From a virus (lineage: Duplodnaviria; Heunggongvirae; Uroviricota; Caudoviricetes): a stretch of 64,000 nucleotides of DNA. Below are positions 1 to 64,000 of this stretch, piece by piece. The notes under the pieces are model-generated. The model was not told the DNA's origin. It searched no databases and saw only the letters and a program-made list of their open reading frames with translations. The stretch lies in the IMG/VR virus record IMGVR_UViG_2713896798_000008, one strand, 5' to 3'. How positions within the stretch are numbered: position 1 is the first letter of the stretch; the number at the start of each line of letters is the position of its first letter. The position numbers were made by a program, and so were the translations under genes.

Positions 1-10499: not shown

Positions 10500-13033
10500 C
10501 GCCTGCCTCCGGAAAATACGCCGCCATCACGCATCTGCGCCTGAATCTCATCCTGCGCCCCCTTGCGGGCCATGTCATACACCGCTTTCATCAGCTGCGG
10601 CCCTGCCTGCCCCCTGGTACCGTCGTTCTGAATCACCACGTGATTGTTCTGATTAAAATTAATGCCTTCCGTCCGCCGCATCTGCACCGGACTTCCGGCA
10701 TCGCCGACATAACCACCTTCCGCATAGCCCCGCATCAGGCGGTACAGGTTGCCGACACCAATCCGGCTGGTTGCCTCCTTCGTGAAGACAAACTCCCCGC
10801 GATGAACAATCCCCGCAGGTTCATATTTACCTCCACTCCCGGTAAAACCCCCACCGGCAAATCCCATAGCTCCGGCCACGCTACTGACAACACCCACCAT
10901 GGCCTGCTTCAGAAAAATCTCTGTCAGCATGGAGAGCACCGAACGGGTGAAACCTCGCCAGTCCTGCTCACTGCCGGTCAGCATTGCCGCCATATTCTGT
11001 GCAATACCGTCAAAGGTCTGCGTGGCTGCACTCCTGACCTGCGAAAAACTGTCCGTCGCACTTTCCGCCCACTCGCCCCAGCCGGACTTCAGCCCGGCCA
11101 TCCAGCTTCCACGAAGCTGCTCCTCCGCAGACCAGGTGTTCTTCAGTGCAGATGTGGCCTTCGCCAGCGCATCCGGATTATCACCATACACGTCACGAAG
11201 ACGCTGCGATTCCGACTCCCGCTGTGCCTGACGGTCCGTCAGCCCCCGGGCTTTTGCGCTGATTGCAGCCTGCTTCGCACTCTGCTGCTGTTCAAACCGC
11301 GCAGCCTGATTTGCCAGCTCATTCAGCCGTTTCTGGTGCTCCACCTTGTCGCCCAGCTCAGCCAGCTGGCGTTTGTACTCAAGCGTCTCTTTCTCATGGG
11401 CCAGCAGGGATTTTTCCTGCTCAGATAACTGGCGTTTCGTGGCGGCCTCTTTCAGGACCGCATACTGATTTTCCGCTTTCCATAAATCACGGCGCTGCTG
11501 GCTGATTTTCTCATTCGCACCGCTGTGCTTCTCCAGCGTCCTGAGCTCGGTTTCAAGCGCCAGCAGGGCTGCATGTGCCCGGTCTTCCTGGCGCTCACCG
11601 GCAGACACCTTCACACCGGACGGCTTTTTCTGCGTCGACTCATAATCCTTTTTTGCCGACGCCATCAGCGTGTTGTAATCCGCCTGCAGGATTTTCCCGT
11701 CTTTCAGGGCCTGATTCAGCTCCTTCTGGCGGGCGGTATATTTATCCAGCGGCGACAGCATCCGTTCATACGCCTTCTGTGCCTCTCCGGTATACTTCAG
11801 CTGTGACGCGTCACGCTCAGCCTTATCCCTTGCCGCCAGTTCACCGGCTTTTTCCATATCCGACTGCAGCGTTGCCGCTGCCAGACTCAGACGGGCATTT
11901 TCACGGTCATCCCATGCCCCCTGAAGGTTGGCACGGAAAGAGGAGGTCTTTCCCCGGCGCTGGCTCCGGCTCTGGTACCACTGCCATTTTTTATCCGCCT
12001 CATCGAATGCCTTCTGCGCACTGGCAAGCATATCCGCTGAGGATTCCGGACGACCAATATCCAGAATGGCATCCCACATCGATTTGAACGCCTTCCCTGT
12101 TTTATCCGCCCAGGTTTCCAGCGTCCCCATGTTTTCTTTCAGGCGACGGGTCTGCTCATCAAAGCCTTTCGTGGCGATATCGTTCGCCGCCTGCAATGCC
12201 CCGGCTTCATCTCCGGAACGCTGCAACTGAGCAACATACGCAATCTGCTCCGCCGTCACGTTACGGAACTGGCGTGCCATCGCCATCAGTCCCGACGTCG
12301 GGTCTGTGGTCAGCTTCCCGAAGGCTTCAGCGACCTTGTCCACCTCCACACCGGATGCAGAAGCAAAACGCGCGACACTCTGGTTGATGGCATCAAACTG
12401 TTCACCACCACGCACACCGGCATTCACCAGGGCGGCCAGTGACTCACTCGCCTGGTTAAACGTCAGCCCTGCAGCCTGTCCGGCTCTGGAGAGCGTCAGC
12501 ATGCGATCGGCAGTCAGTCCGGACTGATTGCCGGAAAGGACCAGCGTTTTATTAAATTCTGAAAGCGTGGCGTCTCCCCGGTACCAGGCATACGCCAGCG
12601 CACCTGTCGCCACCGCCAGCGAGGTGACCCCGAACATCGGCAGGCTGATCGCTCCGGCAAGCCCCCTGAACATGGGGATCATCCCGCCGAAGGAGTCCTT
12701 CACCTGACCGCCCTGTTGCAGCAGGATCAGCCAGGGATTCTGACCACCGGCAAGCTGCGTGGCCACGTCGGTGAACTGCATGGGTAGCATACGCATGGCC
12801 GCTTTATACTGCCCGACGGAAATCCCGGCTTTTTGCGCAGCCAGCGCCTGACGGCTCAGGCCCTGTTCAACGGCAGTGGCCTGTTTATTAAAAGACTGGC
12901 TGACACGCCCGGCCATCAAATCCGCAAGGTCACTGGTTTCCCCCAGTTCTTTCTTTACCCGTGCAGCCTCTTCAGAAAAACGGGTTGAATCCAGTGTAAG
13001 AACAGCTGTCAGATCGGCAAAATTACCCGCCAT
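10496..13033 (-). CDS. H: tail tape measure protein H
   Basis: 845 aa, lambda gpH-like throughout; ATG at 13033 preceded by aggagg; track start at 13051 is TTG. Confidence 0.85.
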   Translation of the reverse strand: MAGNFADLTAVLTLDSTRFSEEAARVKKELGETSDLADLMAGRVSQSFNKQATAVEQGLSRQALAAQKAGISVGQYKAAMRMLPMQFTDVATQLAGGQNPWLILLQQGGQVKDSFGGMIPMFRGLAGAISLPMFGVTSLAVATGALAYAWYRGDATLSEFNKTLVLSGNQSGLTADRMLTLSRAGQAAGLTFNQASESLAALVNAGVRGGEQFDAINQSVARFASASGVEVDKVAEAFGKLTTDPTSGLMAMARQFRNVTAEQIAYVAQLQRSGDEAGALQAANDIATKGFDEQTRRLKENMGTLETWADKTGKAFKSMWDAILDIGRPESSADMLASAQKAFDEADKKWQWYQSRSQRRGKTSSFRANLQGAWDDRENARLSLAAATLQSDMEKAGELAARDKAERDASQLKYTGEAQKAYERMLSPLDKYTARQKELNQALKDGKILQADYNTLMASAKKDYESTQKKPSGVKVSAGERQEDRAHAALLALETELRTLEKHSGANEKISQQRRDLWKAENQYAVLKEAATKRQLSEQEKSLLAHEKETLEYKRQLAELGDKVEHQKRLNELANQAARFEQQQSAKQAAISAKARGLTDRQAQRESESQRLRDVYGDNPDALAKATSALKNTWSAEEQLRGSWMAGLKSGWGEWAESATDSFSQVRSAATQTFDGIAQNMAAMLTGSEQDWRGFTRSVLSMLTEIFLKQAMVGVVSSVAGAMGFAGGGFTGSGGKYEPAGIVHRGEFVFTKEATSRIGVGNLYRLMRGYAEGGYVGDAGSPVQMRRTEGINFNQNNHVVIQNDGTRGQAGPQLMKAVYDMARKGAQDEIQAQMRDGGVFSGGRR

Positions 13034-13478
13034 AGCGTACACCTCCTGCAATTCCCTCAGACACCATCATCAGCATGGCTTCATCCTCTGTACTGATCCG
13101 CATGTCATCACTGACCGTAACGATTTCCTTCCCGTCAGCCCCAAAGCGGACACCACCAGAAAGACCTGCCGCTTTCCGCATCAGCATATCGTCCTCATCC
13201 GGCATCTCCGTCTGCTCATCATCACGTCGTGGTGCAAGCAGACTGAAGTCCGAGGGATGCATATCCGGATCGCAAAAAAACAGGCTGAGTACGGCGTACG
13301 TCAGCCCGGAAAAATGCATATCCAGTTGGGTATCGTGAAAATAATGCGTGCGGTAAAAATGTCGCCAGTCGGCATATTCGGTGGATGTCATCCCGGCAAG
13401 CATGGCGCGCCAGTCAGGCCTCCCCATCTCACGCGCCAGTCTGAGGGCAAAATTCAGCTCGCCGTCGAAGGCTTTCCC
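13023..13478 (-). CDS. T: T portion of tail assembly chaperone G-T, reached by -1 frameshift from G
   Basis: ORF in -1 frame relative to G; slippery heptamer GGGAAAG at 13472..13478 (minus strand) as in lambda G/T. Confidence 0.6.
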   Translation of the reverse strand, partial: GKAFDGELNFALRLAREMGRPDWRAMLAGMTSTEYADWRHFYRTHYFHDTQLDMHFSGLTYAVLSLFFCDPDMHPSDFSLLAPRRDDEQTEMPDEDDMLMRKAAGLSGGVRFGADGKEIVTVSDDMRISTEDEAMLMMVSEGIAGGVRYGG

Positions 13479-13885
13479 GCAGAAAAATCATCATCAGTCA
13501 GCGCGTTATTTTTCTCCACTTCGGTGATATCCGTATCCACATAAACAGGCCCGCTCATCCCGGACAGACGCAACACCACGTCTTCCGCCCGGGCAATGGC
13601 ATCAGCAGGCCAGGTGGTCAGGACTTCCTGCTCAATCTGCATCACGGCCTCATTCATTGACGGTGACTGCGTTTTCTGTGGATGGTTATGCCACAGGGAC
13701 ATCGCCACCAGAAACGCGCCGGTTCTGACGAGATCTTCCACGCTTACCTGCAGGTTGCCGCTGGATTCTGCCTGTTCTGCCCGCCGTTTCAGGAGGGCAA
13801 GATGCTCAATACGCTGCAGCGCGGACAGCTCAGAAAGCGTGACGGACACACCGTTATATTCAAATTGTTCTGTTTTCAGAAACAT
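13454..13885 (-). CDS. G: tail assembly chaperone G
   Basis: MFLKTEQFEYNGVSVTLSELSALQRIEHLAL matches lambda gpG. Confidence 0.85.
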   Translation of the reverse strand: MFLKTEQFEYNGVSVTLSELSALQRIEHLALLKRRAEQAESSGNLQVSVEDLVRTGAFLVAMSLWHNHPQKTQSPSMNEAVMQIEQEVLTTWPADAIARAEDVVLRLSGMSGPVYVDTDITEVEKNNALTDDDFSAGKPSTAS

Positions 13886-13904
13886 GCTTTATCATTCCCT
13901 CAGC

Positions 13905-14654
13905 TTAACCCGCTGCACCATCCGTGACGTTAATTTCCGCCACTGCCGCAAACTGACCATTTCCGGTCACCACAGGGATCTGCGCTTTACCGGCCGCAAC
14001 ACCTTTCACCGTGATCGTATTCCCCTTCACGGTAATGGTCGCAAAATTCTGATTCGCCGACGTGGCGCGGAAGGTTTTATCTGTCGCCCCTTCCGGCTGA
14101 ACAGCCACGGTCAGGGTGATATTCTGACCTTTTGCCACATTGCCCGTTGGTGGCGTAACGGTAATACCGGTAACCGGTGTGATATCCCCCTGATCTTCCG
14201 CCAGCGACGGACGGCCGATATTGGTGATCTTCACGGTACGGGTGATCACCTCTCTGGCGGTCACCGCTTTACCAATGGCACTCACCCAGCCACGGAACAC
14301 ATCCACCGTGCCGTTCGGGAAACGGATTTTGTAGGCCCGGGTCTCACTGCTGTCAAACCAGGCGATCAAATCACGCTGTCCTTGCTCACCCGGTTTCCAG
14401 GCCAGCGTAAAACTGGTGTCACCGGCAGATTTCTGCCCCTGCCCGGTGGATACCCAGTCAGCATCCTCATCATCCAGATAGTTATCATCGTAGGATTCTG
14501 CCGTCATCTCGCCAGGGGTCAGATCTTTTATCTTTGCCAGGCGCGTCCACTCATCGTCTGACAACGGGTTTGCATAAGCATCACCAGTGCCGGTGTACAC
14601 CCATAGTGTGGTGCCGGAACCTTTCACCGGCTCAAGAGGATTTGGTATTGCCAT
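13905..14654 (-). CDS. V: major tail protein V with C-terminal Ig-like domain
   Basis: Collinear with lambda gpV ([32 protein letters not shown]). Confidence 0.9.
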
Positions 14655-14661
14655 ATCGTCC

Positions 14662-15060
14662 TCACATCTCGTAGGTAATTTTCCACAGGAGATCTGCCGA
14701 TCCCCACATCATAAACTCATCATCCCGGCGGTAGTCATACCCCTGAAGATTCATCTTCAGCAGTAACACACTGAGGCCGGGAACCGCTTCCAGCGCAGGA
14801 AGAATTTTCTCTTCCATCCACATATCCAGTGCCGAGTCCGGTTCTTTTGCCCTGAGAAAAACTTCAATATGTAGTGTCGCCTCCCAGGTCCCCTCATCAA
14901 CGAACTCGTCAGCCGCAGACGCATCTGTCAGGTAAACAGCAACAGCAGGCAGTTCCTGTTCATCAATAAAAACCGGGCGGCCGTCAAACCAGTTCACCCG
15001 CTCAGAAATATTTGCTTTCAGGGCTGACAGAACTGCCGCCCGTATTTCACGGTGTTTCAT
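14662..15060 (-). CDS. U: tail terminator protein U
   Basis: [11 protein letters not shown]..., ends ITYEM like lambda gpU. Confidence 0.85.
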
Positions 15061-15072
15061 ACACCCTCCCTG

Positions 15073-15696
15073 TCATTTTCTTTTCAGCACCAGGCGTAAC
15101 TGATGCGTCATGGCTTTCATCATCTGCTCCGGTAATTTTTCCCGGTACATCCTGTCACGCTCACGCTCAAAGGTTTCTGCCAGCGGTTTTGCCGTCGCTA
15201 TTTTCACCACTTCAATTGGCAGGCGGTGACGTTTTGGCCTCCCTTTGCTGTCAATACCGGTAGACAATGAAGCCTGTGGCATACGCTGCATCACATGCCA
15301 CCGGCCATTTGCCAGTCGGGTGATAAACGCATCAGGGATGCGCCGTTTACCCACAATCAGCACACTGCCACCGCCTTTCAGAAATGCGCGCTCACCTTTC
15401 TTTCTCCGCTTGCTTCGGGAAAGCCGCACGCGGGCCTCCCCGAGTTTTATTGCAGGCAGATTACCGGTATTGATGTAAACCTTTGCGTTGACCTTGTCAG
15501 CCCGTGCCCGACTTAAACGGATACGGGCACGGATGAGACGGCGTGGAACCGCCAGTTCACGGGCAACAGAAGAAGCCGTTTTCGCGATGATGGACTCCGC
15601 CACACGGTTAAGCGTGGTGGCTGCCGCACGGGGAACGGCACGGCGATCCAGCGCATCAAGATTTCGCATAGCCTGAGCCATTCCCTTTATCGCCAT
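15073..15696 (-). CDS. Z: tail completion protein Z
   Basis: MAIKGMAQAMRNL..., GRWHVMQR, basic stretch RRKKG as in lambda gpZ. Confidence 0.8.
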   Translation of the reverse strand: MAIKGMAQAMRNLDALDRRAVPRAAATTLNRVAESIIAKTASSVARELAVPRRLIRARIRLSRARADKVNAKVYINTGNLPAIKLGEARVRLSRSKRRKKGERAFLKGGGSVLIVGKRRIPDAFITRLANGRWHVMQRMPQASLSTGIDSKGRPKRHRLPIEVVKIATAKPLAETFERERDRMYREKLPEQMMKAMTHQLRLVLKRK

Positions 15697-15698
15697 AC

Positions 15699-15980
15699 TT
15701 ACTCCTGCTCGAGAAAAATTCTGGTTTTGCCGTTATGAGTGTCATAACGGGTCACCACCAGTAAGCGACCGTCAAACACAACTTCATCATGGCGTGCCGG
15801 AACGTACTGCTGTGAAAAAACAACCAGAGATAGCAGGCTGCCGGAAAGCGCCCCCATATCGGCAGGCGCTTCATCCGGTATCACGTCATACTTGATCCCG
15901 TTAATTTCCGCCTGTTTGCCCATCACGTGAACAGTCACAGAATCCATCCGACGGCACATACGGCCAAACAGATCAGACAT
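15699..15980 (-). CDS. putative head-tail joining protein (FII position)
   Basis: Position between head module and Z; no strong similarity to lambda FII. Confidence 0.45.
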   Translation of the reverse strand: MSDLFGRMCRRMDSVTVHVMGKQAEINGIKYDVIPDEAPADMGALSGSLLSLVVFSQQYVPARHDEVVFDGRLLVVTRYDTHNGKTRIFLEQE

Positions 15981-16299
15981 TGATTTTTACCGCCACAGTG
16001 GTGCTGTTTACAGGGGCATTTTCCCAGGCTACCCCCGCTGCCACCGCACCGTCTGCAGCCAGCTGCACAACCCCGTCCTTCAGATAAACCACCGCGCCGG
16101 ACTGAATATCGTCAGCAGACTGTTTGGGCAGCAGGAACACGCCTTCGGCAAAACCGTCACCGACATCACCGGCAGGAATATCGGTAATGGCCACTGCAAC
16201 CATACTGCCCACCACCACCGCAGCACCGCTCAGGATGGTCTGATCTCCGGCATTCACCAGTTCAATGGTGGTACCGTCCTGTACAAAATTTTTAGCCAT
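15973..16299 (-). CDS. hypothetical head-associated protein (Ala/Val/Gly-rich, DUF2190-like)
   Basis: ORF track; position directly downstream of capsid gene. Confidence 0.4.
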   Translation of the reverse strand: MAKNFVQDGTTIELVNAGDQTILSGAAVVVGSMVAVAITDIPAGDVGDGFAEGVFLLPKQSADDIQSGAVVYLKDGVVQLAADGAVAAGVAWENAPVNSTTVAVKINV

Positions 16300-16386
16300 A
16301 ATGCTGTTTCTCCGGACAGCCCCTGTGGGGCTGTTTTTCAGGCATAAAAAAAGCCCTTTCGGGCAGTGATTGTGATAACGCGGTTA

Positions 16387-18366
16387 TCAGGCCACCGACG
16401 AACGCACCAGTCCACGCCAGTCTAGCGGTGCCACACCGGCATCAATGCGGATTTTTGTGGCAATGCCGTCAGTGGTGAAACCTTCCTGCTGATCAATGTA
16501 TGGCGTGTCCACCCCATCCAGCCAGGCCACTTCAATGGTGTCGGTGCCCTGTGCCGCCGCCAGATACCAGGTTTTCGGATCTGCCGCATCAAGACGCGCT
16601 TCTGCAATCACCTCAGCAAAGTTCTGGATGGGGTTAATGACACCGGCGTTTGCATCAGCCCCTTTCACACTGGCCGATTTGATGGTCTGGTTCGCCACCG
16701 TCTCCAGTGCCACAGGGACCAGCATGAAGGCCGGGCGGATATTCAGGGCACGATCGCCTTCTTTCTGCAGGCGCATCATCTGACGGGCCGCATCCAGTCC
16801 GGAAACGGAGATCCCCCCGGTGGCAATATTTTTGTGATCGGCATGGAACAGCGCCTTACCGTCTGACAGTTTCGGGTTATCCGTCAGCACCTTGTAAACC
16901 AGGTCACCAATCGTTGCCTTCGCCGCACGCCCCATCTTCATCGGCACGTCAACCAGCATATTCAGATCATCATTGATAATGGCCTGGCGGGTGATGGAGA
17001 AAATCTCCCCGTAGGTGGCCAGTGCAATGGTCTCCTTGCGATCTGAGGTGGTGATGTATTTATACTCCGCTCCCTCACGCACCTGACGCAGCGAACCAAA
17101 ACCGCCCATGCCCACGCGATATGCAGTTTTGAAGTCTGACAGGCGTCCCTTACGGGTCCACTTCTGGAAGGTTTCTTCTGATTCCTCCCAGCCCTGGATC
17201 AGCCCCTTGTTCGACACATCCAGCAGGATATTGCCAAAATCAGAGGTGCTGTGCGTCAGCGCCAGCCCGACCATCTGCATGGGGTTATAACTGGCCATCC
17301 CAATACCGCGCTCCGTCAGTGACATGCGAGCCCATTCACGCAGGGTCATCCCGTTATAGACGTTATCCTTCTCGATATTTTCAAATCCGGCACGGGCCAG
17401 CATCGCCTGGCGGATCCCGTCTCCCACAAAATTGCCGTTTCCGGCATAAATATGGGCCGGTGTGTTTTTGTTGGTCGGCGAGGACTCCTTGCCCATTTCA
17501 TTCAGAAGGCGCTCGCGGGCCATTTCCAGCGAACAGTCAGGATCGGCCACACACTGCGCCTGAAGCGCCTGATAGCGCCCGCCAAACATGGCAAACAGAT
17601 CGTTAATGCCTGACATGCGGGCTTTCTGCTCAGCCATAACGCGGGCGCGAATGGTCGCCTCATCAGACACTGCCGGTACCGGTGATGGTTCTGTTACCGC
17701 CGGTGCAGGGATTGTCACTGTGGTATCACGCGGGGCACTGTTGCGTGGCGGAGTAATCATGTTTCGGATGGATTCCGGCATCTTTTTAAATTCCTCTGTA
17801 CGTTTTGACTGAATACATGCCATTGCCTTAACAGCGGGTGTCACCTGGTCAGCAAATCCGTGTGCCAGACATTCAGCACCGGACATCCAGGTTTCATCCG
17901 CCAGCATGGCGGCAATTTCATCGGTGGTTTTTCCGGTTTTCTGCGCATAGGCTGGCAACAGTACCGATTCGACTTTATCCAGCAAATCGGCATAACTGCG
18001 CATATCCTCAGCATCCCCGCCACTGAATCCCCATGGCTTATGGATCATCATGAAGGCATTTTCCGGCATAATGACCGTATCACCGGCCATCGCAATCACG
18101 GATGCCATCGAGGCGGCAACGCCATCCACATACACGGTAATGGTCGCCCCCTGATTTTTCAGGGCATTAAAAATGGCGATGCCTTCAAAGACATCGCCAC
18201 CCGGTGAATTGATATGGAGATTAATGTGGGTGATATCACCAAGTGCATTCAGTTCGCTGACAAACTGCTTCGCGGTAACGCCCCAGAAACCAATCTCATC
18301 ATAAATATAAATATCTGCGTCACCCGGCCCCCCAGCCTGCATCCTGAACCAGGATTTATTCTTCAT
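16387..18366 (-). CDS. prohead protease (ClpP-like) fused to major capsid protein
   Basis: N-terminal ClpP-like motifs (INSPGGDVFEGIAIFNAL, MIHKPWG) and a long C-terminal capsid-like region in one frame; start placed at ATG 18366 after the portal stop, track ORF extends to 18558. Confidence 0.7.
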   Translation of the reverse strand: MKNKSWFRMQAGGPGDADIYIYDEIGFWGVTAKQFVSELNALGDITHINLHINSPGGDVFEGIAIFNALKNQGATITVYVDGVAASMASVIAMAGDTVIMPENAFMMIHKPWGFSGGDAEDMRSYADLLDKVESVLLPAYAQKTGKTTDEIAAMLADETWMSGAECLAHGFADQVTPAVKAMACIQSKRTEEFKKMPESIRNMITPPRNSAPRDTTVTIPAPAVTEPSPVPAVSDEATIRARVMAEQKARMSGINDLFAMFGGRYQALQAQCVADPDCSLEMARERLLNEMGKESSPTNKNTPAHIYAGNGNFVGDGIRQAMLARAGFENIEKDNVYNGMTLREWARMSLTERGIGMASYNPMQMVGLALTHSTSDFGNILLDVSNKGLIQGWEESEETFQKWTRKGRLSDFKTAYRVGMGGFGSLRQVREGAEYKYITTSDRKETIALATYGEIFSITRQAIINDDLNMLVDVPMKMGRAAKATIGDLVYKVLTDNPKLSDGKALFHADHKNIATGGISVSGLDAARQMMRLQKEGDRALNIRPAFMLVPVALETVANQTIKSASVKGADANAGVINPIQNFAEVIAEARLDAADPKTWYLAAAQGTDTIEVAWLDGVDTPYIDQQEGFTTDGIATKIRIDAGVAPLDWRGLVRSSVA

Positions 18367-19858
18367 GCTGGCTTTCGGTGTCGCGCTGATGCTGTCGTTC
18401 AGTTCCGGCACTGTTTCCTCCTTTATCGTTGACGGGGTCAGTATCAAAGACCAGCCCCAGTCTGCTGTTTTCATCAATTTCAGCCTTGCGGCGACGTTTG
18501 ACCTCATCCGGATTGCGCCCTCCGGCCCGAACCCAGTCGGATTCTGTCGCTGCACCACCCCGGATCTGAATTCTCCAGGCTTCAGCTTCCTTAACCGGAT
18601 CGATCCACGGCATCACCGGACCGGAATACGTCGCGTTATATAGCGTTTTCATCTCCACATCTGCCGGAATTTTCAGCAGACCTGCCGCAACCACCATATT
18701 CAGCCATGTCCGGTACACAGGGCGGGTTACCGCGCCAATAAAACAGTCCTGCAGGATCAGATACCCGTCGGTGGACTCGACCAGCTCCTGCCGCTGGGCA
18801 CTGTAGGTACCGTTATAGTTACGCGCCGCACTGGAAAAACTCAGACGACTGCCTGCAGCTACTGCACGCAGCTGACCGTTACGAAAGGTTTCAAGATTGG
18901 GGTTAGGACGGTCAGATTTGACCATGCCGATATCCTCGCCCTTGCGCAAATCGTCATAAATAATACCCGGGGTGATATGGACTTCCCGCTCGGTCTCTTT
19001 GATCCCAGGATCTTCATAGTCCTGCCCGTCCCCTTTACGGATATACAGTCCCAGCGCCGCAGCAATACGCGCTGCCGTCAGTTCCGCATCCTCATACTCC
19101 TTAAGGGCACTGATCCGCATCAGCACCCCCGATAACATGGATGAGCCTCGCGTCTGATGCAGACGACGAGTGAACTTCAGGTGGATCATTTTTCCGGCAA
19201 CGATTTCTTTCGTATCACTCTGCCGGCCGCTGACCGGATAATTTTTATAAACCAGATATTTTTTCGGTCTTCCCCACTCATCAAGAAAAACCCCCTGATT
19301 CAGCCCGGCGGATTCATCACTGCGCATGGGAACAAAATCCGGCTCCATCGCTTCAAGCCAGAATGGCACTCCCGCCGTCCGTTCCAGACCATTTCCCGCC
19401 CCACTGACCATCTGCGCAAACACTTCACCATCCCGCAGCCAGGTCCGCAGCAGTAAACGCTCAAGCACGGGACGGGTATACTGCCCTGTCACATCCGGAC
19501 TGACCGACCATTCAGCCCACAACCGGCGGATATCCGCAGCCAGCTCTGCCGCCATTTCCCCGTTTTTTCGTAATGGCTGAGGCTCCACAATAATTCCCCT
19601 GGCACCAATCACCCGCTCTTCAAGCTTGTCAAACACACCAATCACCAGGTCATGATTGATATCCAGAAAACGGGCCTGCTCCCGCAGGGAAACCGCACCG
19701 TATTTACTGAGCTGATCAGCAGAGCGATTTTCCCGCCGGGCTTTATGTGTCCGGGTCGTTTTCACCGCCTCATAGGCCATGATTAATGCCCTTGAACGCA
19801 GTCTGGCTGCTTTCCATCCGGGGGAAAACACGCCTATCACATCATCGATAATTGCCAT
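18356..19858 (-). CDS. portal protein
   Basis: 500 aa between W-like gene and capsid gene; lambda-family portal features; start overlaps W stop (TAATG). Confidence 0.8.
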   Translation of the reverse strand: MAIIDDVIGVFSPGWKAARLRSRALIMAYEAVKTTRTHKARRENRSADQLSKYGAVSLREQARFLDINHDLVIGVFDKLEERVIGARGIIVEPQPLRKNGEMAAELAADIRRLWAEWSVSPDVTGQYTRPVLERLLLRTWLRDGEVFAQMVSGAGNGLERTAGVPFWLEAMEPDFVPMRSDESAGLNQGVFLDEWGRPKKYLVYKNYPVSGRQSDTKEIVAGKMIHLKFTRRLHQTRGSSMLSGVLMRISALKEYEDAELTAARIAAALGLYIRKGDGQDYEDPGIKETEREVHITPGIIYDDLRKGEDIGMVKSDRPNPNLETFRNGQLRAVAAGSRLSFSSAARNYNGTYSAQRQELVESTDGYLILQDCFIGAVTRPVYRTWLNMVVAAGLLKIPADVEMKTLYNATYSGPVMPWIDPVKEAEAWRIQIRGGAATESDWVRAGGRNPDEVKRRRKAEIDENSRLGLVFDTDPVNDKGGNSAGTERQHQRDTESQHEE

Positions 19859-20094
19859 TAAAACCTCGCCAGTTTAAATCCCGGTTTTCCCCGTCTGCGG
19901 TTCTCCATCGCGGCAAGCCTGCGTTCCCACTCCTGACGTCCGGCGCGGATCTGAGAAAGGCTTTCCAGCGTCAGTTGCTGCCCGTTGAAGGTGACAGACT
20001 TCCCCTCCAGTACCGCCCTTTCCGCTTCACGGTACCGCTGTATCATTTCTCTGACTTCTTCAGTGCTCACAACCAGCCTCCTGATGTTGTCCAT
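19858..20094 (-). CDS. W: head-tail joining protein W-like
   Basis: Small protein between terminase and portal; C-terminal RRRGKPGF resembles lambda gpW RRRGPAGF; start ambiguous (20094 or 20046). Confidence 0.55.
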   Translation of the reverse strand: MDNIRRLVVSTEEVREMIQRYREAERAVLEGKSVTFNGQQLTLESLSQIRAGRQEWERRLAAMENRRRGKPGFKLARF

Positions 20095-22190
20095 GGATTA
20101 TCTTCCGCACGCTCCGTCCGCAGTTTTTTCTTCCGGCGACGGCGTTTTTCTGCCCCGGCCGTCAGTTCCGGGGATGCCATTTCACCAGAGCACTCCTGCG
20201 GGAAGACGAGCCACGTTTCCCGCTGAGCCCAGTCCGGTGCGGAGGGCCAGCGGATCTTTTCGTAACCATGCAGAACGGCAAGCGCATCCGCATAAACCAG
20301 CAGGTCAAACGCCTCGTTAGCGCCCCTGCCCGGTTTTCGCCATTTTCCGTCACTGCCGCGTTCTTCATAGGTCAGCTCATCGTAAAACCACCGCCCCAGC
20401 CAGTCGGGAAAGTGGATATAGTTCGGCCCGGGTGTGTCACGCCACAGGGCATTATTTACACGGTCCTTAAACGCATCCGTCTGAACCAGCCACAACGCGA
20501 CATCGCCACTGGCTCTGGCCCGGCGGGCACTTCTGCCGGTATTATCCGGAAAGGTCCTGTTAATCAGTCTGTCACGACGAAGACCATCCCCCTTGAACAG
20601 ATACACCCTGTTGCCCAGCCCTTCACTACGGCACCGACGCCAGAAACGATAGGCGTTATCTGTCACCCCGGCTTCCCCTCCCGTATCCACCGCCATGGCC
20701 ATCAGACGCATGCGCACATCCGGATCAGAAGCCAGCGGCCATGTTTTATGGAACACATCCGTCAGCAACAAATCCCAGTCCTCCGGATATGCCGCCGGAT
20801 CAATCGGCAGACTTTCACCGTTGGGACTGCAGCGCAGTGAATGCCGGATGTTGTAGCGATCAACAATCCAGCGTTCCCCCTGCTCTCCGTATCCGGTGAT
20901 CTGCACAACAAAACGGCGATTTTTACCGCCCTGGACGTCAACCGTTGCCTCAATAAAACGCACACCATCCGGCACAGATCGCCGGGGAAACGGCTCGGCA
21001 CGCTGTTCAAGCAGTTCACTTTTACGCTGTTCCGTGGCTGAACGGGGCAGATAGGGGCGTCCGATATCGGTGTTCACCACCGCCTTCAGGGTCTCTTCAC
21101 TGCCGGTTCGCTCATACTCTTCTTCTGCCGCCAGCAGTTTAAAAATCAGTTGTTCCCAGGTCTGAAACGCCGCAGCCGGACCCTCCATCCAGAAACTTGC
21201 TATTCTGGAATTTCGGGGGGTTCCGGTGATACGGCCATCCGCCGCTGCCCGTTCGCCTTCCCGCAGCCAGATCCCCTGGTTATTCAGTTCACGCTTCTGT
21301 TCCGGCGCAATCAGGCCGCGGCAGTGCGGACACATCAGGCGGGCCGCCTGCCCGGCAGCCACAAAATCAGGGTTGTTCCGGTAACCGGTCATGTTATCCA
21401 TCACCGGCTGAAAATATTCCCCGCAGTGCGGACACGGCCAGTACCACCGGCGACGATCCCCCCGGTTATACAGGGACAGGATCCCCGTGGTTGGCGGAGC
21501 CTCATGTGCACCACCACAGCGCCATTTGGTATCGGTGATATCCCGCCCCGGTGAACTCTCAACCAGGGTCATCCCGGAGGACATAAAGGTGGTGGTACGC
21601 TTTGAGGCCAGGGTGAAGGCATCCCCTTCCCCGTCCACGTTCTCAGGGAAACGGTCATAATCCGTCAGCGCCACACGACGGTAATCCGAGGAGGAAAATA
21701 CGGTGATCGACGGCCAGCCAATTTTCAGGAATGAGCCGTCAAGAAACATTTTGTCGTGGACGTTGTTGTCATTACGGGAAGGACTGAGACGTTTACTCAC
21801 TTCCGGACTGTGACGAAACGTCCTGGAAAGACGCGTTCTGGAATGCTCACGCGCCTTGGTTTCGGTCATCTGCACCACCAGCATATCCGCCGGATCACAG
21901 ATGATGCCGTACACAATCCAGCCATCAATCAGCCCTTCTGTTTTCCCGGTCCGCGCCGGTCCCACAAACACCACCGCGTCATATTCACGGGCTGATAATG
22001 TATTAATGGGGTCAATCATATAGGGCGTCAGCGATGACTCCCACGGACCGGAAGTATTGGCTCCCCGTGGTACCCGCATATAACGTCTGATGGCTTCCGC
22101 TACTGGTAACCGGCTGGGCGGGCGAAACAGCGAGGCCACTTCGCGCCAGATATCGGATGCGCGGCTATGGCTCTCGTTCACCTGATTCAC
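20067..22190 (-). CDS. A: terminase large subunit (lambda gpA family)
   Basis: 707 aa; ATPase region VVFVGPARTGKTEG and Cys-rich motif CPHCGEYF as in lambda A. Confidence 0.9.
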   Translation of the reverse strand: MNQVNESHSRASDIWREVASLFRPPSRLPVAEAIRRYMRVPRGANTSGPWESSLTPYMIDPINTLSAREYDAVVFVGPARTGKTEGLIDGWIVYGIICDPADMLVVQMTETKAREHSRTRLSRTFRHSPEVSKRLSPSRNDNNVHDKMFLDGSFLKIGWPSITVFSSSDYRRVALTDYDRFPENVDGEGDAFTLASKRTTTFMSSGMTLVESSPGRDITDTKWRCGGAHEAPPTTGILSLYNRGDRRRWYWPCPHCGEYFQPVMDNMTGYRNNPDFVAAGQAARLMCPHCRGLIAPEQKRELNNQGIWLREGERAAADGRITGTPRNSRIASFWMEGPAAAFQTWEQLIFKLLAAEEEYERTGSEETLKAVVNTDIGRPYLPRSATEQRKSELLEQRAEPFPRRSVPDGVRFIEATVDVQGGKNRRFVVQITGYGEQGERWIVDRYNIRHSLRCSPNGESLPIDPAAYPEDWDLLLTDVFHKTWPLASDPDVRMRLMAMAVDTGGEAGVTDNAYRFWRRCRSEGLGNRVYLFKGDGLRRDRLINRTFPDNTGRSARRARASGDVALWLVQTDAFKDRVNNALWRDTPGPNYIHFPDWLGRWFYDELTYEERGSDGKWRKPGRGANEAFDLLVYADALAVLHGYEKIRWPSAPDWAQRETWLVFPQECSGEMASPELTAGAEKRRRRKKKLRTERAEDNPWTTSGGWL

Positions 22191-22663
22191 ATATCGGCCT
22201 CATCACAACAGTCAATGACTGCCTTTTCCAGTGTGTCGCGGATCTCATCAACCACAATCTGTACTTCATTCAGTTGTGATGCAGTCCACCCTCTGTCCCT
22301 CTCCAGCCGGTCAGGCCAGGTTTCCAGTACCTGAACTATCGCTTTCACCACGACGGAAAACGACCGCCTGACATCACTGACAGGCACAAGCTGAACAGTT
22401 TCATGCTGAAATTTAAGACGCTCGCGCTCGGACTGATACCATGCCTTACGAGCGTGAGGATCCATATCCTCATCTTCTGCTGATGGTGGTTTTTCCAGCA
22501 ACGAAGTTATCAAATCCGTCAGGAGATACAGTTTTTTCTTTTCATTACTGCCTGGTGCAAGAGGAACATCTGCCATTCTGGCGGCGACAGTCTGTCGGTG
22601 CAGGCCTGAAAGGGATGCCAGTTGATTAATATTGAACTTCATATTTTTCAGCTCGCCGTCCAT
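22187..22663 (-). CDS. terminase small subunit (HTH DNA-packaging protein)
   Basis: Overlaps terL start; N-terminal HTH NINQLASLSGLHRQTV; position of Nu1. Confidence 0.7.
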   Translation of the reverse strand: MDGELKNMKFNINQLASLSGLHRQTVAARMADVPLAPGSNEKKKLYLLTDLITSLLEKPPSAEDEDMDPHARKAWYQSERERLKFQHETVQLVPVSDVRRSFSVVVKAIVQVLETWPDRLERDRGWTASQLNEVQIVVDEIRDTLEKAVIDCCDEADM

Positions 22664-23125
22664 TCACGCCTCCTCCACAAATACCGCAGAACAGAAGTGA
22701 CTCTGTTTTTTTTGTAAAGAAACAGCGCCACGCAAAGATGTCGAACAAAAATTAACCTTAATCATCATCTTTTCAGAACGAATGTGCTTAAAAACAACAA
22801 GTTACACACATGATGATGATGACGATAAAATCACAAAAATGCGCTTTTTTCCGCGCCGACCCGCCCCGTGTTCAGGCCCACCACACCAGGAGGACCCGAA
22901 AAATGATAATGGTTATCATTTGTAATGTAGTCCGGTTTCTTCCACCATCACACCGGACCAGCGACTATGAGGGGACAACGCCGCGCTCCGTTAACGCGGT
23001 AAACCCCGGTGTGTATCGTTTTTGATTATCCCCGCACACTCGCGCAGAGGAGTCTCCCTGTCGGGCTGCGGTCTCTGTTAATACGGGAATACGGCGACAA
23101 TACCGCGCATGGATAATAAGGTCGC

Positions 23126-23350
23126 TCAACACACTGGCTGTAATGCAGCGGATACCATGCGGCATTTAGCGGCATTCATCGTACACTCAACGGTTAGCTC
23201 TTCATTCGTGGCATTCACCTGAAAGGTCCGGGAGTGTAATTGCGTACATTTACCACTGAACGAACCTTCAACAAGAACACGACCACGCTGCAAAATACGG
23301 AACGGAATTGTTCCCTGAAAAGGCTTTACGGTTACCAGTAATTTCTTCAT
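23126..23350 (-). CDS. hypothetical small protein at the Bor position (not Bor-like)
   Basis: ATG at 23350 with SD ggaga; MKKLLVTVKPF...; no family recognised. Confidence 0.35.
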   Translation of the reverse strand: MKKLLVTVKPFQGTIPFRILQRGRVLVEGSFSGKCTQLHSRTFQVNATNEELTVECTMNAAKCRMVSAALQPVC

Positions 23351-23373
23351 GCATTCTCCGGATAACAAAAATA

Positions 23374-23841
23374 CTAGTTAATACACTGAGTGCGGATATA
23401 TTCCTGCGCCCCTTCCAGCTGCTTCTGCATCATCATCAACCGTTCTCTGAGGATGAAATAATCCCGTTCAGCGGTGTCTGCCAGTCGGGGGCCGGTTGCA
23501 TTATCCACGCCGGAGGTGCCGGTGGCTTCACGCACGGTACCGTGGCAGGTGGCGTTGATCCGCAGGCGCTTACGACCAGCGGCAACATCAGCACGCAGAG
23601 TTTCATTTTCAGCTCTCGCATCGGCTAATTCCTTCGAGTATTTTGCATCGAGCGCAGCAACATCACGCTGACGCACCTGCATGTCAGTAATGGTGGCATT
23701 CGCCTGTTCCAGCTCTCTGGCTTTTTTATCGCGCTGCGCTTTGTAGGTGATGGCGTTATCGCGGTAATGATTAACAGCCCATAACAGACAGACGATGATG
23801 CAGATAACCAGAGCGTAAATAATCGCGGTTACTCTTCTCAC
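23374..23841 (-). CDS. Rz: spanin inner-membrane subunit Rz
   Basis: [17 protein letters not shown]...[16 protein letters not shown] matches lambda Rz; GTG start overlaps endolysin stop (GTGA). Confidence 0.85.
23436..23621 (-). CDS. Rz1: spanin outer-membrane lipoprotein Rz1 (embedded in Rz, +1 frame)
   Basis: Lipobox VVSAC and proline-rich [27 protein letters not shown] as in lambda Rz1. Confidence 0.8.
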
Positions 23842-24371
23842 TGATCTATCCCCCAACAAGCTAATGCGCTTTCCTGGTCACGACGAATAACCTGTCCGTA
23901 GCAGTTATTTGAACGTGTGCGGCAATCACGCCCACCGTCCTTAATCCACCAGCGAATCGCCTCACACGCTCCCCTGCGATCACCTGCATTAATTCGTTTA
24001 TAAAACGTCGACGGGAAACACTTACCGGGACCAATGTTGTACGGACAGAATGACGCAATCCCCGCTTTCTGGGGTTCGGTCAGTGGCACTTTGATGTTTT
24101 TCTCCACCCATGCCAGCGCCTTATCACGCTCAATGGCGTTAACCCGGTCGCATTTTTCCTTCGACAGCTTCATGCCAGGAATCACAGGCTTACCATCCAC
24201 CATGATGGCACCTCGGCAGATGGTCCAGATACCCGCACCATCACGGTATGCCGTGGTGTGGTTACCTTCCTTTTCATCCAGAAACTGGTCGAGAATGTCA
24301 GGCGCAGGCGCACCAGCGGCAATCAGCGCCAGAACGGCAGCCGACAGGCCGTATTTGATTTTGGTGTTCAT
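23838..24371 (-). CDS. SAR-type endolysin (T4-lysozyme-like, GH24)
   Basis: 177 aa; N-terminal signal-anchor [21 protein letters not shown]; near-identical to RrrD/RrrQ-type lysozymes. Confidence 0.9.
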
Positions 24372-24413
24372 GGATATTTATCAGGATTTATCGGCAACAG
24401 ATAACGAGCCAGC

Positions 24414-24974
24414 TTATATACGTCCTTTAAGATAAGTCAGTCCTGGATGAAACCAGTAAGCCGGCACTTTTTTAAAGGGCGGGTTGTCAAACTCACGAAG
24501 AAGAGCCTCCCGCACAACTGCATCCTTGTCAGCACCACTGGCCAGCGCTTCAATCTCAGCAGCTATCTGCAGATATCCCATGCAACGACCAATGCACTTC
24601 ATCAGCCCCTGCTTTTTATTGTTCTTCAGGTAATCAATGGCAAATTCAATGAGCTCCTCACTATGCTGGTGCGATGGCGGTGTTACTTTCCCATTTTCTG
24701 AGATGGTTATTTTCCCAGCATCACCGGATACAACAAAGGATGGCCGGTTACACTCCCATTCCAGCTCACTGAAATTATCATTATGAATACTGAAACACTC
24801 TGAGAGATTTCTGCTCATCACTTTCCGACAATAATCGTCAAACGCAGCAAACTGCTCATCGCGGCGTTTTTTTTCATCTTCAGAAGGCATCAGCGTCGAC
24901 AGTTTTTTATTCAGTTCAGCAATTTCATTTTCCAGACGACTGAAGCGCTGATTCATTTCTTCATGGTTCATCAC
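24414..24974 (-). CDS. hypothetical protein inserted between holin and endolysin (moron)
   Basis: 186 aa; coiled-coil-like N-terminus; occupies the slot held by ydfR in the Qin-like remnant; no family recognised. Confidence 0.5.
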   Translation of the reverse strand: MMNHEEMNQRFSRLENEIAELNKKLSTLMPSEDEKKRRDEQFAAFDDYCRKVMSRNLSECFSIHNDNFSELEWECNRPSFVVSGDAGKITISENGKVTPPSHQHSEELIEFAIDYLKNNKKQGLMKCIGRCMGYLQIAAEIEALASGADKDAVVREALLREFDNPPFKKVPAYWFHPGLTYLKGRI

Positions 24975-25181
24975 CTAATCTCCCCGGGCAGCCTTGCGAC
25001 GGTCCTCTTTAATTTTGAAATACAGGTTAGTCAGATACGTCAGCAGGCCAAACAGCAGACTCCCCAGCACACCTATCGCCACCCACTGGGACGGAGAGAC
25101 TTTGTCCAGCAGCTGCAGTAACCAGTATCCCGTCCCCACCGCTGACGTGGTGTATGACACACCTGTTGTGATTTTTTCCAT
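24975..25181 (-). CDS. S: class II holin (phage 21 S / pinholin family)
   Basis: [42 protein letters not shown]...[13 protein letters not shown] matches the S21/EssD family. Confidence 0.85.
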
Positions 25182-25230
25182 CCGATGTATGTCTCCGTCA
25201 CCGCCGACAGAAAATGAAAGTAAAGAAAAA

Positions 25231-25261
25231 CAAAAAAACCGCCAGTGTCACCCACTGACGG
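25231..25261 (-). terminator. candidate rho-independent terminator immediately upstream of S
   Basis: Hairpin ccgccagtg/cactgacgg (one mismatch) followed by U-run on minus strand. Confidence 0.35.
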
Positions 25262-25360
25262 CCAACTCCGGGAGCCGTGATTATGGCATTCAGGCTCTGC
25301 TAAAAATGCCAGATAACATTCCGGCCCCCCCCTAGTTCAGGTTATAAATGACACAATATC

Positions 25361-25480
25361 TTGACAACATCCGTCACTGTCTGTCAGAAAATATACCGCC
25401 AGGCATAAGTATCATGTGAAATCCAACTATCCTTTTGAGCCAGCACCTCTCCACCGAAAGTCAGTGCTGGCTGTTTTTTT
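25361..25480 (+). ncRNA. sRNA-like module 1 (TTGACA ... hairpin ... T-run); function unknown
   Basis: TTGACA at 25361, hairpin agccagcac/gtgctggct at about 25437-25472, then T7; paralogous to module 2. Confidence 0.25.
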
Positions 25481-25528
25481 CCTTAATAAAGCATCTGTAA
25501 CTGAAACAATCCGCATATTGATAATATA

Positions 25529-25627
25529 TTGACAGGCATCATTGCTGTCTGTGAAAAATAAGTCTCTACAAACATATAAGGCCTTTTAGCCAGCGTCTTC
25601 TTTCAGGTCAGCCGCTGGCTTTTTTTA
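25529..25627 (+). ncRNA. sRNA-like module 2 (paralogue of module 1)
   Basis: TTGACA at 25529, conserved ctgtctgt box, hairpin agccagcg/cgctggct, then T7 ending at nanS-p stop. Confidence 0.25.
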
Positions 25628-27529
25628 TTATGCTGCCGGTGCATTTATCTCCAGCACCAGACTTTCTATCTCAACGCCATACGCTGCATTTTTTGTAACA
25701 TCCGTCAGCGTCAGCGCATTCAGCCCCAGTGTCAGACTGTCTTTTATGACCTGGAATGCCGGGCCAGCCACTCCATTCAGTTTCGGAGTAACCGTGGCAC
25801 TGCCGGCGGTGAACACCAGCTCCAGCGTCTGCCAGTCGTTACCGTAATCGCCGAACTCCCCCAGCTTCGTGTTTCCGGCTTTCCTGTGATGCATCAGATT
25901 CACTCTGCCGTCAGTGGTCTGAGTGAAGTACGACATCAGGAACGGATTACCGGTACCCGTCATCGCCACACCATCAGGAACGGGAGCATCCGTATACAGA
26001 TAAATCCCCAGCCCGAACTGATTGTTGGTCAGTGCGCCTGACAGGCGGAACTTACAGGTCAGTCTGCCGCCCTGTGTCAGCAGGGTAATTGCGTCATCCA
26101 CCGGATGCGTCAGGGACCAGGTTTTATTGCTCTGCTTGGTGATCTTAAATACACCATCTGACAACTGAATTCCGCCATCCTTAATGCTCCAGCCCTGCGC
26201 AGCAGCCTCTCCGGCTGCCGGCAGCAGGGAGATTGTGCGAACGGACGTATCTGCAGACGGACCCGATGGCGTGTTGCCGCCGGGCGAGGGTTTGATTTCC
26301 GGTGCCTTACCACTGATGAAGGCTGAGGTGCGCCCGGCTGCGTTCAGAATAGCGGTTGCCATACGATCCGGAATAATGCTCCTGCGCGCCCATGAACTGA
26401 AATGTGTCGGGCGGTTTGATGATACCTGGTTTCCATTCGTTCTCGATGCCGCACCGTAATATCCTGATGCCGGAATATCCGGATCTTCTGCCGGCGCGTT
26501 AGTGGCGGTATTGACGCCGTTACCGTCTGTCATGAAGGGCACAAAATAAACGCCCTCACTCTCCCTGTTTTTATACCCGCCGTACACGGTGTCGTACTGG
26601 GTAGCGTATGTATTTTTCCAGTAATACGTCGTGTCACCACAAATCCACGGCACATCTGCAGCACTGCCACCATGGCACTGCGCGTTAAACACGGAGAGGT
26701 CAGCACGAAACTGTGTCAGCATGGCTGTAAACAGCGCAGGTTGCTGTGCGTGGGTGGCGGCGCTCATGTCAAACTCTCCCTGCATCCAGCACACCGCCAG
26801 CAACACATTTTTCGGGTTCTTCTGTAATGCAGCTTTGGTGCGCGCAATCAGGTCCTGATATAACGGTTTACCCACACCCCAGCGCGCCGAATCCTGGCTG
26901 GCCCCCGTGTCCGCACTGAATGTCCCCTCCGCGCCCTGGGTAAATGCCGAACCACCACGACAGCATGGTACCAGCAGGATCCCCGCGTTATTCGGGATAT
27001 ACGGGAGCAGTTTTTTGGCAATATGTAACCCCTGGCCGACACAGCCGTACTGCCCTTTGCTCAGGTCTGCCTTCGGATGATTCAGCGTACTCATATCCTG
27101 CACATCATGCAGGCAGTGGTCGGCCGGAATAATATCGTTATATCTGCAGGCAGCCCCACCCGGCGTCACTGTACTGCGGCGCGCCAGCTGCTTAATGCGC
27201 GGGTCCGGACGGTCATATGTCTCCGGCAGCGGAAGGCCTTCACCATATGCCATGCCGTTTGACTGCCCCGCCAGAACCACAACAAAGTAATACTCCGGGT
27301 CTCTGGTGGCGCTGATTACTGTGCCTTCTCCATCCGACGGCTTCACCACAACAGGTGTGCTCACATCACCTTCTGCGACAATCGCCTGAATAAGTGCTGC
27401 GCCATCATCCGTATACGAAGAAAACGGCCCGCCGTATGGCTGCCATCCTTCACGAATTTTTTGAGCAAGCGCATCCGCAAGGTCTGACGGCGACGCCGCC
27501 CTGACCACGTCATAGTGTTTAAATGCCAT
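25628..27529 (-). CDS. nanS-p: prophage sialate O-acetylesterase NanS-p (SGNH/SASA family)
   Basis: 633 aa; GQSN motif (VVVLAGQSNGMAYGE); position between tRNA genes and S as in Stx phages. Confidence 0.8.
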   Translation of the reverse strand: MAFKHYDVVRAASPSDLADALAQKIREGWQPYGGPFSSYTDDGAALIQAIVAEGDVSTPVVVKPSDGEGTVISATRDPEYYFVVVLAGQSNGMAYGEGLPLPETYDRPDPRIKQLARRSTVTPGGAACRYNDIIPADHCLHDVQDMSTLNHPKADLSKGQYGCVGQGLHIAKKLLPYIPNNAGILLVPCCRGGSAFTQGAEGTFSADTGASQDSARWGVGKPLYQDLIARTKAALQKNPKNVLLAVCWMQGEFDMSAATHAQQPALFTAMLTQFRADLSVFNAQCHGGSAADVPWICGDTTYYWKNTYATQYDTVYGGYKNRESEGVYFVPFMTDGNGVNTATNAPAEDPDIPASGYYGAASRTNGNQVSSNRPTHFSSWARRSIIPDRMATAILNAAGRTSAFISGKAPEIKPSPGGNTPSGPSADTSVRTISLLPAAGEAAAQGWSIKDGGIQLSDGVFKITKQSNKTWSLTHPVDDAITLLTQGGRLTCKFRLSGALTNNQFGLGIYLYTDAPVPDGVAMTGTGNPFLMSYFTQTTDGRVNLMHHRKAGNTKLGEFGDYGNDWQTLELVFTAGSATVTPKLNGVAGPAFQVIKDSLTLGLNALTLTDVTKNAAYGVEIESLVLEINAPAA

Positions 27530-28059
27530 GAATCCTCCCGGCCGGGATAATGTTGTGAGTCAGATAAGGGGCGGGCTGAAGTCCGGAAGTTACAGGACAA
27601 TGACAGAAGGAAGACTACAGCCCGCAATACGAAAAAGGCCGCGCAGTTGCGCAGCCTTATAAACCCTGGTTAAAATCCACACGATAAAAATGACAATGCA
27701 AGTATCTCATGCTGTTGCCCGAACCTACTCGGGCTTTTTTTGCATGTAAAAAGGCTCCTGCGATGAGGAGCCTGGATATATGCCTAATCTCTGTATACAG
27801 CATGATGCCGGGTGCCTCCCGGTGAATTCTGCAATGACCAGACAGAATCCGCAACTTGCCTATACAATACGCAACCAAACATCTGTCATTATGCCCCGCC
27901 GCCCAGGGGGATTCATCATGCAGGATTTTTTTAACAAACGCTCAGCATGTCAGGCAACAGTCAACTACCTGAATTGTGAGGCATTTAACATTTCACTGTC
28001 CGGTGTCTTTCCTGTAATAAAAAGCCCGCAAAAGAGAGTCAGGGCAGATAAGTGTGGTG

Positions 28060-28136
28060 TGGCGCGTTGTACTGGATTCGAACCAGTGACCGATTGCTTA
28101 GAAGGCAATTGCTCTGTCCGGCTGAGCTAACAACGC
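28060..28136 (-). tRNA. argO: tRNA-Arg (anticodon UCU)
   Basis: Cloverleaf read manually: acceptor GCGTTGT/ACAACGC, anticodon loop CTTCTAA, T-loop GGTTCGAATCC, discriminator G plus CCA; 77 nt. Confidence 0.85.
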
Positions 28137-28149
28137 AGAATACCGATAA

Positions 28150-28215
28150 TGGACCGCCACCGGGGACTCCGAATCTCGCACAGGGTGACGTTCTTTCCTG
28201 ATGAGCTAGTGGCGG
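28150..28215 (-). other. degenerate tRNA-like element between the two tRNA genes (possible argN remnant)
   Basis: 7-bp acceptor-like pairing CCGCCAC/GTGGCGG plus CCA end but only 66 nt and no convincing D or anticodon arm. Confidence 0.25.
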
Positions 28216-28216
28216 T

Positions 28217-28292
28217 TGGTGGCCCTTGCTGGATTTGAACCAGCGACCTGGCGATTATGAGTCACTCGCTCTCACCACTGAGCTAAAGGGCC
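28217..28292 (-). tRNA. ileZ: tRNA with CAU anticodon (Ile2/lysidine type, ileZ-like, or Met)
   Basis: Cloverleaf read manually: GGCCCTT acceptor, CTCATAA anticodon loop, T-arm GCTGGTTCAAATCCAGC, CCA; similar to E. coli ileX. Confidence 0.85.
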
Positions 28293-28332
28293 GGGCGCAG
28301 AATAATAACGGTGCGTCACTGATTCTGCAATA

Positions 28333-29391
28333 TCATCCGTTCTGACTGATTAAATCCTGAACTTCCCTGACTGTCTGCTCAAAACGTCCGGTCTCCAGCT
28401 CAACACCAATCGCCCTACGTCCCAGTGACAGCGCCGCTTTTACCGTTGAACCTGACCCCATGAAGAAATCTGCAACCAGGTCTCCCGGACGACTGCTCGC
28501 ACTGATTATCTGCCGCAGCATTTCTGCCGGTTTTTCGCACGGATGTTTTCCGGGATAGTACTGTACGGGTTTGTGCGTCCACACATCCGTATAAGGAACC
28601 GCAGCCGATACGGAAAAATAACGCCGCAGGGTTTTATACTCTTCCTGCAGGCTGACATATTGTCGGTTCAGTTCACTGTATGTACTGACCAGCTGGTGGT
28701 GTGGCCATTCCAGTTCACCGCGCTGATGCTTCTCTTCTGCCACCCGGACAAACAGCGCCTGTAATTTCAGATAATCGCTTTCGTTCGGCAACTGCCACTG
28801 ACTGGCACTGAACCAGTGCGACACCATGTTTTTCTTTCCTGTGACATCTGCAATCTGTTTTGCCGTTATCCCCAGGGCAGCGCGCGCATCACGAAAGTAA
28901 GCAATCAGCGGGGCCATCACATGCTGTTTCAGTGCCCTGCCCTTCGCCTCACAGCCATCATCTTTCGGGCGATACGGCCCCTGATAATGTTCCGCGAACA
29001 GAATGCGCTCTGTGGCCGGAAAATACGCCCGCAGGCTTTCCTTGTTACACCCGTTCCAGCGTCCGGACGGCTTTGCCCAGATGATATGGTTCAGTACGTT
29101 AAACCGCTCACGCATCATGATTTCGGTGTCAGATGCCAGGCGATGGCCACAGAACAGGTAAAGACTTCCGGCTGGTTTCAGCACCCGCCAGAACTGCGCA
29201 AGGCACTGGTCCAGCCACTTCAGGTAATCTTCATCACCCACCCACAGGTTATCCCAGTCCGCGGGTTTCACTTTGAAGTACGGCGGGTCCGTGACTATCA
29301 GGTCCACAGAATTTTCGGGTAACGACCGCATAAATTCCAGGCAGTCGGCGTTGATTAACTCATAACTGGATATTTTTACAGTATTAAGCAT
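28333..29391 (-). CDS. orphan DNA methyltransferase (N6-adenine/N4-cytosine, DPPY motif)
   Basis: 352 aa; motif IVTDPPYF; no adjacent restriction endonuclease gene. Confidence 0.85.
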   Translation of the reverse strand: MLNTVKISSYELINADCLEFMRSLPENSVDLIVTDPPYFKVKPADWDNLWVGDEDYLKWLDQCLAQFWRVLKPAGSLYLFCGHRLASDTEIMMRERFNVLNHIIWAKPSGRWNGCNKESLRAYFPATERILFAEHYQGPYRPKDDGCEAKGRALKQHVMAPLIAYFRDARAALGITAKQIADVTGKKNMVSHWFSASQWQLPNESDYLKLQALFVRVAEEKHQRGELEWPHHQLVSTYSELNRQYVSLQEEYKTLRRYFSVSAAVPYTDVWTHKPVQYYPGKHPCEKPAEMLRQIISASSRPGDLVADFFMGSGSTVKAALSLGRRAIGVELETGRFEQTVREVQDLISQNG

Positions 29392-29541
29392 GGATCATTA
29401 AGCCTGTCTCTGATAGGCTCATTCTGCTTTTGCGCAAAGCAGTGGGCCTGAGGTTTGCTTGTGATCCAGACGCATGAGCAGATGGCTGGTGAGTGCCCCT
29501 AACACCCACCAGCCGCCCATTTACCACAAATAAAAAAGCCT

Positions 29542-29823
29542 TCAGGACTGAAGGCGTCTGTAACAACCGAACTGATAGTCTGCCAGACCCGCCATAACCA
29601 GCTGGGTCAGTATTAACTGGCAGCGTTCGCGTGAAAGGTAAGTATTCTGCGCAATCTCCCCGACTGTCGCCGGGTCGGTAACGCTTAATTCATTAAACAC
29701 CACTCTGGCGGTTTCTGTCATATCCTGCTGTTTTAGCATGCCTTTTTTCCCTTTTCCGGTTAACGTGACATACCAATAACTCTTGTCGAAAAAGCCAGCA
29801 AGCTGAAAGACCCGTATTCGCAA
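29542..29823 (-). CDS. hypothetical protein downstream of tR'
   Basis: ORF track; internal start MLKQQDMTETARVV possible; no family recognised. Confidence 0.3.
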   Translation of the reverse strand: MRIRVFQLAGFFDKSYWYVTLTGKGKKGMLKQQDMTETARVVFNELSVTDPATVGEIAQNTYLSRERCQLILTQLVMAGLADYQFGCYRRLQS

Positions 29824-29863
29824 CCACCAGCGCGTTTACTGTACTGACGCGATTTTCGGGCAT

Positions 29864-29890
29864 AAAAAAACCGCCTGGCGGCGGTTTTTT
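29864..29890 (-). terminator. tR'-like terminator downstream of late promoter
   Basis: Hairpin ccgcc-tggc-ggcgg flanked by A7 and T6 (bidirectional form). Confidence 0.5.
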
Positions 29891-29939
29891 CTTACTTTGC
29901 CATCGCGTACAAAATCGGCAAAATATCAGATTTACATGA

Positions 29940-29968
29940 AATATATGCTCTTCAGTTCTATTTTGCAA
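29940..29968 (-). promoter_or_regulatory. candidate late promoter pR' (sigma70 -35 TTGCAA, 17-bp spacer, -10 TATATT)
   Basis: Minus-strand hexamers at 29963..29968 and 29940..29945, immediately downstream of Q stop. Confidence 0.45.
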
Positions 29969-30647
29969 GATATGGTTCTAAATTAAGCGACTGTTGCCGT
30001 GATCGTACCCGCATTACTGAAATAAGAGCATCCCTGTCCAGCCCCTCTGCACTACCCCGCATAGCCAACCAGTGAGGCCTGTGTGTTGTTGTCCATGTAG
30101 ATTTAGCAACTCCCATCAACACCGCCAACGCCTGATGTTCATAGGTCTCACGCCCGACCAGCTCGCTCTTCACATCCTGTACAGCCAGCCAGATCAACCT
30201 CTTCAGGCGTTCCTGCGTTTTCCCCGCTATTTTTCTGGTACCGGATTGAGCCTTAAACTCACTCCATACCCACTGTGTTATGGTGACCTGATCTTCCCAG
30301 CAAACATTTCCACTGTAGCACCACAGTAACCACGCCTTCTGATGCTCTTCCAGTTCCAGAACGGCACGCCGCCACGATGATGTTGAAAACTCAACCGGAC
30401 TGACCAGAGGAATTGACGTCCCCTTCGCCAGCGATTGCTTTCCCGGGATTGGTGGATTATCCCGCGTTATCATTTTTCCAGTCACTTCATCGCGGTACCG
30501 GATTTTTTTTCGCCTGTAACGCCCTGTATCGAACATGGCATTCTCTTGCCAGGCTTCAAGCTGACCTTTTGTTGCCCCACTCAAATCAGCGGTGGCGATA
30601 ATGAGCTGCTCACGCACAAACTGTAAATACTGGTTATTCATGCGCAC
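29958..30647 (-). CDS. late-gene antiterminator Q-like protein
   Basis: Called by position (after rusA, directly before the pR'/tR' candidates); sequence family not recognised with certainty. Confidence 0.5.
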   Translation of the reverse strand: MRMNNQYLQFVREQLIIATADLSGATKGQLEAWQENAMFDTGRYRRKKIRYRDEVTGKMITRDNPPIPGKQSLAKGTSIPLVSPVEFSTSSWRRAVLELEEHQKAWLLWCYSGNVCWEDQVTITQWVWSEFKAQSGTRKIAGKTQERLKRLIWLAVQDVKSELVGRETYEHQALAVLMGVAKSTWTTTHRPHWLAMRGSAEGLDRDALISVMRVRSRQQSLNLEPYLAK

Positions 30648-30997
30648 TCCAGTTCTGTGATTTTTATCCCCAACCGCCCACCAGGAACGAGTTGACCGCG
30701 CACAATATTGATTTCATCAAACTGCTCGTCGTCTATGAGTAGTCCGGCATGCGTCAGCGCATCCAGTGGTGCTTTCAGGATATTGTCCAGGTCACGACGG
30801 CGCTTATCCGGTGGCTCTGCAATAATCTTTATCGCCAGCCTTCCGGACAGGTTTAATTTCAACCGCTGCTGGCGAACAATAAGCGCCACTGCCCGGCGAT
30901 AACGCTCCCCGGCTTTTGATACAAAATATGTGCTGCCACGGCGTCGCCAGTAAGTGTTCACTGTCGGCGGATAAGGTAAAACCAAATCTATGAGCAT
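30638..30997 (-). CDS. rusA: Holliday junction resolvase RusA
   Basis: 119 aa; RusA-family motifs (DKRRRDLDNILKAPLDALTHAG). Confidence 0.85.
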   Translation of the reverse strand: MLIDLVLPYPPTVNTYWRRRGSTYFVSKAGERYRRAVALIVRQQRLKLNLSGRLAIKIIAEPPDKRRRDLDNILKAPLDALTHAGLLIDDEQFDEINIVRGQLVPGGRLGIKITELECA

Positions 30998-31009
30998 CAG
31001 TCACCTCTT

Positions 31010-32059
31010 TTACCCGAGCACGCCAGTTGCAAAGGCGTGATCAAGAAAACGAAAAATTAACTCAACCTGGGAGCCGTACTTTTTCTCAAACTCCAGCGGG
31101 TCAGCATGAAGTTCGTTGTGATGTTCCCGGCACAACGGTAGCGTGAAAATATCGTGGGCCTTTGTTCCCATTCCCCCCTGACCATGACCAATCAGGTGAT
31201 GCGGATCGTCAGCTGGCTTACCACAACACGCACACGGCTGTGTCTTTACCCAGCGCGTGTATTTCTCATTAACCCAACGGCGACGTTTAGGCCGCCTCAT
31301 GAACGATTCAGGAGACTCCGGATCAACAGCGATACTGACAACCGTTTTTTTCTGTGGTGGATTTTGTTGCTGGTGGACGTGAAGTGGCAGCGCAATATTT
31401 TTTGTGCGCTGCTTCAGTATGCTGATGGCTGTCTGTTCTCCCGGTACGATGTCACTCTCACGGTATACGGAGCGGATTTTTTCCGCTGGTAATCCCAGCG
31501 AACGACGCGCTACTGCCTCAGGCAGTGCATCCACCACCTGATTGCAGGCCGCCCACCAGGATAATTCGGCCAGCGATAACTCCCTCTCCTGCGTACCGCT
31601 TATTGCGTGACGGATGACGTCAATCATCCAGGCAACCAGATTCTGCTGAGCAAGTTGATCGAGTGATTCTGATGTCTGGTCGCGCAGCTGGTTGTCACAG
31701 TGCCAGCACAACACCATCGCGCCGGTACCGTAACGGTGAATGACGGTTTCGCTGTGATGATAATCGCCATGTGGCCACTGGCAGGATTTCACTTGACGTA
31801 ATAACCAGTCAGACAGTGCACCAGCGCCACCCGCAGCACAAATCACCCGTTCGTTGCTGAAAAATGGCAGTAATGTTTTATCCTCTGCCAGCGGCTGTCG
31901 AACGGCAGGAACGACTCCGGACGGCAGACCGCGCATGTTTTTCGGTTCCGGCTCCACCAATATTCTGCCGTTATGGAATGCTGACATTGATTCACGGCCC
32001 GGCTTTAGGAGCACCATCCCGAGTTCCGGTACCAGAACAGGTCGAAGTAATACCCGCAC
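31010..32059 (-). CDS. DUF968 (YdfU-like) protein with C-terminal HNH-like motif
   Basis: Paralogue of 56161..57249; CACCGKPADDPHHLIGHGQGG...CREHHNELH. Confidence 0.75.
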   Translation of the reverse strand: MRVLLRPVLVPELGMVLLKPGRESMSAFHNGRILVEPEPKNMRGLPSGVVPAVRQPLAEDKTLLPFFSNERVICAAGGAGALSDWLLRQVKSCQWPHGDYHHSETVIHRYGTGAMVLCWHCDNQLRDQTSESLDQLAQQNLVAWMIDVIRHAISGTQERELSLAELSWWAACNQVVDALPEAVARRSLGLPAEKIRSVYRESDIVPGEQTAISILKQRTKNIALPLHVHQQQNPPQKKTVVSIAVDPESPESFMRRPKRRRWVNEKYTRWVKTQPCACCGKPADDPHHLIGHGQGGMGTKAHDIFTLPLCREHHNELHADPLEFEKKYGSQVELIFRFLDHAFATGVLG

Positions 32060-32060
32060 G

Positions 32061-32339
32061 TTACCTCCAGATGCGCTGCTGGAATGTGCGGGACGGACGC
32101 GGTGGGCGTTCGGAATAAGGGAGCCTGACGGAGATTATCCAGTGACGACGATCGAAGCTGAGATCTTTCTGAAACTCGTAACCACGTCTGCGGTAGCACT
32201 GAATCAGCCATTCGGCCTGTTCTTCAGTGCATGGGTCATGCCGGAACCAGTCAGATTTGAATGCATGAGAACGCCGCCCGTGCCTGCTGGCAGGGGCGGC
32301 AGAGTTATCCGAATTGTAAAATCTGGTATCGTGCGCCAT
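32061..32339 (-). CDS. Rem-like small protein
   Basis: Paralogue of 57212..57490 (…RHWIISVRLPYSERPP…); ATG at 32339 assumed. Confidence 0.5.
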   Translation of the reverse strand: MAHDTRFYNSDNSAAPASRHGRRSHAFKSDWFRHDPCTEEQAEWLIQCYRRRGYEFQKDLSFDRRHWIISVRLPYSERPPRPSRTFQQRIWR

Positions 32340-32454
32340 CAGTTTTCTCTGCTGACGCAGCAGGTGCCAGTTGTTCAGGCTGGCGTGCGAATTGTAAACC
32401 AGAATGCAAGGAAAAAACAAAACCCGCCGAAGCGGGTTTTCATTGGAAGCACCT

Positions 32455-32949
32455 TTAGTTTTGCTGTTCTATTTTAAGCTTGATAGTTTCATACAAAACA
32501 ATAGTTGCGCCTGTTTTACATAATTCCCGGCTGTCATATGCACGAGACCAATAACACAACCAGTTCTCGAGATCTTCTCGAGTATAGGTTTTGCAGGCCA
32601 GTCCCTCTGCCATTTCCACGATTTCATCGCCTGGTGCTGTTAACTCATAGCCATTCAACAACAAGAAGACGTAACCAGCCATCATAGCTGTTCGTTTGTT
32701 CGCATTCGCAAACGGATGATTCTGAATCAGACTTTCAATCAATACCGATGCCAGTACAAACATGTCATTGATCTGTTTATACCATCGAACCATGCTGGGA
32801 CGGGCCTGAGAAGAACTTAAGTTATCTGGACTCAGAACACCAACGGGTTCATCTGGCGTCTGTAATTCAATTAGGGAACGATTGATTTCAACAAGATCAT
32901 CAACCGTAAGGTAATGCACTCCTTCAACAATCTCAGCCATAGAGCACAA
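32455..32949 (-). CDS. Doc-family (Fic fold) toxin
   Basis: Doc-type motif HPFANANKR (HxFx[DN][AG]NKR); 164 aa. Confidence 0.8.
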   Translation of the reverse strand: MCSMAEIVEGVHYLTVDDLVEINRSLIELQTPDEPVGVLSPDNLSSSQARPSMVRWYKQINDMFVLASVLIESLIQNHPFANANKRTAMMAGYVFLLLNGYELTAPGDEIVEMAEGLACKTYTREDLENWLCYWSRAYDSRELCKTGATIVLYETIKLKIEQQN

Positions 32950-32958
32950 TACCCATCA

Positions 32959-33138
32959 TTACACTTTTGAAAGTTCTTCCATTGCCTTCTCGTAACGAGA
33001 AAAACCGAAATCGAAAGCATTTTTCACCTGCTCACGATGAGTGCAGTTTTCATCAATCGCCGGGCGAGGGGCTGCCACAACTCGTTTGTCGCGAGGCGGA
33101 ATATTTAGCCGTGTGTGTTTCTTGAGTGCGTAGCTCAT
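32959..33138 (-). CDS. putative cognate antitoxin of Doc-family toxin (family unrecognised)
   Basis: 59-aa ORF (MSYALKKHTRLNIPP...) 10 bp upstream of the toxin on the same strand; ATG at 33138, track start is TTG. Confidence 0.4.
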   Translation of the reverse strand: MSYALKKHTRLNIPPRDKRVVAAPRPAIDENCTHREQVKNAFDFGFSRYEKAMEELSKV

Positions 33139-33469
33139 CTTGTCGTTTCCCTTGAAGTTCTTTTGGCAAGGCCAACGCACCAACCTGGCGCGTAATTAAT
33201 GGTGTAGTACTAAGGTTAGATTAGTCTAATGCGGATAAAAATTTTTAGCTACCAAAACGACACTTTTGGTTCCTCCACCCCAATGTTAAAATAAGCCATC
33301 CGCCCCGCTCTCTTACTGGCGGATTCGTAAGCTATATAAATCAAAGATCCCGGCTCATGTTTGTGTCGGGATCTTTTTTTTACGGTGATTTATCCCCAGC
33401 GGCAAATCGAATACACCACCAGCGCCACCGCCATCGCAATTCCTGCCGTTGTGAATGCTTCAGGCCTGG

Positions 33470-33814
33470 TCATCGTAAAACATCCTCCACGCTTGTCAGT
33501 CCGTTTCGCTCCAGGTAGTCCATCGCCTTATCCGGCAGTTTGCAGTCCGGCTTCGCTTTCCTCAGTTGCCAGGCTAACTGCTTTACCTGCATAGTTAACT
33601 CGTCGACCAGACGCTGATACCCCACTGGTTTGTATTCATGCAATTTACCGACTGGCTCTGCTGCCAGCGATGCCAGTGCGATTTCCAGAACAGCAATATC
33701 CATCTTATATGTGCGGATGATGTCATGGTCGATTGTGCTCGGTATGCACAGTCTCTGTGCTTCAATGGTCTCCTCTGCGTGAGCTATTAACTGCTCTCTG
33801 GTAAAAGTAGTCAT
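33470..33814 (-). CDS. hypothetical nin-region protein
   Basis: ORF track, 114 aa. Confidence 0.45.
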
Positions 33815-33817
33815 GTG

Positions 33818-34105
33818 TTAGTCCTCATCCACTTCAACGCCATCTTTCAGCGTGATGCCGTGCCAATCATCAGCCCAACTGGTTAACCCTGGCGCATCAA
33901 TGCTAGGCATATAGACTCTTGCAGTGTGGTAGCCCTTATCGTTATCAATGCTGGCAACGTGCTCGCCGTTGTATGCGCTCAGCGTGTCCAGGACGCTATA
34001 AAACTTTCCTCCGGCTGCCCTGAAATCCTTTACAGCCTTCACAAGGCGCTTCCACGCTTTTTCCTGTTCTGGCGTCAGGCCGATTAATTCCTGCAAAGTA
34101 GCCAT
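33818..34105 (-). CDS. hypothetical nin-region protein
   Basis: ATG at 34105 with SD aaggag (MATLQELIGL...). Confidence 0.45.
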   Translation of the reverse strand: MATLQELIGLTPEQEKAWKRLVKAVKDFRAAGGKFYSVLDTLSAYNGEHVASIDNDKGYHTARVYMPSIDAPGLTSWADDWHGITLKDGVEVDED

Positions 34106-34107
34106 GT

Positions 34108-34467
34108 TCACTCTCCTTTGATGCCAATGTTTACAGCCTGGCAGGCCTCTTTGAGCACCCAATCAACGGCATCTTTCCACGCTCCGGTTTCGACTGGCGG
34201 ATTTTCACGCTTAACCTGTTCATAGAAGCGCACTGCTTTAATCAATCCTTCTGGTGTCAGTGGCACAGCCTGGGTCGTAAATAACTCCTGAATTTCATAG
34301 TTCGGTCTGTCGTTGCAATCCTCTTTTGTCGGTACATATTTCCAGTCACCAACCCTCTGCTTCCCCTGAAAGTCTGTAACGTCTTTTTTCACGTAGCGAT
34401 ATCGCCATGCCACTGGTTTTGCCTGCCCTGCCGTTTCATGCCCTTCCTGATAATTAATCTCGCTCAT
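34108..34467 (-). CDS. hypothetical nin-region protein
   Basis: ORF track, 119 aa; start overlaps upstream stop (ATGA). Confidence 0.45.
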   Translation of the reverse strand: MSEINYQEGHETAGQAKPVAWRYRYVKKDVTDFQGKQRVGDWKYVPTKEDCNDRPNYEIQELFTTQAVPLTPEGLIKAVRFYEQVKRENPPVETGAWKDAVDWVLKEACQAVNIGIKGE

Positions 34468-34640
34468 TCATCGCCCCACTCATCACAATATGCTTCGACC
34501 GGAGTTTTTCCTGCTTCATAGTCATCACGCCATGCTTCAGCATCGGCGGCACTTCCACCGCGTAACTCTGCATAGTCCATTAACAGTTCATGCCATTCTT
34601 CAAAACTGGCGTTATATTTAGTTGAACCAAAATCAGCCAT
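34464..34640 (-). CDS. hypothetical small acidic protein (58 aa), below the ORF-track length cutoff
   Basis: Manually translated MADFGSTKYNASFEEWHELLMDYAEL...; translationally coupled to downstream gene. Confidence 0.4.
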   Translation of the reverse strand: MADFGSTKYNASFEEWHELLMDYAELRGGSAADAEAWRDDYEAGKTPVEAYCDEWGDE

Positions 34641-34815
34641 TTTGTTCTTCCTCTTCGTCTTTTATTTCGTGATATGAGTAATTGCAGTGGTTAAAGAAAA
34701 TTTCTTTTGCTTCGTCATGAATTTCATCAGGTGTTGCGTCATCGTCCACTTCGAATACATCCTCAAAATCTCCACCGGCTATTCCCGTTTCAATAATTAT
34801 TTTGAACTTTCGCAT
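34633..34815 (-). CDS. hypothetical small acidic protein
   Basis: ORF track, 60 aa, Asp/Glu-rich. Confidence 0.35.
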   Translation of the reverse strand: MRKFKIIIETGIAGGDFEDVFEVDDDATPDEIHDEAKEIFFNHCNYSYHEIKDEEEEQNG

Positions 34816-34962
34816 TTCACTACCGCCCTGCCGGGCGGTCTCCTGATGTTCTGAGGGTGCAGGAATCCCTCCGGTTAAGGATTAAATTTTATTTACAGTG
34901 CTGATTTTAATTATTCAGTTCTGGATTATGCTTTCTCTTTCAACTGCCGTAGTTCCTGGTAA

Positions 34963-35268
34963 TTAATTTCGCTCACTGGTTGCCTCCTGGAAAATAACCG
35001 CATGTCCCAGTTTCTCCGCCAGTGCCAGTTCTGCCTTAGCGCCTGCCGACCGCTGCCAGCCTTTCAGCATATAAACCGCATCCACACAACGAATCATTGC
35101 CATGCAAATATCCATGTAATGTGGCTGAGTCAGCCCGTCCGGAAGTACTGCCGGGTTTAAAACGGTATGCCCTTCCCGTTTCAGCACCTCTTCCGCTTTG
35201 TGAAATGCCTCGCGGTTAAAATTTTCATATCCCGTCATCGGACCGGCGATATAAACCCTCACCCTCAC
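34963..35268 (-). CDS. DUF4406-like protein (nucleoside 2-deoxyribosyltransferase-like fold)
   Basis: MRVRVYIAGPMTGYENFNREAF... characteristic of DUF4406 nin-region proteins. Confidence 0.55.
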   Translation of the reverse strand: MRVRVYIAGPMTGYENFNREAFHKAEEVLKREGHTVLNPAVLPDGLTQPHYMDICMAMIRCVDAVYMLKGWQRSAGAKAELALAEKLGHAVIFQEATSERN

Positions 35269-35519
35269 TCCTGAACCCTCCTGTCGAAATAAACGTAGTT
35301 ATTCACTGCGCCCAACTTCATCCCAAACTTTTCGGCAATTTCCCGTCGGGGTACACCACGCTGATGCAGTTGCCGCGCCAGCTCAATATCACGCTGTGAA
35401 CATTTGGCTGACTGGTGATAATCACCCCGTAACATCATGCTGATACCCAGTTCCCGCGCTTTCGTCCTGACGGCTGACTCACTACGGCCAATCAGATAAC
35501 CGATGCTTTCGACTTTCAT
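35265..35519 (-). CDS. small HTH-type regulator-like protein
   Basis: Internal ATG at 35519 chosen to avoid overlap with upstream gene; HTH-like RREIAEKFGMKLGAVNNYV. Confidence 0.35.
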   Translation of the reverse strand: MKVESIGYLIGRSESAVRTKARELGISMMLRGDYHQSAKCSQRDIELARQLHQRGVPRREIAEKFGMKLGAVNNYVYFDRRVQE

Positions 35520-35578
35520 CGTTCCCGCACACTGCCGGAGTATCAGGATTTCAGCCCAGCGCCACTTCTTCCAGCCAC

Positions 35579-36313
35579 TCACCGCTGCTGCTCTCTGGTG
35601 GCGGTAATATCCCGGAGAATATCCCTGTGTTTGTTCAGTTCCCGTAGCGCAGCACAGACTCGCTCCCACTTCTGAACATCACTTTTCGCCCGGCGCAGCT
35701 CGCGGTTAGCCACATGCAGCGATGGTAGAATCAGGTCATCTGCTTTCGTTTCGGTGACCGATGGCTGTAACTTCACAATGTCTTCCTCGATTTCTGTTTT
35801 CATTTCTTCCTGTGTCGTCGTTTCCTGGACTGGTAACGCAACTCCTGCTGACTGAGGAAAGGCTTTACCATCCGTTTCCGCTGCGGATGCAGCTTCCGGC
35901 TCTGCTGGTAAATTATCGCCCGGCATGCAGTAACGAAATTTACCGCCCTGATTCACGCGAATCAGACGCCCTTTGCTGATTGCCATCGCCAGCGATGAAT
36001 TCGCCCGGCGGGAGGTAATTCCGAACATCAGTGCCAGTTCATCCGCCGTTTGTGAGCCATGTTGTTCAATCGCCTCTGTCAGCATTTGCGCTGTCACTTT
36101 CGGTACCGGTGACACTGGTTCACTTTCACCAGCCTGAATCAGCCACCACATCGAACCCTTGTTATCCGCTTCACCGCGGCGCTTCAGTTTCCACAGTTCG
36201 TTGACCGCCTCTTCACGGCTGATTCCAAGGCGCGATGCCACTACCTGTGAAGAGGCTTTTTTCAGTGCTTTCAGTGCGTCAAATACGGTTTCCATTAAAA
36301 CGTCCTCCGACAA
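35579..36313 (-). CDS. hypothetical protein (YdaW position)
   Basis: 244 aa, directly downstream of DnaC-like gene. Confidence 0.45.
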
Positions 36314-36316
36314 AAA

Positions 36317-37063
36317 TTACTTCACAACCCTCTGATTGCTGACATTTGGACGCCAGCTATCCCAGTTAAACGTCACCCATCGACCACCGTTCATGGTCAT
36401 GCGGTCCATAATCCTCTCACCGAGAAGCGTACTCATTGCGGCATGATTCAGGTTTGTTAACATCCCGACACTGCACAGTGATGCTGTCCGGCGATCAATT
36501 ATCTGGTGCAATACCACCTGCTCGTTTTTCGTCTCACGCTGAACGCCTATTTCATCCAGGACCAGCAAATCAACCCCGCAAAGCTCCTGTAAAAATTTTT
36601 CCCCGGACTGGCCGTTGTCGTAGCTGTCATGCAACACACTCATGACGTCAGACACGGTGACGATAATCACGCTGCTCCCCTTCGCCATCAGCCGGTTGCC
36701 CATCGCCGCTGCAAGGTGATTTTTCCCGGTGCCGGTTTTACCGCTGAACACAAAATTCGTGCACCCGGTCATCAGTTCGTCAGCGATGGATTTTGCCTGG
36801 CTCAGCGCGTGTTTTTGCCCGTCGTTCTGCACCTGATAATTCGCAAACGAGCATTTGCTGTGCAGAGGCTGGATGCCCGAACGATTCAGGATTTTTTCCA
36901 CCCGCAACTGGCGATTCTGGCGGTTAATCTCCTCGCTGCGTTTTCGTCCTTCAGCAAGCTGCCATTCCCGCCACTCCTCCACCGTCCGGTACGGTGGAAC
37001 CGCCCCCTGTGGTGCAAGTCTGCGAATACGTTCAAGAACCCCGGCTGCCGCAATGTTTTTCAT
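36317..37063 (-). CDS. DnaC-like helicase loader (IstB-type ATPase, YdaV-like)
   Basis: Walker A GKTGTGKNHLAAA and Walker B LLVLDEIG. Confidence 0.85.
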   Translation of the reverse strand: MKNIAAAGVLERIRRLAPQGAVPPYRTVEEWREWQLAEGRKRSEEINRQNRQLRVEKILNRSGIQPLHSKCSFANYQVQNDGQKHALSQAKSIADELMTGCTNFVFSGKTGTGKNHLAAAMGNRLMAKGSSVIIVTVSDVMSVLHDSYDNGQSGEKFLQELCGVDLLVLDEIGVQRETKNEQVVLHQIIDRRTASLCSVGMLTNLNHAAMSTLLGERIMDRMTMNGGRWVTFNWDSWRPNVSNQRVVK

Positions 37064-37069
37064 GCCACG

Positions 37070-38053
37070 TCACCCCCTGAATCCAGGCGGTATTTCAGTG
37101 TCCGGTTCAGAAATGTGATTCACGCAACGATGCTCGGGCGAACGCCCCAGGCGGATAACCAGTTCATCCCATTTTTCCCGGAGTTTTGCCGGACTCATGA
37201 TGTTTTTTACCCAGAACGAATCCCGCTGGACACGCCCAAACATTTCACAAATCTGCCGGTGACTACGTCCATCCAGCATACGCATCATGCGCACATCATT
37301 CGCCCAGGTCGTCCAGTTAGGTTCTCGGGGGCGTGACACCTCACCATCATCACTGGCGGCCTGTTCATACAACGCCACAACCCGTCCCCAAATCCACTGC
37401 GCACAGGCGACATCCTCACGGGTACCCCACTGTCGCTTCGGTACATTCCAGGTATGCGCATCCGGGTGTTTCTCCAGAAATCGCTCAACTGGTGATGATT
37501 GTTTTTCGTCCGGCAGTGAAAGGTCCGGACAAGAAGATCTTTTATCTGACGGATCAGGTTTTAATACTGACGGATCGGGGTCAATCATCGCCCCCCTAAT
37601 CGGCAGTTTTTTATCAACCGTTGATCCATCAAAATTTGACGGGTCAACCGTTGAGGGGTCAATATTTGACGGGTCAACTATTAACGGGTCATTTTTTGCC
37701 GGGCTAATTTTTCTTTTCGGTTTATATGACTCACGCGCCGCCGCCGCAGCTGCTTCGAGTTTTTCCACATTAAGCCGATAGATATTGCTTACATTACGCC
37801 CACCGACCTTACGCTCTTCCTTCGTCAGCCAGCCCTCTTTCGCCAGTTCTGCAATAGCCGATTTCACGGTGGATTCACTTCTTGCACCGATCTGACGCCG
37901 GATAGTTTCAATAGCAGGCCATGACACGCCCTCGTCATTGCTGTAGTCTGCAAGACGGGCCATCACTGCCACCCGGGATAAGATCATGCCGGTGAAGGCG
38001 CATCCTTCCCAGACAAGACCATGAAGCTTGCTGCTCATAAAACCCCCGAACAC
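37070..38053 (-). CDS. replication initiator (lambda O-like / YdaU-like) containing origin iterons
   Basis: N-terminal replisome-organiser-like region; internal repeated DPS(N/T)(I/V)D peptides encoded by the iterons. Confidence 0.7.
   Translation of the reverse strand: MFGGFMSSKLHGLVWEGCAFTGMILSRVAVMARLADYSNDEGVSWPAIETIRRQIGARSESTVKSAIAELAKEGWLTKEERKVGGRNVSNIYRLNVEKLEAAAAAARESYKPKRKISPAKNDPLIVDPSNIDPSTVDPSNFDGSTVDKKLPIRGAMIDPDPSVLKPDPSDKRSSCPDLSLPDEKQSSPVERFLEKHPDAHTWNVPKRQWGTREDVACAQWIWGRVVALYEQAASDDGEVSRPREPNWTTWANDVRMMRMLDGRSHRQICEMFGRVQRDSFWVKNIMSPAKLREKWDELVIRLGRSPEHRCVNHISEPDTEIPPGFRG
37615..37690. repeat. origin-like iterons (about 5 copies of a TTGACGGGTCAA-like 12-mer) followed by an AT-rich tract
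   Basis: ttgatccatcaa / tgacgggtcaac x2 / ttgaggggtcaa / ttaacgggtcat, then attttttgccgggctaattttt. Confidence 0.5.
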
Positions 38054-38060
38054 CGTGCAG

Positions 38061-38486
38061 TTAGTGCATCACCACGGCATTTCCTGCCGGGCCGCCGCGA
38101 TTCATCTGGTCATACAAAACAACCGCTGACGCAACAAAATCGTCGACATCTTTCACCAGCCGATCCCGCCGTTCGACGATCTCACGGTAATACTCAGAAC
38201 TGTGGCTGCGCATACGGGCCACCAGCAAAGGCGGCATCGCCTTTTCGATCGCTGGTAACAGAGCCTGAATTTTTTCAACAGCATCAGGGGTGTCTTTATC
38301 CAGCCAACGGAAAATTTTCTGGGTATTACGGGCCAGGGCTTCCGGATGACTGTCGTCGTACAGTTCCGGGAACGTCATCCCCAGCTCGAAATACGCTTTG
38401 GTAATTTTCGCAGCCGGTACTTTTTCGCCGTCCGGATGCGCCCAGGCATTCATCGCCATGCGGATGTGTTCATGCTTGATTTTCAT
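38061..38486 (-). CDS. YdaT-like protein (cII position)
   Basis: 141 aa downstream of cro-like gene, Rac ydaS-ydaT arrangement. Confidence 0.55.
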   Translation of the reverse strand: MKIKHEHIRMAMNAWAHPDGEKVPAAKITKAYFELGMTFPELYDDSHPEALARNTQKIFRWLDKDTPDAVEKIQALLPAIEKAMPPLLVARMRSHSSEYYREIVERRDRLVKDVDDFVASAVVLYDQMNRGGPAGNAVVMH

Positions 38487-38710
38487 GAATCATTTTTCCT
38501 TTCGTTCGAGGTGTTATCCTTCTTTTTGTAAAGTTCTGGGTTCAACGATAATTTTCCCTTGGAGTATGCAACTGCTTCAGCAGCCCTCCCCTTGGGAACT
38601 ATTTCGCCGGGACGCTTACGCCACATGTATATAGCTTCTCGGGTTACCCCATAAAAATCAGCGACTCTTTGGACAGAACCAAAAAACTGGACAAGTTCAT
38701 CAACTCGCAT
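38483..38710 (-). CDS. Cro/YdaS-like HTH regulator
   Basis: 75 aa, HTH DFYGVTREAIYMWRKR; divergent from the repressor gene. Confidence 0.7.
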   Translation of the reverse strand: MRVDELVQFFGSVQRVADFYGVTREAIYMWRKRPGEIVPKGRAAEAVAYSKGKLSLNPELYKKKDNTSNERKNDS

Positions 38711-38809
38711 TTCGCCCTCCTTAAAACTAAGTATTTTTAGATTAAAGGGTAATTTTTTTTAGGTCAATACAATCTAAAATAATTTATATTCAATTCGCGG
38801 GAGAAAATA
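38711..38809. promoter_or_regulatory. immunity-region divergent promoter/operator segment
   Basis: 9-bp inverted repeat ttttagatt/aatctaaaa and motif TTATATTCA at 38775..38783, recurring at 39503 and 39536. Confidence 0.4.
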
Positions 38810-49660: not shown

Positions 49661-49894
49661 ATGTCAACGAAGAACAGAACCCGCAGAACAACAACCCGCA
49701 ACATCCGCTTTCCTAACCAAATGATTGAACAAATTAACATCGCTCTTGAGCAAAAAGGGTCCGGGAATTTCTCAGCCTGGGTCATTGAAGCCTGCCGCCG
49801 GAGACTGTGCTCAGAAAAAAGAGTTTCTTCTGAAGCAAACAAAGAAAAGAGTGACATTACTGAATTGCTCAGAAAACAGGTCAGACCAGATTGA
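49661..49894 (+). CDS. hypothetical basic protein in the lambda right-end region
   Basis: ORF track, 77 aa. Confidence 0.4.
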   Translation: MSTKNRTRRTTTRNIRFPNQMIEQINIALEQKGSGNFSAWVIEACRRRLCSEKRVSSEANKEKSDITELLRKQVRPD

Positions 49895-49936
49895 AGCAAT
49901 TTAGATAATCGTGCAGACTACGCCCCCTCATATCAC

Positions 49937-50362
49937 ATGGAAGGTTTATCTATGGATCAGGTAGTCATTTTTAAACAAATATTTGATAAAGTTCGAAACG
50001 ATTTAAACTATCAATGGTTTTATTCTGAGCTAAAACGTCACAATGTCTCACATTACATTTACTATTTAGCCACAGAGAATGTTCATATTGTATTAAAAAA
50101 TGATAATACAGTGTTATTAAAGGGCCTAAAAAACATTGTGTCTGTCAAATTTTCAAAGGATAGGCATCTTATAGAAACGACCTCTAATAAGCTGAAATCC
50201 AGAGAGATCACATTTCAGGAATACAGAAGAAACCTTGCTAAAGCAGGAGTTTTTCGGTGGGTTACAAATATCCACGAACAAAAAAGATATTACTATACCT
50301 TTGATAATTCATTACTATTTACTGAAAGCATCCAGAAAACTACACAGATCTTACCACGCTAA
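49937..50362 (+). CDS. ydfO: YdfO-like protein (DUF1398)
   Basis: 141 aa; position between the noh remnant and gnsB as in K-12 Qin. Confidence 0.5.
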
Positions 50363-50513
50363 ACCATAACGTCCGGCTTCTCTCACTCCTGAGCCGGACT
50401 GCATTGGTTTAATAAAAACCATCAACAATTGTGATTTAGATATTCGGAACCATTCAAATATAACAAAACCCCGTAAAAACGAGGTTTATGGATAAATTTT
50501 ATTATTGAATACA

Positions 50514-50687
50514 TCAGATTAAATTAATCTTGACATCATAGCTTTCAAGACCCGTCATTTTTTCCCGTGCGGTAAACTGAATACTGGTAACTTCTTTCCC
50601 GGTCTTTTTCTTAAGTTCAATAATTTTTTTTGTTATATATTCAGAAATATCTGCTTCTGCTTTTGTTTTTAAGTTTTCAATATTCAT
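50514..50687 (-). CDS. gnsB: Gns-family protein (GnsB-like), below the ORF-track length cutoff
   Basis: Manually translated MNIENLKTKAEADISEYITKKIIELKKKTGKEVTSIQFTAREKMTGLESYDVKINLI; SD agagga. Confidence 0.65.
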   Translation of the reverse strand: MNIENLKTKAEADISEYITKKIIELKKKTGKEVTSIQFTAREKMTGLESYDVKINLI

Positions 50688-50858
50688 CATTTCCTCTTTT
50701 AGTCTGTTATGACTTTCCAGTTACACAGTAAGTCGATTATATGGTGCAAACGTGTAAAAGATAAGATGAAACATCGCAATAATCAACATACGATAGTCTA
50801 AATTTTACACAAACAGACAAAGAGAATTTTCCTGAATTATCAATGCAATAGCATCAAA

Positions 50859-51089
50859 TCAACTCAAGAGCCTTATTGCTGCTTCCAGAATTTCTTCTGA
50901 AGTAACATGTCGATCCGCGGCTACATAAATGACTTTATGATCTCCGGTCAGAGATGGAAACCCTGCGGCCATTACAGTAAGGTGTGTTTTTTCGCCATTT
51001 GGATATTCACGCATGATGGTGTTAACTCCAGTCATCGCTGGCACTACCACTGCTGGTTCAGAGTTAAAAAAAACTATGATTTTTTTCAT
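50859..51089 (-). CDS. hypothetical protein (ynfN position)
   Basis: ATG at 51089 (MKKIIVFF...); 76 aa. Confidence 0.4.
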   Translation of the reverse strand: MKKIIVFFNSEPAVVVPAMTGVNTIMREYPNGEKTHLTVMAAGFPSLTGDHKVIYVAADRHVTSEEILEAAIRLLS

Positions 51090-51360
51090 GATGTTACCGT
51101 AGTATGTGAGTATCCATCGAATAGACACCAAGCAAAAAAGCTCCCGAAGGAGCCTTCATTTTCACTTTTTTAAATCCAACGACAGACGGCTGGCATTTAA
51201 GTATTGTGAAATATTATCAAATGTAATCATCATTGATTTACAAAAGATACATTTTGCCCCGAAAGGATTCATGTCAGAAACATCAAAAGATGATGTTCTA
51301 TACTGGGAACCATGACAACACGGGCATCTAAAGTGAATATGGTTTGTAATATTGTCTACC

Positions 51361-51573
51361 TCAAAGCGCCACTACATGAACAGCGGCAGGACCTTTAGGT
51401 CCGTTCTCAATACCAAATTCAACTTCCTGATTCTCAGTTAATGTTTTGAAATCGTTGCTCTGAATTGCTGAGAAATGGACAAACACATCTTTGCTGCCAT
51501 CTTTCGGCGTGATGAAACCAAAACCTTTTTCAGGGTTAAACCATTTCACTAAACCAGTCATTTTGTTAGACAT
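51361..51573 (-). CDS. cspI: cold-shock protein CspI-like
   Basis: [23 protein letters not shown]... CspA family. Confidence 0.85.
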
Positions 51574-51935
51574 AATTATTACCTTTTGAAGAAATTAGCC
51601 CTTGGGCAGAATGGTCCGAAAAAAAATATCAGAGAGAAAAACCAACAAGGAAATCTCAAGAGGTACAAATAATAAAATTATAACAATGACTGCTTCAGAT
51701 AAATTTGTAACAAACCAGAACACCATTAACGCATGATTAACCACCCATAGCAAGGATTACTTTTGTAAAGAAAAACACAGCAATGAAAGAATGGCTTTAT
51801 TTATTAATAAAACGTGTCATTCTGATTAAGACCTTTTATCTTACCCTTAAGATTTCAGGAATTTTGGCTCATGGAAGAGTCCTTTTTATTTAAATTTTAC
51901 ATTCCGCGATGTAAATGTTCCGATTTAATATTACC

Positions 51936-52959
<1,024 letters not shown>

Positions 52960-52963
<4 letters not shown>

Positions 52964-53271
52964 AGATATTTATGATGAGGACGCTCGTGCTTATTGGCAG
53001 GATTTTCAATCTTAAAGGAGTACTGATGCTGCAGATAAGACTCAACTTTTTCTGACAATTTTTCTGCTACTTCCAGGAAGACTTGCCGGACGCTCCTTCT
53101 GGCTGCTGCCTCATAAAACTCCAGCGCAGCTCCTTCAACACGGTCCATGGCGACATCCAGGTCAAAAATTTCACCGTCAAAGCGTTCTTTGTCCTGTAAG
53201 GCTACAGTTACCGTAACTTTATTCTCAAAATTACGGACTCCTTTCACAACCAGTTCATAGTCTTGAGTCAT
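52960..53271 (-). CDS. ydfR: YdfR-like protein between holin and lysozyme
   Basis: 103 aa; same slot as in K-12 Qin. Confidence 0.55.
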
Positions 53272-53275
53272 TGGA

Positions 53276-53491
53276 TTACTCTCCTCTCGCAGCCTTACGC
53301 CTGTCTTCTTTAATCTTGAAATAAAGATTTGTCAGATACGTCAGCAGGCCAAAAACCAGGCTACCCAGCACACCGATTGCAGCCCACTGTGACGGAGTTA
53401 CTTTATCGAGTAACTGCAATGCCCAGAAACCAGCATTACCCGCCGATGTGCCATAGGCAACACCTGTTGTTAACTTATCCATTGATTTCAT
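53276..53491 (-). CDS. essQ: class II holin (EssQ/EssD-like, dual-start MKSMDK)
   Basis: [45 protein letters not shown]... Confidence 0.85.
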
Positions 53492-53710
53492 ATCCTCACC
53501 CCGATGTACACGGATGGTGCAATATGTTTGAAAAGATCGGAGTCTACGGGGTAGTTTTGACAGCACACGTTGTTCTCAACGGCGCTAAAAAAACATACAC
53601 ATTAAAAATGTGGGTAATTATTTTGAAAGAAAGTCATATATAAAATAATAATACGAGAAATGTTTTCATATTTAGTGTACTGTATACGGCCATTTATACA
53701 GGAAAAGCCT

Positions 53711-53881
53711 ATGTCAGAACGTAAAAACTCAAAATCACGCCGTAATTATCTCGTTAAATGTTCCTGCCCAAACTGCACCCAAGAGTCAGAACACAGTTTT
53801 TCAAGAGTACAAAAAGGTGCCCTTTTGATCTGCCCTCATTGCAACAAAGTATTCCAGACAAATCTTAAAGCTGTAGCCTGA
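53711..53881 (+). CDS. small zinc-ribbon protein (CxxC...CxxC)
   Basis: ATG at 53711 with SD aggaaaag; CPNC and CPHC pairs; 56 aa. Confidence 0.4.
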   Translation: MSERKNSKSRRNYLVKCSCPNCTQESEHSFSRVQKGALLICPHCNKVFQTNLKAVA

Positions 53882-54244
53882 TTGATTTTATTAGTAACAA
53901 GTATTTTTTATATTTTAATAATATATTTAAAGCAGATAATAAAAAACCCGCCTGAGCGGGTTTGAGATTGTGGTGCTTTTTGTGGGAGTCATCCACTTAC
54001 GCACTTTGTTTTGCCATGCCAGCAGTTAGCTTCTGCTGTAAAACTATTCATGCAGCAAACCTGCACTTCACCACAATGGTTAGCATACTTTTCCTGATTA
54101 AGATTTTGCCAAATATGCTAGCCATTGTTTCATGTATTGGACCTCCTTACTTTTTATTAAAGAGATCCAATATTCACTACTCTGTCCGTATCTCTACTCA
54201 GGCATCAGCCTTCTTCGTTATCGTATACAGACGAGCGATGAATT

Positions 54245-54460
54245 TTAATCAGTAATGATGACATTTGCTGCTGCAGGACCTTTAGCACCACTCTCTATAG
54301 AGAAGGTAACCTTTTGACCTTCAAATAAGGTTCGATAATTATCATTCTGAATCGCAGAAAAATGCACAAACACATCTTTACTACCATCAACAGGAGAAAT
54401 AAAGCCGAAACCTTTATCAGCGTTAAACCATTTTACTAAACCAGTCATTTTATTTGACAT
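54245..54460 (-). CDS. cspB: cold-shock protein CspB-like
   Basis: [23 protein letters not shown]... Confidence 0.85.
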
Positions 54461-54760
54461 TCTACATTCCTTAACTTGAGCCTTTCGGCATAAATGGTTT
54501 GCATAACAGAAACGACTTCGTACTTAATTGGAGAGACTCAAAGAAGGAATAAGTGAATAACACCTGAAATGAGAACTGCTTTAGTAAACTACTTCGTATA
54601 TCGTCTGTTCTTCAAACCGACGCAATCATTAACGCATAGTTGAACATATGAAGCAATGTTTATTTTAGACATCCAGCCATCTTCAACCCCATCAAAAAAC
54701 TATAGCTTTCTTCAGGAACGTGTGTATAGTGCGCCAAGTTATCAGTATTAAGGAATTTTT

Positions 54761-54973
54761 TTGTCCCGTAAAATGACAGGAATTGTCAAAACCTTTGACG
54801 GCAAAAGCGGCAAGGGTCTTATCACCCCATCCGATGGTCGTATCGATGTCCAGCTTCATGTTTCAGCGCTCAATCTCCGCGATGCAGAAGAAATTACCAC
54901 CGGATTACGCGTGGAATTTTGCCGGATAAATGGTCTGCGTGGCCCTTCAGCTGCCAATGTTTACCTTTCATGA
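54761..54973 (+). CDS. cspF: cold-shock protein CspF/CspH-like
   Basis: [23 protein letters not shown]...; annotated start is TTG, ATG at 54773 possible. Confidence 0.75.
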
Positions 54974-55394
54974 GCTATATTAAAGCTTTAATTTCAGGCC
55001 CCATCGGATCACACATGGAGAGTTTTTATGAATAACCCCGTCTGTCTTGATGACTGGTTGATTGGCTTTAAAAGCTTATGCTGTACTTTGGCCGTAATAG
55101 CTCTGCTAATAATATAATAAGCAGACTCATTGTGTTTAGGGACATTGTACTGGAAGAAAACATTTTAAACATCAGGCAAATAACCAAGTCACCAGCTAAA
55201 TAATAAGTTAACAGACATGAGTCCCGGGATGAGATTCAACATTACCATTGCCCCATTTAAAGCACAAAACCCGCTCATCAGCGGGTTTTCTACTTTTTCT
55301 TAACGTCGGGTATACAAAGCCCATCGTTGAAAAAATTTTATCCATATTTTTTGAAAAATGCAAACATCATGTCGCCATCTTCAGCAAAAATCAT

Positions 55395-56147
55395 TTATCT
55401 CGTCACCTTCCTCAATTGCGCTTCCGCGTATGCTTCTTCCTGCCAGCACTTTGTTACCAGTTTACCAATGACGTCCGCATACCCCTTATACCACTGATAA
55501 TCGGTCAGGTCTGGTACCAGCTTCTGGACATGACGTCGTGCCAGCGTGGTCGGTAAACGACTAAACCGGTTTCCATTACAACGCCCACAAATCTTATATA
55601 CCGGTACGCCATGAAACCGGGTTCTTTTTTCATCCAGAACAATCCCTTTACCCTTACACCCTCTGCACGCTGTGCTGGCTTCGCCCTTACCATGGCAATG
55701 CTGACATAGTTCCTTCACCCATTCTTCCTTGATTACAGATTCCCCGCGTCTGTAGTGTTTCACCACTTCGCGCAATACATTATAAAATCCCGTACCTGAA
55801 CAATGCTCACAGCGAGCCTTACTTGCCGCAGACCTGGAGTAATCAGCAAAGGCAAAACTCACGAGGTAAGGAATAATCTGTAACCGGATTTCTTCACTCA
55901 ATTTGTTCAATGTCGGGTTATCCAGTGCCATCGCGTAATTTAGCAGGCCTTCAATCGCAAACTGAGGGTCCTGAACACCAACTTTTGCCAGAAATAAGGC
56001 CAACCCAAGTGGTGCTTTCGACTGCACCATCCCCTGCGCTGCCATTACATCCGTAATTGTTAAACAACCGGTGCCTGTCGCTGGAGCGTCATCGCTCAAT
56101 TTTGGAGATTTTGGGGAGTAATATTTTGGTAAGGCTTCAAGGTTCAT
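55395..56147 (-). CDS. quuQ: late antiterminator Q (QuuQ-like, zinc-binding)
   Basis: CEHCSGTGF...CQHCHGKGE...CRGCKGKG...CGRCNGN Cys clusters; ATG at 56147. Confidence 0.75.
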   Translation of the reverse strand: MNLEALPKYYSPKSPKLSDDAPATGTGCLTITDVMAAQGMVQSKAPLGLALFLAKVGVQDPQFAIEGLLNYAMALDNPTLNKLSEEIRLQIIPYLVSFAFADYSRSAASKARCEHCSGTGFYNVLREVVKHYRRGESVIKEEWVKELCQHCHGKGEASTACRGCKGKGIVLDEKRTRFHGVPVYKICGRCNGNRFSRLPTTLARRHVQKLVPDLTDYQWYKGYADVIGKLVTKCWQEEAYAEAQLRKVTR

Positions 56148-56160
56148 GCTCGTTCTCCAC

Positions 56161-57249
56161 TTACGCCAGTACGCCAATTGCCAGCGCGCGATCGATAAAA
56201 CGAAATATCAGCTCCAGTTGGGAGCCATACTTATCTTCAAATGCCACTGTATCCGTATGCAGCTCGTTGTGATGCTTTCTGCACAAAGGCAACACAAAGA
56301 GATCATGTGCTTTTGTTCCCATTCCGCCCTGCCCGTGACCAATCAGATGATGCGGATCGTCGGCTGGCATACCGCAGCAAGCACACGGCTGTGTCTTAAC
56401 CCAACGTGTGTATTTCTCCTTAACCCAGCGGCGACGTTTAGGCAGCTTCATGAAAGATTCCGGAGACTCTGGATCAACGGTGATGCTTACCACCGTCTTT
56501 TCCTGTGGTGATTTTTGTTGCTGGTGGGCGTAAGGCAACGGTGCAAGATTTTTTGTGCGTTGTTTCAATATGCTGGTGGCGGTCTGCTCTCCCGGTACGA
56601 TGTCGCTTTCGCGGTACACCGAGCAGATTTTTTCCGCTGGTAATCCCAGCGAACGACGCGATACAGCCTCAGGTAGTGCATCCACCACCTGATTGCAGAC
56701 CGCCCACCAGGATAATTCAGCCAAAGATAATTCCCGCTCCTGCGTACCGCTTATTGCGTGACGGATGACGTCAATCACCCATGCTGTCAGATTTTGTTGA
56801 GCAAGCAGCTCCAGTGATTCCGATGTCTGGTCACGCAGTTGGTTGTCGCAGTGCCAGCACAACACCATTGCGCCGGTACCATAACGGTGAATGACTGTTT
56901 CAGTGTGATGGTAATCGCCATTAGGCCACTGGCAGGATGTAACATGACGTAATAGCCAGTCGGACAATGCGCCAACGCCGCCAGCAGCACGAATCACCCG
57001 TTCGTTACTAAAAAACGGCAGCAATGTTTTGTCTTCCGCCAGCGGCTGGCGAACGGCAGGAACGACTCCGGATGGCAGATTACGCATGCTTTTTGGTTCC
57101 GGTTCCACCAGCACTCGAGGATTATGAAATATCTGTATGGATTCACGGCCCGGCTTAAGGACCACCAGCCCAAGCTCAGGCACCAGAACAGGTCTAAGTA
57201 ATACCCGCACGTTACCTCCAGATCCGTTGCTGGAAAGTGCGGGACGCAC
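56161..57249 (-). CDS. ydfU: DUF968 protein YdfU-like
   Basis: Paralogue of 31010..32059; start may be GTG at 57210. Confidence 0.75.
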   Translation of the reverse strand: MRPALSSNGSGGNVRVLLRPVLVPELGLVVLKPGRESIQIFHNPRVLVEPEPKSMRNLPSGVVPAVRQPLAEDKTLLPFFSNERVIRAAGGVGALSDWLLRHVTSCQWPNGDYHHTETVIHRYGTGAMVLCWHCDNQLRDQTSESLELLAQQNLTAWVIDVIRHAISGTQERELSLAELSWWAVCNQVVDALPEAVSRRSLGLPAEKICSVYRESDIVPGEQTATSILKQRTKNLAPLPYAHQQQKSPQEKTVVSITVDPESPESFMKLPKRRRWVKEKYTRWVKTQPCACCGMPADDPHHLIGHGQGGMGTKAHDLFVLPLCRKHHNELHTDTVAFEDKYGSQLELIFRFIDRALAIGVLA

Positions 57250-57490
57250 GTGGTGGGCGTTCGGAATAAGGCAGCCTGACAGAGATTATCCAGTGCCGAT
57301 AGTCGAGACTGAGAGCTTTCTTAACCTCGAACCCGCGCCTGCGGTAAGAATGAATCAGCCATTCGGCCTGTTCTGCAGTGCATGGAGGGTGCTGGAACCA
57401 TTCAGACTTGAATGCGTGAGAATACCGCCCGTGCGTGCAGGCAAGAACGGGCGAATTATCAGAATTGTAATATTTTGCGTTGCGTGCCAT
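57212..57490 (-). CDS. rem: Rem-like small protein
   Basis: 92 aa; paralogue of 32061..32339. Confidence 0.5.
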   Translation of the reverse strand: MARNAKYYNSDNSPVLACTHGRYSHAFKSEWFQHPPCTAEQAEWLIHSYRRRGFEVKKALSLDYRHWIISVRLPYSERPPRASRTFQQRIWR

Positions 57491-57556
57491 CGGTTTTCTC
57501 CGGTGGCACGGTGTTACTCAGCGGGAGTTCAGCCCCGCGCAAGATTGTAGATGAGT

Positions 57557-57808
57557 TTATTCTCCTGAAAAAGCAGAAAAGCCAGCTTTTATTCCGATCT
57601 CTTTCAATGCCTGTAATGAAGTGACAAACTCACCTTCGCGCAAGATAAATCCGTCCGTGACCCGAGCATCCACAAAATTAATTAACGCAGCCCCATTCTT
57701 TCGCAAACACATAATGCGGTAATGACTAACAAGATTTCCATTTTCAACGCACACAGCATAGAGGCCATCTTCACAAAAAATTTTACGCAGTTCTTCGATG
57801 TTCATCAT
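57557..57808 (-). CDS. hypothetical protein
   Basis: ORF track, 83 aa. Confidence 0.35.
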   Translation of the reverse strand: MMNIEELRKIFCEDGLYAVCVENGNLVSHYRIMCLRKNGAALINFVDARVTDGFILREGEFVTSLQALKEIGIKAGFSAFSGE

Positions 57809-58024
57809 CAGAATCCTTCCGGATAATTAGCTCTCCCCTTTAAGGGACCATCCCTCTTATCCCTGCGCGCTACTTAAGTATTTTTGATTCTATTCCGGCA
57901 CCGTCCAGAACTTCAAACGCGTTGAAAATAAAAACAAAAACCCGCCGAAGCGGGTTAAGTGCGGGTGCGTTGAGGATGCCTGCCACATCAGAGGTGGCGA
58001 GGGATTTCTCCCCCGCCGGGTCTC

Positions 58025-58180
58025 TTACTCCTCAGGTTCGTAAGCTGTGAAGACAGCGACCTCCGTCTGGCCGGTTCGGATTCGTACCTCGCAGAGGTCT
58101 TTCCTCGTTACCAGTGCCGTCACTATGACGGTTAAACAGATGACGATCAGGGCGATTAACATCGCCTTTTGCTGCTTCAT
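58025..58180 (-). CDS. hokD: Hok-family type I toxin (HokD/RelF), below the ORF-track length cutoff
   Basis: Manually translated MKQQKAMLIALIVICLTVIVTALVTRKDLCEVRIRTGQTEVAVFTAYEPEE. Confidence 0.85.
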   Translation of the reverse strand: MKQQKAMLIALIVICLTVIVTALVTRKDLCEVRIRTGQTEVAVFTAYEPEE

Positions 58181-58251
58181 AGCCTGCTTCTCCTGTCAAC
58201 GCAAAGCAGAAGTGTCACCTTCGGTGCGAAACAGAGATGTCATGCTTTGGT

Positions 58252-58539
58252 TCAGAGAATGCGTTTGACCGCCTCGCTATATACTTCCGAGCGTTCTCTT
58301 TTCCCAACAGAAATCACGAAAACGACAACTTTCTCGTCTATAACCTGGTATACAAGGCGATAGCCTGAAGACCGGAGCTTAATCTTGTAACAATCAGGCA
58401 TACCACGGAGCTTGTTTGCTTCAATCCGGGGTGACTCAAGTACTTCAACCAGCTTCTTTTTCAACTGTTCACGTACCGTCGAGCCCAGCTTTCGCCATTC
58501 CTTTAGTGCCCGCTCGTCAAAATCCAGAAAATACGCCAT
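58252..58539 (-). CDS. relE: RelE toxin (type II TA mRNA interferase)
   Basis: 95 aa, matches E. coli RelE. Confidence 0.9.
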   Translation of the reverse strand: MAYFLDFDERALKEWRKLGSTVREQLKKKLVEVLESPRIEANKLRGMPDCYKIKLRSSGYRLVYQVIDEKVVVFVISVGKRERSEVYSEAVKRIL

Positions 58540-58778
58540 CAGAGTTCATCCAGCGTCACACGTACTGGCTTAGGATTACGAAGCCGTTCTTTCACTATCT
58601 CCACAAGTTCAGCATCTTCATCACTCAGGAGTGTCTGTTTGAACGGCAAGCGTTCATTGTCAGCGATATACTCGAGCATGAGACGAAGCGCTTCAGAAGG
58701 AGTTACACCCATTTTTTCAAGCGCGGCGTAAGAACGCGCTTTAAGTTCATCGTCAATACGCAGGTTAATGCTACCCAT
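58539..58778 (-). CDS. relB: RelB antitoxin
   Basis: 79 aa, matches E. coli RelB; overlaps relE start. Confidence 0.9.
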   Translation of the reverse strand: MGSINLRIDDELKARSYAALEKMGVTPSEALRLMLEYIADNERLPFKQTLLSDEDAELVEIVKERLRNPKPVRVTLDEL

Positions 58779-59391
58779 GTCTTACACCTCTTGTAATTAC
58801 AAATGTCATTACAAGTATCGCACTACAACATGCTTAGGGCAAGTCACGAAGGAAGTCAGAAAGTAGTCGTAAGAACGGTGATCACTGTCCGCTTTGTGCC
58901 AGGAGCAGCCATTGCTAAGTCCATCCTGTATTGTGCAGGTCAGCTCGTTTTTAAAGAGTCCGGCCATCATCTTACTGGTACAGACACCATATACTTTGTG
59001 ACGGTCAGGCTACATATGCACAACTCAACTTATTCATCTATTTTTTGCTTTAGCATGTCAGTGTTGCTTTCTCGTCGGCGGGTGAGCGGTGACCTGACCT
59101 GTCGATAAAGGAACGTAACACGTTTTATGCAACACCCGCATGCGGCAGAAAATTATTGCCGAACGTTTACCCCTGTCAACAAGCTTTACTTTCTGAGGCG
59201 CGCCAGCCCGCGAGGAAAACAATCTGAACATCAAACAATTAATGACACAAGAAATACGATTAAAGATTTTTTTGTGCATGCCGATAGTGCTTTTTTAAAA
59301 GGAGAAATCTATGTCTGTCACAATTCAGGGAAATACCTCAACCGTTATTTCAAAGTAAGCGTGCAGCAAGAACCGTATTGACGGGGATGTG

Positions 59392-60930
59392 TTATTCAGT
59401 CGGCAGTGCTACGCGCCAGGGGAGCAGTTCGCCGACCCGGTTTATCGGCCAGTCGGCTATGACGTCAAGGACATAGCGGAGGTAGCTTTCTGGCTCCACT
59501 CCGTTCAGTTTGCACGTCCCGATCAGGCTGTACAGCAGCGCTCCCCGCTCTCCTCCATGATCCGAACCGAAGAACAGGTAGTTTTTGCGGCCCAGACTGA
59601 CCATCCGCAACGCATTTTCAGCGATGTTATTGTCCGCCTCAGCCCAGCCATCATCTGCATAGTACGTCAGCGCCGGCCACTGGTTCAGGGCGTATGCGAA
59701 CGCTTTCGCCAGTTCTGAGTGTCGCGACAGGGTTTTCATCTTTTCACGCAGCCAGCTTTCCAGGGATTTCAGCAGCGGTTTCGTTTTCAACTGACGTTCG
59801 GCAAGGCGCTGCTCCGCCGTCATTCCCCTTATCTCTGCCTCGATGGCGTACAGTTCGCCGATCCGTTTCAGCGCTTCCTCCGTCAGGGCTGACGGGGTGC
59901 GAACGTGCACATCGTGGATTTTACGGCGGGCGTGAGCCCAACAGGCGGCTTCCGTTATCCGGCCATCCCGGTACAGCTCGTTGAACCCGGCGTATGCATC
60001 CGCCTGCAGTACACCACTGAACCCCGCAAGATGGGTCTGCGGATGGATGCCTTTTCTGTCCGGGCTGTAAGCGAACCACACCGCCGGCGCCAGCGTTGAC
60101 CCGGCGTTACGGTCGTCACGAACGTAGGTCCATAACCGCCCGGTCTTCGTTTTCTTATTGCCTGGCAACAGCACCGGGACAGGCGTGTCATCAGCATGGA
60201 GCTTACCGTCAGTCAGCACATAGTCCTGAAGCGCTTCTTCCAGCGGTGACAGTAGCCGGCAGCATGCATCCACCCAGCCCGACAGCAGTGAACGACTCAG
60301 CTCCACGCCCTGGCGGCCGTACATTTCAGACTGGCGGTACAGCGGGGTGTGCTCTGCATACTTTGAGATCAGCACGCGGGCCAGCAGCCCCGGTCCTGCG
60401 ATACCCCGCTCGATGGGCCGTGAAGGCGCGGGGGCCTGCACGATGGCATCGCACTGAGTACAGGCATGCTTTTCACGTACAGTCCGGATAACCCGGAAGA
60501 CGCTGCGCATCAACTCCAGCTGTTCGGCGGCATCCTCACCCAGATAGCTCAGTGAGCCTCCACATTCCGGGCAGCATGACGCTGCCGGCAGCAGCCGTTT
60601 TTCATCGCGGGGGAGTGATTCGGGGAACGGTTTGCGGGTGCGGGTTTGACGCAGCGGGCGCTGCACGGCCGGGTCGTCAACCCGACCGGTAAGGGTATCA
60701 CTTTCTTTCTGAAGTGCCTTCAGGTCAGCTTCCATCTGTGCGATACGACGGGAGACTTTTTCGGAGCGGCTGCCGAAGTTCATCCGGCGCAGCTTATCCA
60801 GCTGTGCCTGCAGATGGTCTATTTCGCGTTCACGCTCGTTCAGCTTTTCCAGCAGGGCACGGTTCAGCGCCTCCTGTTCGGCAAGGAGACGTTTCAGTGC
60901 ATTGATATCGTCAGGAAGTGAGCTGCTCAT
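59392..60930 (-). CDS. tnpC: IS66-family transposase TnpC
   Basis: 512 aa, Cys cluster CPECG...CTQC, typical IS66 transposase. Confidence 0.9.
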
Positions 60931-60978
60931 ACCGGGTATATTACCAGGCTCATTCAGCGTCGACCAGGATAAAGAGGC

Positions 60979-61326
60979 TTACAACATAGTCAGGGACGTA
61001 AGCAGTCTTTTAGGCTGCCGCCAGTCGATACCTTCAAGGAGCATCGCCAGCTGTGCCGGTGTGAGGAACACTTTGCCATCCCGGGCTGACGGCCAGGCGA
61101 AGCGGCCGCGCTCCAGCCGTTTGGTCAGCAGACACAGTCCATCGCCGGTAGACCAGAGGAGCTTTACCTGACTGCCATTACGCCCACGGAAGATAAAAAC
61201 GTGACCTGACATCGGATCGTCTTTCAGCGTCGTCTGCACCTTTGCCGCCAGGCCGTTGAAGCCATTTCTCATATCGGTGATACCGGCAACCAGCCAAATT
61301 TTTGTCCCGGAAGGTAACGGGATCAT
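60979..61326 (-). CDS. tnpB: IS66-family accessory protein TnpB
   Basis: 115 aa, MIPLPSGTKIWLVAGITDMRNGFNGLA. Confidence 0.9.
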   Translation of the reverse strand: MIPLPSGTKIWLVAGITDMRNGFNGLAAKVQTTLKDDPMSGHVFIFRGRNGSQVKLLWSTGDGLCLLTKRLERGRFAWPSARDGKVFLTPAQLAMLLEGIDWRQPKRLLTSLTML

Positions 61327-61724
61327 CGCTTCAGTTCCTGTATCAGCAGAGTCAGGAGCTTTTCGCTGACATTGCCATTGAAGCGGAGCGTCCCGTGCCG
61401 GAACGTTACCTCACAGCTGATACTGAGGGTTTTCGGGTCCTCTGCGAGCGATTCTGGCTGTTCGGCAGCTGCATCGAGAGTCACAGGAAGTAGCTGGGGG
61501 CTCTCTGAAGAAGGTAATAGCAGCTTTCCCTCGCGCCATTGTTGTCGCCATTTGAACAACAGATTGGCGTTAATGCCATTTTCAAGAGCAAGTTTTGAGA
61601 TGGATATCCCGGGTTCACAGGAGGCAGCAACGAGCTGCTGTTTAAATTCGGGAGGATAATTAGGGCTGCCTTTTCGCCTGCCGGGAGTCACATTTTTCTG
61701 CATATCTGACACTTTGGTTCCCAC
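61323..61724 (-). CDS. tnpA: IS66-family accessory protein TnpA
   Basis: 133 aa, overlaps tnpB start. Confidence 0.8.
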   Translation of the reverse strand: MGTKVSDMQKNVTPGRRKGSPNYPPEFKQQLVAASCEPGISISKLALENGINANLLFKWRQQWREGKLLLPSSESPQLLPVTLDAAAEQPESLAEDPKTLSISCEVTFRHGTLRFNGNVSEKLLTLLIQELKR

Positions 61725-61791
61725 TACTTATTTGGTGGACACCACTTTGTCTAATTCGTCAGATTCTGACCAGACGGTTCAGGCTGTACGC

Positions 61792-63354
61792 TTACAGATC
61801 AACTTTCCAGGGCAACAGATCGCGTACCCGGTTTGCCGGCCAGTCCTGGATATGTTCAATGACGTAACGCAGCCACTTTTCTGGCTCCACATTGTTCAGA
61901 CGGCATGTGCCGATCAGCGAGTACAACACCGCCGCATGTTCACCACCGCTGTCGGAACCCGCGAACATCCAGTTTTTCCGGCCTACGGCCACTCCCCGTA
62001 AGGCGTTCTCTGCGATGTTGTTGTCGATTTCCACCCAGCCATTACTGCAGTACACGTTCAGTGCATCCCACTGTTTCAGCAGGTATGCGAACGCTTTTGC
62101 CGTATCTGAGTGACGCGACAGTGTTTTCATCTGTTGCTGTATCCAGTCATACAGTGACTGCATCAGTGGCGCGGCTCTGGCTTTTCTTGCCGCCAGACGC
62201 TGTTCTGCTGAACAGCCCCGGACCTCTGCCTCGATGGCATACAGTTCACCGATACGCTGCAGGGCTTCCGTGGTGATGTAGGTGGGCGCTCTTGCATGCA
62301 CATCGTGGATTTTTCTCCGGGCATGAGCCATACACGCGGCTTCCGTTATTCTGCCGGATTCGTATAACGCCCGGTAACCACCGTAAGCATCGGCCTGAAG
62401 CACACCGCTGTAACCGGCCAGGTGATTTTGTGGATGGATACCTTTCCGGTCCGGACTGTACGCGAACCAGACCGCCGGGGGCATCTGTGAACCGGCGTTA
62501 CGGTCATCACGGACGTAGACCCACAGCCGGGCTGTCCGGGTTTTACCGCTGCCCGGCTCCTGGACCGGGACGGGGATATCATCAGCATGGACTTTACCGG
62601 GCATCAGCACATACTGGCGCAGGACGTCATACAGCGGCTCCAGCAGTTCAGCAACAGCACCTGTCCAGCGCCCCAGTGTGGCACGGCTCAGCTCCACTCC
62701 CTGACGACGGTATATTTCTGACTGGCGGTATAACGGCAGATGGTCTGCATATTTCCCGGTGACAACATGGGCCAGAAGCCCCGCTCCGGCATAACTGCGT
62801 GCAATGGGTTTTGAAGGTACTGGTGCCTGCACGATATGGTCGCACCGGCAACAGGCCTGTTTCGGACGTTGTGTTTCGATAACCTTAAAGGCGCTGCTGA
62901 TAAGCTCCAGTTGCTCTGACACATCACATCCCAGAGAACTGAGTTCACCACCACAGGCAGGACAGCATTCCTCTTCCGGCCGGATAACCCGGGTTTCACG
63001 GGGAAGTGAGGCCGGTAACGGTTTACGGGCTGAAGACTGGCGCAGGGCGGATGGCAGTACCGGGTCATATTGCTCACCCAGCGTTTCCGCCATTTCTTCC
63101 TGAAGTGCGCTGATTCGCTCCTGTGCTTCCTGTATCTGCCGTTCGGTTTTTGCACGAAGTTTTTCTGAGCTTTTACCGAACTGCATACGTTGCAGTTTCG
63201 CAACCAGCGCCTTCAGCCGGTTGATTTCGGAAGCATAAGCCGCCACCCGCTGTGAGAGCAGGCGGTTGTATTCAGCCATCTGGCGGATGGTGTCCTGTTG
63301 CGTCTGCAACAGTGCCCGCAGGCGGGCGTTCTCATGAGCAAGTGAGGTGTCCAT
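61792..63354 (-). CDS. tnpC: IS66-family transposase TnpC (second copy; stop codon supplied by the neighbouring IS end)
   Basis: 520 aa; stop codon lies inside the inverted repeat of the first element. Confidence 0.85.
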
Positions 63355-63373
63355 ATCCTCACTTTACAACGGG

Positions 63374-63721
63374 TTATATGCGGATTCCAGCGCGTTCCGT
63401 TCGTTTCGGGTGCTTCCAGTTGATACCTTCAAGAAGCATGGATAACTGAGCCGGAGTAAGGTGCACCTTGCCGTCACGGGTGACTGGCCAGACGAAGCGG
63501 CCCCGCTCCAGGCGTTTGGTGAAGAGGCACAGTCCGTCACTGTCAGCCCACAACACTTTTATCTGGTCACCCCGGCGTCCGCGGAAGATGAACAGGTGTC
63601 CGGAGAACGGGTCATCCTTCAGGACGTTCTGAACTTTTGATGCCAGGCCGTTAAAGCCATTTCGCATATCGGTGATACCTGCAACCAGCCAGATACGCGA
63701 ACCTGCAGGGAGAGATATCAT
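63374..63721 (-). CDS. tnpB: IS66-family TnpB (second copy)
   Basis: 115 aa, MISLPAGSRIWLVAGITDMRNGFNGLA. Confidence 0.9.
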   Translation of the reverse strand: MISLPAGSRIWLVAGITDMRNGFNGLASKVQNVLKDDPFSGHLFIFRGRRGDQIKVLWADSDGLCLFTKRLERGRFVWPVTRDGKVHLTPAQLSMLLEGINWKHPKRTERAGIRI

Positions 63722-64000
63722 CAGTGGCTGCTCCCTTTTATTTCGCGGATAAGTGTCTGTAATAACGCCGGCGTCAGTTTACCTTTAAGCCTGAGAGTTC
63801 CGGCCGGCAGAACCAGCTCACAACACAGACTGTCGGACGGTGTATTTATCTGCTCTGGTTCCTGTGCGGGGGCCGGGATTTTATTATCCGGCTCCGGCGT
63901 TAACGTCACGGGAAGCAGTGCCGGCATATTTTTTCCGGAAGGCAGCAGGCCACCTTTCCGGTATTGATGGCGCCAGTTGAAGAGCAGGTTATCGTTGATT
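63721..64000 (-). CDS. tnpA: IS66-family TnpA (second copy), 5' end truncated by window edge
   Basis: Frame stays open upstream of the annotated M to position 64000 (…LLFNWRHQYRKG…). Confidence 0.7.
   Translation of the reverse strand, partial: INDNLLFNWRHQYRKGGLLPSGKNMPALLPVTLTPEPDNKIPAPAQEPEQINTPSDSLCCELVLPAGTLRLKGKLTPALLQTLIREIKGSSH

Follow-up and report, generated by a model that had tools for sequence, protein, structure and literature searches.

The closest described system is PasA (E2348CN_0003), a small RNA of EPEC strain E2348/69 which is encoded on the minus strand of NC_011601.1 between E2348C_0688 and E2348C_0689, has a major form of 85 nt (743499-743415) and a minor isoform of 236 nt (743499 to 743264), and has EcOnc51 and EcOnc52 as homologues (PMC8550237, Table S6). 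E2348/69 PasA has been validated by Northern blotting, RNA-seq, RIL-seq and Hfq-dependent stability; it is abundant under virulence-inducing conditions, is destabilised without Hfq and has 41 RIL-seq partners, among them bfp and LEE mRNAs (PMC8550237). The motif deduced from these targets is CUGRUGCUGG (PMC8550237, supplement), with target sites such as CUGGUGCUGGA in E2348C_1246 and CUGAUGCUGGA in E2348C_0688 (PMC8550237). EcOnc51 and EcOnc52 are Hfq-CRAC peaks at homologous loci of EHEC Sakai (PMC4104026, Table S2), and an Hfq-dependent RNA of about 80-85 nt is known in vivo for the E2348/69 and Sakai homologues (PMC8550237, PMC4104026).

A recent preprint on the distribution of the Pas RNAs places the seed in the terminator stem, distinguishes PasA and PasA-2 as the two common variants, with a common 3' end and divergent first 40 bp, and considers the mature 5' end of PasA to arise by cleavage of a longer transcript; promoters are not discussed (Zhu et al., 10.64898/2026.05.13.724894). 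According to the same preprint, at least 22 kb separates any two pasA copies, tandem duplication is not their origin, and Pas copies are explicitly contrasted with tandem pairs such as OmrA/OmrB (10.64898/2026.05.13.724894).

Two further arrangements invite comparison with the locus described here. OmrA/OmrB of Escherichia coli and PrrF1/PrrF2 of Pseudomonas resemble it as two adjacent homologous modules on the same strand, each with a promoter-like start and a terminator, but the bodies of the modules described here are far more diverged, and the second module's own transcription is a prediction. The PrrF1/PrrF2 pair also gives rise to a read-through RNA, PrrH, which spans both genes, as is the case for the modules of this work. 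AgvB/AsxR and STnc100/EcOnc27 are likewise short Hfq-associated RNAs from the late region of the same prophage class, but have no sequence or model similarity to the modules and occupy another position. AgvB and AsxR are anti-sRNAs which sponge GcvB and FnrS.

The window analysed here is the whole 64,000-nucleotide stretch of IMG/VR virus record IMGVR_UViG_2713896798_000008. We are confident that its interval 25361-25627 is the pasA locus of a lambdoid prophage with a late region of the Stx1-phage/phage 434 type, in which a first module encodes a 5' variant of PasA and a second module is a diverged paralogue of the first.

Results

Locus and flanking genes

The interval lies in a spacer of 447 bp which separates the start of the holin gene (25181) from the stop codon of the esterase gene (25628). 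ORFs and Pfam matches identify the late-operon neighbours, all on the minus strand, as esterase, P21-type holin, lysozyme and Rz, the two genes bordering the spacer being the following.

24975-25181, minus strand: class II (P21-type) holin S (Pfam PF04971, E 7e-33)
25628-27529, minus strand: nanS-p type sialate O-acetylesterase of the late operon (Pfam DUF1737, SASA and DUF6645), convergent with the sRNA modules

Homologues of nanS-p carry the annotation SASA family carbohydrate esterase. An ORF of 186 aa between the holin and lysozyme genes (24414-24974, minus strand) belongs to no Pfam family.

The plus strand of the spacer holds two modules, module 1 at 25361-25480 (120 bp) and module 2 at 25529-25626 (98 bp), the latter followed directly by the nanS-p stop codon (25628-25630). 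The first-pass annotation, made from the sequence alone, had described two plus-strand units that start with TTGACA, share a ctgtctgt box and end in a GC hairpin with a run of seven T, all flanking genes being on the minus strand, and sequence, shuffles and folds bear this out; the unit size of about 100-120 bp given there holds for module 1 and is missed by module 2. The combination TTGACA-N10-CTGTCTGT occurs twice in the 64-kb window, once in each module and both times on the plus strand, compared with 0.04 occurrences in shuffles. Global alignment of module 1 with module 2 reaches a score of 15 versus 2.7 +/- 1.75 for dinucleotide shuffles, 1 of 1000 of which attains 15.

The further statement that no ORF accounts for the modules needs correction, as two mechanically called ORFs of at least 30 aa overlap them, 25416-25532 (plus strand, 38 aa, GTG start) and 25483-25575 (minus strand, 30 aa). 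Both were rejected as genes because homologous loci carry indels of 1-2 nt in T runs and loops which break the frames. The RNA bodies 5' of the hairpins are, in both modules, no more structured than shuffles. An unstructured body ahead of the terminator hairpin is the usual build of Hfq-type sRNAs.

Module 1 as a PasA variant

25396-25480, plus strand: PasA-variant sRNA, 85 nt, with ends mapped from Table S6 of PMC8550237

Window 25396-25480 is identical to E2348/69 PasA at 75 of 85 nt (88%); the 3' 54 nt, seed and terminator included, are unchanged, and the 10 differences are substitutions which all fall within the first 31 nt, a distribution that fits the divergence between PasA and PasA-2 in their first 40 bp. 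The module 1 RNA is probably of the published PasA-2 type. The published PasA Northern probe GCCAGCACTGACTTTCGGTGGAGAG corresponds to window 25447-25471 with 0 mismatches.

The intergenic region of E2348/69 prophage PP2 aligns with the window end to end, from holin to esterase, with both modules present. PasA of PP2 and EcOnc51/EcOnc52 of Sakai Sp12/Sp4 share with the window the locus, the strands, the promoter region, the 85-nt length and the second module downstream. The modules lie between the SASA esterase gene and the genes for the holin (class II) and lysozyme, in the opposite orientation to these, as the PasA family does in E2348/69 PP2 and PP5, and the family seed, CCAGCACC, is found at 25440-25447 in the 5' arm of the module 1 terminator. 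The EcOnc51 peak (Sakai Sp12, 2237479-2237555) covers the 3' half of module 1 and its terminator, the end of which corresponds to 2237535. By transfer from the EPEC and EHEC homologues, module 1 would be expressed as an Hfq-dependent sRNA in this prophage as well.

The first-pass annotation had seen in the modules the architecture of small structured RNA genes or terminator-capped antisense units, and for module 1 the small-RNA reading agrees with a homologous RNA for which Northern, RNA-seq, Hfq-dependence and RIL-seq data exist in EPEC (PMC8550237). It had also found no match to a described element of this prophage class; the region is, in fact, published PasA (EcOnc51/52) together with its read-through extension. 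The element went unmatched because it has neither an Rfam family nor a RefSeq annotation. The scan proposed at that stage, carried out with Rfam 15, gave no gathering-level match and hence no family in 25150-25750, the best matches by E-value (E up to 10) having E 3.5-9, far below threshold; in RefSeq, no annotation lies under the homologous stretches. The sRNA structure is real but already described, and it is absent from Rfam and from genome annotation.

As a separate observation, the first 31-40 nt of the PasA RNA (window 25393-25430) occur as at least three distinct haplotypes among loci that are otherwise 95-98% identical. Given that the promoter segment right before them hardly varies, these haplotypes suggest that the PasA 5' region has diversified or undergone mosaic exchange.

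Terminator hairpins and seeds

25438-25480, plus strand: intrinsic terminator of module 1, with hairpin 25438-25472, then G, then U run 25474-25480
25440-25447, plus strand: PasA seed CCAGCACC in the 5' arm of the module 1 terminator, complementary to the CUGRUGCUGG motif
25588-25626, plus strand: intrinsic terminator of module 2, with hairpin 25588-25620 and U run 25620-25626, abutting the nanS-p stop codon
25237-25263, minus strand: terminator-like hairpin and T run on the late strand, found by terminator scan (11 pairs, then TTTTTGTTTT), with the pasA promoter on one side and the holin RBS on the other

The terminator hairpin of module 1 folds with -16.3 kcal/mol (z -3.2) and that of module 2 with -14.9 kcal/mol (z -4.5), the inner part of the latter being matched by the terminator scan. 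Since the minus-strand folds are also strong (-20.8 and -15.8 kcal/mol) and module 2 abuts the nanS-p stop codon, the hairpins could be thought of as bidirectional or late-strand terminators or insulators of nanS-p, with the TTGACA boxes incidental. We regard this as very improbable: the plus strand alone has T runs behind the hairpins, those of the minus strand being followed by CA... and by AAAA, so that the late strand is without a U run behind either of them; a canonical late-strand terminator exists further on; conservation within the locus is highest in the upstream sequence; and homologues have documented plus-strand RNAs with their ends at these sites (PMC8550237, PMC4104026). Bidirectional nanS-p terminators without conserved upstream sequence, the outcome that the first-pass annotation had set against its own proposal, are accordingly not what the locus presents.

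The same stretch, from the pasA promoter to the holin RBS, contains a second, weaker terminator-like hairpin on the late strand (25308-25325, minus strand). Together with the hairpin at 25237-25263 it may block Q-independent transcription into S-R-Rz. The curated record of phage 434 (OL657226) marks both plus-strand hairpins and one late-strand hairpin, the equivalent of 25237-25263, as terminators.

A consensus hairpin derived from PasA-type, PasC-type and module 2-type 3' ends keeps 4 of its 10 pairs through double, compensatory changes. Of the covariance analysis proposed earlier for homologous prophages, only the cross-paralogue comparison was informative, the loci of each module being 95-98% identical and holding too few changes. 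At the place where module 1 has CCAGCACC, module 2 has the PasC-type CCAGCGUC, with which its target range would differ from that of PasA.

Putative promoter elements

25361-25366, plus strand: -35 hexamer TTGACA of module 1 (pasA promoter), read from sequence
25382-25390, plus strand: TGT and weak -10-like CAGAAA of module 1, a putative extended -10 at 18-nt spacing from the -35
25529-25534, plus strand: -35 hexamer TTGACA of module 2, with the motif and the spacing to CTGTCTGT as in module 1
25550-25558, plus strand: TGT and -10-like GAAAAA of module 2, putative, with 18-nt spacing and the geometry of module 1

The CTGTCTGT box lies at 25377-25384 in module 1 and at 25545-25552 in module 2. 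The published 5' end is the same C in both PasA and PasC, 30 nt past the last base of TTGACA. With a spacer of 18 nt, TGT as extended -10 and a weak hexamer, this offset would fit a sigma-70 promoter, and it is from the geometry relative to the published PasA 5' end that the -10 of module 1 was assigned; the CTGTCTGT box would then supply the TG of the extended -10. A generic sigma-70 scan calls the promoter of neither module because the -10 elements are poor. As alternatives for the CTGTCTGT box, a LexA box (CTG-N10-CAG) and a sigma-E -35/-10 geometry were compared by eye and dismissed, neither giving a fit.

No part of the locus varies less than the upstream promoter segment. Among 26 distinct homologous loci, 25340-25392 is near-invariant, with 3 varying positions between 25370 and 25392, and variation begins at 25393. 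If, as has been proposed (10.64898/2026.05.13.724894), the mature PasA 5' end arises by cleavage, the promoter need not lie at the TTGACA of 25361, and the start of module 2, which is placed by analogy, becomes less secure.

Homologous loci and their architectures

Of complete E. coli genomes, about 13% (699/5426) carry the sRNA family, with up to 8-9 copies per genome, and its carriers are mostly EHEC and EPEC prophages, in which it lies beside toxin and lysis genes. In these genomes module 1 was found at 2859 places, 8 of them on plasmids, and module 2 at 2307 places, 100 of them on plasmids. Matches in the phage search comprised 22 Stx1a-converting phages, H-19B, YYZ-2008 and phage 434. In viral contigs, a degenerate motif scan returned mostly single matches due to chance, and only BLAST-confirmed loci were used.

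The plasmid copies are IS-flanked remnants which start at window 25476 and consist of module 2 and a stub of the esterase gene, without module 1. Examples between IS elements on large virulence-type plasmids are loci L126 (2993-3232 of NZ_CP074922.1) and L127 (2993-3315 of NZ_AP029610.1).

PasC-type loci match the window through 25444 and again from 25584 and are without an equivalent of about 25444-25593; in appearance they are a fusion of module 1 with a terminator of the module 2 type. The junction lies inside a CCTTTT(G/T)AGCCAGC repeat that is common to both modules. A third architecture, seen in locus L081, consists of one module only, whose terminator is of the PasA type and adjoins the esterase stop directly; the terminator stem shows a compensatory change of C:G to U:A. 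In two IMG/VR contigs, L100 and L121, insertions at the equivalent of about 25505-25510 split the modules and leave both intact, module 2 being inverted in L100. The arrangement beside the holin gene is kept in all three architectures.

Module 2

25564-25626, plus strand: predicted module 2 RNA of about 63 nt with PasC-type 3' end, start placed by analogy 30 nt after the -35; also the 3' part of the read-through PasA isoform
25396-25626, plus strand: read-through transcript, 231 nt, counterpart of the published 236-nt minor PasA

To judge from motif and alignment, modules 1 and 2 are paralogues that have diverged but keep one promoter motif, module 2 having a terminator and seed of the PasC type (AGCCAGCG...CGCTGGCU). 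PasC (E2348CN_0005, EPEC PP5) shares with module 2 the stem AGCCAGCG/CGCTGGCT, the run of seven U and, at the border to the esterase stop, the junction TTTTTTTATTATGCTGCCGG, but PasC is a single-unit locus whose promoter is that of module 1 and whose 5' body resembles module 1, and it has a length of 78/79 nt. Module 2 and PasC match at 45 of 57 aligned positions (79%), the alignment covering the 3' 57 nt only, and the PasC Northern probe has no match in the window within 3 mismatches. Both results rule out module 2 as PasC proper; it is PasC-like at its 3' end.

The literature already contains module 2, though solely as the read-through tail of PasA. Window 25396-25626 and E2348/69 743499-743264 are identical at 219 of 236 aligned positions, and position 743264 immediately precedes the esterase stop codon, which means that the 236-nt isoform ends at the module 2 terminator. 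RIL-seq chimeras assigned to pasA.E2348C_0688.IGR in E2348/69 span 743267-743294 (PMC8550237), a segment that maps to the 3' end and terminator of module 2, so that an Hfq-bound RNA ending at this terminator exists in EPEC.

From these data it is possible, if rather doubtful, that module 2 is not a gene of its own but a decaying duplicate whose sole role is that of a fail-safe terminator against PasA read-through antisense into nanS-p, the 231/236-nt RNA being a by-product. The published view is that of a minor read-through isoform (PMC8550237), no separate Hfq-CRAC peak is listed for module 2 in Sakai (PMC4104026), only 24 nt of unstructured body precede its hairpin, and its -10 is poor. A duplicate in decay is, however, difficult to reconcile with a -35, a CTGTCTGT box and an A-rich -10 region whose spacing is identical in the two modules while their bodies are no longer recognisably similar. 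The Hfq-bound chimeras ending at the module 2 terminator, the IS insertions which part the modules and leave module 2 intact, and the promoter segment unchanged in plasmid copies without module 1 speak against it as well. These copies have 0 differences from the window in the 42-nt segment 25522-25563 and 16-17 elsewhere (about 8% of the other positions), in what is one lineage comparison (about p 0.03) at a locus of very low diversity, and their first difference is the predicted start nucleotide of module 2. Promoter motif, plasmid copies and IS insertions favour, if indirectly, module 2 as a transcription unit, and we consider its own transcription, yielding an RNA of about 63 nt, to be probable as well.

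Two candidate identities for module 2 or its copies were discarded. HnrS (EcOnc10/11/12), which at 66 nt is close to the predicted 63 nt, does not apply, as EcOnc10 lies about 3.2 kb from EcOnc51 in Sp12 and the Sakai segment has no BLAST match in the window, with the proviso that the peak coordinates stem from an older genome version and the extracted segment may be offset. The plasmid copies of module 2 are not the EcOnc sRNAs of pO157, which would have proved independent expression, since Sakai pO157 has no copy.

Other RNA matches in the window

Beyond nanS-p, a match to AgvB (27682-27741, plus strand, 56.2 versus a gathering value of 56) abuts a match to STnc100 (27742-27950, minus strand, 175.6 bits), so that nanS-p is flanked by sRNA genes on both sides. 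The STnc100 copy has 80% identity to E2348/69 PasD2 over 50 nt only and is not PasD proper. Further along, the stretches 46941-47139, 51334-51719, 53275-53486 and 54229-54621 hold an IS009 RNA match, two cspA-thermoregulator matches and a holin-like stretch 80% identical to the E2348/69 holin, and point to a second prophage region, probably a cryptic one. The motif scan of the 64-kb window found no Pas-type motif beside this second holin-like stretch.

Discussion

Mechanism and targets

The best-supported reading of the locus is that of trans-acting, Hfq-dependent base pairing, with expression, Hfq dependence, RNA ends and targets taken from the papers on the homologues. A sigma-70-type promoter (TTGACA 25361-25366 with a weak extended -10) would direct synthesis of the 85-nt RNA 25396-25480, which would end at the intrinsic terminator carrying the seed CCAGCACC in its 5' arm. 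Polymerase that passes terminator 1 would halt at the terminator of module 2 and produce a minor isoform of about 236 nt. Both RNAs would be made in the lysogen, from the strand opposite to the Q-dependent late operon, and would act in trans via Hfq on chromosomal, plasmid and prophage mRNAs, any physiological role in this prophage being inferred.

A candidate target lies within the locus itself.

25650-25660, minus strand: CUGGUGCUGGA, complementary to the PasA seed, at the 3' end of the nanS-p mRNA, read from sequence

The 11-mer CUGGUGCUGGA is identical and in the same place in E2348C_1246 and in nanS-p of the window. Unconstrained RNAduplex predictions for PasA or module 2 against the nanS-p 3' end were no different from shuffles, and the site is proposed from the seed match of 8 nt together with the site known from published RIL-seq. 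On the plus strand, the 3' end of nanS-p contains CCAGCACC at 25651-25658 and, 24 nt on, CGCTGCATTTTTT at 25682-25694, which belongs to repeat family D1 together with the 3' arms of both terminators. The stretch 25650-25694 looks like a vestigial third terminator-like repeat, which, read on the mRNA strand, is the PasA-complementary site reported by RIL-seq in EPEC.

Both module RNAs are fully complementary to the late transcript, and they are antisense to it immediately upstream of the holin gene. The main action of the modules might therefore be in cis: leaky S-R-Rz expression would be damped in lysogens, or its timing set after induction, by convergent transcription and by RNAs complementary to the late mRNA between nanS-p and S, with a contribution of the late-strand terminator at 25237-25263. 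The presence of this terminator between the pasA promoter and S, the conservation of the arrangement beside the holin in all three architectures and the late-strand spacer RNA recovered in EPEC RIL-seq as pasA.E2348C_0689.IGR (PMC8550237) would agree with such a role. We nevertheless consider it unlikely, as the 41 trans interactions of PasA are typical of a trans-acting Hfq sRNA (PMC8550237), the module RNAs overlap neither the RBS nor the coding region of S, and module 2 survives on plasmids without a holin.

The most far-reaching proposal would combine a true two-gene tandem with a safety lock in cis. Module 2 would encode its own sRNA of about 63 nt with a PasC seed, and the convergent transcription and antisense RNAs of the pair, together with the late-strand terminator, would keep stx/nanS-p promoter activity off the holin-endolysin genes in lysogens, to be overridden on induction. 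We offer this combination as speculation to which we give little credence, and trans-acting base pairing by PasA stays the reading that we prefer.

Implications

The preprint's statement that pasA copies are at least 22 kb apart and do not arise by tandem duplication indicates that the paralogy of the module downstream of PasA seems to have gone unnoticed. Neither this paralogy nor the PasC-type terminator and seed of module 2, the apparent fusion origin of PasC or the plasmid copies with module 2 only are stated in PMC8550237, PMC4104026 or the preprint. The remaining novelty is modest and consists of what is likely a tandem paralogue, so far unrecognised, with a PasC-type seed and of a recombinational link between PasA-type, PasC-type and tandem loci; no major open question is resolved by the findings on PasA and module 2.

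For the family as a whole, the locus exemplifies an experimentally validated sRNA family that is invisible to Rfam-based annotation. The reading of module 2 as a gene predicts a primary 5' end near 25564 for an RNA of about 63 nt, and if module 2 is a paralogous module, the published view that Pas copies do not arise by tandem duplication would need revision.

Follow-up and report, generated by a model that had tools for sequence, protein, structure and literature searches.

The 530-bp interval between the argO tRNA gene and the sialate esterase gene nanS-p in this prophage's late region holds two described regulatory RNA genes, and the prophage is an ordinary toxin-free relative that gives no hint of former toxin genes. 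The interval is very probably the standard "moron-site" segment of a lambdoid prophage of the Sakai Sp9 type that has no protein cargo. It lies within a 64,000-nucleotide stretch of viral DNA (IMG/VR record IMGVR_UViG_2713896798_000008, called the window here), and the original prediction had read it as an empty toxin slot of about 530 bp with only hairpins in it. The toxin is indeed absent, but the part of the interval that is equivalent to stx is only about 39 bp long (27980–28018); about 450 of the 530 bp are a conserved sRNA dyad and the nanS-p leader, a backbone also found behind stxB in Stx phages. The gap looked empty because RefSeq annotates nothing in it. Earlier publications already describe the layout and the dyad as well as both RNA families and the moron site, and none of the main conclusions is new.

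Late region and flanking genes

The late region is on the minus strand and has the order Q, pR'/tR'-like site, DNA methylase, ileZ, argN relic, argO, the 530-bp gap, nanS-p, S, R and Rz; this is the order originally predicted, with the genes identified by Pfam and ARAGORN and the pR'/tR' site by consensus scan only. The antiterminator Q gene (29958–30647, 229 aa) matches PF06323 (Phage_antiter_Q, E 1.2e-88). The putative pR'/tR' region that follows it (29862–29968), found by consensus matching only, includes a pR'-like promoter, TTGCAA-17-TATATT (29968→29940), and a tR'-like terminator with a T run (29882→29870), and these imply a transcript of about 60–70 nt directly after Q on the minus strand, which would be analogous to λ 6S RNA, StxS or IsrK; there is a weak isrK-like Rfam match, at 22 bits, below threshold. 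The next gene (28333–29391, 352 aa) encodes an N6/N4 DNA methyltransferase (PF01555, E 3e-43) that is 91% identical in amino acid sequence to Sakai Sp9 ECs_1780.

The tRNA genes of the original prediction prove to be two intact genes and a relic. The first intact gene (28217–28292) has a CAT anticodon, is of the ileZ type (ARAGORN; Rfam tRNA, 68.3 bits) and is called tRNA-Ile in RefSeq relatives, and the second (28060–28136) is the tRNA-Arg TCT gene argO (ARAGORN; Rfam, 70.1 bits). The 80 bp between them (28137–28216) align to the argN gene of phage 933W, relative to which a deletion of about 11 nt takes out the anticodon arm, and neither ARAGORN nor Rfam calls a tRNA there. The ileZ–argO spacing of Sakai Sp9 equals that of the window.

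On the other side of the gap, nanS-p (25628–27529, 633 aa) encodes a sialate O-acetylesterase with DUF1737, SASA and DUF6645 domains; its SASA catalytic domain lies between phage-specific N- and C-terminal domains and the gene is upstream of the lysis genes, an architecture that has been described for NanS-p proteins (PMC10462455). The lysis cassette (23374–25181; PF04971, PF00959 and PF03245) contains genes for a P21-type holin S (24975–25181), lysozyme R (23838–24371) and Rz (23374–23859), all identified by Pfam, and between S and R a 186-aa ORF (24414–24974) that has no Pfam match and is annotated as a hypothetical protein in the RefSeq record of a near-identical strain. The 446-bp region between nanS-p and S (25182–25627) gives no Rfam match, but its late (minus) strand has a site that resembles a promoter (25551→25523) and a strong hairpin that resembles a terminator (25263→25237); Zhu et al. 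(2026) place the PasA/PasC sRNAs at this intergenic position.

The prophage appears complete, in that integrase, repressor, Q, lysis, head and tail genes are all present, and the segment of the window is 100% identical to stretches of several sequenced E. coli chromosomes. Beside the lambdoid prophage integrase lie a truncated gene for an EAL-domain protein and an insertion of ISKpn26. Rfam finds IS009 and two cspA-type thermoregulator leaders (46941–47139, 51334–51719 and 54229–54621, all on the minus strand) in the neighbouring cryptic prophage region, which is Qin-like (ydfK, pinQ, tfaQ, ynfQ).

The closest known relative is Sakai prophage Sp9 (ECs_1778 to ECs_1786, with EcOnc03 and EcOnc28), which shares with the window the order Q, small ORF, 352-aa methylase, ileZ, 80-bp argN relic, argO, gap, nanS-p, S, ORF and R. 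The two are collinear over window positions 29887→25622 (92% identity over 4.3 kb), with both sRNA genes 98–100% identical. They differ in the Q gene, so that homology begins only at 29887, in one substitution in the anti-sRNA terminator loop, and in the 5' leader of nanS-p (27639–27530), which is only 58% identical to that of Sp9 and 95% identical to that of 933W. The gap is thus Sp9-type (98–100%) from argO to a conserved hairpin and 933W-type in the nanS-p leader beyond it (switch within 27530–27658), and switches of this kind make the region visibly mosaic.

Two convergent small RNA genes in the gap

The interval from argO to the nanS-p start codon is exactly 27530–28059, as had been predicted. 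The prediction of no ORF also holds, in that none in the interval is conserved; the description "only hairpins" does not hold, since two sRNA genes at or above the Rfam gathering scores are found there. The two genes are convergent, their 3' ends abut at 27742 and 27741, and each ends in an intrinsic terminator (27773→27752 and 27717–27734). The hairpins of the gap are these back-to-back terminators and one more, a GC-rich hairpin with a T run on the minus strand between the dyad and nanS-p (27658→27635; terminator scan, -20.1 kcal/mol), which is present in seven of seven aligned loci and overlaps the -35 region of the anti-sRNA on the opposite strand. Tree et al. (2014; PMC4104026) have described this convergent Hfq-sRNA dyad, with such pairs located between a moron CDS and a conserved downstream ORF in Sakai prophages Sp3, 4, 5, 9, 10, 11, 15 and 17; according to a review, at least eight Sakai prophages have sRNA dyads downstream of the late promoter and ahead of the lysis genes (PMC7873438). 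The dyad is found in many E. coli λ-like prophages, with or without Shiga toxin.

The gene on the minus strand, in the sense of the late operon (27950→27742), is a full-length member of the STnc100 family (RF02076, model positions 1–206, 175.6 bits against a threshold of 47, E 6e-40), and its terminator folds at -18 kcal/mol. It is a homologue of EcOnc28 of Sp9, to which it is 98–99% identical, and of EcOnc27/sRNA103 of Sp5/933W; the northern probe published for EcOnc27 matches the plus strand of the window near 27770. Later papers equate EcOnc27 with an STnc100 prediction downstream of stx2B, and Zhu, Shabalina and Storz (2026 preprint) report STnc100/PasD-type genes directly upstream of a sialate esterase gene. 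A consensus scan gives a candidate promoter, CTGACA-17-AAAAAT (27953→27925). The northern sizes of EcOnc27, about 235 and 247 nt (PMC4104026), suggest by analogy that the 5' end of the window RNA may instead lie near 27977, which is the start of a universally conserved block and is 7 nt downstream of a TTAAAT inside the 39-bp junction discussed below (27988–27983). The scan reports no promoter in the junction and TTAAAT has no good -35 partner, and the case for it as the core promoter of the STnc100-type RNA is weak. Since the terminator behind argO is also weak, processing from a tRNA read-through transcript is an alternative origin for this RNA.

The gene on the plus strand (27682–27741) is an anti-sRNA of the AgvB/AsxR family and carries the EcOnc03 allele. 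It matches the AgvB model (RF02702) at 56.2 bits, just at the threshold of 56, a score that is carried by the shared 3' part, and it reaches only 44 bits with the AsxR model (RF02703), below the threshold of 63. Its putative promoter, read from the sequence as TTGCGC, an 18-bp spacer and TAAAAT (27647–27676), lies in a region that is conserved upstream of the AgvB1, AsxR and EcOnc03 loci. The published EcOnc03 sequence (PMC4104026, Fig. S4) and the gene agree at 50 of 51 nt; the variable 5' part is included in this match, and the sole mismatch is in the terminator loop. The gene is identical to the Sp9 locus at 59 of 60 positions. The family was defined as RNAs of 51–60 nt with a conserved 3' region of about 42 nt that includes the terminator and a variable 5' region of 14–18 nt, convergent to a second sRNA downstream of pR' (PMC4104026), and the window gene fits this family of prophage anti-sRNAs, EcOnc01–03 (AgvB, AsxR and EcOnc03), when aligned with the Sp5, Sp9, Sp10 and YYZ-2008 loci. 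In Sp9, EcOnc03 was seen by Hfq-CRAC and by northern blot as species of 56, 54 and 51 nt that are destabilised without hfq (PMC4104026). EcOnc03-type anti-sRNAs are present in hundreds of pathogenic E. coli genomes; a literature search found no paper after Tree et al. (2014) that names EcOnc03.

AgvB acts as a sponge for GcvB, and AsxR for FnrS. The window anti-sRNA has its promoter, its start (CGAU...) and the 42 nt at its 3' end in common with both AgvB1 (Sakai Sp10) and AsxR (Sp5/933W), and it shares with AgvB (RF02702; Sp10 and Sp17) the terminator and the position convergent to an STnc100-type RNA, but its 5' region is unlike that of either. That region, CGAUAAAAAUGACAAUGCA, has no CACAACA, the GcvB R1 target consensus, whereas AgvB carries this motif and pairs through it with the GcvB R1 seed. 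In a crude pairing test (the 5' 24 nt of EcOnc03, RNAduplex, shuffled controls) the EcOnc03–GcvB duplex scored -11.5 kcal/mol (z +0.2), and AgvB1, which served as positive control and passed, scored -19.9 kcal/mol (z -2.3). The missing motif and a pairing with GcvB no better than that of shuffled seeds rule out AgvB proper, the anti-GcvB RNA. No signal was seen for an EcOnc03–FnrS duplex, in a test that also gave none for the known AsxR–FnrS pair.

Cargo slot and absence of the toxin

The prediction that the late region is built like the one in which Stx phages carry stxAB was right, and the flanks are homologous to those of Stx phages. We compared the window with 933W and Sakai Sp5 (both stx2a), YYZ-2008 (stx1a), Sakai Sp9 (no cargo) and Sakai Sp10 (a TciA/TerB-like gene). 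The left block, made up of the methylase 3' end, the tRNAs and the terminator behind argO, is 83–85% identical to the Stx-phage flank and ends at window position 28019 for 933W, Sp5 and Sp10. The right block begins at 27979 for the Stx2 phages (46 nt past the stx2B stop codon), at 27993 for the Stx1 phages (40 nt past the stx1B stop codon) and at 27939 for Sp10, and is 81–82% identical to the Stx phages across the gap from the first two of these points. The breakpoints at 28019 and at 27979 or 27993 therefore indicate a cargo slot of at most 39 bp, not 530 bp: the 39-bp "empty-site" junction of the window (27980–28018) stands opposite 1341 bp (stx2AB) in 933W and 744 bp (the TciA/TerB-like gene) in Sp10. 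The further claim that the slot is a cargo-exchange point is well founded, as Stx2, Stx1 and the TciA/TerB-like gene lie between the same flanking blocks, and the presence of the last at the same point in Sp10 shows that the exchange is real. In Sp10 this gene (L009:4128–4559) fills the stx-equivalent slot, and at least one further genome (NZ_CP025913.1) has an annotated TerB-family gene right next to an identical argO, so TciA/TerB-like genes may be a common alternative cargo.

The Stx2a phages 933W and Sp5 share with the window the tRNA block, the post-argO terminator, the convergent dyad, the conserved hairpin, nanS-p and the lysis genes. They differ in having the stx2 promoter, stx2A and stx2B in the slot, AsxR (with a different 5' seed) and EcOnc27 as their dyad, an intact argN, a Q of another family, and no more of the methylase than a 37-codon relic. 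The Stx1a phage YYZ-2008 and related Stx1a-converting phages have an EcOnc03-type anti-sRNA (59 of 60 nt) and nanS-p plus S at about 92% over 3 kb; unlike the window, they have stx1AB and an STnc100 part that is only 65–74% identical, and lack tRNAs and methylase upstream. The methylase relic is a C-terminus with 81% amino acid identity, located just upstream of ileZ in 933W (L004:967–1077), Sp5 (L008:2612–2722), and phi296 and O55:H7 RM12579 (L003:2955–3065 and L001:7597–7707); the annotated 933W tRNA promoter pT (locus positions 1083–1111) is just downstream of it. To judge by this relic, the layout of 933W seems to have come about by deletion from one that bears the methylase.

The last bases of the left block that are shared with the Stx2 phages and Sp10 form a weakened post-argO terminator (28019–28045, minus strand), which folds at -6.0 kcal/mol in the window as against -14.8 in 933W and -14.9 in Sp10. 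This terminator is degraded in the cargo-free alleles (window, Sp9 and O55:H7) and strong in the cargo-bearing 933W and Sp10. The correlation is imperfect, as the stx-free Traversvirus phi296 keeps a strong 933W-type 5' arm.

The original prediction left two histories for the missing toxin, a relative that was never converted and a prophage that lost its toxin genes. The second would have stxAB precisely deleted from an ancestral Stx phage with the 39-bp junction as the scar and, if the loss was ancient, a later spread of the empty allele, and we regard it as improbable. The homology of both flanks to stx flanks (82–85%) is compatible with it, as is the 93–98% identity of the EcOnc03 gene and promoter to those downstream of stx1B in YYZ-2008, from which it follows that part of the module does travel with the toxin, and for related loci Zhu et al. 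(2026) consider it possible that stx was lost repeatedly. Yet the window has the backbone flanks of an Stx-converting phage (tRNAs and terminator upstream, dyad and nanS-p downstream) with neither stxA nor stxB in the stretch from Q/pR' to the lysis genes, and no remnant of either gene was found in the whole window: the best match of Stx1A/B and Stx2A/B by tblastn has an E value of 0.6 and the best blastn match of the stx operons (word size 7) one of 0.26, both at chance level, with none to stxA, stxB or the stx promoter, so the residual promoter or stxB fragments that had been proposed as a check did not turn up. The junction is identical in Sp9 and O55:H7 RM12579 and is matched at 38 of 39 positions in phi296, where the gap sequence beside it is only 40–80% identical to the window, and this is not expected of a random deletion scar. 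The condition proposed for refuting toxin loss has a divided outcome, as the flanks resemble stx flanks and the interval is also conserved intact in many stx-negative relatives. Of 5,426 complete E. coli genomes, 491 have the uninterrupted arrangement, as a contiguous match to a 237-nt query that spans argO, the junction and the 5' half of STnc100. Identity to the Stx-phage copies is no more than 65–78% in the STnc100 part, and chimeric queries that join the 3' end of stx2B or stx1B to the right flank of the window found no stxB beside the window's STnc100 allele in the same 5,426 genomes; the best full-length chimera matches, 89.2% and 89.1%, are the values to be expected when the stx half matches perfectly and the flank at about 80%, and therefore indicate no linkage of toxin to this allele. 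The methylase relic also implies that it is the layout of the 933W-type Stx2 phages that is deletion-derived in this region. A cargo-free allele that was never converted, or at least has had no recent loss, rather than a decayed toxin locus, is thus most likely.

Two other readings of the gap leave the toxin aside. One takes it as a leader or attenuator of nanS-p and the lysis genes, with Q-dependent terminators and no trans-acting RNA; three terminator-like hairpins do lie upstream of nanS-p, and a role in insulation is plausible and compatible with a moron-site segment that encodes sRNAs. As a full account it is unlikely, since near-identical Sp9 copies (EcOnc03 and EcOnc28) give discrete Hfq-bound RNAs from both strands by CRAC and northern blot, and one of the genes runs against the late operon from a conserved promoter of its own. 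The other reading, that the gap encodes one or more small proteins, seems to us very unlikely indeed. Five small ORFs of 40–116 aa overlap the gap, some phage records annotate hypothetical proteins in it, and a 73-aa ORF (27657–27878) is one such protein in YYZ-2008; but this ORF has no Pfam match, RefSeq has no CDS in the gap, and the frames are broken by stops or frameshifts in the homologous copies of Sp9, YYZ-2008, 933W, Sp10 and phi296 while the RNA structural cores are conserved, so coding by these small ORFs was rejected.

Proposed function and meaning

The preferred reading, a moron-site segment with an sRNA dyad and no protein cargo, builds on the anatomy, homologies, breakpoints and distribution observed above, and it takes the expression and Hfq binding of the window RNAs by analogy from the near-identical Sp9 copies in the literature. 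An STnc100/EcOnc28-type RNA of about 210–235 nt would be transcribed in the direction of the late genes, and an EcOnc03-type anti-sRNA of 51–60 nt on the opposite strand, where it has a σ70 promoter of its own. Both would be made in the lysogen and would terminate back to back, and the conserved hairpin upstream of nanS-p together with the terminators would help to keep the esterase and lysis genes silent. Upon induction, Q-modified RNA polymerase from pR' would pass all of these terminators and go on to transcribe nanS-p, S, R and Rz. The variable 5' end of the anti-sRNA would sponge a core sRNA, as AgvB and AsxR do. Protein cargo, whether stx2AB, stx1AB or the TciA/TerB-like gene, would sit in a slot of at most 39 bp that has the post-argO terminator on one side and the dyad on the other, and homologous recombination in the conserved flanks would probably bring about its exchange.

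A stretch without ORFs in the late region of a prophage need not be an empty cargo bay, natural as that misreading is; here annotation pipelines leave the two sRNA genes blank. The lack of a toxin is here the common and stable state and not decay, and the stx insertion point in this backbone is narrowed to at most 39 bp. We suggest only tentatively that such toxin-free prophages may be "converting" in a regulatory sense, with the EcOnc03-type seed AAAAAUGACAAUGCA sponging a core sRNA other than GcvB or FnrS, and that the junction may be functional as well. Besides its possible promoter role it could, with the weakened post-argO terminator, couple the STnc100-type RNA to the tRNA transcript; if the junction functions in either way, insertion of cargo would rewire sRNA expression.

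Follow-up and report, generated by a model that had tools for sequence, protein, structure and literature searches.

The stretch of DNA analysed here (hereinafter the window; 64,000 nucleotides of the Caudoviricetes record IMGVR_UViG_2713896798_000008) carries what looks like a complete prophage, because late, early, integration and replication genes are all found in it. Coordinates refer to the window and, unless a plus strand is named, features lie on the minus strand and are written in their direction of transcription. Upstream of the region of interest the plus strand codes for an integrase, ExoVIII and a CI-like repressor, and the minus strand for replication genes, RusA and a DUF968 protein. 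These are followed on the minus strand by the late antiterminator gene Q (30641..29958) and, beyond a set of cargo genes, by the holin S, a 186-aa ORF, the endolysin R, Rz/Rz1, the terminase, the portal, a ClpP-capsid fusion, the tape measure protein and J. The lysis genes comprise a class II holin S (25181..24975), the lysozyme R (24371..23838), Rz (23859..23374) and, embedded in the latter, Rz1 (23621..23436); PF04971 and PF00959 are the Pfam families cited for the cassette, which is further backed by its ORFs and the RefSeq annotation of an identical locus. The cassette is interrupted, since the 186-aa ORF (24974..24414) is wedged between S and R; it matches PHROG 1085 and other PHROGs of unknown function, and no Pfam or NCBIfam model matched it. 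Outside the late region, the minus strand has three further Rfam hits (46941-47139, 51334-51719 and 54229-54621), which correspond to an IS009 RNA and a pair of cspA-type thermoregulator leaders.

The 227-aa product of Q can be placed with ease by sequence comparison: it matches the Pfam family PF06323 (1.1e-88, profile positions 1-217 of 220) and PHROG 304, “anti-termination protein Q-like” (3e-103), and is 68.3% identical over 227 aa to the Q protein of phage 82 (X92588.1) and 67.4% identical to that of phage 434, which its depositors labelled “Q82-like”. Three unrelated families of Q proteins have been distinguished, namely Q82 (PF06323, which bears this name), lambda (PF03589) and phage 21 (PF06530) (PMC9388147). 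The Pfam scan returned PF06323 alone, which sets the protein apart from both the lambda-type and the phage-21-type families and assigns it to the Q82-family antiterminators. A sequence search of the PDB, which includes the solved lambda Q and Q21 chains, recovered no relatives of this protein and neither did a search of NCBIfam.

Directly at the 3′ end of Q lies a candidate late promoter, pR′, with a TTGCAA −35 hexamer (29968..29963) positioned over the last codons of Q (..L-A-K), a 17-bp spacer (29962..29946) that holds the Q stop codon TAG (29960..29958) and a TATATT −10 hexamer (29945..29940). The initial annotation had described a near-consensus promoter overlapping the Q stop; the promoter is indeed found there, at 29968..29940, but the epithet is generous as it matches the consensus at only 9 of 12 positions (four of six in the −35 and five of six in the −10). 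Such a match is not by itself beyond chance because a scan of 24000-31500 recovered 10 promoter-like sites against 6.4 ± 3.2 in shuffled sequences, a count near the shuffle level. The Q-binding element (QBE) of such promoters is located between the −35 and −10 elements (PMC4914094); accordingly placed, the spacer would be the candidate QBE, a guess guided by its conserved positions described below.

The transcript predicted from this promoter, which starts AAAUCUGAUAUUUUGCCGAUUUUGUA, can be set against the pR′ promoter of phage 82. At the latter, the wild-type transcript opens with AAA, on which the polymerase stutters; a −10-like pause element occupies +9..+14, with an extended −10 motif ahead of it, and the GCC discriminator follows at +15-17. 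Positions +18 to +25 are AT-rich and include a G at +24 (as deduced from a 1-nt insertion at +18, which brings a G to the end of the pause) and a U at +25; pausing takes place at +25/+26 (PMC5001585). If +1 is placed at 29933, the first A of AAA, 7 nt past the −10 hexamer, the leader in the window carries all of the features that were checked: AAA, TGaTATTTT, GCC, the AT-rich stretch, G+24 and U+25. This comparison is a match to the positions stated in the text of that work rather than an alignment; the leader was otherwise compared with that of phage 434. With the start inferred at 29933, all the published phage 82 positions fall in register. The σ70-dependent pause element thus extends over 29928..29917, with TG at +6/+7, TATTTT at +9..+14 and GCC at +15..+17. 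It is present as sequence, and the pause itself is predicted at 29909/29908 (+25/+26), the position seen in phage 82.

We also considered a conserved hairpin at +9..+41 of the leader and rejected it: its 5′ arms lie 3 nt out of register among the loci despite variants such as GCC/GGC, GTCG/CGAC and GCTGCC/GGCGGC; its stability relative to dinucleotide shuffles has a median z of about −1, falling below −2 in 9 of the 31 loci aligned; and it was not recovered by RNAalifold.

The promoter is followed by a strong intrinsic terminator, tR′ (29891..29864, +43..+70), composed of a hairpin and a U-run with the sequence AAAAAACCGCCGCCAGGCGGTTTTTTT at 29890..29864. It starts 44 nt past the predicted +1, in agreement with the earlier reading of a strong hairpin and U-run after the promoter, and would yield an RNA of about 70 nt. 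The fold (−18.7 kcal/mol, z = −5.6) was matched in stability by none of 200 shuffled sequences. As the hairpin has both an A-run and a T-run, a terminator is called on the plus strand too. Neither at tR′ nor at the terminator ahead of S (see below) did any Rfam family reach its gathering score; the sub-threshold matches, namely STnc370 on the plus strand (36 bits vs 54), isrK (22 vs 50, E = 0.006) and the Phe leader, appear to be driven by the terminator hairpin. Only about 19 nt separate the predicted pause for Q loading (+25) from the start of the terminator, which extends to about +70; in lambda, termination occurs at +193/194. Given this short distance from pause to terminator, Q82-type proteins must confer termination resistance very soon after loading.

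To place these elements in a comparative framework, we scanned one genome per species for Q relatives, which yielded 32 loci with Q proteins of 56-79% identity, and aligned 31 of the regions downstream of Q from about 15 genera, including Escherichia, Shigella, Citrobacter, Kluyvera, Enterobacter, Klebsiella, Leclercia, Raoultella, Buttiauxella and Siccibacter. TTGCA is invariant in the −35 of all 31 loci, the spacer is 17 bp long in every one of them, and the −10 keeps at least four of six consensus positions throughout. Five spacer positions (29962, 29961, 29956, 29954 and 29952) are likewise invariant. GATA(T/C) of the pause element keeps a constant distance to the −35 in 31/31 loci (one locus being 1 nt shorter). 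The mean column conservation is 0.97 in the −35, 0.93 in the −10, 0.92 over +1..+5, 0.97 in the TGn and 0.96 in the GCC, with the pause-element sequence as such at 0.86-0.97; it is 0.58 over +27..+43 and 0.40 past the terminator. In all 31 loci there is also a terminator-like hairpin trailed by T-rich sequence, which in about four cases is short or interrupted, and the predicted terminated RNA ranges from 52 to 115 nt (median 76). The stems are unrelated in sequence: there are 24 distinct tR′ hairpin sequences among the 31 loci, and six of the nine stem pairs in the RNAalifold consensus display compensatory double changes. Thus, pR′ is more than a chance occurrence because the −35 core, the spacer and the pause element are fixed in the midst of diverged non-coding flanks. 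We read this pattern as a signature of selection for promoter, pause element and terminator, which answers the objection from chance; the late promoter and terminator that had been noticed directly after Q accordingly represent an architecture conserved across Enterobacteriaceae.

The invariant TTGCAA reads the same on both strands, and the phage 434 record annotates this hexamer on the opposite strand as the −35 of paQ, within a CII site (TTGYN6TTGY); at 29955-29976 in the window the second CII half-site is degenerate (TTGC-N6-TGGT). A double role of this kind might be the reason that TTGCAA has been fixed in place of TTGACA.

The short RNA predicted from the pR′–tR′ unit raises the possibility that the unit is additionally an sRNA gene, whose product of about 70 nt acts in trans in the lysogen, a role that would be compatible with antitermination. 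There is a precedent for this in the short late-promoter RNAs documented as by-products for Stx phages (StxS), lambda (6S) and phages 21, 82, phi80 and P22, of which StxS is an Hfq-binding RNA that regulates rpoS and stx1B (PMC7547250). The predicted RNA also has a stable fold (−26.5 kcal/mol, z = −4.4) and carries an A-rich linker, AGUAAGAAAAAA, ahead of a U-tailed terminator, and it shows a weak, sub-threshold Rfam likeness to sRNAs such as the above-mentioned isrK. Against this, no Rfam family matches it at threshold, conservation past +26 is poor (0.58), the upstream hairpin is not consistently above shuffle stability (median z of about −1), the pR′–tR′ sequence was not found in the searchable text of papers, and StxS itself is derived from an unrelated 258-nt leader of the Q933 type. 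On balance we consider an additional sRNA role unlikely, and the more specific proposal, by analogy to StxS, of a trans-acting, Hfq-binding regulatory RNA in lysogens more doubtful still. Were the latter true, the A-rich linker and the U-tailed terminator would be the handles for Hfq. About 21% of the complete E. coli genomes have related copies of the pR′–tR′ unit.

Between tR′ and S lie 4.7 kb of cargo. Its first ORF (29739..29542), annotated as 65 aa in RefSeq, belongs to PHROG 331 of unknown function and is closed by a terminator that overlaps its stop codon (29555..29532; −10.5 kcal/mol, z = −3.2). The 65-aa version covers positions 35-98 of the PHROG 331 profile (length 111), and a 93-aa version is open from a TTG at 29823, 41 nt past tR′; the true start may lie upstream of the annotated one. 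It is followed by an N6/N4 DNA methyltransferase (29391..28333; PF01555 at 3e-43) and a pair of tRNA genes, tRNA(CAT) (28292..28217) and tRNA-Arg(TCT) (28136..28060), preceded by a putative promoter of the form TTGCAG-17-TATTAT (28330..28302). The tRNA(CAT) is called Met by ARAGORN and tRNA-Ile in RefSeq for an identical gene (our locus L001), and two further loci of the set (L002 and L004) have a similar promoter-plus-tRNA unit directly past tR′. Next comes the sRNA STnc100 (27950..27742; Rfam 175.6 bits) with its terminator (27773..27752; −13.5 kcal/mol) and, convergent to it on the plus strand, the anti-GcvB sRNA AgvB (27682..27741; 56.2 bits against an Rfam threshold of 56). As these two are encoded on opposite strands, late transcription would run head-on through a convergent sRNA gene. 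The pair fills the slot, past the tRNAs and ahead of nanS-p, that is taken by stx in the Stx phages. A further sense-strand terminator (27658..27635; −18.3 kcal/mol) is followed by the gene for a 633-aa NanS-p-like sialate O-acetylesterase (27529..25628) with the Pfam domains DUF1737, SASA and DUF6645, whose homologues in the Stx phages and phage 434 are annotated as yjhS or SASA esterase.

The 450-nt spacer between nanS-p and S ends in a second prominent terminator (25263..25227; stem 25263..25237, T-run 25236..25227; −19.4 kcal/mol, z = −5.3), which corresponds to an annotated terminator in phage 434. A hairpin of this kind had been noticed about 50 bp before the holin, and our analysis bears this out, its end lying 46 nt ahead of the S ATG at 25181. 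The accompanying proposal that the polymerase would read through at least two terminators is an undercount: there are five strong sense-strand terminators between pR′ and S (starting at 29890, 29555, 27773, 27658 and 25263) and a weak one (25325..25308), as judged by scan and fold. The scan of 24000-31500 recovered 14 terminator-like sites against 6.5 ± 2.4 in shuffled sequences. A weak hairpin after tRNA-Arg (28046..28012) did not exceed the stability of shuffled sequences (z = −0.2) and was left out of the terminator count. The spacer as a whole is about 98% identical to its counterparts in phage 434 and the Stx1 phage H-19B (97.6% for H-19B), and at this identity the pre-S terminator has no covariation support.

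The scan found no promoter-like site in the 46 nt between this terminator and the S start codon; hence, any S mRNA must cross the terminator. This bears on an alternative in which the pre-S hairpin does no more than close a cargo or intergenic transcript at its 3′ end and S has a Q-independent promoter of its own. Such a notion draws on a promoter-like CAGACA-17-TATATT (25551..25523) in the nanS-p to S spacer, and on the fact that morons often bring their own promoter and terminator (PMC8065619). However, the said site lies upstream of the pre-S terminator, so that its transcripts would meet the terminator as well, the remaining gap from the T-run to the ATG is the promoter-free 46 nt, and the arrangement is kept in phages 434 and H-19B, all of which makes a private promoter for S highly improbable. 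The pre-S terminator probably serves to block transcripts from the cargo promoters (those of the tRNAs and STnc100 and the candidate at 25551), which are independent of Q, and to keep them out of the holin gene in the lysogen.

The same spacer contains other features. An 8-G run (25325-25332) is its main length-variable spot, with phage 434 having an interrupted version, GGGGAGG (6 G), where H-19B has six consecutive G; the run may be slippage-prone. Two hairpins, at 25430-25478 and 25605-25621, have their T-runs on the plus strand and so would terminate transcription antisense to the late operon; homologues of both are annotated as opposite-strand terminators in phage 434.

These observations can be compared with the late regions of well-studied phages. 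With phage 82 the locus shares the Q family (68% identity), the leader features at the positions described for the 82 pR′ and a terminator shortly thereafter; it differs in about one Q residue in three, and in the window 4.7 kb of cargo lie ahead of the lysis genes. Phage 434 (OL657226.1) has the same layout: it combines a Q82-like Q (67%) with TTGCAA-17-TATACT overlapping the end of Q and an annotated terminator about 50 nt past the Q stop, and its leader aligns with that of the window. It also has the SASA esterase gene, the spacer of about 98% identity and an annotated terminator about 45 nt ahead of a class II holin. Its leader, however, is shorter and lacks the +9..+41 segment, and its cargo between tR′ and the esterase consists of membrane proteins as opposed to the methylase, tRNAs and sRNAs of the window. 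The Stx phages (933W, H-19B and Sakai Sp5/Sp15) display the same order of Q, pR′, tR′, tRNAs, cargo slot, nanS-p and S-R-Rz, with cargo and lysis genes alike under Q-dependent readthrough. Unlike the window, with its 82-type Q, leader of about 70 nt and STnc100/AgvB in the slot, they have a 144-aa Q of the Q933 type, a 258-nt pR′ leader that yields StxS, and stx. Finally, the unit of pR′, 6S RNA and tR′ in lambda shares with it a constitutive late promoter that contains a QBE, a σ70-dependent pause close to this promoter and, in the absence of Q, a short terminated RNA, although its Q belongs to the unrelated family PF03589 and its pause (+16/17) and tR′ (+193/194) lie at positions other than the predicted ~+25 and ~+70 of the window. 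The arrangement, as found in phage 82, phage 434 and the Stx phages, is thus a textbook design with nothing unusual about it. The late switch as such is already known, the phage-82 type having been biochemically characterised and both terminators being annotated in the phage 434 record.

Taken together, the sequence elements, the Q family, the conservation and covariation, and the identity to annotated phage records, which are what we observe directly, make it very likely that a complete lambdoid prophage with a Q of the phage-82 type has its late control region at 29968..29864. Judged by its sequence, this region is the pR′/qut/tR′ of such a prophage without stx genes. For its operation we rely on the work on phage 82 and lambda, from which the start site, the pause, Q loading, readthrough and the pre-S insulation are carried over, and on the Stx phages, where pR′ is constitutive, transcription terminates at tR′ and readthrough depends on Q (PMC7547250, PMC8065619). 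By this analogy, pR′ would fire with or without Q from about 29933, and σ70 retained in the early elongation complex would re-bind TGaTATTTT (+6..+14), which together with GCC (+15-17) would pause the polymerase at about +25/26. Without Q, the polymerase would escape from the pause and terminate at tR′ (+43..+70) to release the RNA of about 70 nt. Upon induction, Q would bind the promoter spacer, load onto the paused complex and confer terminator resistance; the modified polymerase could then cross tR′ and the four further strong sense-strand terminators, the last of them 46 nt ahead of S, traverse the 4.7 kb of cargo into S-R-Rz, and continue to the terminase, head and tail genes about 29 kb downstream. 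Gene order and strand are consistent with such readthrough into S, R, Rz, terminase, portal, capsid, tape measure and J. The Q82 family membership and the 82-type pause element, together with the conserved architecture and the promoter-free 46 nt ahead of S, therefore make the original suggestion, that the lysis genes might be reached only by a Q-modified polymerase, the best-supported reading. The contrary view, that the hexamers are a chance match and the hairpin merely a bidirectional terminator that closes an early operon including Q and stops antisense transcription, with the late genes driven from elsewhere, can appeal to the commonness of 9/12 matches and to the terminator call on the plus strand, but is barely credible in light of the −35 core, 17-bp spacer, −10 and pause element kept at fixed spacing in 31/31 loci with diverging flanks, their agreement with the published 82 pR′ positions, and a scan that found no other candidate late promoter ahead of the lysis genes.

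The value of these results is mainly one of annotation: they place a pR′, a Q utilisation site and a tR′ that are unannotated in RefSeq, in a type of prophage that is common in E. coli. Indeed, when the 116-nt pR′–tR′ segment was compared by megablast with 5426 complete E. coli genomes, 1144 of them (~21%) gave matches, for the most part at 80-95% identity, among them O157:H7, O111:H8 and O127:H6 strains. The alignment of 31 loci should also be of use for work on the Q82 family, for which the PDB search gave no relative. While the understanding of late-gene control is unchanged, the position of the cargo, namely the methylase, the tRNAs, the STnc100/AgvB sRNAs and the NanS-p esterase, together with the lysis genes behind a chain of terminators implies that their full late expression should require both induction and Q.

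Follow-up and report, generated by a model that had tools for sequence, protein, structure and literature searches.

Can a Doc toxin be kept in check by a small upstream gene that belongs to none of the recognised antitoxin families? The question is raised by a two-gene Doc cassette encoded on the minus strand in the nin region of a lambdoid prophage in an Escherichia coli window, by which we mean the whole 64,000-nucleotide stretch of IMG/VR record IMGVR_UViG_2713896798_000008 that was analysed. A 59-aa ORF (33138..32959) is located upstream of a 161-aa Doc gene (32940..32455), and the pair is flanked by a hairpin on the 5′ side and a strong terminator on the 3′ side. The features of the locus are as follows.

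33337..33382, no strand assigned: upstream terminator-like hairpin with 21-nt arms (81% complementary) around a 4-nt loop, bordered by an A-run at one end and a T-run at the opposite end (repeat search and reading of the sequence)
33139..33336, minus strand: 5′ non-coding region of about 200 nt, expected to hold the cassette's own promoter (a presumed function)
32959..33138 (stop included), minus strand: 59-aa small ORF (MSYALKK...EELSKV), putative Doc antitoxin, RefSeq WP_000119357.1 'hypothetical protein'
33085..33102, minus strand: codons of the N-terminal linear motif I13-P14-P15-R16-D17-K18 (conservation)
32968..33039, minus strand: codons of the predicted C-terminal amphipathic helix, residues 34–57 (AlphaFold2, conservation, dN/dS)
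32455..32940 (stop included), minus strand: Doc-family toxin, 161 aa, RefSeq WP_000818169.1 (profile matches)
32692..32718, minus strand: codons of the Doc catalytic motif HPFANANKR, residues 75–83 (homologue alignment)
32419..32440, minus strand: intrinsic terminator AAAACCCGC-TTCG-GCGGGTTTT followed by a T-run, 15 nt past the Doc stop codon (terminator scan)

Both ORFs had been located by an earlier sequence-only reading of the same DNA, and both are present, on the minus strand. The Doc start was assigned to ATG 32940 (161 aa), not to TTG 32949 (164 aa), by homologue alignment and RefSeq, which replaces the toxin length of 164 aa given in that reading as well as its 10-bp gap: with the ATG start, the stop-to-start gap is 18 nt. 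The two genes are in the same reading frame with TAA TGA between them. For the small ORF, the open frame reaches TTG 33183 (74 aa), yet conservation starts at ATG 33138. The upstream hairpin lies between the preceding gene (end 33470) and the cassette, and was omitted by the consensus terminator scan because of its stem mismatches; in Rfam, no match exceeded the gathering score, and the weak ones are due to the terminator hairpin. The position first proposed for the pair, a nin-region slot between the replication genes and rusA-Q, agrees with the RefSeq annotation of the identical stretch, in which the replication genes (an HTH protein and an ATP-binding protein, 36317–38038) are on one side and DUF968-RusA-Q (29958–32059) on the other. 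RefSeq NZ_CP023673.1 is collinear with and near-identical to the window only at about 28.2–38.5 kb, and its annotation was used only within that span.

Judged by its profile matches, the downstream product is a clear member of the Doc family. It matched NCBIfam TIGR01550 DOC_P1 over model positions 2–122 of 122 (E = 5e-37, 126.8 bits, cutoff 38.65), Pfam Fic/DOC PF02661 (E = 1.5e-11, 45.4 bits, cutoff 24) and phrog_577 'Doc-like toxin'. The motif HPFANANKR, already pointed out in the sequence-only reading, is present at residues 75–83. Its positions H75, F77, A78, N79, N81, K82 and R83 do not vary among 19 homologues, and it is also kept in relatives from Pseudomonas, Marinobacter and Streptococcus; it agrees with HxFx(D/N)(A/G)NKR, the form that the Fic motif takes in Doc (PMC13034048). 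The nearest relatives with a known structure are E. faecalis Doc (9VZC, 3e-13) and P1 Doc (3K33, 3.6e-5). The AlphaFold2 monomer model of the toxin, obtained from a shallow alignment with a pLDDT of 55 and used only for a coarse Foldseek comparison, gave P1 Doc 3K33_A and 3DD7_A as the best matches (probability 1.00, target-normalised TM 0.56). The toxin also has a conserved C-terminal extension, W127...C141.

The 59-aa ORF is a genuine coding gene under purifying selection. Its dN/dS is 0.105 overall (0.064 in the half encoding the helix and 0.245 in the N-terminal half), compared with 0.066 for Doc, and across 111 loci its identity to the window copy follows that of Doc with r = 0.95. A profile search of 1.84 billion proteins gave 38 clusters at 50% identity, all of them stand-alone proteins of 38–95 aa except for one spurious 2,917-aa repetitive protein, and no fusion to a DNA-binding domain was found among these clusters. 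The 50–60 aa architecture is stable from Enterobacterales to Marinobacter (83 distinct sequences), and an N-terminal motif I-P-x-R-D-K is found family-wide (I 77/83, P 77/83, R16 82/83, D 70/83).

This family has no assigned function. The 59-aa protein matched no Pfam or NCBIfam model even at E≤1 and nothing in PADLOC, searching PDB sequences with the profile of the small ORF returned chance matches only, and the sole family match was phrog_2208, 'unknown function'; in every source naming it, the product is called 'hypothetical' or 'bacteriophage protein'. The earlier placement of the ORF outside the Phd/YefM, AbrB and YhfG families was thus borne out by the profile searches and by the predicted fold described below. 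We considered whether the protein could be an antitoxin of the FicA/VbhA/YhfG kind, in which the Glu of an inhibitory helix (S/T)xxxE(G/N) blocks productive ATP binding in the Fic site. A like size (55–62 aa), the same upstream position and a partner from the Fic/Doc superfamily would fit such an assignment, and VbhT-VbhA and Bep1-BiaA appeared among the weaker Foldseek matches of the Doc model. We nevertheless judge it very unlikely, as (S/T)xxxE(G/N) does not occur at conserved positions, the sole E-N pair (E30-N31) being in the variable linker with Pro at −4; none of 33 diverse family members (the 59-aa protein and 32 relatives) gave a YhfG or any other Pfam match at E≤1; and the motif of the toxin, with K82, has the form seen in Doc kinases and not that of Fic AMPylases.

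Conservation of the small ORF together with the toxin had been set beforehand as the check on this pairing, and the two genes were found together throughout. Doc was present 10–22 nt downstream in all 80 IMG/VR loci having the small ORF, and a homologue of 55–59 aa was located directly upstream of Doc in 33/33 gammaproteobacterial relatives, in which Doc identity fell from 72% to 38%; these include Serratia, Yersinia, Providencia, Xenorhabdus, Gilliamella, Pseudomonas, Halomonas, Kushneria and Marinobacter. Both genes were kept in each of the 125 E. coli genomes with any match. The gap between the small ORF and doc is 3–22 nt in homologues. The locus thus has the layout of a type II operon: a small upstream gene on the same strand, tightly spaced and co-inherited with the toxin gene. 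In the Streptococcus relatives of Doc, the nearest outside gammaproteobacteria, a 78-aa AbrB-type antitoxin is found instead.

In the structure predicted by AlphaFold2, the 59-aa protein consists of one helix at residues 34–57 (block-mean pLDDT 81–92), residues 1–33 being without secondary structure; neither a DNA-binding fold nor beta strands were predicted. The hydrophobic stripe of the helix is F42-F46-Y49-M53-L56, and it is strongly conserved in the family (F42 65/83, F46 67/83, Y49 79/83, position 53 hydrophobic 83/83, L56 83/83), with L56 located 3 residues from the C-terminus in 82/83. These residues can be compared with Phd, whose 22-residue C-terminal peptide is by itself sufficient to bind Salmonella Doc (73 pM) and to rescue growth, and whose hot spots are F56, I59, M60, H63, L67 and L70, with F56 and L70 as gatekeepers (PMC9207808). 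When the two were aligned without gaps from the C-terminus, the Phd hot spots landed on F42, G45, F46, Y49, M53 and L56, giving the pairings F42/F56, F46/M60, Y49/H63 or L63, M53/L67 or N67 and L56/L70, and one mismatch, Gly45 at the position of Phd I59. Shuffled sequences gave this hot-spot pattern at a frequency of 6e-5 (strict) or 1.6e-3 (hydrophobic only), values that understate chance, as the pattern was spotted post hoc and any amphipathic helix raises its likelihood. The C-terminal tail of the Streptococcus AbrB-type antitoxin, a protein for which no solved relative was found in the PDB, falls in the same register.

We claim here a shared pattern and not homology, since the profile–profile comparison was not significant: hhalign of the small-ORF family against P1 Phd gave a probability of 2% and preferred a different register (Phd residues 41–51), and against the Streptococcus AbrB-type antitoxin it aligned 13 C-terminal residues at P = 0.067, again not significant. 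Characterised Doc antitoxins are likewise without detectable similarity to one another (PMC13034048). As the conserved helix shares its hydrophobic register with the Phd C-terminal segment (Phd-C), neutralisation is probably of the familiar Phd-C kind. A pure Phd-C model leaves the equally strong conservation of IPxRDK unexplained.

A register of this type, resembling the tails of both Phd and AbrB-type Doc antitoxins, could also be expected if the small ORF were the decaying remnant of a Phd/YefM or AbrB-type antitoxin whose DNA-binding domain had been lost by truncation, and the pairing of the nearest non-gammaproteobacterial Doc relatives with an AbrB-type antitoxin of 78 aa points in the same direction. 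Conservation largely refutes this idea, which we regard as highly improbable: an architecture of 50–60 aa is stable family-wide (83 distinct sequences in 38 clusters), purifying selection also acts on the N-terminal half (dN/dS 0.245), which contains the near-invariant IPxRDK, and no residual similarity to the N-domains of Phd/YefM or AbrB was detected. Direct assignment of the 59-aa protein to known families was also rejected, in the case of Phd/YefM (PF02604) on the lack of a Pfam match, of a predicted N-terminal fold and of a meaningful hhalign probability (2%), and in the case of the AbrB/SpoVT/MazE type on the lack of Pfam or NCBIfam matches and of predicted beta strands.

The reading we favour, at a probability of roughly 0.7, is that the cassette is a type II Doc module whose antitoxin is 'headless', and that the lambdoid prophage carries it as a moron in its nin region. 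On the sequence evidence, the 59-aa protein is most likely the antidote of Doc. The downstream gene would encode a Doc kinase that, by homology, phosphorylates Thr382 of EF-Tu and thereby stops translation, and the upstream gene would encode its cognate antitoxin, the two being presumably co-transcribed and closely coupled. Residues 34–59 would form a single amphipathic helix that docks in the Doc groove as Phd-C does, with F42 and L56 in the role of the Phd gatekeepers F56 and L70. That Doc is toxic here, that the small protein neutralises it, how the two would bind and what the prophage would gain are inferences. Residues 1–33 would be an extended Pro/Arg-rich segment containing IPxRDK, for which a second Doc contact or a handle for proteolysis or regulation are guesses. 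The suggestion of a new antitoxin class made in the sequence-only reading goes too far, given the Phd-C-like register of the helix; the unusual features are the lack of any DNA-binding domain and the conserved N-terminal linear motif.

A more far-reaching version of the N-terminal guesses is that this segment is a second functional element specific to the family, IPxRDK acting either as a pseudosubstrate in the Doc active site or as a degron or sensor that releases Doc on phage infection or prophage loss. This would make the pair a two-site Doc switch free of DNA binding, a control mode not described for Phd-Doc, and we consider it fairly unlikely. The EF-Tu stretch that contains the acceptor residue reads ...G-G-R-T382-V..., which IPxRDK echoes loosely, Asp standing where the acceptor Thr would be and only two residues matching.

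Because it has no DNA-binding domain, the 59-aa protein alone is not expected to perform the operator binding of a classical antitoxin. In the upstream region, a TTAGA-ctaa-TCTAA palindrome with the motif ATTAGAC is found at 33216–33230 and an ACCAAAA/TTTTGGT hairpin at 33251–33270; ATTAGAC is also found upstream of homologues L052, L090 and L032. No convincing sigma-70 consensus was detected in this window between the upstream hairpin and the ATG of the small ORF, which weakens the presumption that the cassette is expressed in the lysogen. Other lineages have clear promoters with palindromes at the same distance (for instance, TTGACT-17-CATTAT in Providencia), and no operator conserved across homologues could be defined, the upstream regions being mosaic. 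The Shine-Dalgarno sequence upstream of the small ORF is conserved, and that of doc is supplied by the last codons of the small ORF in most lineages.

These signals bear on the view that the small protein is not the neutraliser but a co-regulated accessory, acting for example as a chaperone, a specificity factor or a regulator, or that it belongs to a three-part system whose true antitoxin or regulator is encoded elsewhere, as in paaR2-paaA2-parE2 of O157 prophages. Without a predicted DNA-binding domain in the protein, another factor may control transcription, and the palindromes overlapping good promoters upstream of homologues must be bound by something. This view is unlikely. Among 112 loci, the flanks have no third gene family in common, the most frequent neighbour being seen at 40 loci, which are all lambdoid loci of E. 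coli. When the cassette passes between lambdoid and P2-like phages, its two genes travel together; close spacing, with the Shine-Dalgarno placed in the last codons of the small ORF, is how antitoxin and toxin genes are normally arranged; and an active Doc gene without an adjacent antitoxin should be counter-selected.

The cassette is almost exclusively prophage-borne. Its E. coli copies occupy 129 chromosomal places and none on plasmids, no genuine plasmid match for the cassette was found, and a scan of viral contigs yielded 118 relatives. The context can differ, as in the Pseudomonas phages Sirocco and LPPA56, where the cassette adjoins the integrase. Other prophages of E. coli have a type I toxin resembling hok beside the cassette.

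Such a distribution invites the view that the pair is mainly an anti-phage system (abortive infection or superinfection exclusion) or a prophage-addiction switch, in which Doc is freed once infection or curing has led to loss of the labile small protein. Its layout as a moron flanked by terminators in an accessory slot, its near-confinement to prophages and the hok-like neighbour fit this role, as does the largely disordered 59-aa protein predicted here, labile antitoxins being usually disordered. On the other hand, no PADLOC-DB v2 model was matched above noise, Doc giving only partial matches that span the Fic motif and stay below threshold (E 0.002–0.03), and literature searches found nothing specific to this prophage cassette. 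The phage-defence module suggested in the sequence-only reading gained no support. We hold this role as a tentative possibility, and it is compatible with a headless antitoxin.

To our knowledge, every characterised Doc antitoxin combines a C-terminal neutralising helix with a folded N-terminal domain (a YefM/Phd fold, an AbrB-like beta-dome or Panacea). The present cassette suggests that an almost bare neutralising helix of 50–60 residues is also used in nature and is widespread in prophages of Gammaproteobacteria. If confirmed, this would give a name to an unannotated family and correct the 'orphan Doc' look of the locus in 125 E. coli genomes and others, provide a natural minimal Doc inhibitor for ongoing Phd peptide design, and raise the question of how, with no DNA-binding domain, a type II module can be controlled and its antitoxin made unstable. 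The current understanding of Doc systems would not be overturned.

Among known systems, FicA(YhfG)-FicT and VbhA-VbhT (class I Fic) likewise have a small helical antitoxin gene upstream of a toxin of the Fic/Doc superfamily, but their inhibitory motif and any family match are absent here and our toxin is of the Doc kinase type. PaaA2 of the paaR2-paaA2-parE2 system in E. coli O157:H7 prophages is a prophage-borne antitoxin of about 63 aa that is largely disordered and has no DNA-binding domain; its toxin is ParE and the system has a dedicated third regulator gene, whereas a conserved third gene was not found for the Doc cassette. Identity of the cassette with the phd-doc of Dickeya dadantii was ruled out, since a PHD-like antitoxin and overlapping genes are found there, as was identity with the phd-doc of S. 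Typhimurium, in which Phd is the canonical 73-aa protein.

With P1/Salmonella Typhimurium Phd-Doc (3K33, 3DD7; PMC9207808), the cassette shares the probable fold family of the toxin, HxFx(D/N)(A/G)NKR, the upstream antitoxin gene and an amphipathic helix at the end of the antitoxin, F...(14 residues)...L-x3-COOH. It differs in that Phd is 73 aa long with an N-terminal DNA-binding dimerisation domain of the YefM/Phd fold, whereas the protein here has 59 residues, of which 1–33 are predicted to be unfolded, and no PF02604 match; Doc here is about 20–24% identical to P1 Doc in the aligned core and about 35 residues longer C-terminally. The closest solved Doc by sequence is that of E. faecalis Phd-Doc (9VZC, E 3e-13), whose antitoxin neutralises Doc by inserting a bent C-terminal helix (residues 52–79) into its concave face, has an N-terminal beta-sheet 'beta-dome' DNA-binding domain and promotes Doc dimerisation (PMC13034048); no such domain is predicted here, and the small-ORF profile matched no chain of 9VZC even at E≤10. 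Phd-C is a portable linear module that neutralises Doc when carried on Panacea or SUMO, and it is inactive in vivo in isolation without a stabilising tag (PMC10440598), which makes a natural stand-alone version noteworthy. In PanA(Phd-C)-Doc of Corynebacterium doosanense (NetFlax; PMC10440598), the carrier is the globular Panacea, whereas here its place is taken by a 33-residue segment, predicted to be unstructured, with a conserved IPxRDK; by this analogy, the 59-aa protein looks like a Phd-C module on a minimal carrier.

We consider that the 59-codon ORF and the Doc toxin gene downstream of it form a functional Doc toxin-antitoxin pair in which the 59-aa protein is the antitoxin (probability about 0.7–0.8). 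The locus had been described correctly in the sequence-only reading except for details: both genes are on the minus strand, and Doc is a 161-aa protein. The TTG start at 32949 in the ORF listing (164 aa) was dropped because homologues begin with MAE(I/F)VEG and RefSeq uses the ATG at 32940, which sets the gap between the two genes at 18 nt. The window is collinear with and near-identical to the E. coli record NZ_CP023673.1 over about 28.2 to 38.5 kb.

Features of the locus in transcription order
36317-38038: replication genes, first in transcription order (RefSeq annotation, NZ_CP023673.1)
Between the replication genes and the small ORF: small genes, hypothetical, DUF-domain or DNA-binding (RefSeq, NZ_CP023673.1)
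33337-33382: long imperfect hairpin flanked by runs of A and T; it separates the cassette from the gene before it (repeat search)
33138..32959, minus: small ORF, 59 codons, MSYALKKHTRLNIPPRDKRVVAAPRPAIDENCTHREQVKNAFDFGFSRYEKAMEELSKV (ORF listing and sequence; RefSeq 'hypothetical protein' WP_000119357.1)
32940..32455, minus: Doc-like ORF, 161 aa, ATG start (RefSeq 'type II toxin-antitoxin system death-on-curing family toxin' WP_000818169.1)
32440..32419, minus: strong intrinsic terminator 3' of Doc (terminator scan)
After Doc: DUF968, RusA and antiterminator Q (RefSeq, NZ_CP023673.1)

With the hairpin upstream and the terminator after Doc, the pair is bracketed like a moron. Both genes have one reading frame in common (window 32959-32940, minus), with TAA TGA and five codons between them, which is probably incidental because the gap in other lineages is 3–22 nt and the frames differ. 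RefSeq also places a 92-aa hypothetical protein just 3' of Doc (32061-32339, minus) and, on the strand opposite the terminator and the 3' end of Doc, a 70-aa 'hypothetical protein' (32265-32477, plus), whose frame overlaps the terminator hairpin and which has the appearance of an over-call. ARAGORN found two tRNA genes (28060-28136 and 28217-28292, minus; Arg-TCT and a CAT-anticodon tRNA) downstream of Q and of a DNA methyltransferase gene, versus three (Ile, Arg, Arg) in the otherwise near-identical RefSeq record; Stx-type lambdoid phages have this tRNA/Q/DNA methyltransferase layout. At the limit of the common stretch, next to the repressor region, RefSeq annotates a 'toxin YdaT family protein' (38061-38486, minus) that adjoins the gene for a small transcriptional regulator; the prophage would then contain a further putative toxin-like gene.

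The small ORF is a genuine gene and is linked to Doc. Its conservation with the toxin, on which the sequence-only reading had made the pairing depend, was kept throughout: Doc lies 10–22 nt downstream in 80/80 IMG/VR loci (found via the small ORF), a 55–59 aa homologue lies directly upstream of Doc in 33/33 gammaproteobacterial relatives (retrieved via Doc, one genome per species; Doc identity from 72% down to 38%), and the 684-nt cassette, present in 125 of 5,426 complete E. coli genomes, was entire and chromosomal every time (125/125). The gammaproteobacterial set includes Serratia, Yersinia, Providencia, Morganella, Xenorhabdus and Arsenophonus, and also takes in Gilliamella/Orbaceae, Pseudomonas, Halomonas, Kushneria and Marinobacter. 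Identities of the small ORF and Doc, each measured to the window copies, were correlated (r=0.95), and the small ORF had a dN/dS of 0.105 (codons 1–33, 0.245; codons 34–59, 0.064) versus 0.066 for Doc. Most lineages have a Shine-Dalgarno sequence ahead of the small ORF. In most lineages, too, AAGGT occurs inside the last codons of the small ORF (…K-V-stop), 3–15 nt before the doc start, indicating translational coupling of the two genes.

The cassette is effectively absent from plasmids and rare in sequenced phages, where it was found in Salmonella phage SW-37 and Pseudomonas phages Sirocco (Peduoviridae; homologous locus L161, 2450-3181) and LPPA56 (L162, 2501-3175). In the two Pseudomonas phages it adjoins the integrase at the prophage end, not in the nin region, and Doc is unannotated in LPPA56 because both cassette genes are labelled 'hypothetical' there. 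Across 112 loci, the flanking regions had no third gene family in common. The cassette of many other E. coli prophage variants directly follows a Hok/Gef-like type I toxin gene (…MKQQKAMLVALIVICITVVVTALVTRKDLCEVRIRTGQTEVAVFTAYEPEE; 40/112 loci, including L008-L024 and L006, where it lies about 210 nt from the small ORF), so that two toxin modules lie side by side in their nin region; the upstream genes in the window differ from those of these variants.

Judged by its sequence, the toxin is an ordinary Doc family member. It matched TIGR01550 DOC_P1 across the whole model (NCBIfam, 5e-37), Pfam Fic/DOC above cutoff and phrog_577 'Doc-like toxin', and the nearest solved proteins by sequence were E. 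faecalis Doc (9VZC, 3e-13) and P1 Doc (3K33, 3.6e-5). HPFANANKR conforms to the Doc motif HxFx(D/N)(A/G)NKR and is invariant among relatives from E. coli through to Marinobacter and Streptococcus. The AlphaFold model was poor (pLDDT 55, shallow alignment); nonetheless, its best Foldseek matches were P1 Doc chains. Relative to P1 Doc, the proteins of this clade are extended at the C-terminus by a conserved stretch, in which W127, L128, W131, R133, D136, L140 and C141 are invariant (Doc homologue alignment A2), followed by a variable tail; the model is too poor over this region (residues about 127–161, window 32455-32561) to allow a structural reading of it.

The small ORF matched no Pfam, NCBIfam or PADLOC model, 33 diverse relatives gave no Pfam match, and the family profile found no relative in the PDB; nor did PADLOC support reading the cassette as a defence module, as had been suggested, although it may still have such a role. 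Its sole classification is phrog_2208, 'unknown function', and its public names are all 'hypothetical' or 'bacteriophage protein'. Homologues formed 17 clusters by word-seeded search and 38 clusters at 50% identity by profile search of 1.84 billion representatives, all but one being stand-alone proteins of 38–95 aa matched full-length, none fused to another domain; a 2,917-aa repetitive protein among the 38 was a spurious match. The protein did not qualify as a Phd/YefM, AbrB/SpoVT or YhfG/FicA/VbhA antitoxin, the (S/T)xxxE(G/N) motif of the last group being absent; the sequence-only reading, likewise, could not place it in the Phd/YefM, AbrB or YhfG families. The 59-aa protein has no sign of, and no room for, a YefM/Phd, AbrB/SpoVT, RHH or HTH domain, and we rate it as representing a 'headless' Doc antitoxin family, one without a DNA-binding domain, that is widespread but has no name.

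AlphaFold2 (15-sequence alignment) predicted a single helix at residues 34–57 (block-mean pLDDT 81–92), with a three-residue turn (6–8) as the sole secondary structure in residues 1–33 (block-mean pLDDT 59–72). Among 83 distinct family members, one helix face is conserved (V38, A41 82/83, F42 65/83, F46 67/83, Y49 79/83, A52), every member has a hydrophobic residue at position 53, and L56 (83/83) has exactly three residues after it in 82/83. An antitoxin's C-terminal helical element can by itself neutralise Doc (PMC9207808, PMC10440598): the 22-residue S. Typhimurium Phd(52-73) binds Doc with a Kd of 73 pM, prevents phosphorylation of EF-Tu and restores growth, with hot spots at F56, I59, M60, H63, L67 and L70, of which F56 and L70 are 'gatekeepers' essential for Doc inactivation (PMC9207808). 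In E. faecalis, a bent helix made up of antitoxin residues 52–79 lies in Doc's concave face (PDB 9VZC; PMC13034048), this 'Phd-C' element functions when fused to Panacea or SUMO (PMC10440598), and characterised Doc antitoxins have no detectable similarity to one another (PMC13034048). When the tails were aligned ungapped, starting at the C-terminus, the small ORF had F42, G45, F46, Y49, M53 and L56 at the six Salmonella hot spots, with identical residues for the two gatekeepers. E-L at positions -5/-4 is common to the small ORF and the P1 and S. Typhimurium Phd proteins, and the AbrB-type antitoxins preceding Streptococcus Doc relatives have the same register (L-x3-F-x2-Y-x3-F-x2-L-x3).

The pattern arose in 6e-5 (strict) or 1.6e-3 (hydrophobic only) of trials with shuffled small-protein sequences, frequencies that are optimistic because it was noticed post hoc and is enriched in any amphipathic helix. 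Profile-profile comparison of the family with Doc antitoxins was below significance, which is unsurprising for about 20 residues, and the P1 Phd match prefers another register. Residues 34–59 would thus act as a Phd-C-like helix neutralising Doc, a proposal drawn from the pattern rather than from demonstrated homology, and we regard such a binding mode as moderately likely. The N-terminal linear motif IPxRDK, as well conserved as the helix face (I13 77/83, P14 77/83, R16 82/83, D17 70/83, K18 62/83), may make a second contact on Doc, possibly via the clade-specific C-terminal extension; alternatively, it could serve as a degradation or sensing handle or, more speculatively, as a pseudosubstrate.

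Since the small protein is without a DNA-binding domain, it would not be expected to exert classical autoregulation by itself. Lineages have mosaic upstream regions, and in E. coli variants similarity to the window begins at the small-ORF ATG. Several lineages have good sigma-70 promoters 60–100 nt upstream of the small ORF with perfect palindromes over them: TTGACT-17-CATTAT around AATGAAA-cttaac-TTTCATT in Providencia and Morganella (L085, L096, L083, L089, L086), and GGATGT-gttt-ACATCC in L065-type viral-contig loci. With no DNA-binding domain predicted in the partner protein, some other factor may bind these palindromes. An ATTAGAC motif is recurrent upstream, its window copy (33224-33230) lying within TTAGA-ctaa-TCTAA; no consensus promoter was found in the window from the hairpin to the small-ORF ATG.

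The interpretation offered in the sequence-only reading is supported in part; its suggested new antitoxin class for Doc goes too far, as a Phd-C-like helix would make the family a variant of a familiar neutraliser. The cassette is of use for annotation and neat as a minimal system, unsurprising to specialists unless the N-terminal motif proves to have a new function. We found no paper on it, and the Dickeya and Salmonella phd-doc systems, both of canonical Phd type, were ruled out as the same system. PaaA2 is a disordered antitoxin without DNA binding whose system has a third regulator gene; the small protein is alike in architecture (DNA-binding-free, disordered) but without that third gene. 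In its inferred mode of action, its closest likeness is the Phd-C module.

Follow-up and report, generated by a model that had tools for sequence, protein, structure and literature searches.

A pair of IS66-family elements in the flxA gene of the Qin prophage of Escherichia coli, probably nested and scarred by a small deletion

Introduction

Insertion sequences of the IS66 family share imperfect terminal inverted repeats that start with GTAAGCG or GTAA, and one of them, ISCro1, was first named in Citrobacter rodentium. The family makes an 8-bp target-site duplication (Machida 1984, as quoted in PMC6778807). It is well established that insertion sequences can lose their duplication by adjacent deletion or by recombination (PMC11708052). 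In the adjacent deletions mediated by IS150, IS903, IS1 and others, the deletion starts exactly at a terminus of the insertion sequence, which is kept while the duplication is lost (PMC11708052). In the Agrobacterium pAt15955/pAtAch5 case, homologous recombination between two distant IS66-family copies, with a 270-kb deletion, left one copy whose 8-bp flanks do not match (PMC6778807).

Here we describe two catalogued IS66-family elements that lie back to back within flxA, a gene of the Qin prophage of E. coli, in a stretch of 64,000 nucleotides (hereafter referred to as the window). They probably represent a nested pair that was scarred by a small deletion beside one of its elements.

Results

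By-eye alignment with the intact 333-nt flxA gene of K-12 (L003 1597-1929) identified nt 1-44 of this gene at 59311..59354 of the window, on the plus strand. The last 8 bp of this 5′ fragment, ATTTCAAA (59347-59354), flank the right end of the first element, ISEc22; the far end of the second element, ISCro1, is joined to flxA at nt 88 of the intact gene. The 43 bp of flxA between the nt 44 and nt 88 flanks are gone, and the gene is destroyed. An earlier note, made from this sequence without database searches, had pointed out that the elements lie immediately beside relBE-hokD. The relB, relE and hokD genes are indeed located just upstream of the pair (58025-58778); however, because the whole structure lies within flxA, this proximity is simply the normal gene order of K-12 and is incidental to the event. 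The joint between flxA and ISEc22 is crossed by an open reading frame on the plus strand (59127..59381; 84 aa), which appears in the ORF list and is annotated as the hypothetical protein WP_024196036.1. Its frame differs from that of flxA and it extends 27 nt into the ISEc22 repeat; it is therefore most likely no real gene. It serves as an exact-match tag for the flxA/ISEc22 joint.

The earlier note had proposed a complete IS66 element at 59355-61795. This segment, on the minus strand, is 100% identical over its full length of 2441 bp to ISEc22 copies in many E. coli genomes, the name being taken from RefSeq copies annotated as 'IS66-like element ISEc22 family transposase'. It begins with GTAAGCGTGCAG at 59355 and ends with CTGTACGCTTAC at 61795, and its right (59355-59382) and left (61768-61795) inverted repeats match at 22 of 28 positions when the ends are compared directly. 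The note had named two findings that would speak against its reading, a right inverted repeat of the second element at 61740-61795 and a boundary of the first element elsewhere; neither applies, since 61740-61795 belongs to the end of ISEc22 rather than to a repeat of ISCro1, and ISEc22 has its boundary at 61795. The three ISEc22 genes are all encoded on the minus strand. The tnpC gene (59392..60930) specifies a DDE transposase of 512 aa, with matches to Pfam DDE_Tnp_IS66 (1e-106), to the LZ, zf and C-terminal IS66 domains of Pfam and to NCBIfam transpos_IS66 (467 bits). The tnpB gene (60979..61326; 115 aa) matches Pfam TnpB_IS66 (1.6e-38) and NCBIfam IS66_TnpB, and tnpA, with a longest reading frame of 133 aa (61323..61724), matches Pfam HTH_Tnp_1 and NCBIfam IS66-like TnpA (98 bits, cutoff 74); the RefSeq product of tnpA has 126 aa and corresponds to 61323-61703. 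ISEc22 is structurally intact and therefore presumably still mobile. Its flanks, ATTTCAAA on one side and AGATCAAC (61796-61803) on the other, differ at 4 of 8 positions and do not constitute a target duplication, as the note had observed, whereas the same 2441-bp element at another locus (L004) is bounded by the perfect 8-bp duplication CAACAAAC.

The second element, which occupies 61796..64000 on the minus strand and continues past the window, is 100% identical to ISCro1 copies and lacks nt 1-43 of ISCro1. A complete ISCro1 comprises 2699 bp, with terminal repeats at both ends, and is bounded by 8-bp duplications, as in L002 1458-4156 (ACATAAAA). The copy in the window is incomplete: it begins at nt 44, the terminal 43 bp including the right inverted repeat are missing, and the remaining 2656 bp have 2 mismatches to the complete L002 copy; tnpA, tnpB and the left inverted repeat do not differ from those of ISCro1. 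In line with the note's claim that this element has no right inverted repeat of its own, a scan of the whole window that allowed up to 7 mismatches found none. The left end of ISCro1, GTAACCGGCTC..., is located outside the window, in L001; there the far end of the element, at a position equivalent to about 64451 of the window, was read at 13952, with the left inverted repeat adjoining flxA nt 88 (AGACAAAT...). The first 8 bp of the remnant (61796..61803), AGATCAAC, correspond to ISCro1 nt 44-51 and are the sole copy of this 8-bp target that survives here.

The ISCro1 tnpC gene (61792..63354, minus strand; 520 aa) was defined from the ORF list, the junction sequences and matches to Pfam DDE_Tnp_IS66 (2.5e-103) and NCBIfam. 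The native gene has 1572 nt (L002 1488-3059) and encodes 523 aa, of which the final three residues, SSQ, are gone in the window, and the stop codon TAA (61792-61794) comes from the left inverted repeat of ISEc22, confirming what the note had reported for this repeat. The tnpB gene (63374..63721, minus strand; 115 aa) is intact and matches Pfam TnpB_IS66 (4.7e-40). The 3′ part of tnpA lies at 63721..64000 on the minus strand, the full gene (225 aa; NCBIfam IS66_access_TnpA, 294 bits) being found at L001 13222-13899. ISCro1 retains its three genes, tnpC encoding a product that is 3 residues short, and a single end; because only one end is left, it should be unable to move on its own.

Both elements have consecutive tnpA, tnpB and tnpC genes with an IS66-type DDE transposase, which places them in the IS66 family. 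HTH_Tnp_1 was matched by both TnpA products, and the NCBIfam matches to transpos_IS66, IS66_TnpB and IS66 TnpA were all above their cutoffs. Terminal repeats of the family type are present at both ends of ISEc22 and at the left end only of ISCro1. Perfect 8-bp duplications bound 10 ISCro1 copies and 8 ISEc8/ISEc22 copies in the sample that we examined, which argues that the ISEc22 copy in the window lost its duplication in a secondary event and does not fall outside the family.

Intact forms of a similar nested arrangement were found in two genomes. In CP189652.1 (L022), an intact ISCro1 with its own duplication, GGTGGAAC, contains a 2442-bp ISEc8-type element at nt 44-51; this nested element has the same orientation as in the window, a perfect AGATCAAC duplication and the 43-bp ISCro1 tip beside it, and is only 90.6% identical to the ISEc22 of the window. 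In NZ_CP074928.1 (L031), an intact ISCro1 with the duplication GAATGACA contains ISEc8 at the same nt 44-51 in inverted orientation, again with a perfect AGATCAAC duplication and the 43-bp tip; another ISEc8 of the same kind, in L024, shares about 87% identity with the ISEc22 of the window. As in the window, an element of the ISEc8/ISEc22 group is joined to ISCro1 between nt 43 and nt 44. Unlike the window, both genomes have both AGATCAAC copies, the 43-bp tip and ISCro1's own duplication, and their nested elements are at other host loci and, being 87-91% identical to ISEc22, are not the same insertion sequence. A simple nested insertion, with the host element on both sides and an 8-bp duplication, is seen in these two genomes and not in the window, where ISCro1 is present on one side only; the window differs from the intact nested configuration only in having lost DNA at the opposite flank of ISEc22.

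These comparisons support the note's proposal of an IS-into-IS insertion followed by rearrangement, and the rearrangement would amount to a deletion of 102 bp. The flxA gene would have received ISCro1 (2699 bp) at AGACAAAT (nt 88-95), and the customary duplication of 8 bp would have formed. ISEc22 would then have entered the ISCro1 tip at AGATCAAC (nt 44-51), just inside the tnpC stop, as the intact parallels suggest; these two steps may also have occurred in the opposite order, with the nested pair then moving into flxA as a unit on the ISCro1 ends. Finally, a deletion would have started at the exact right end of ISEc22 (59355) and proceeded outward, removing one 8-bp AGATCAAC duplicate, the 43-bp ISCro1 tip, one 8-bp AGACAAAT duplicate and 43 bp of flxA (nt 45-87). 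Because no intermediate genome was found (see below), we infer the order of events and the ISEc22 end that was responsible.

The most likely cause of such a deletion would be a transposase-mediated adjacent deletion. The possible endpoints of the deletion, 59354/59355 and 61795/61796, coincide with the exact termini of ISEc22, which is itself 100% intact, as is the case in known adjacent deletions. Compared with those deletions, the one in the window is very short (102 bp) and takes the end of another insertion sequence. An intramolecular target at a distance of 102 bp is short for DNA looping. No microhomology is present at the endpoints of a deletion that followed nested insertion, which would be compatible with, without proving, a joint made by transposase. 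In the literature that could be consulted, we found no experimental demonstration of adjacent deletions by IS66-family elements. The lost segments of flxA and ISCro1 are both 43 bp long; no inverted or direct repeat relates the two, and we therefore treat the equality as chance.

The same joints, and the same 102-bp deletion, would also result if both elements had inserted into flxA independently. ISEc22 would have inserted at ATTTCAAA (flxA nt 37-44) and ISCro1 separately at AGACAAAT, 51 bp downstream; the left end of ISEc22 would then have transposed intramolecularly into ISCro1 nt 44-51, deleting the intervening 102 bp (8 + 43 + 8 bp derived from flxA and ISCro1 nt 1-43), with a microhomology of 2 bp, CA, at the endpoints. 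Elements of the family have entered this gene repeatedly, ISCro1 in the window and, in strain 14EC007, ISEc8 at AGTTGTTA. Moreover, ATTTCAAA is AT-rich, as are other duplications observed, and the transposase would have the same target preference when acting within one molecule. However, two independent insertions within 51 bp are required in addition to the deletion, and in the collections searched no genome has ISEc22 in flxA with its duplication, the flxA/ISEc22 joint occurring only with the structure of the window. In addition, L022 and L031, with their intact nested elements, show that simple insertion at nt 44-51 takes place, so that nested insertion followed by deletion is the shorter route. 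We consider this pair of independent insertions unlikely.

Another route, with only two events in all, would be an aberrant insertion in a single step, in which the ISEc22 ends were joined to ISCro1-bearing flxA at points 94 bp apart, one following flxA nt 44 and the other preceding ISCro1 nt 44. The intervening 94 bp would be lost, hence the missing duplication. New insertions that lack a duplication and are accompanied by a deletion have been reported for other families (PMC11708052), and one of the two joints is at a recurrent target. No IS66 precedent was found in the literature that could be consulted, though, and the other copies examined have either clean 8-bp duplications or a plain absence of them. 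Since the final sequence would be the same as after insertion and subsequent deletion, it does not separate the two; we regard the single-step event as distinctly improbable.

When two copies of an insertion sequence undergo homologous recombination, the classical trace is a pair of 8-bp flanks that do not match, as shown for IS66 in the Agrobacterium plasmids (PMC6778807). Here, two ISEc22 copies in direct orientation, one at ATTTCAAA of flxA and the other at AGATCAAC of ISCro1, would have recombined with loss of one copy and the 102 bp. In contrast to the 270-kb deletion in Agrobacterium, only 102 bp are missing from the window and no second copy is evident. This scheme needs four events, including two ISEc22 insertions about 100 bp apart besides that of ISCro1, and neither precursor could be traced in the collections searched; it appears very unlikely. 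Even less credible is the movement of an already truncated pair into flxA as a unit, with the right repeat of ISEc22 replacing the lost one of ISCro1. The right-end repeats of the two elements are alike, sharing GTAAGCG...AGAACCGTATTGA, and the 5097-bp pair has one right-type and one left-type outer end. Yet the outer flanks, ATTTCAAA and AGACAAAT, are no duplication, with 43 bp of the target missing instead of 8 bp duplicated, and in all the collections searched, the truncated joint occurs at this one locus only. For the same two reasons, the absent outer 8-bp duplication and the single locus, the pair does not qualify as a composite or unit transposon.

The note had suggested comparison with sister genomes to find the ancestral configuration; this recovered the structure itself and no intermediate state. 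We searched 5426 complete E. coli genomes and the PLSDB plasmids for the two joints with flxA and for the IS/IS, reciprocal and inverted-orientation joints. An intact ISCro1 in flxA would show a joint of AATCACAAGACAAAT to GTAAGCGACTCG, a nested state with the tip retained a joint of GAGCTCAGATCAAC to GTAAGCGTGCAG, and an ISEc22 in flxA with its own duplication a joint of GCTTAC to ATTTCAAACAACTCC. The window structure was found, identical, in two complete genomes, CP144930 and CP144926, and only in these two among the genomes and plasmids above. Neither ISCro1 alone in flxA nor a nested pair with the 43-bp tip in flxA was detected in the complete genomes and PLSDB plasmids, in the draft contigs containing the junction ORF, in one genome per GTDB species or in the JGI metagenomes. 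An exact-pattern scan of the latter two collections for the joint of ISCro1 nt 44 to GTAAGCG gave 0 matches. The flxA/ISEc22 joint is present in about 18 contigs, mostly from draft assemblies.

Copies of insertion sequences are the commonest cause of mis-joins, and draft contigs break in this region, which could suggest a false join of two repeated elements by the assembler. Against this, the identical structure was recovered from two genomes finished independently of each other, of which one has an extra 2532-bp insertion inside ISEc22, and a scaffold from 2013 (L012) has the outer joints in the same order. In addition, flxA sequence lies on either side, with a gap of 43 bp between the two parts, and a random mis-join would not have this result. 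We thus give an artefact next to no credence.

An exact look-up of the 520-aa TnpC returned 343 blocks and was rejected as a measure of how far the joint has spread, because most of the contigs inspected do not contain the junction: they have partial gene calls at the ends of draft contigs, stopping 1-2 nt past the 520th codon on native ISCro1 sequence. The stops possibly lie at ISCro1 nt 41, where some copies have C and others G.

Discussion

The kind of event described here is already known: both elements are catalogued and annotated in RefSeq, and it is textbook knowledge that a deletion nearby can cost an insertion sequence its target duplication. The structure is an ordinary scar of transposon activity. 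Locally, it has inactivated flxA, a non-essential prophage gene, and immobilised one ISCro1 copy, and it is of little importance on its own. Two annotated proteins are products of the junction: the 520-aa 'ISCro1 transposase', which is not a natural variant, and the 84-aa 'hypothetical protein', which is most likely not a real gene.

Nucleotides 44-51 of ISCro1 have been hit three times on the same 8 bp, and the hits are independent since the elements and their orientations differ. Beyond this site, an ISCro1 copy has landed within the final 7 bp at one end of an ISEc8, an ISEc8 copy lies 1 bp away from the end of an ISCro1, and the tnpA gene of ISEc22 has received two different IS66 elements at positions separated by 3 bp. 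Tentatively, elements of the ISEc8/ISEc22 group might actively target ISCro1 nt 44-51 and, more generally, the ends of other IS66-family elements, a possibility that we consider less likely than not. Targeting of ends is known for the IS30, IS3 and IS21 families and, to our knowledge, has not been described for IS66. If it is real, one cause might be that DNA at IS66 termini is recognised when bent or when occupied by transposase. Different IS66-family elements have repeatedly inserted into one another's ends at positions that are the same or next to each other; if a systematic survey confirms this, it would inform our understanding of target choice in this poorly studied family.

Composition of the IS66-family pair

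From 59355 to its end, the window is taken up by two like-oriented insertion sequences of the IS66 family, both with minus-strand genes. The first (59355–61795, minus strand) is a complete ISEc22 of 2441 bp, which starts with GTAAGCGTGCAG and finishes with CTGTACGCTTAC and shows 100% full-length identity to ISEc22-annotated copies from numerous chromosomes and plasmids of E. coli. Its minus-strand genes tnpA (61323–61724), tnpB (60979–61326) and tnpC (59392–60930) all matched IS66 models of Pfam and NCBIfam with scores exceeding the curated cutoffs. The sequence from 61796 onward is 100% identical to ISCro1-annotated copies. A complete ISCro1 comprises 2699 bp with an 8-bp duplication on both sides, as at 1458–4156 of the reference locus L002 (ACATAAAA), and alignment to that copy showed that the window ISCro1 begins at nt 44. 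Nucleotides 1–43 (GTAAGCGACTCGTCAGAACCGTATTGATATTTACTGAGAGCTC) are absent, and with them the right inverted repeat; no such repeat was found elsewhere in the window with up to 7 mismatches allowed. The tnpC product, natively of 523 residues ending in KVDLSSQ, has 520 residues ending in KVDL, its TAA stop codon (61792–61794) being part of the ISEc22 terminal repeat. ISEc22 is flanked by ATTTCAAA on one side and AGATCAAC on the other, without an 8-bp duplication. The earlier note's description of the joint, namely a complete element up to 61795, a neighbor lacking its right repeat and borrowing a stop codon, and flanks that are no target duplication, is thus borne out.

The best match to the whole stretch was E. 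coli SCPM-O-B-9504 (NZ_CP144930.1), identical across 6.5 kb, from which we took the sequence beyond the window end. Mis-assembly was ruled out by two finished genomes and an older scaffold (L012). RefSeq lists an 84-residue 'hypothetical protein' (WP_024196036.1; 59127–59381, plus strand) that begins 5′ of flxA, out of frame with it, and terminates 27 nt into the ISEc22 repeat. This ORF is almost certainly an artefact of the junction.

The pair replaces 43 bp of flxA

The locus lies in the Qin prophage, in the order ydfT-ydfU-rem-hokD-relE-relB-ydfV-flxA-ydfW. To the left of ISEc22 are the flxA promoter and flxA nt 1–44; the far, left-repeat end of ISCro1 (13952 in the SCPM-O-B-9504 locus) adjoins AGACAAATTCAGG, the sequence of flxA from nt 88 onward. 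Some 1170 of the 5426 complete E. coli genomes carry an intact flxA, which reads ATTTCAAA, 43 bp, AGACAAAT, and the 5097-bp pair therefore replaces these 43 bp. The relBE-hokD genes are untouched and at their normal K-12 distance, so that their adjacency to the pair, correctly placed by the earlier note, is incidental. Movement of a truncated ISEc22-ISCro1 pair as a unit is highly improbable: the outer flanks carry no duplication, 43 bp of target are lost, and the ISEc22/ISCro1 joint was found at no other locus in the collections searched.

The lost flxA segment (1641–1683 of L003, an intact K-12 flxA) and the lost ISCro1 segment are both exactly 43 bp (window joints 59355 and 61796). A search for a repeat or symmetry linking the two segments found none, and we treat their equal length as a coincidence. 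In an unrelated strain (NZ_CP024131.1), ISEc8 lies in the Qin flxA at AGTTGTTA with a perfect duplication (L006 5029–5036 and 7479–7486); at least two members of the IS66 family have thus inserted into flxA, in separate lineages.

Parallel insertions at ISCro1 nt 44–51

We traced parallels through exact look-up of the 520-residue TnpC. In CP189652.1 (L022), a 2442-bp ISEc8-type element, 90.6% identical to the window ISEc22, sits in an ISCro1 that is itself bordered by a duplication, GGTGGAAC. The element joins ISCro1 exactly at nt 43|44 and is oriented as ISEc22 is in the window. A perfect 8-bp duplication, GTTGATCT (AGATCAAC on the other strand; 8552–8559 and 11002–11009), flanks it, and the 43-bp ISCro1 tip comes next. 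In NZ_CP074928.1 (L031), a tail-fibre gene of a prophage contains an ISCro1 (duplication GAATGACA), which carries an inverted ISEc8 at the same 8 bp with a perfect duplication (4093–4100 and 6543–6550). The draft contig L024 has the same inverted joint, its ISEc8 being 87.2% identical to the window ISEc22. As elements and orientations differ, these are independent insertions into one preferred target, and the joint at 61795/61796 is accordingly best read as a real transposase-made joint at that target. ISCro1 nt 44–51 (AGATCAAC; window 61796–61803), struck in both orientations by three ISEc8/ISEc22-group elements that are 87–100% mutually identical, looks like an insertion hot spot directly inside the right inverted repeat.

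The truncated TnpC appeared to be widespread (343 protein-collection blocks), an impression we rejected: most contigs read carry partial calls at draft contig ends, whose products are identical to the 520-residue form. These contigs stop 1–2 nt past codon 520 on native ISCro1 tnpC (L025–L030, 8560–8562, ISCro1 nt 43–41), possibly because ISCro1 copies differ by C/G at nt 41 (GAGCTC versus GAGGTC).

Nested insertion followed by deletion as the probable origin

Perfect 8-bp duplications bordered 10 ISCro1 and 8 ISEc8/ISEc22 copies in the loci examined; two others had none. Given this near-regularity, the window copy calls for a secondary event. Relative to an intact nested form placed in flxA at AGACAAAT, the window is short of 102 bp on the left side of ISEc22: the second AGATCAAC copy (8 bp), ISCro1 nt 1–43 (43 bp), the AGACAAAT duplicate (8 bp) and flxA nt 45–87 (43 bp). 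IS-mediated adjacent deletion, a documented route to target-duplication loss (PMC11708052), is recognized by a deletion that starts precisely where an intact IS ends. We infer that ISCro1 entered flxA at AGACAAAT and ISEc22 nested in it at nt 44–51, after which adjacent deletion from the ISEc22 terminus would have removed the 102 bp leftward. This course of events probably explains the structure, and the earlier note's insertion of one IS into another followed by rearrangement was essentially right, given the nested parallels (L022, L031) and the missing 102 bp. No intermediate genome was found among 5426 complete E. coli genomes, PLSDB, junction-ORF drafts, GTDB species representatives and JGI metagenomes.

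The identical 102-bp loss would also result if ISEc22 had entered flxA first, at ATTTCAAA, and an intramolecular transposition of its left end into the same target in ISCro1 had followed; this order requires two independent insertions 51 bp apart and is unlikely. A one-step aberrant insertion, in which the two ISEc22 ends were joined 94 bp apart, seems less likely still. Mismatched flanks of IS66 elements classically arise by recombination between copies (PMC6778807), but such an exchange between two ISEc22 copies would need four events here and is very improbable.

IS66-family elements near each other's ends

At five loci in unrelated strains and plasmids, ISCro1 and an ISEc8-type element adjoin end to end, with spacers of 1 bp (L007 3600–3602), 9 bp (L008 3600–3610), 38 bp (L009 3600–3639), 29 bp (L010 3600–3630) and 58 bp (L032 3643–3702). 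At L007, ISCro1 inserted within the final 7 bp of the left repeat of ISEc8 (duplication CGCTTACC), and at L008, ISEc8 inserted 1 bp off the ISCro1 right repeat (duplication TTTTTAGA). These arrangements suggest that IS66-family elements are drawn to each other's ends. The ISEc22 tnpA may be a second hot spot, having received two different IS66-family insertions 3 bp apart (window 61568–61575 and 61579–61586): a 2532-bp element with a transposase annotated as ISEc23-family in the finished sister genome CP144926 (duplication CGTTAATG), and ISCro1 in plasmid NZ_AP022179.1 (L004; duplication TTTTCAAG). IS66 elements were commonly nested within each other in the loci seen (L004, L005, L022 and L031).

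ISEc22 and ISCro1 are both catalogued, duplication loss by adjacent deletion is a known phenomenon, and the structure is a scar of the ordinary kind that transposons leave. Only one aspect is mildly new: the apparent frequency with which different IS66-family elements insert close to one another's ends, at identical or neighboring positions.
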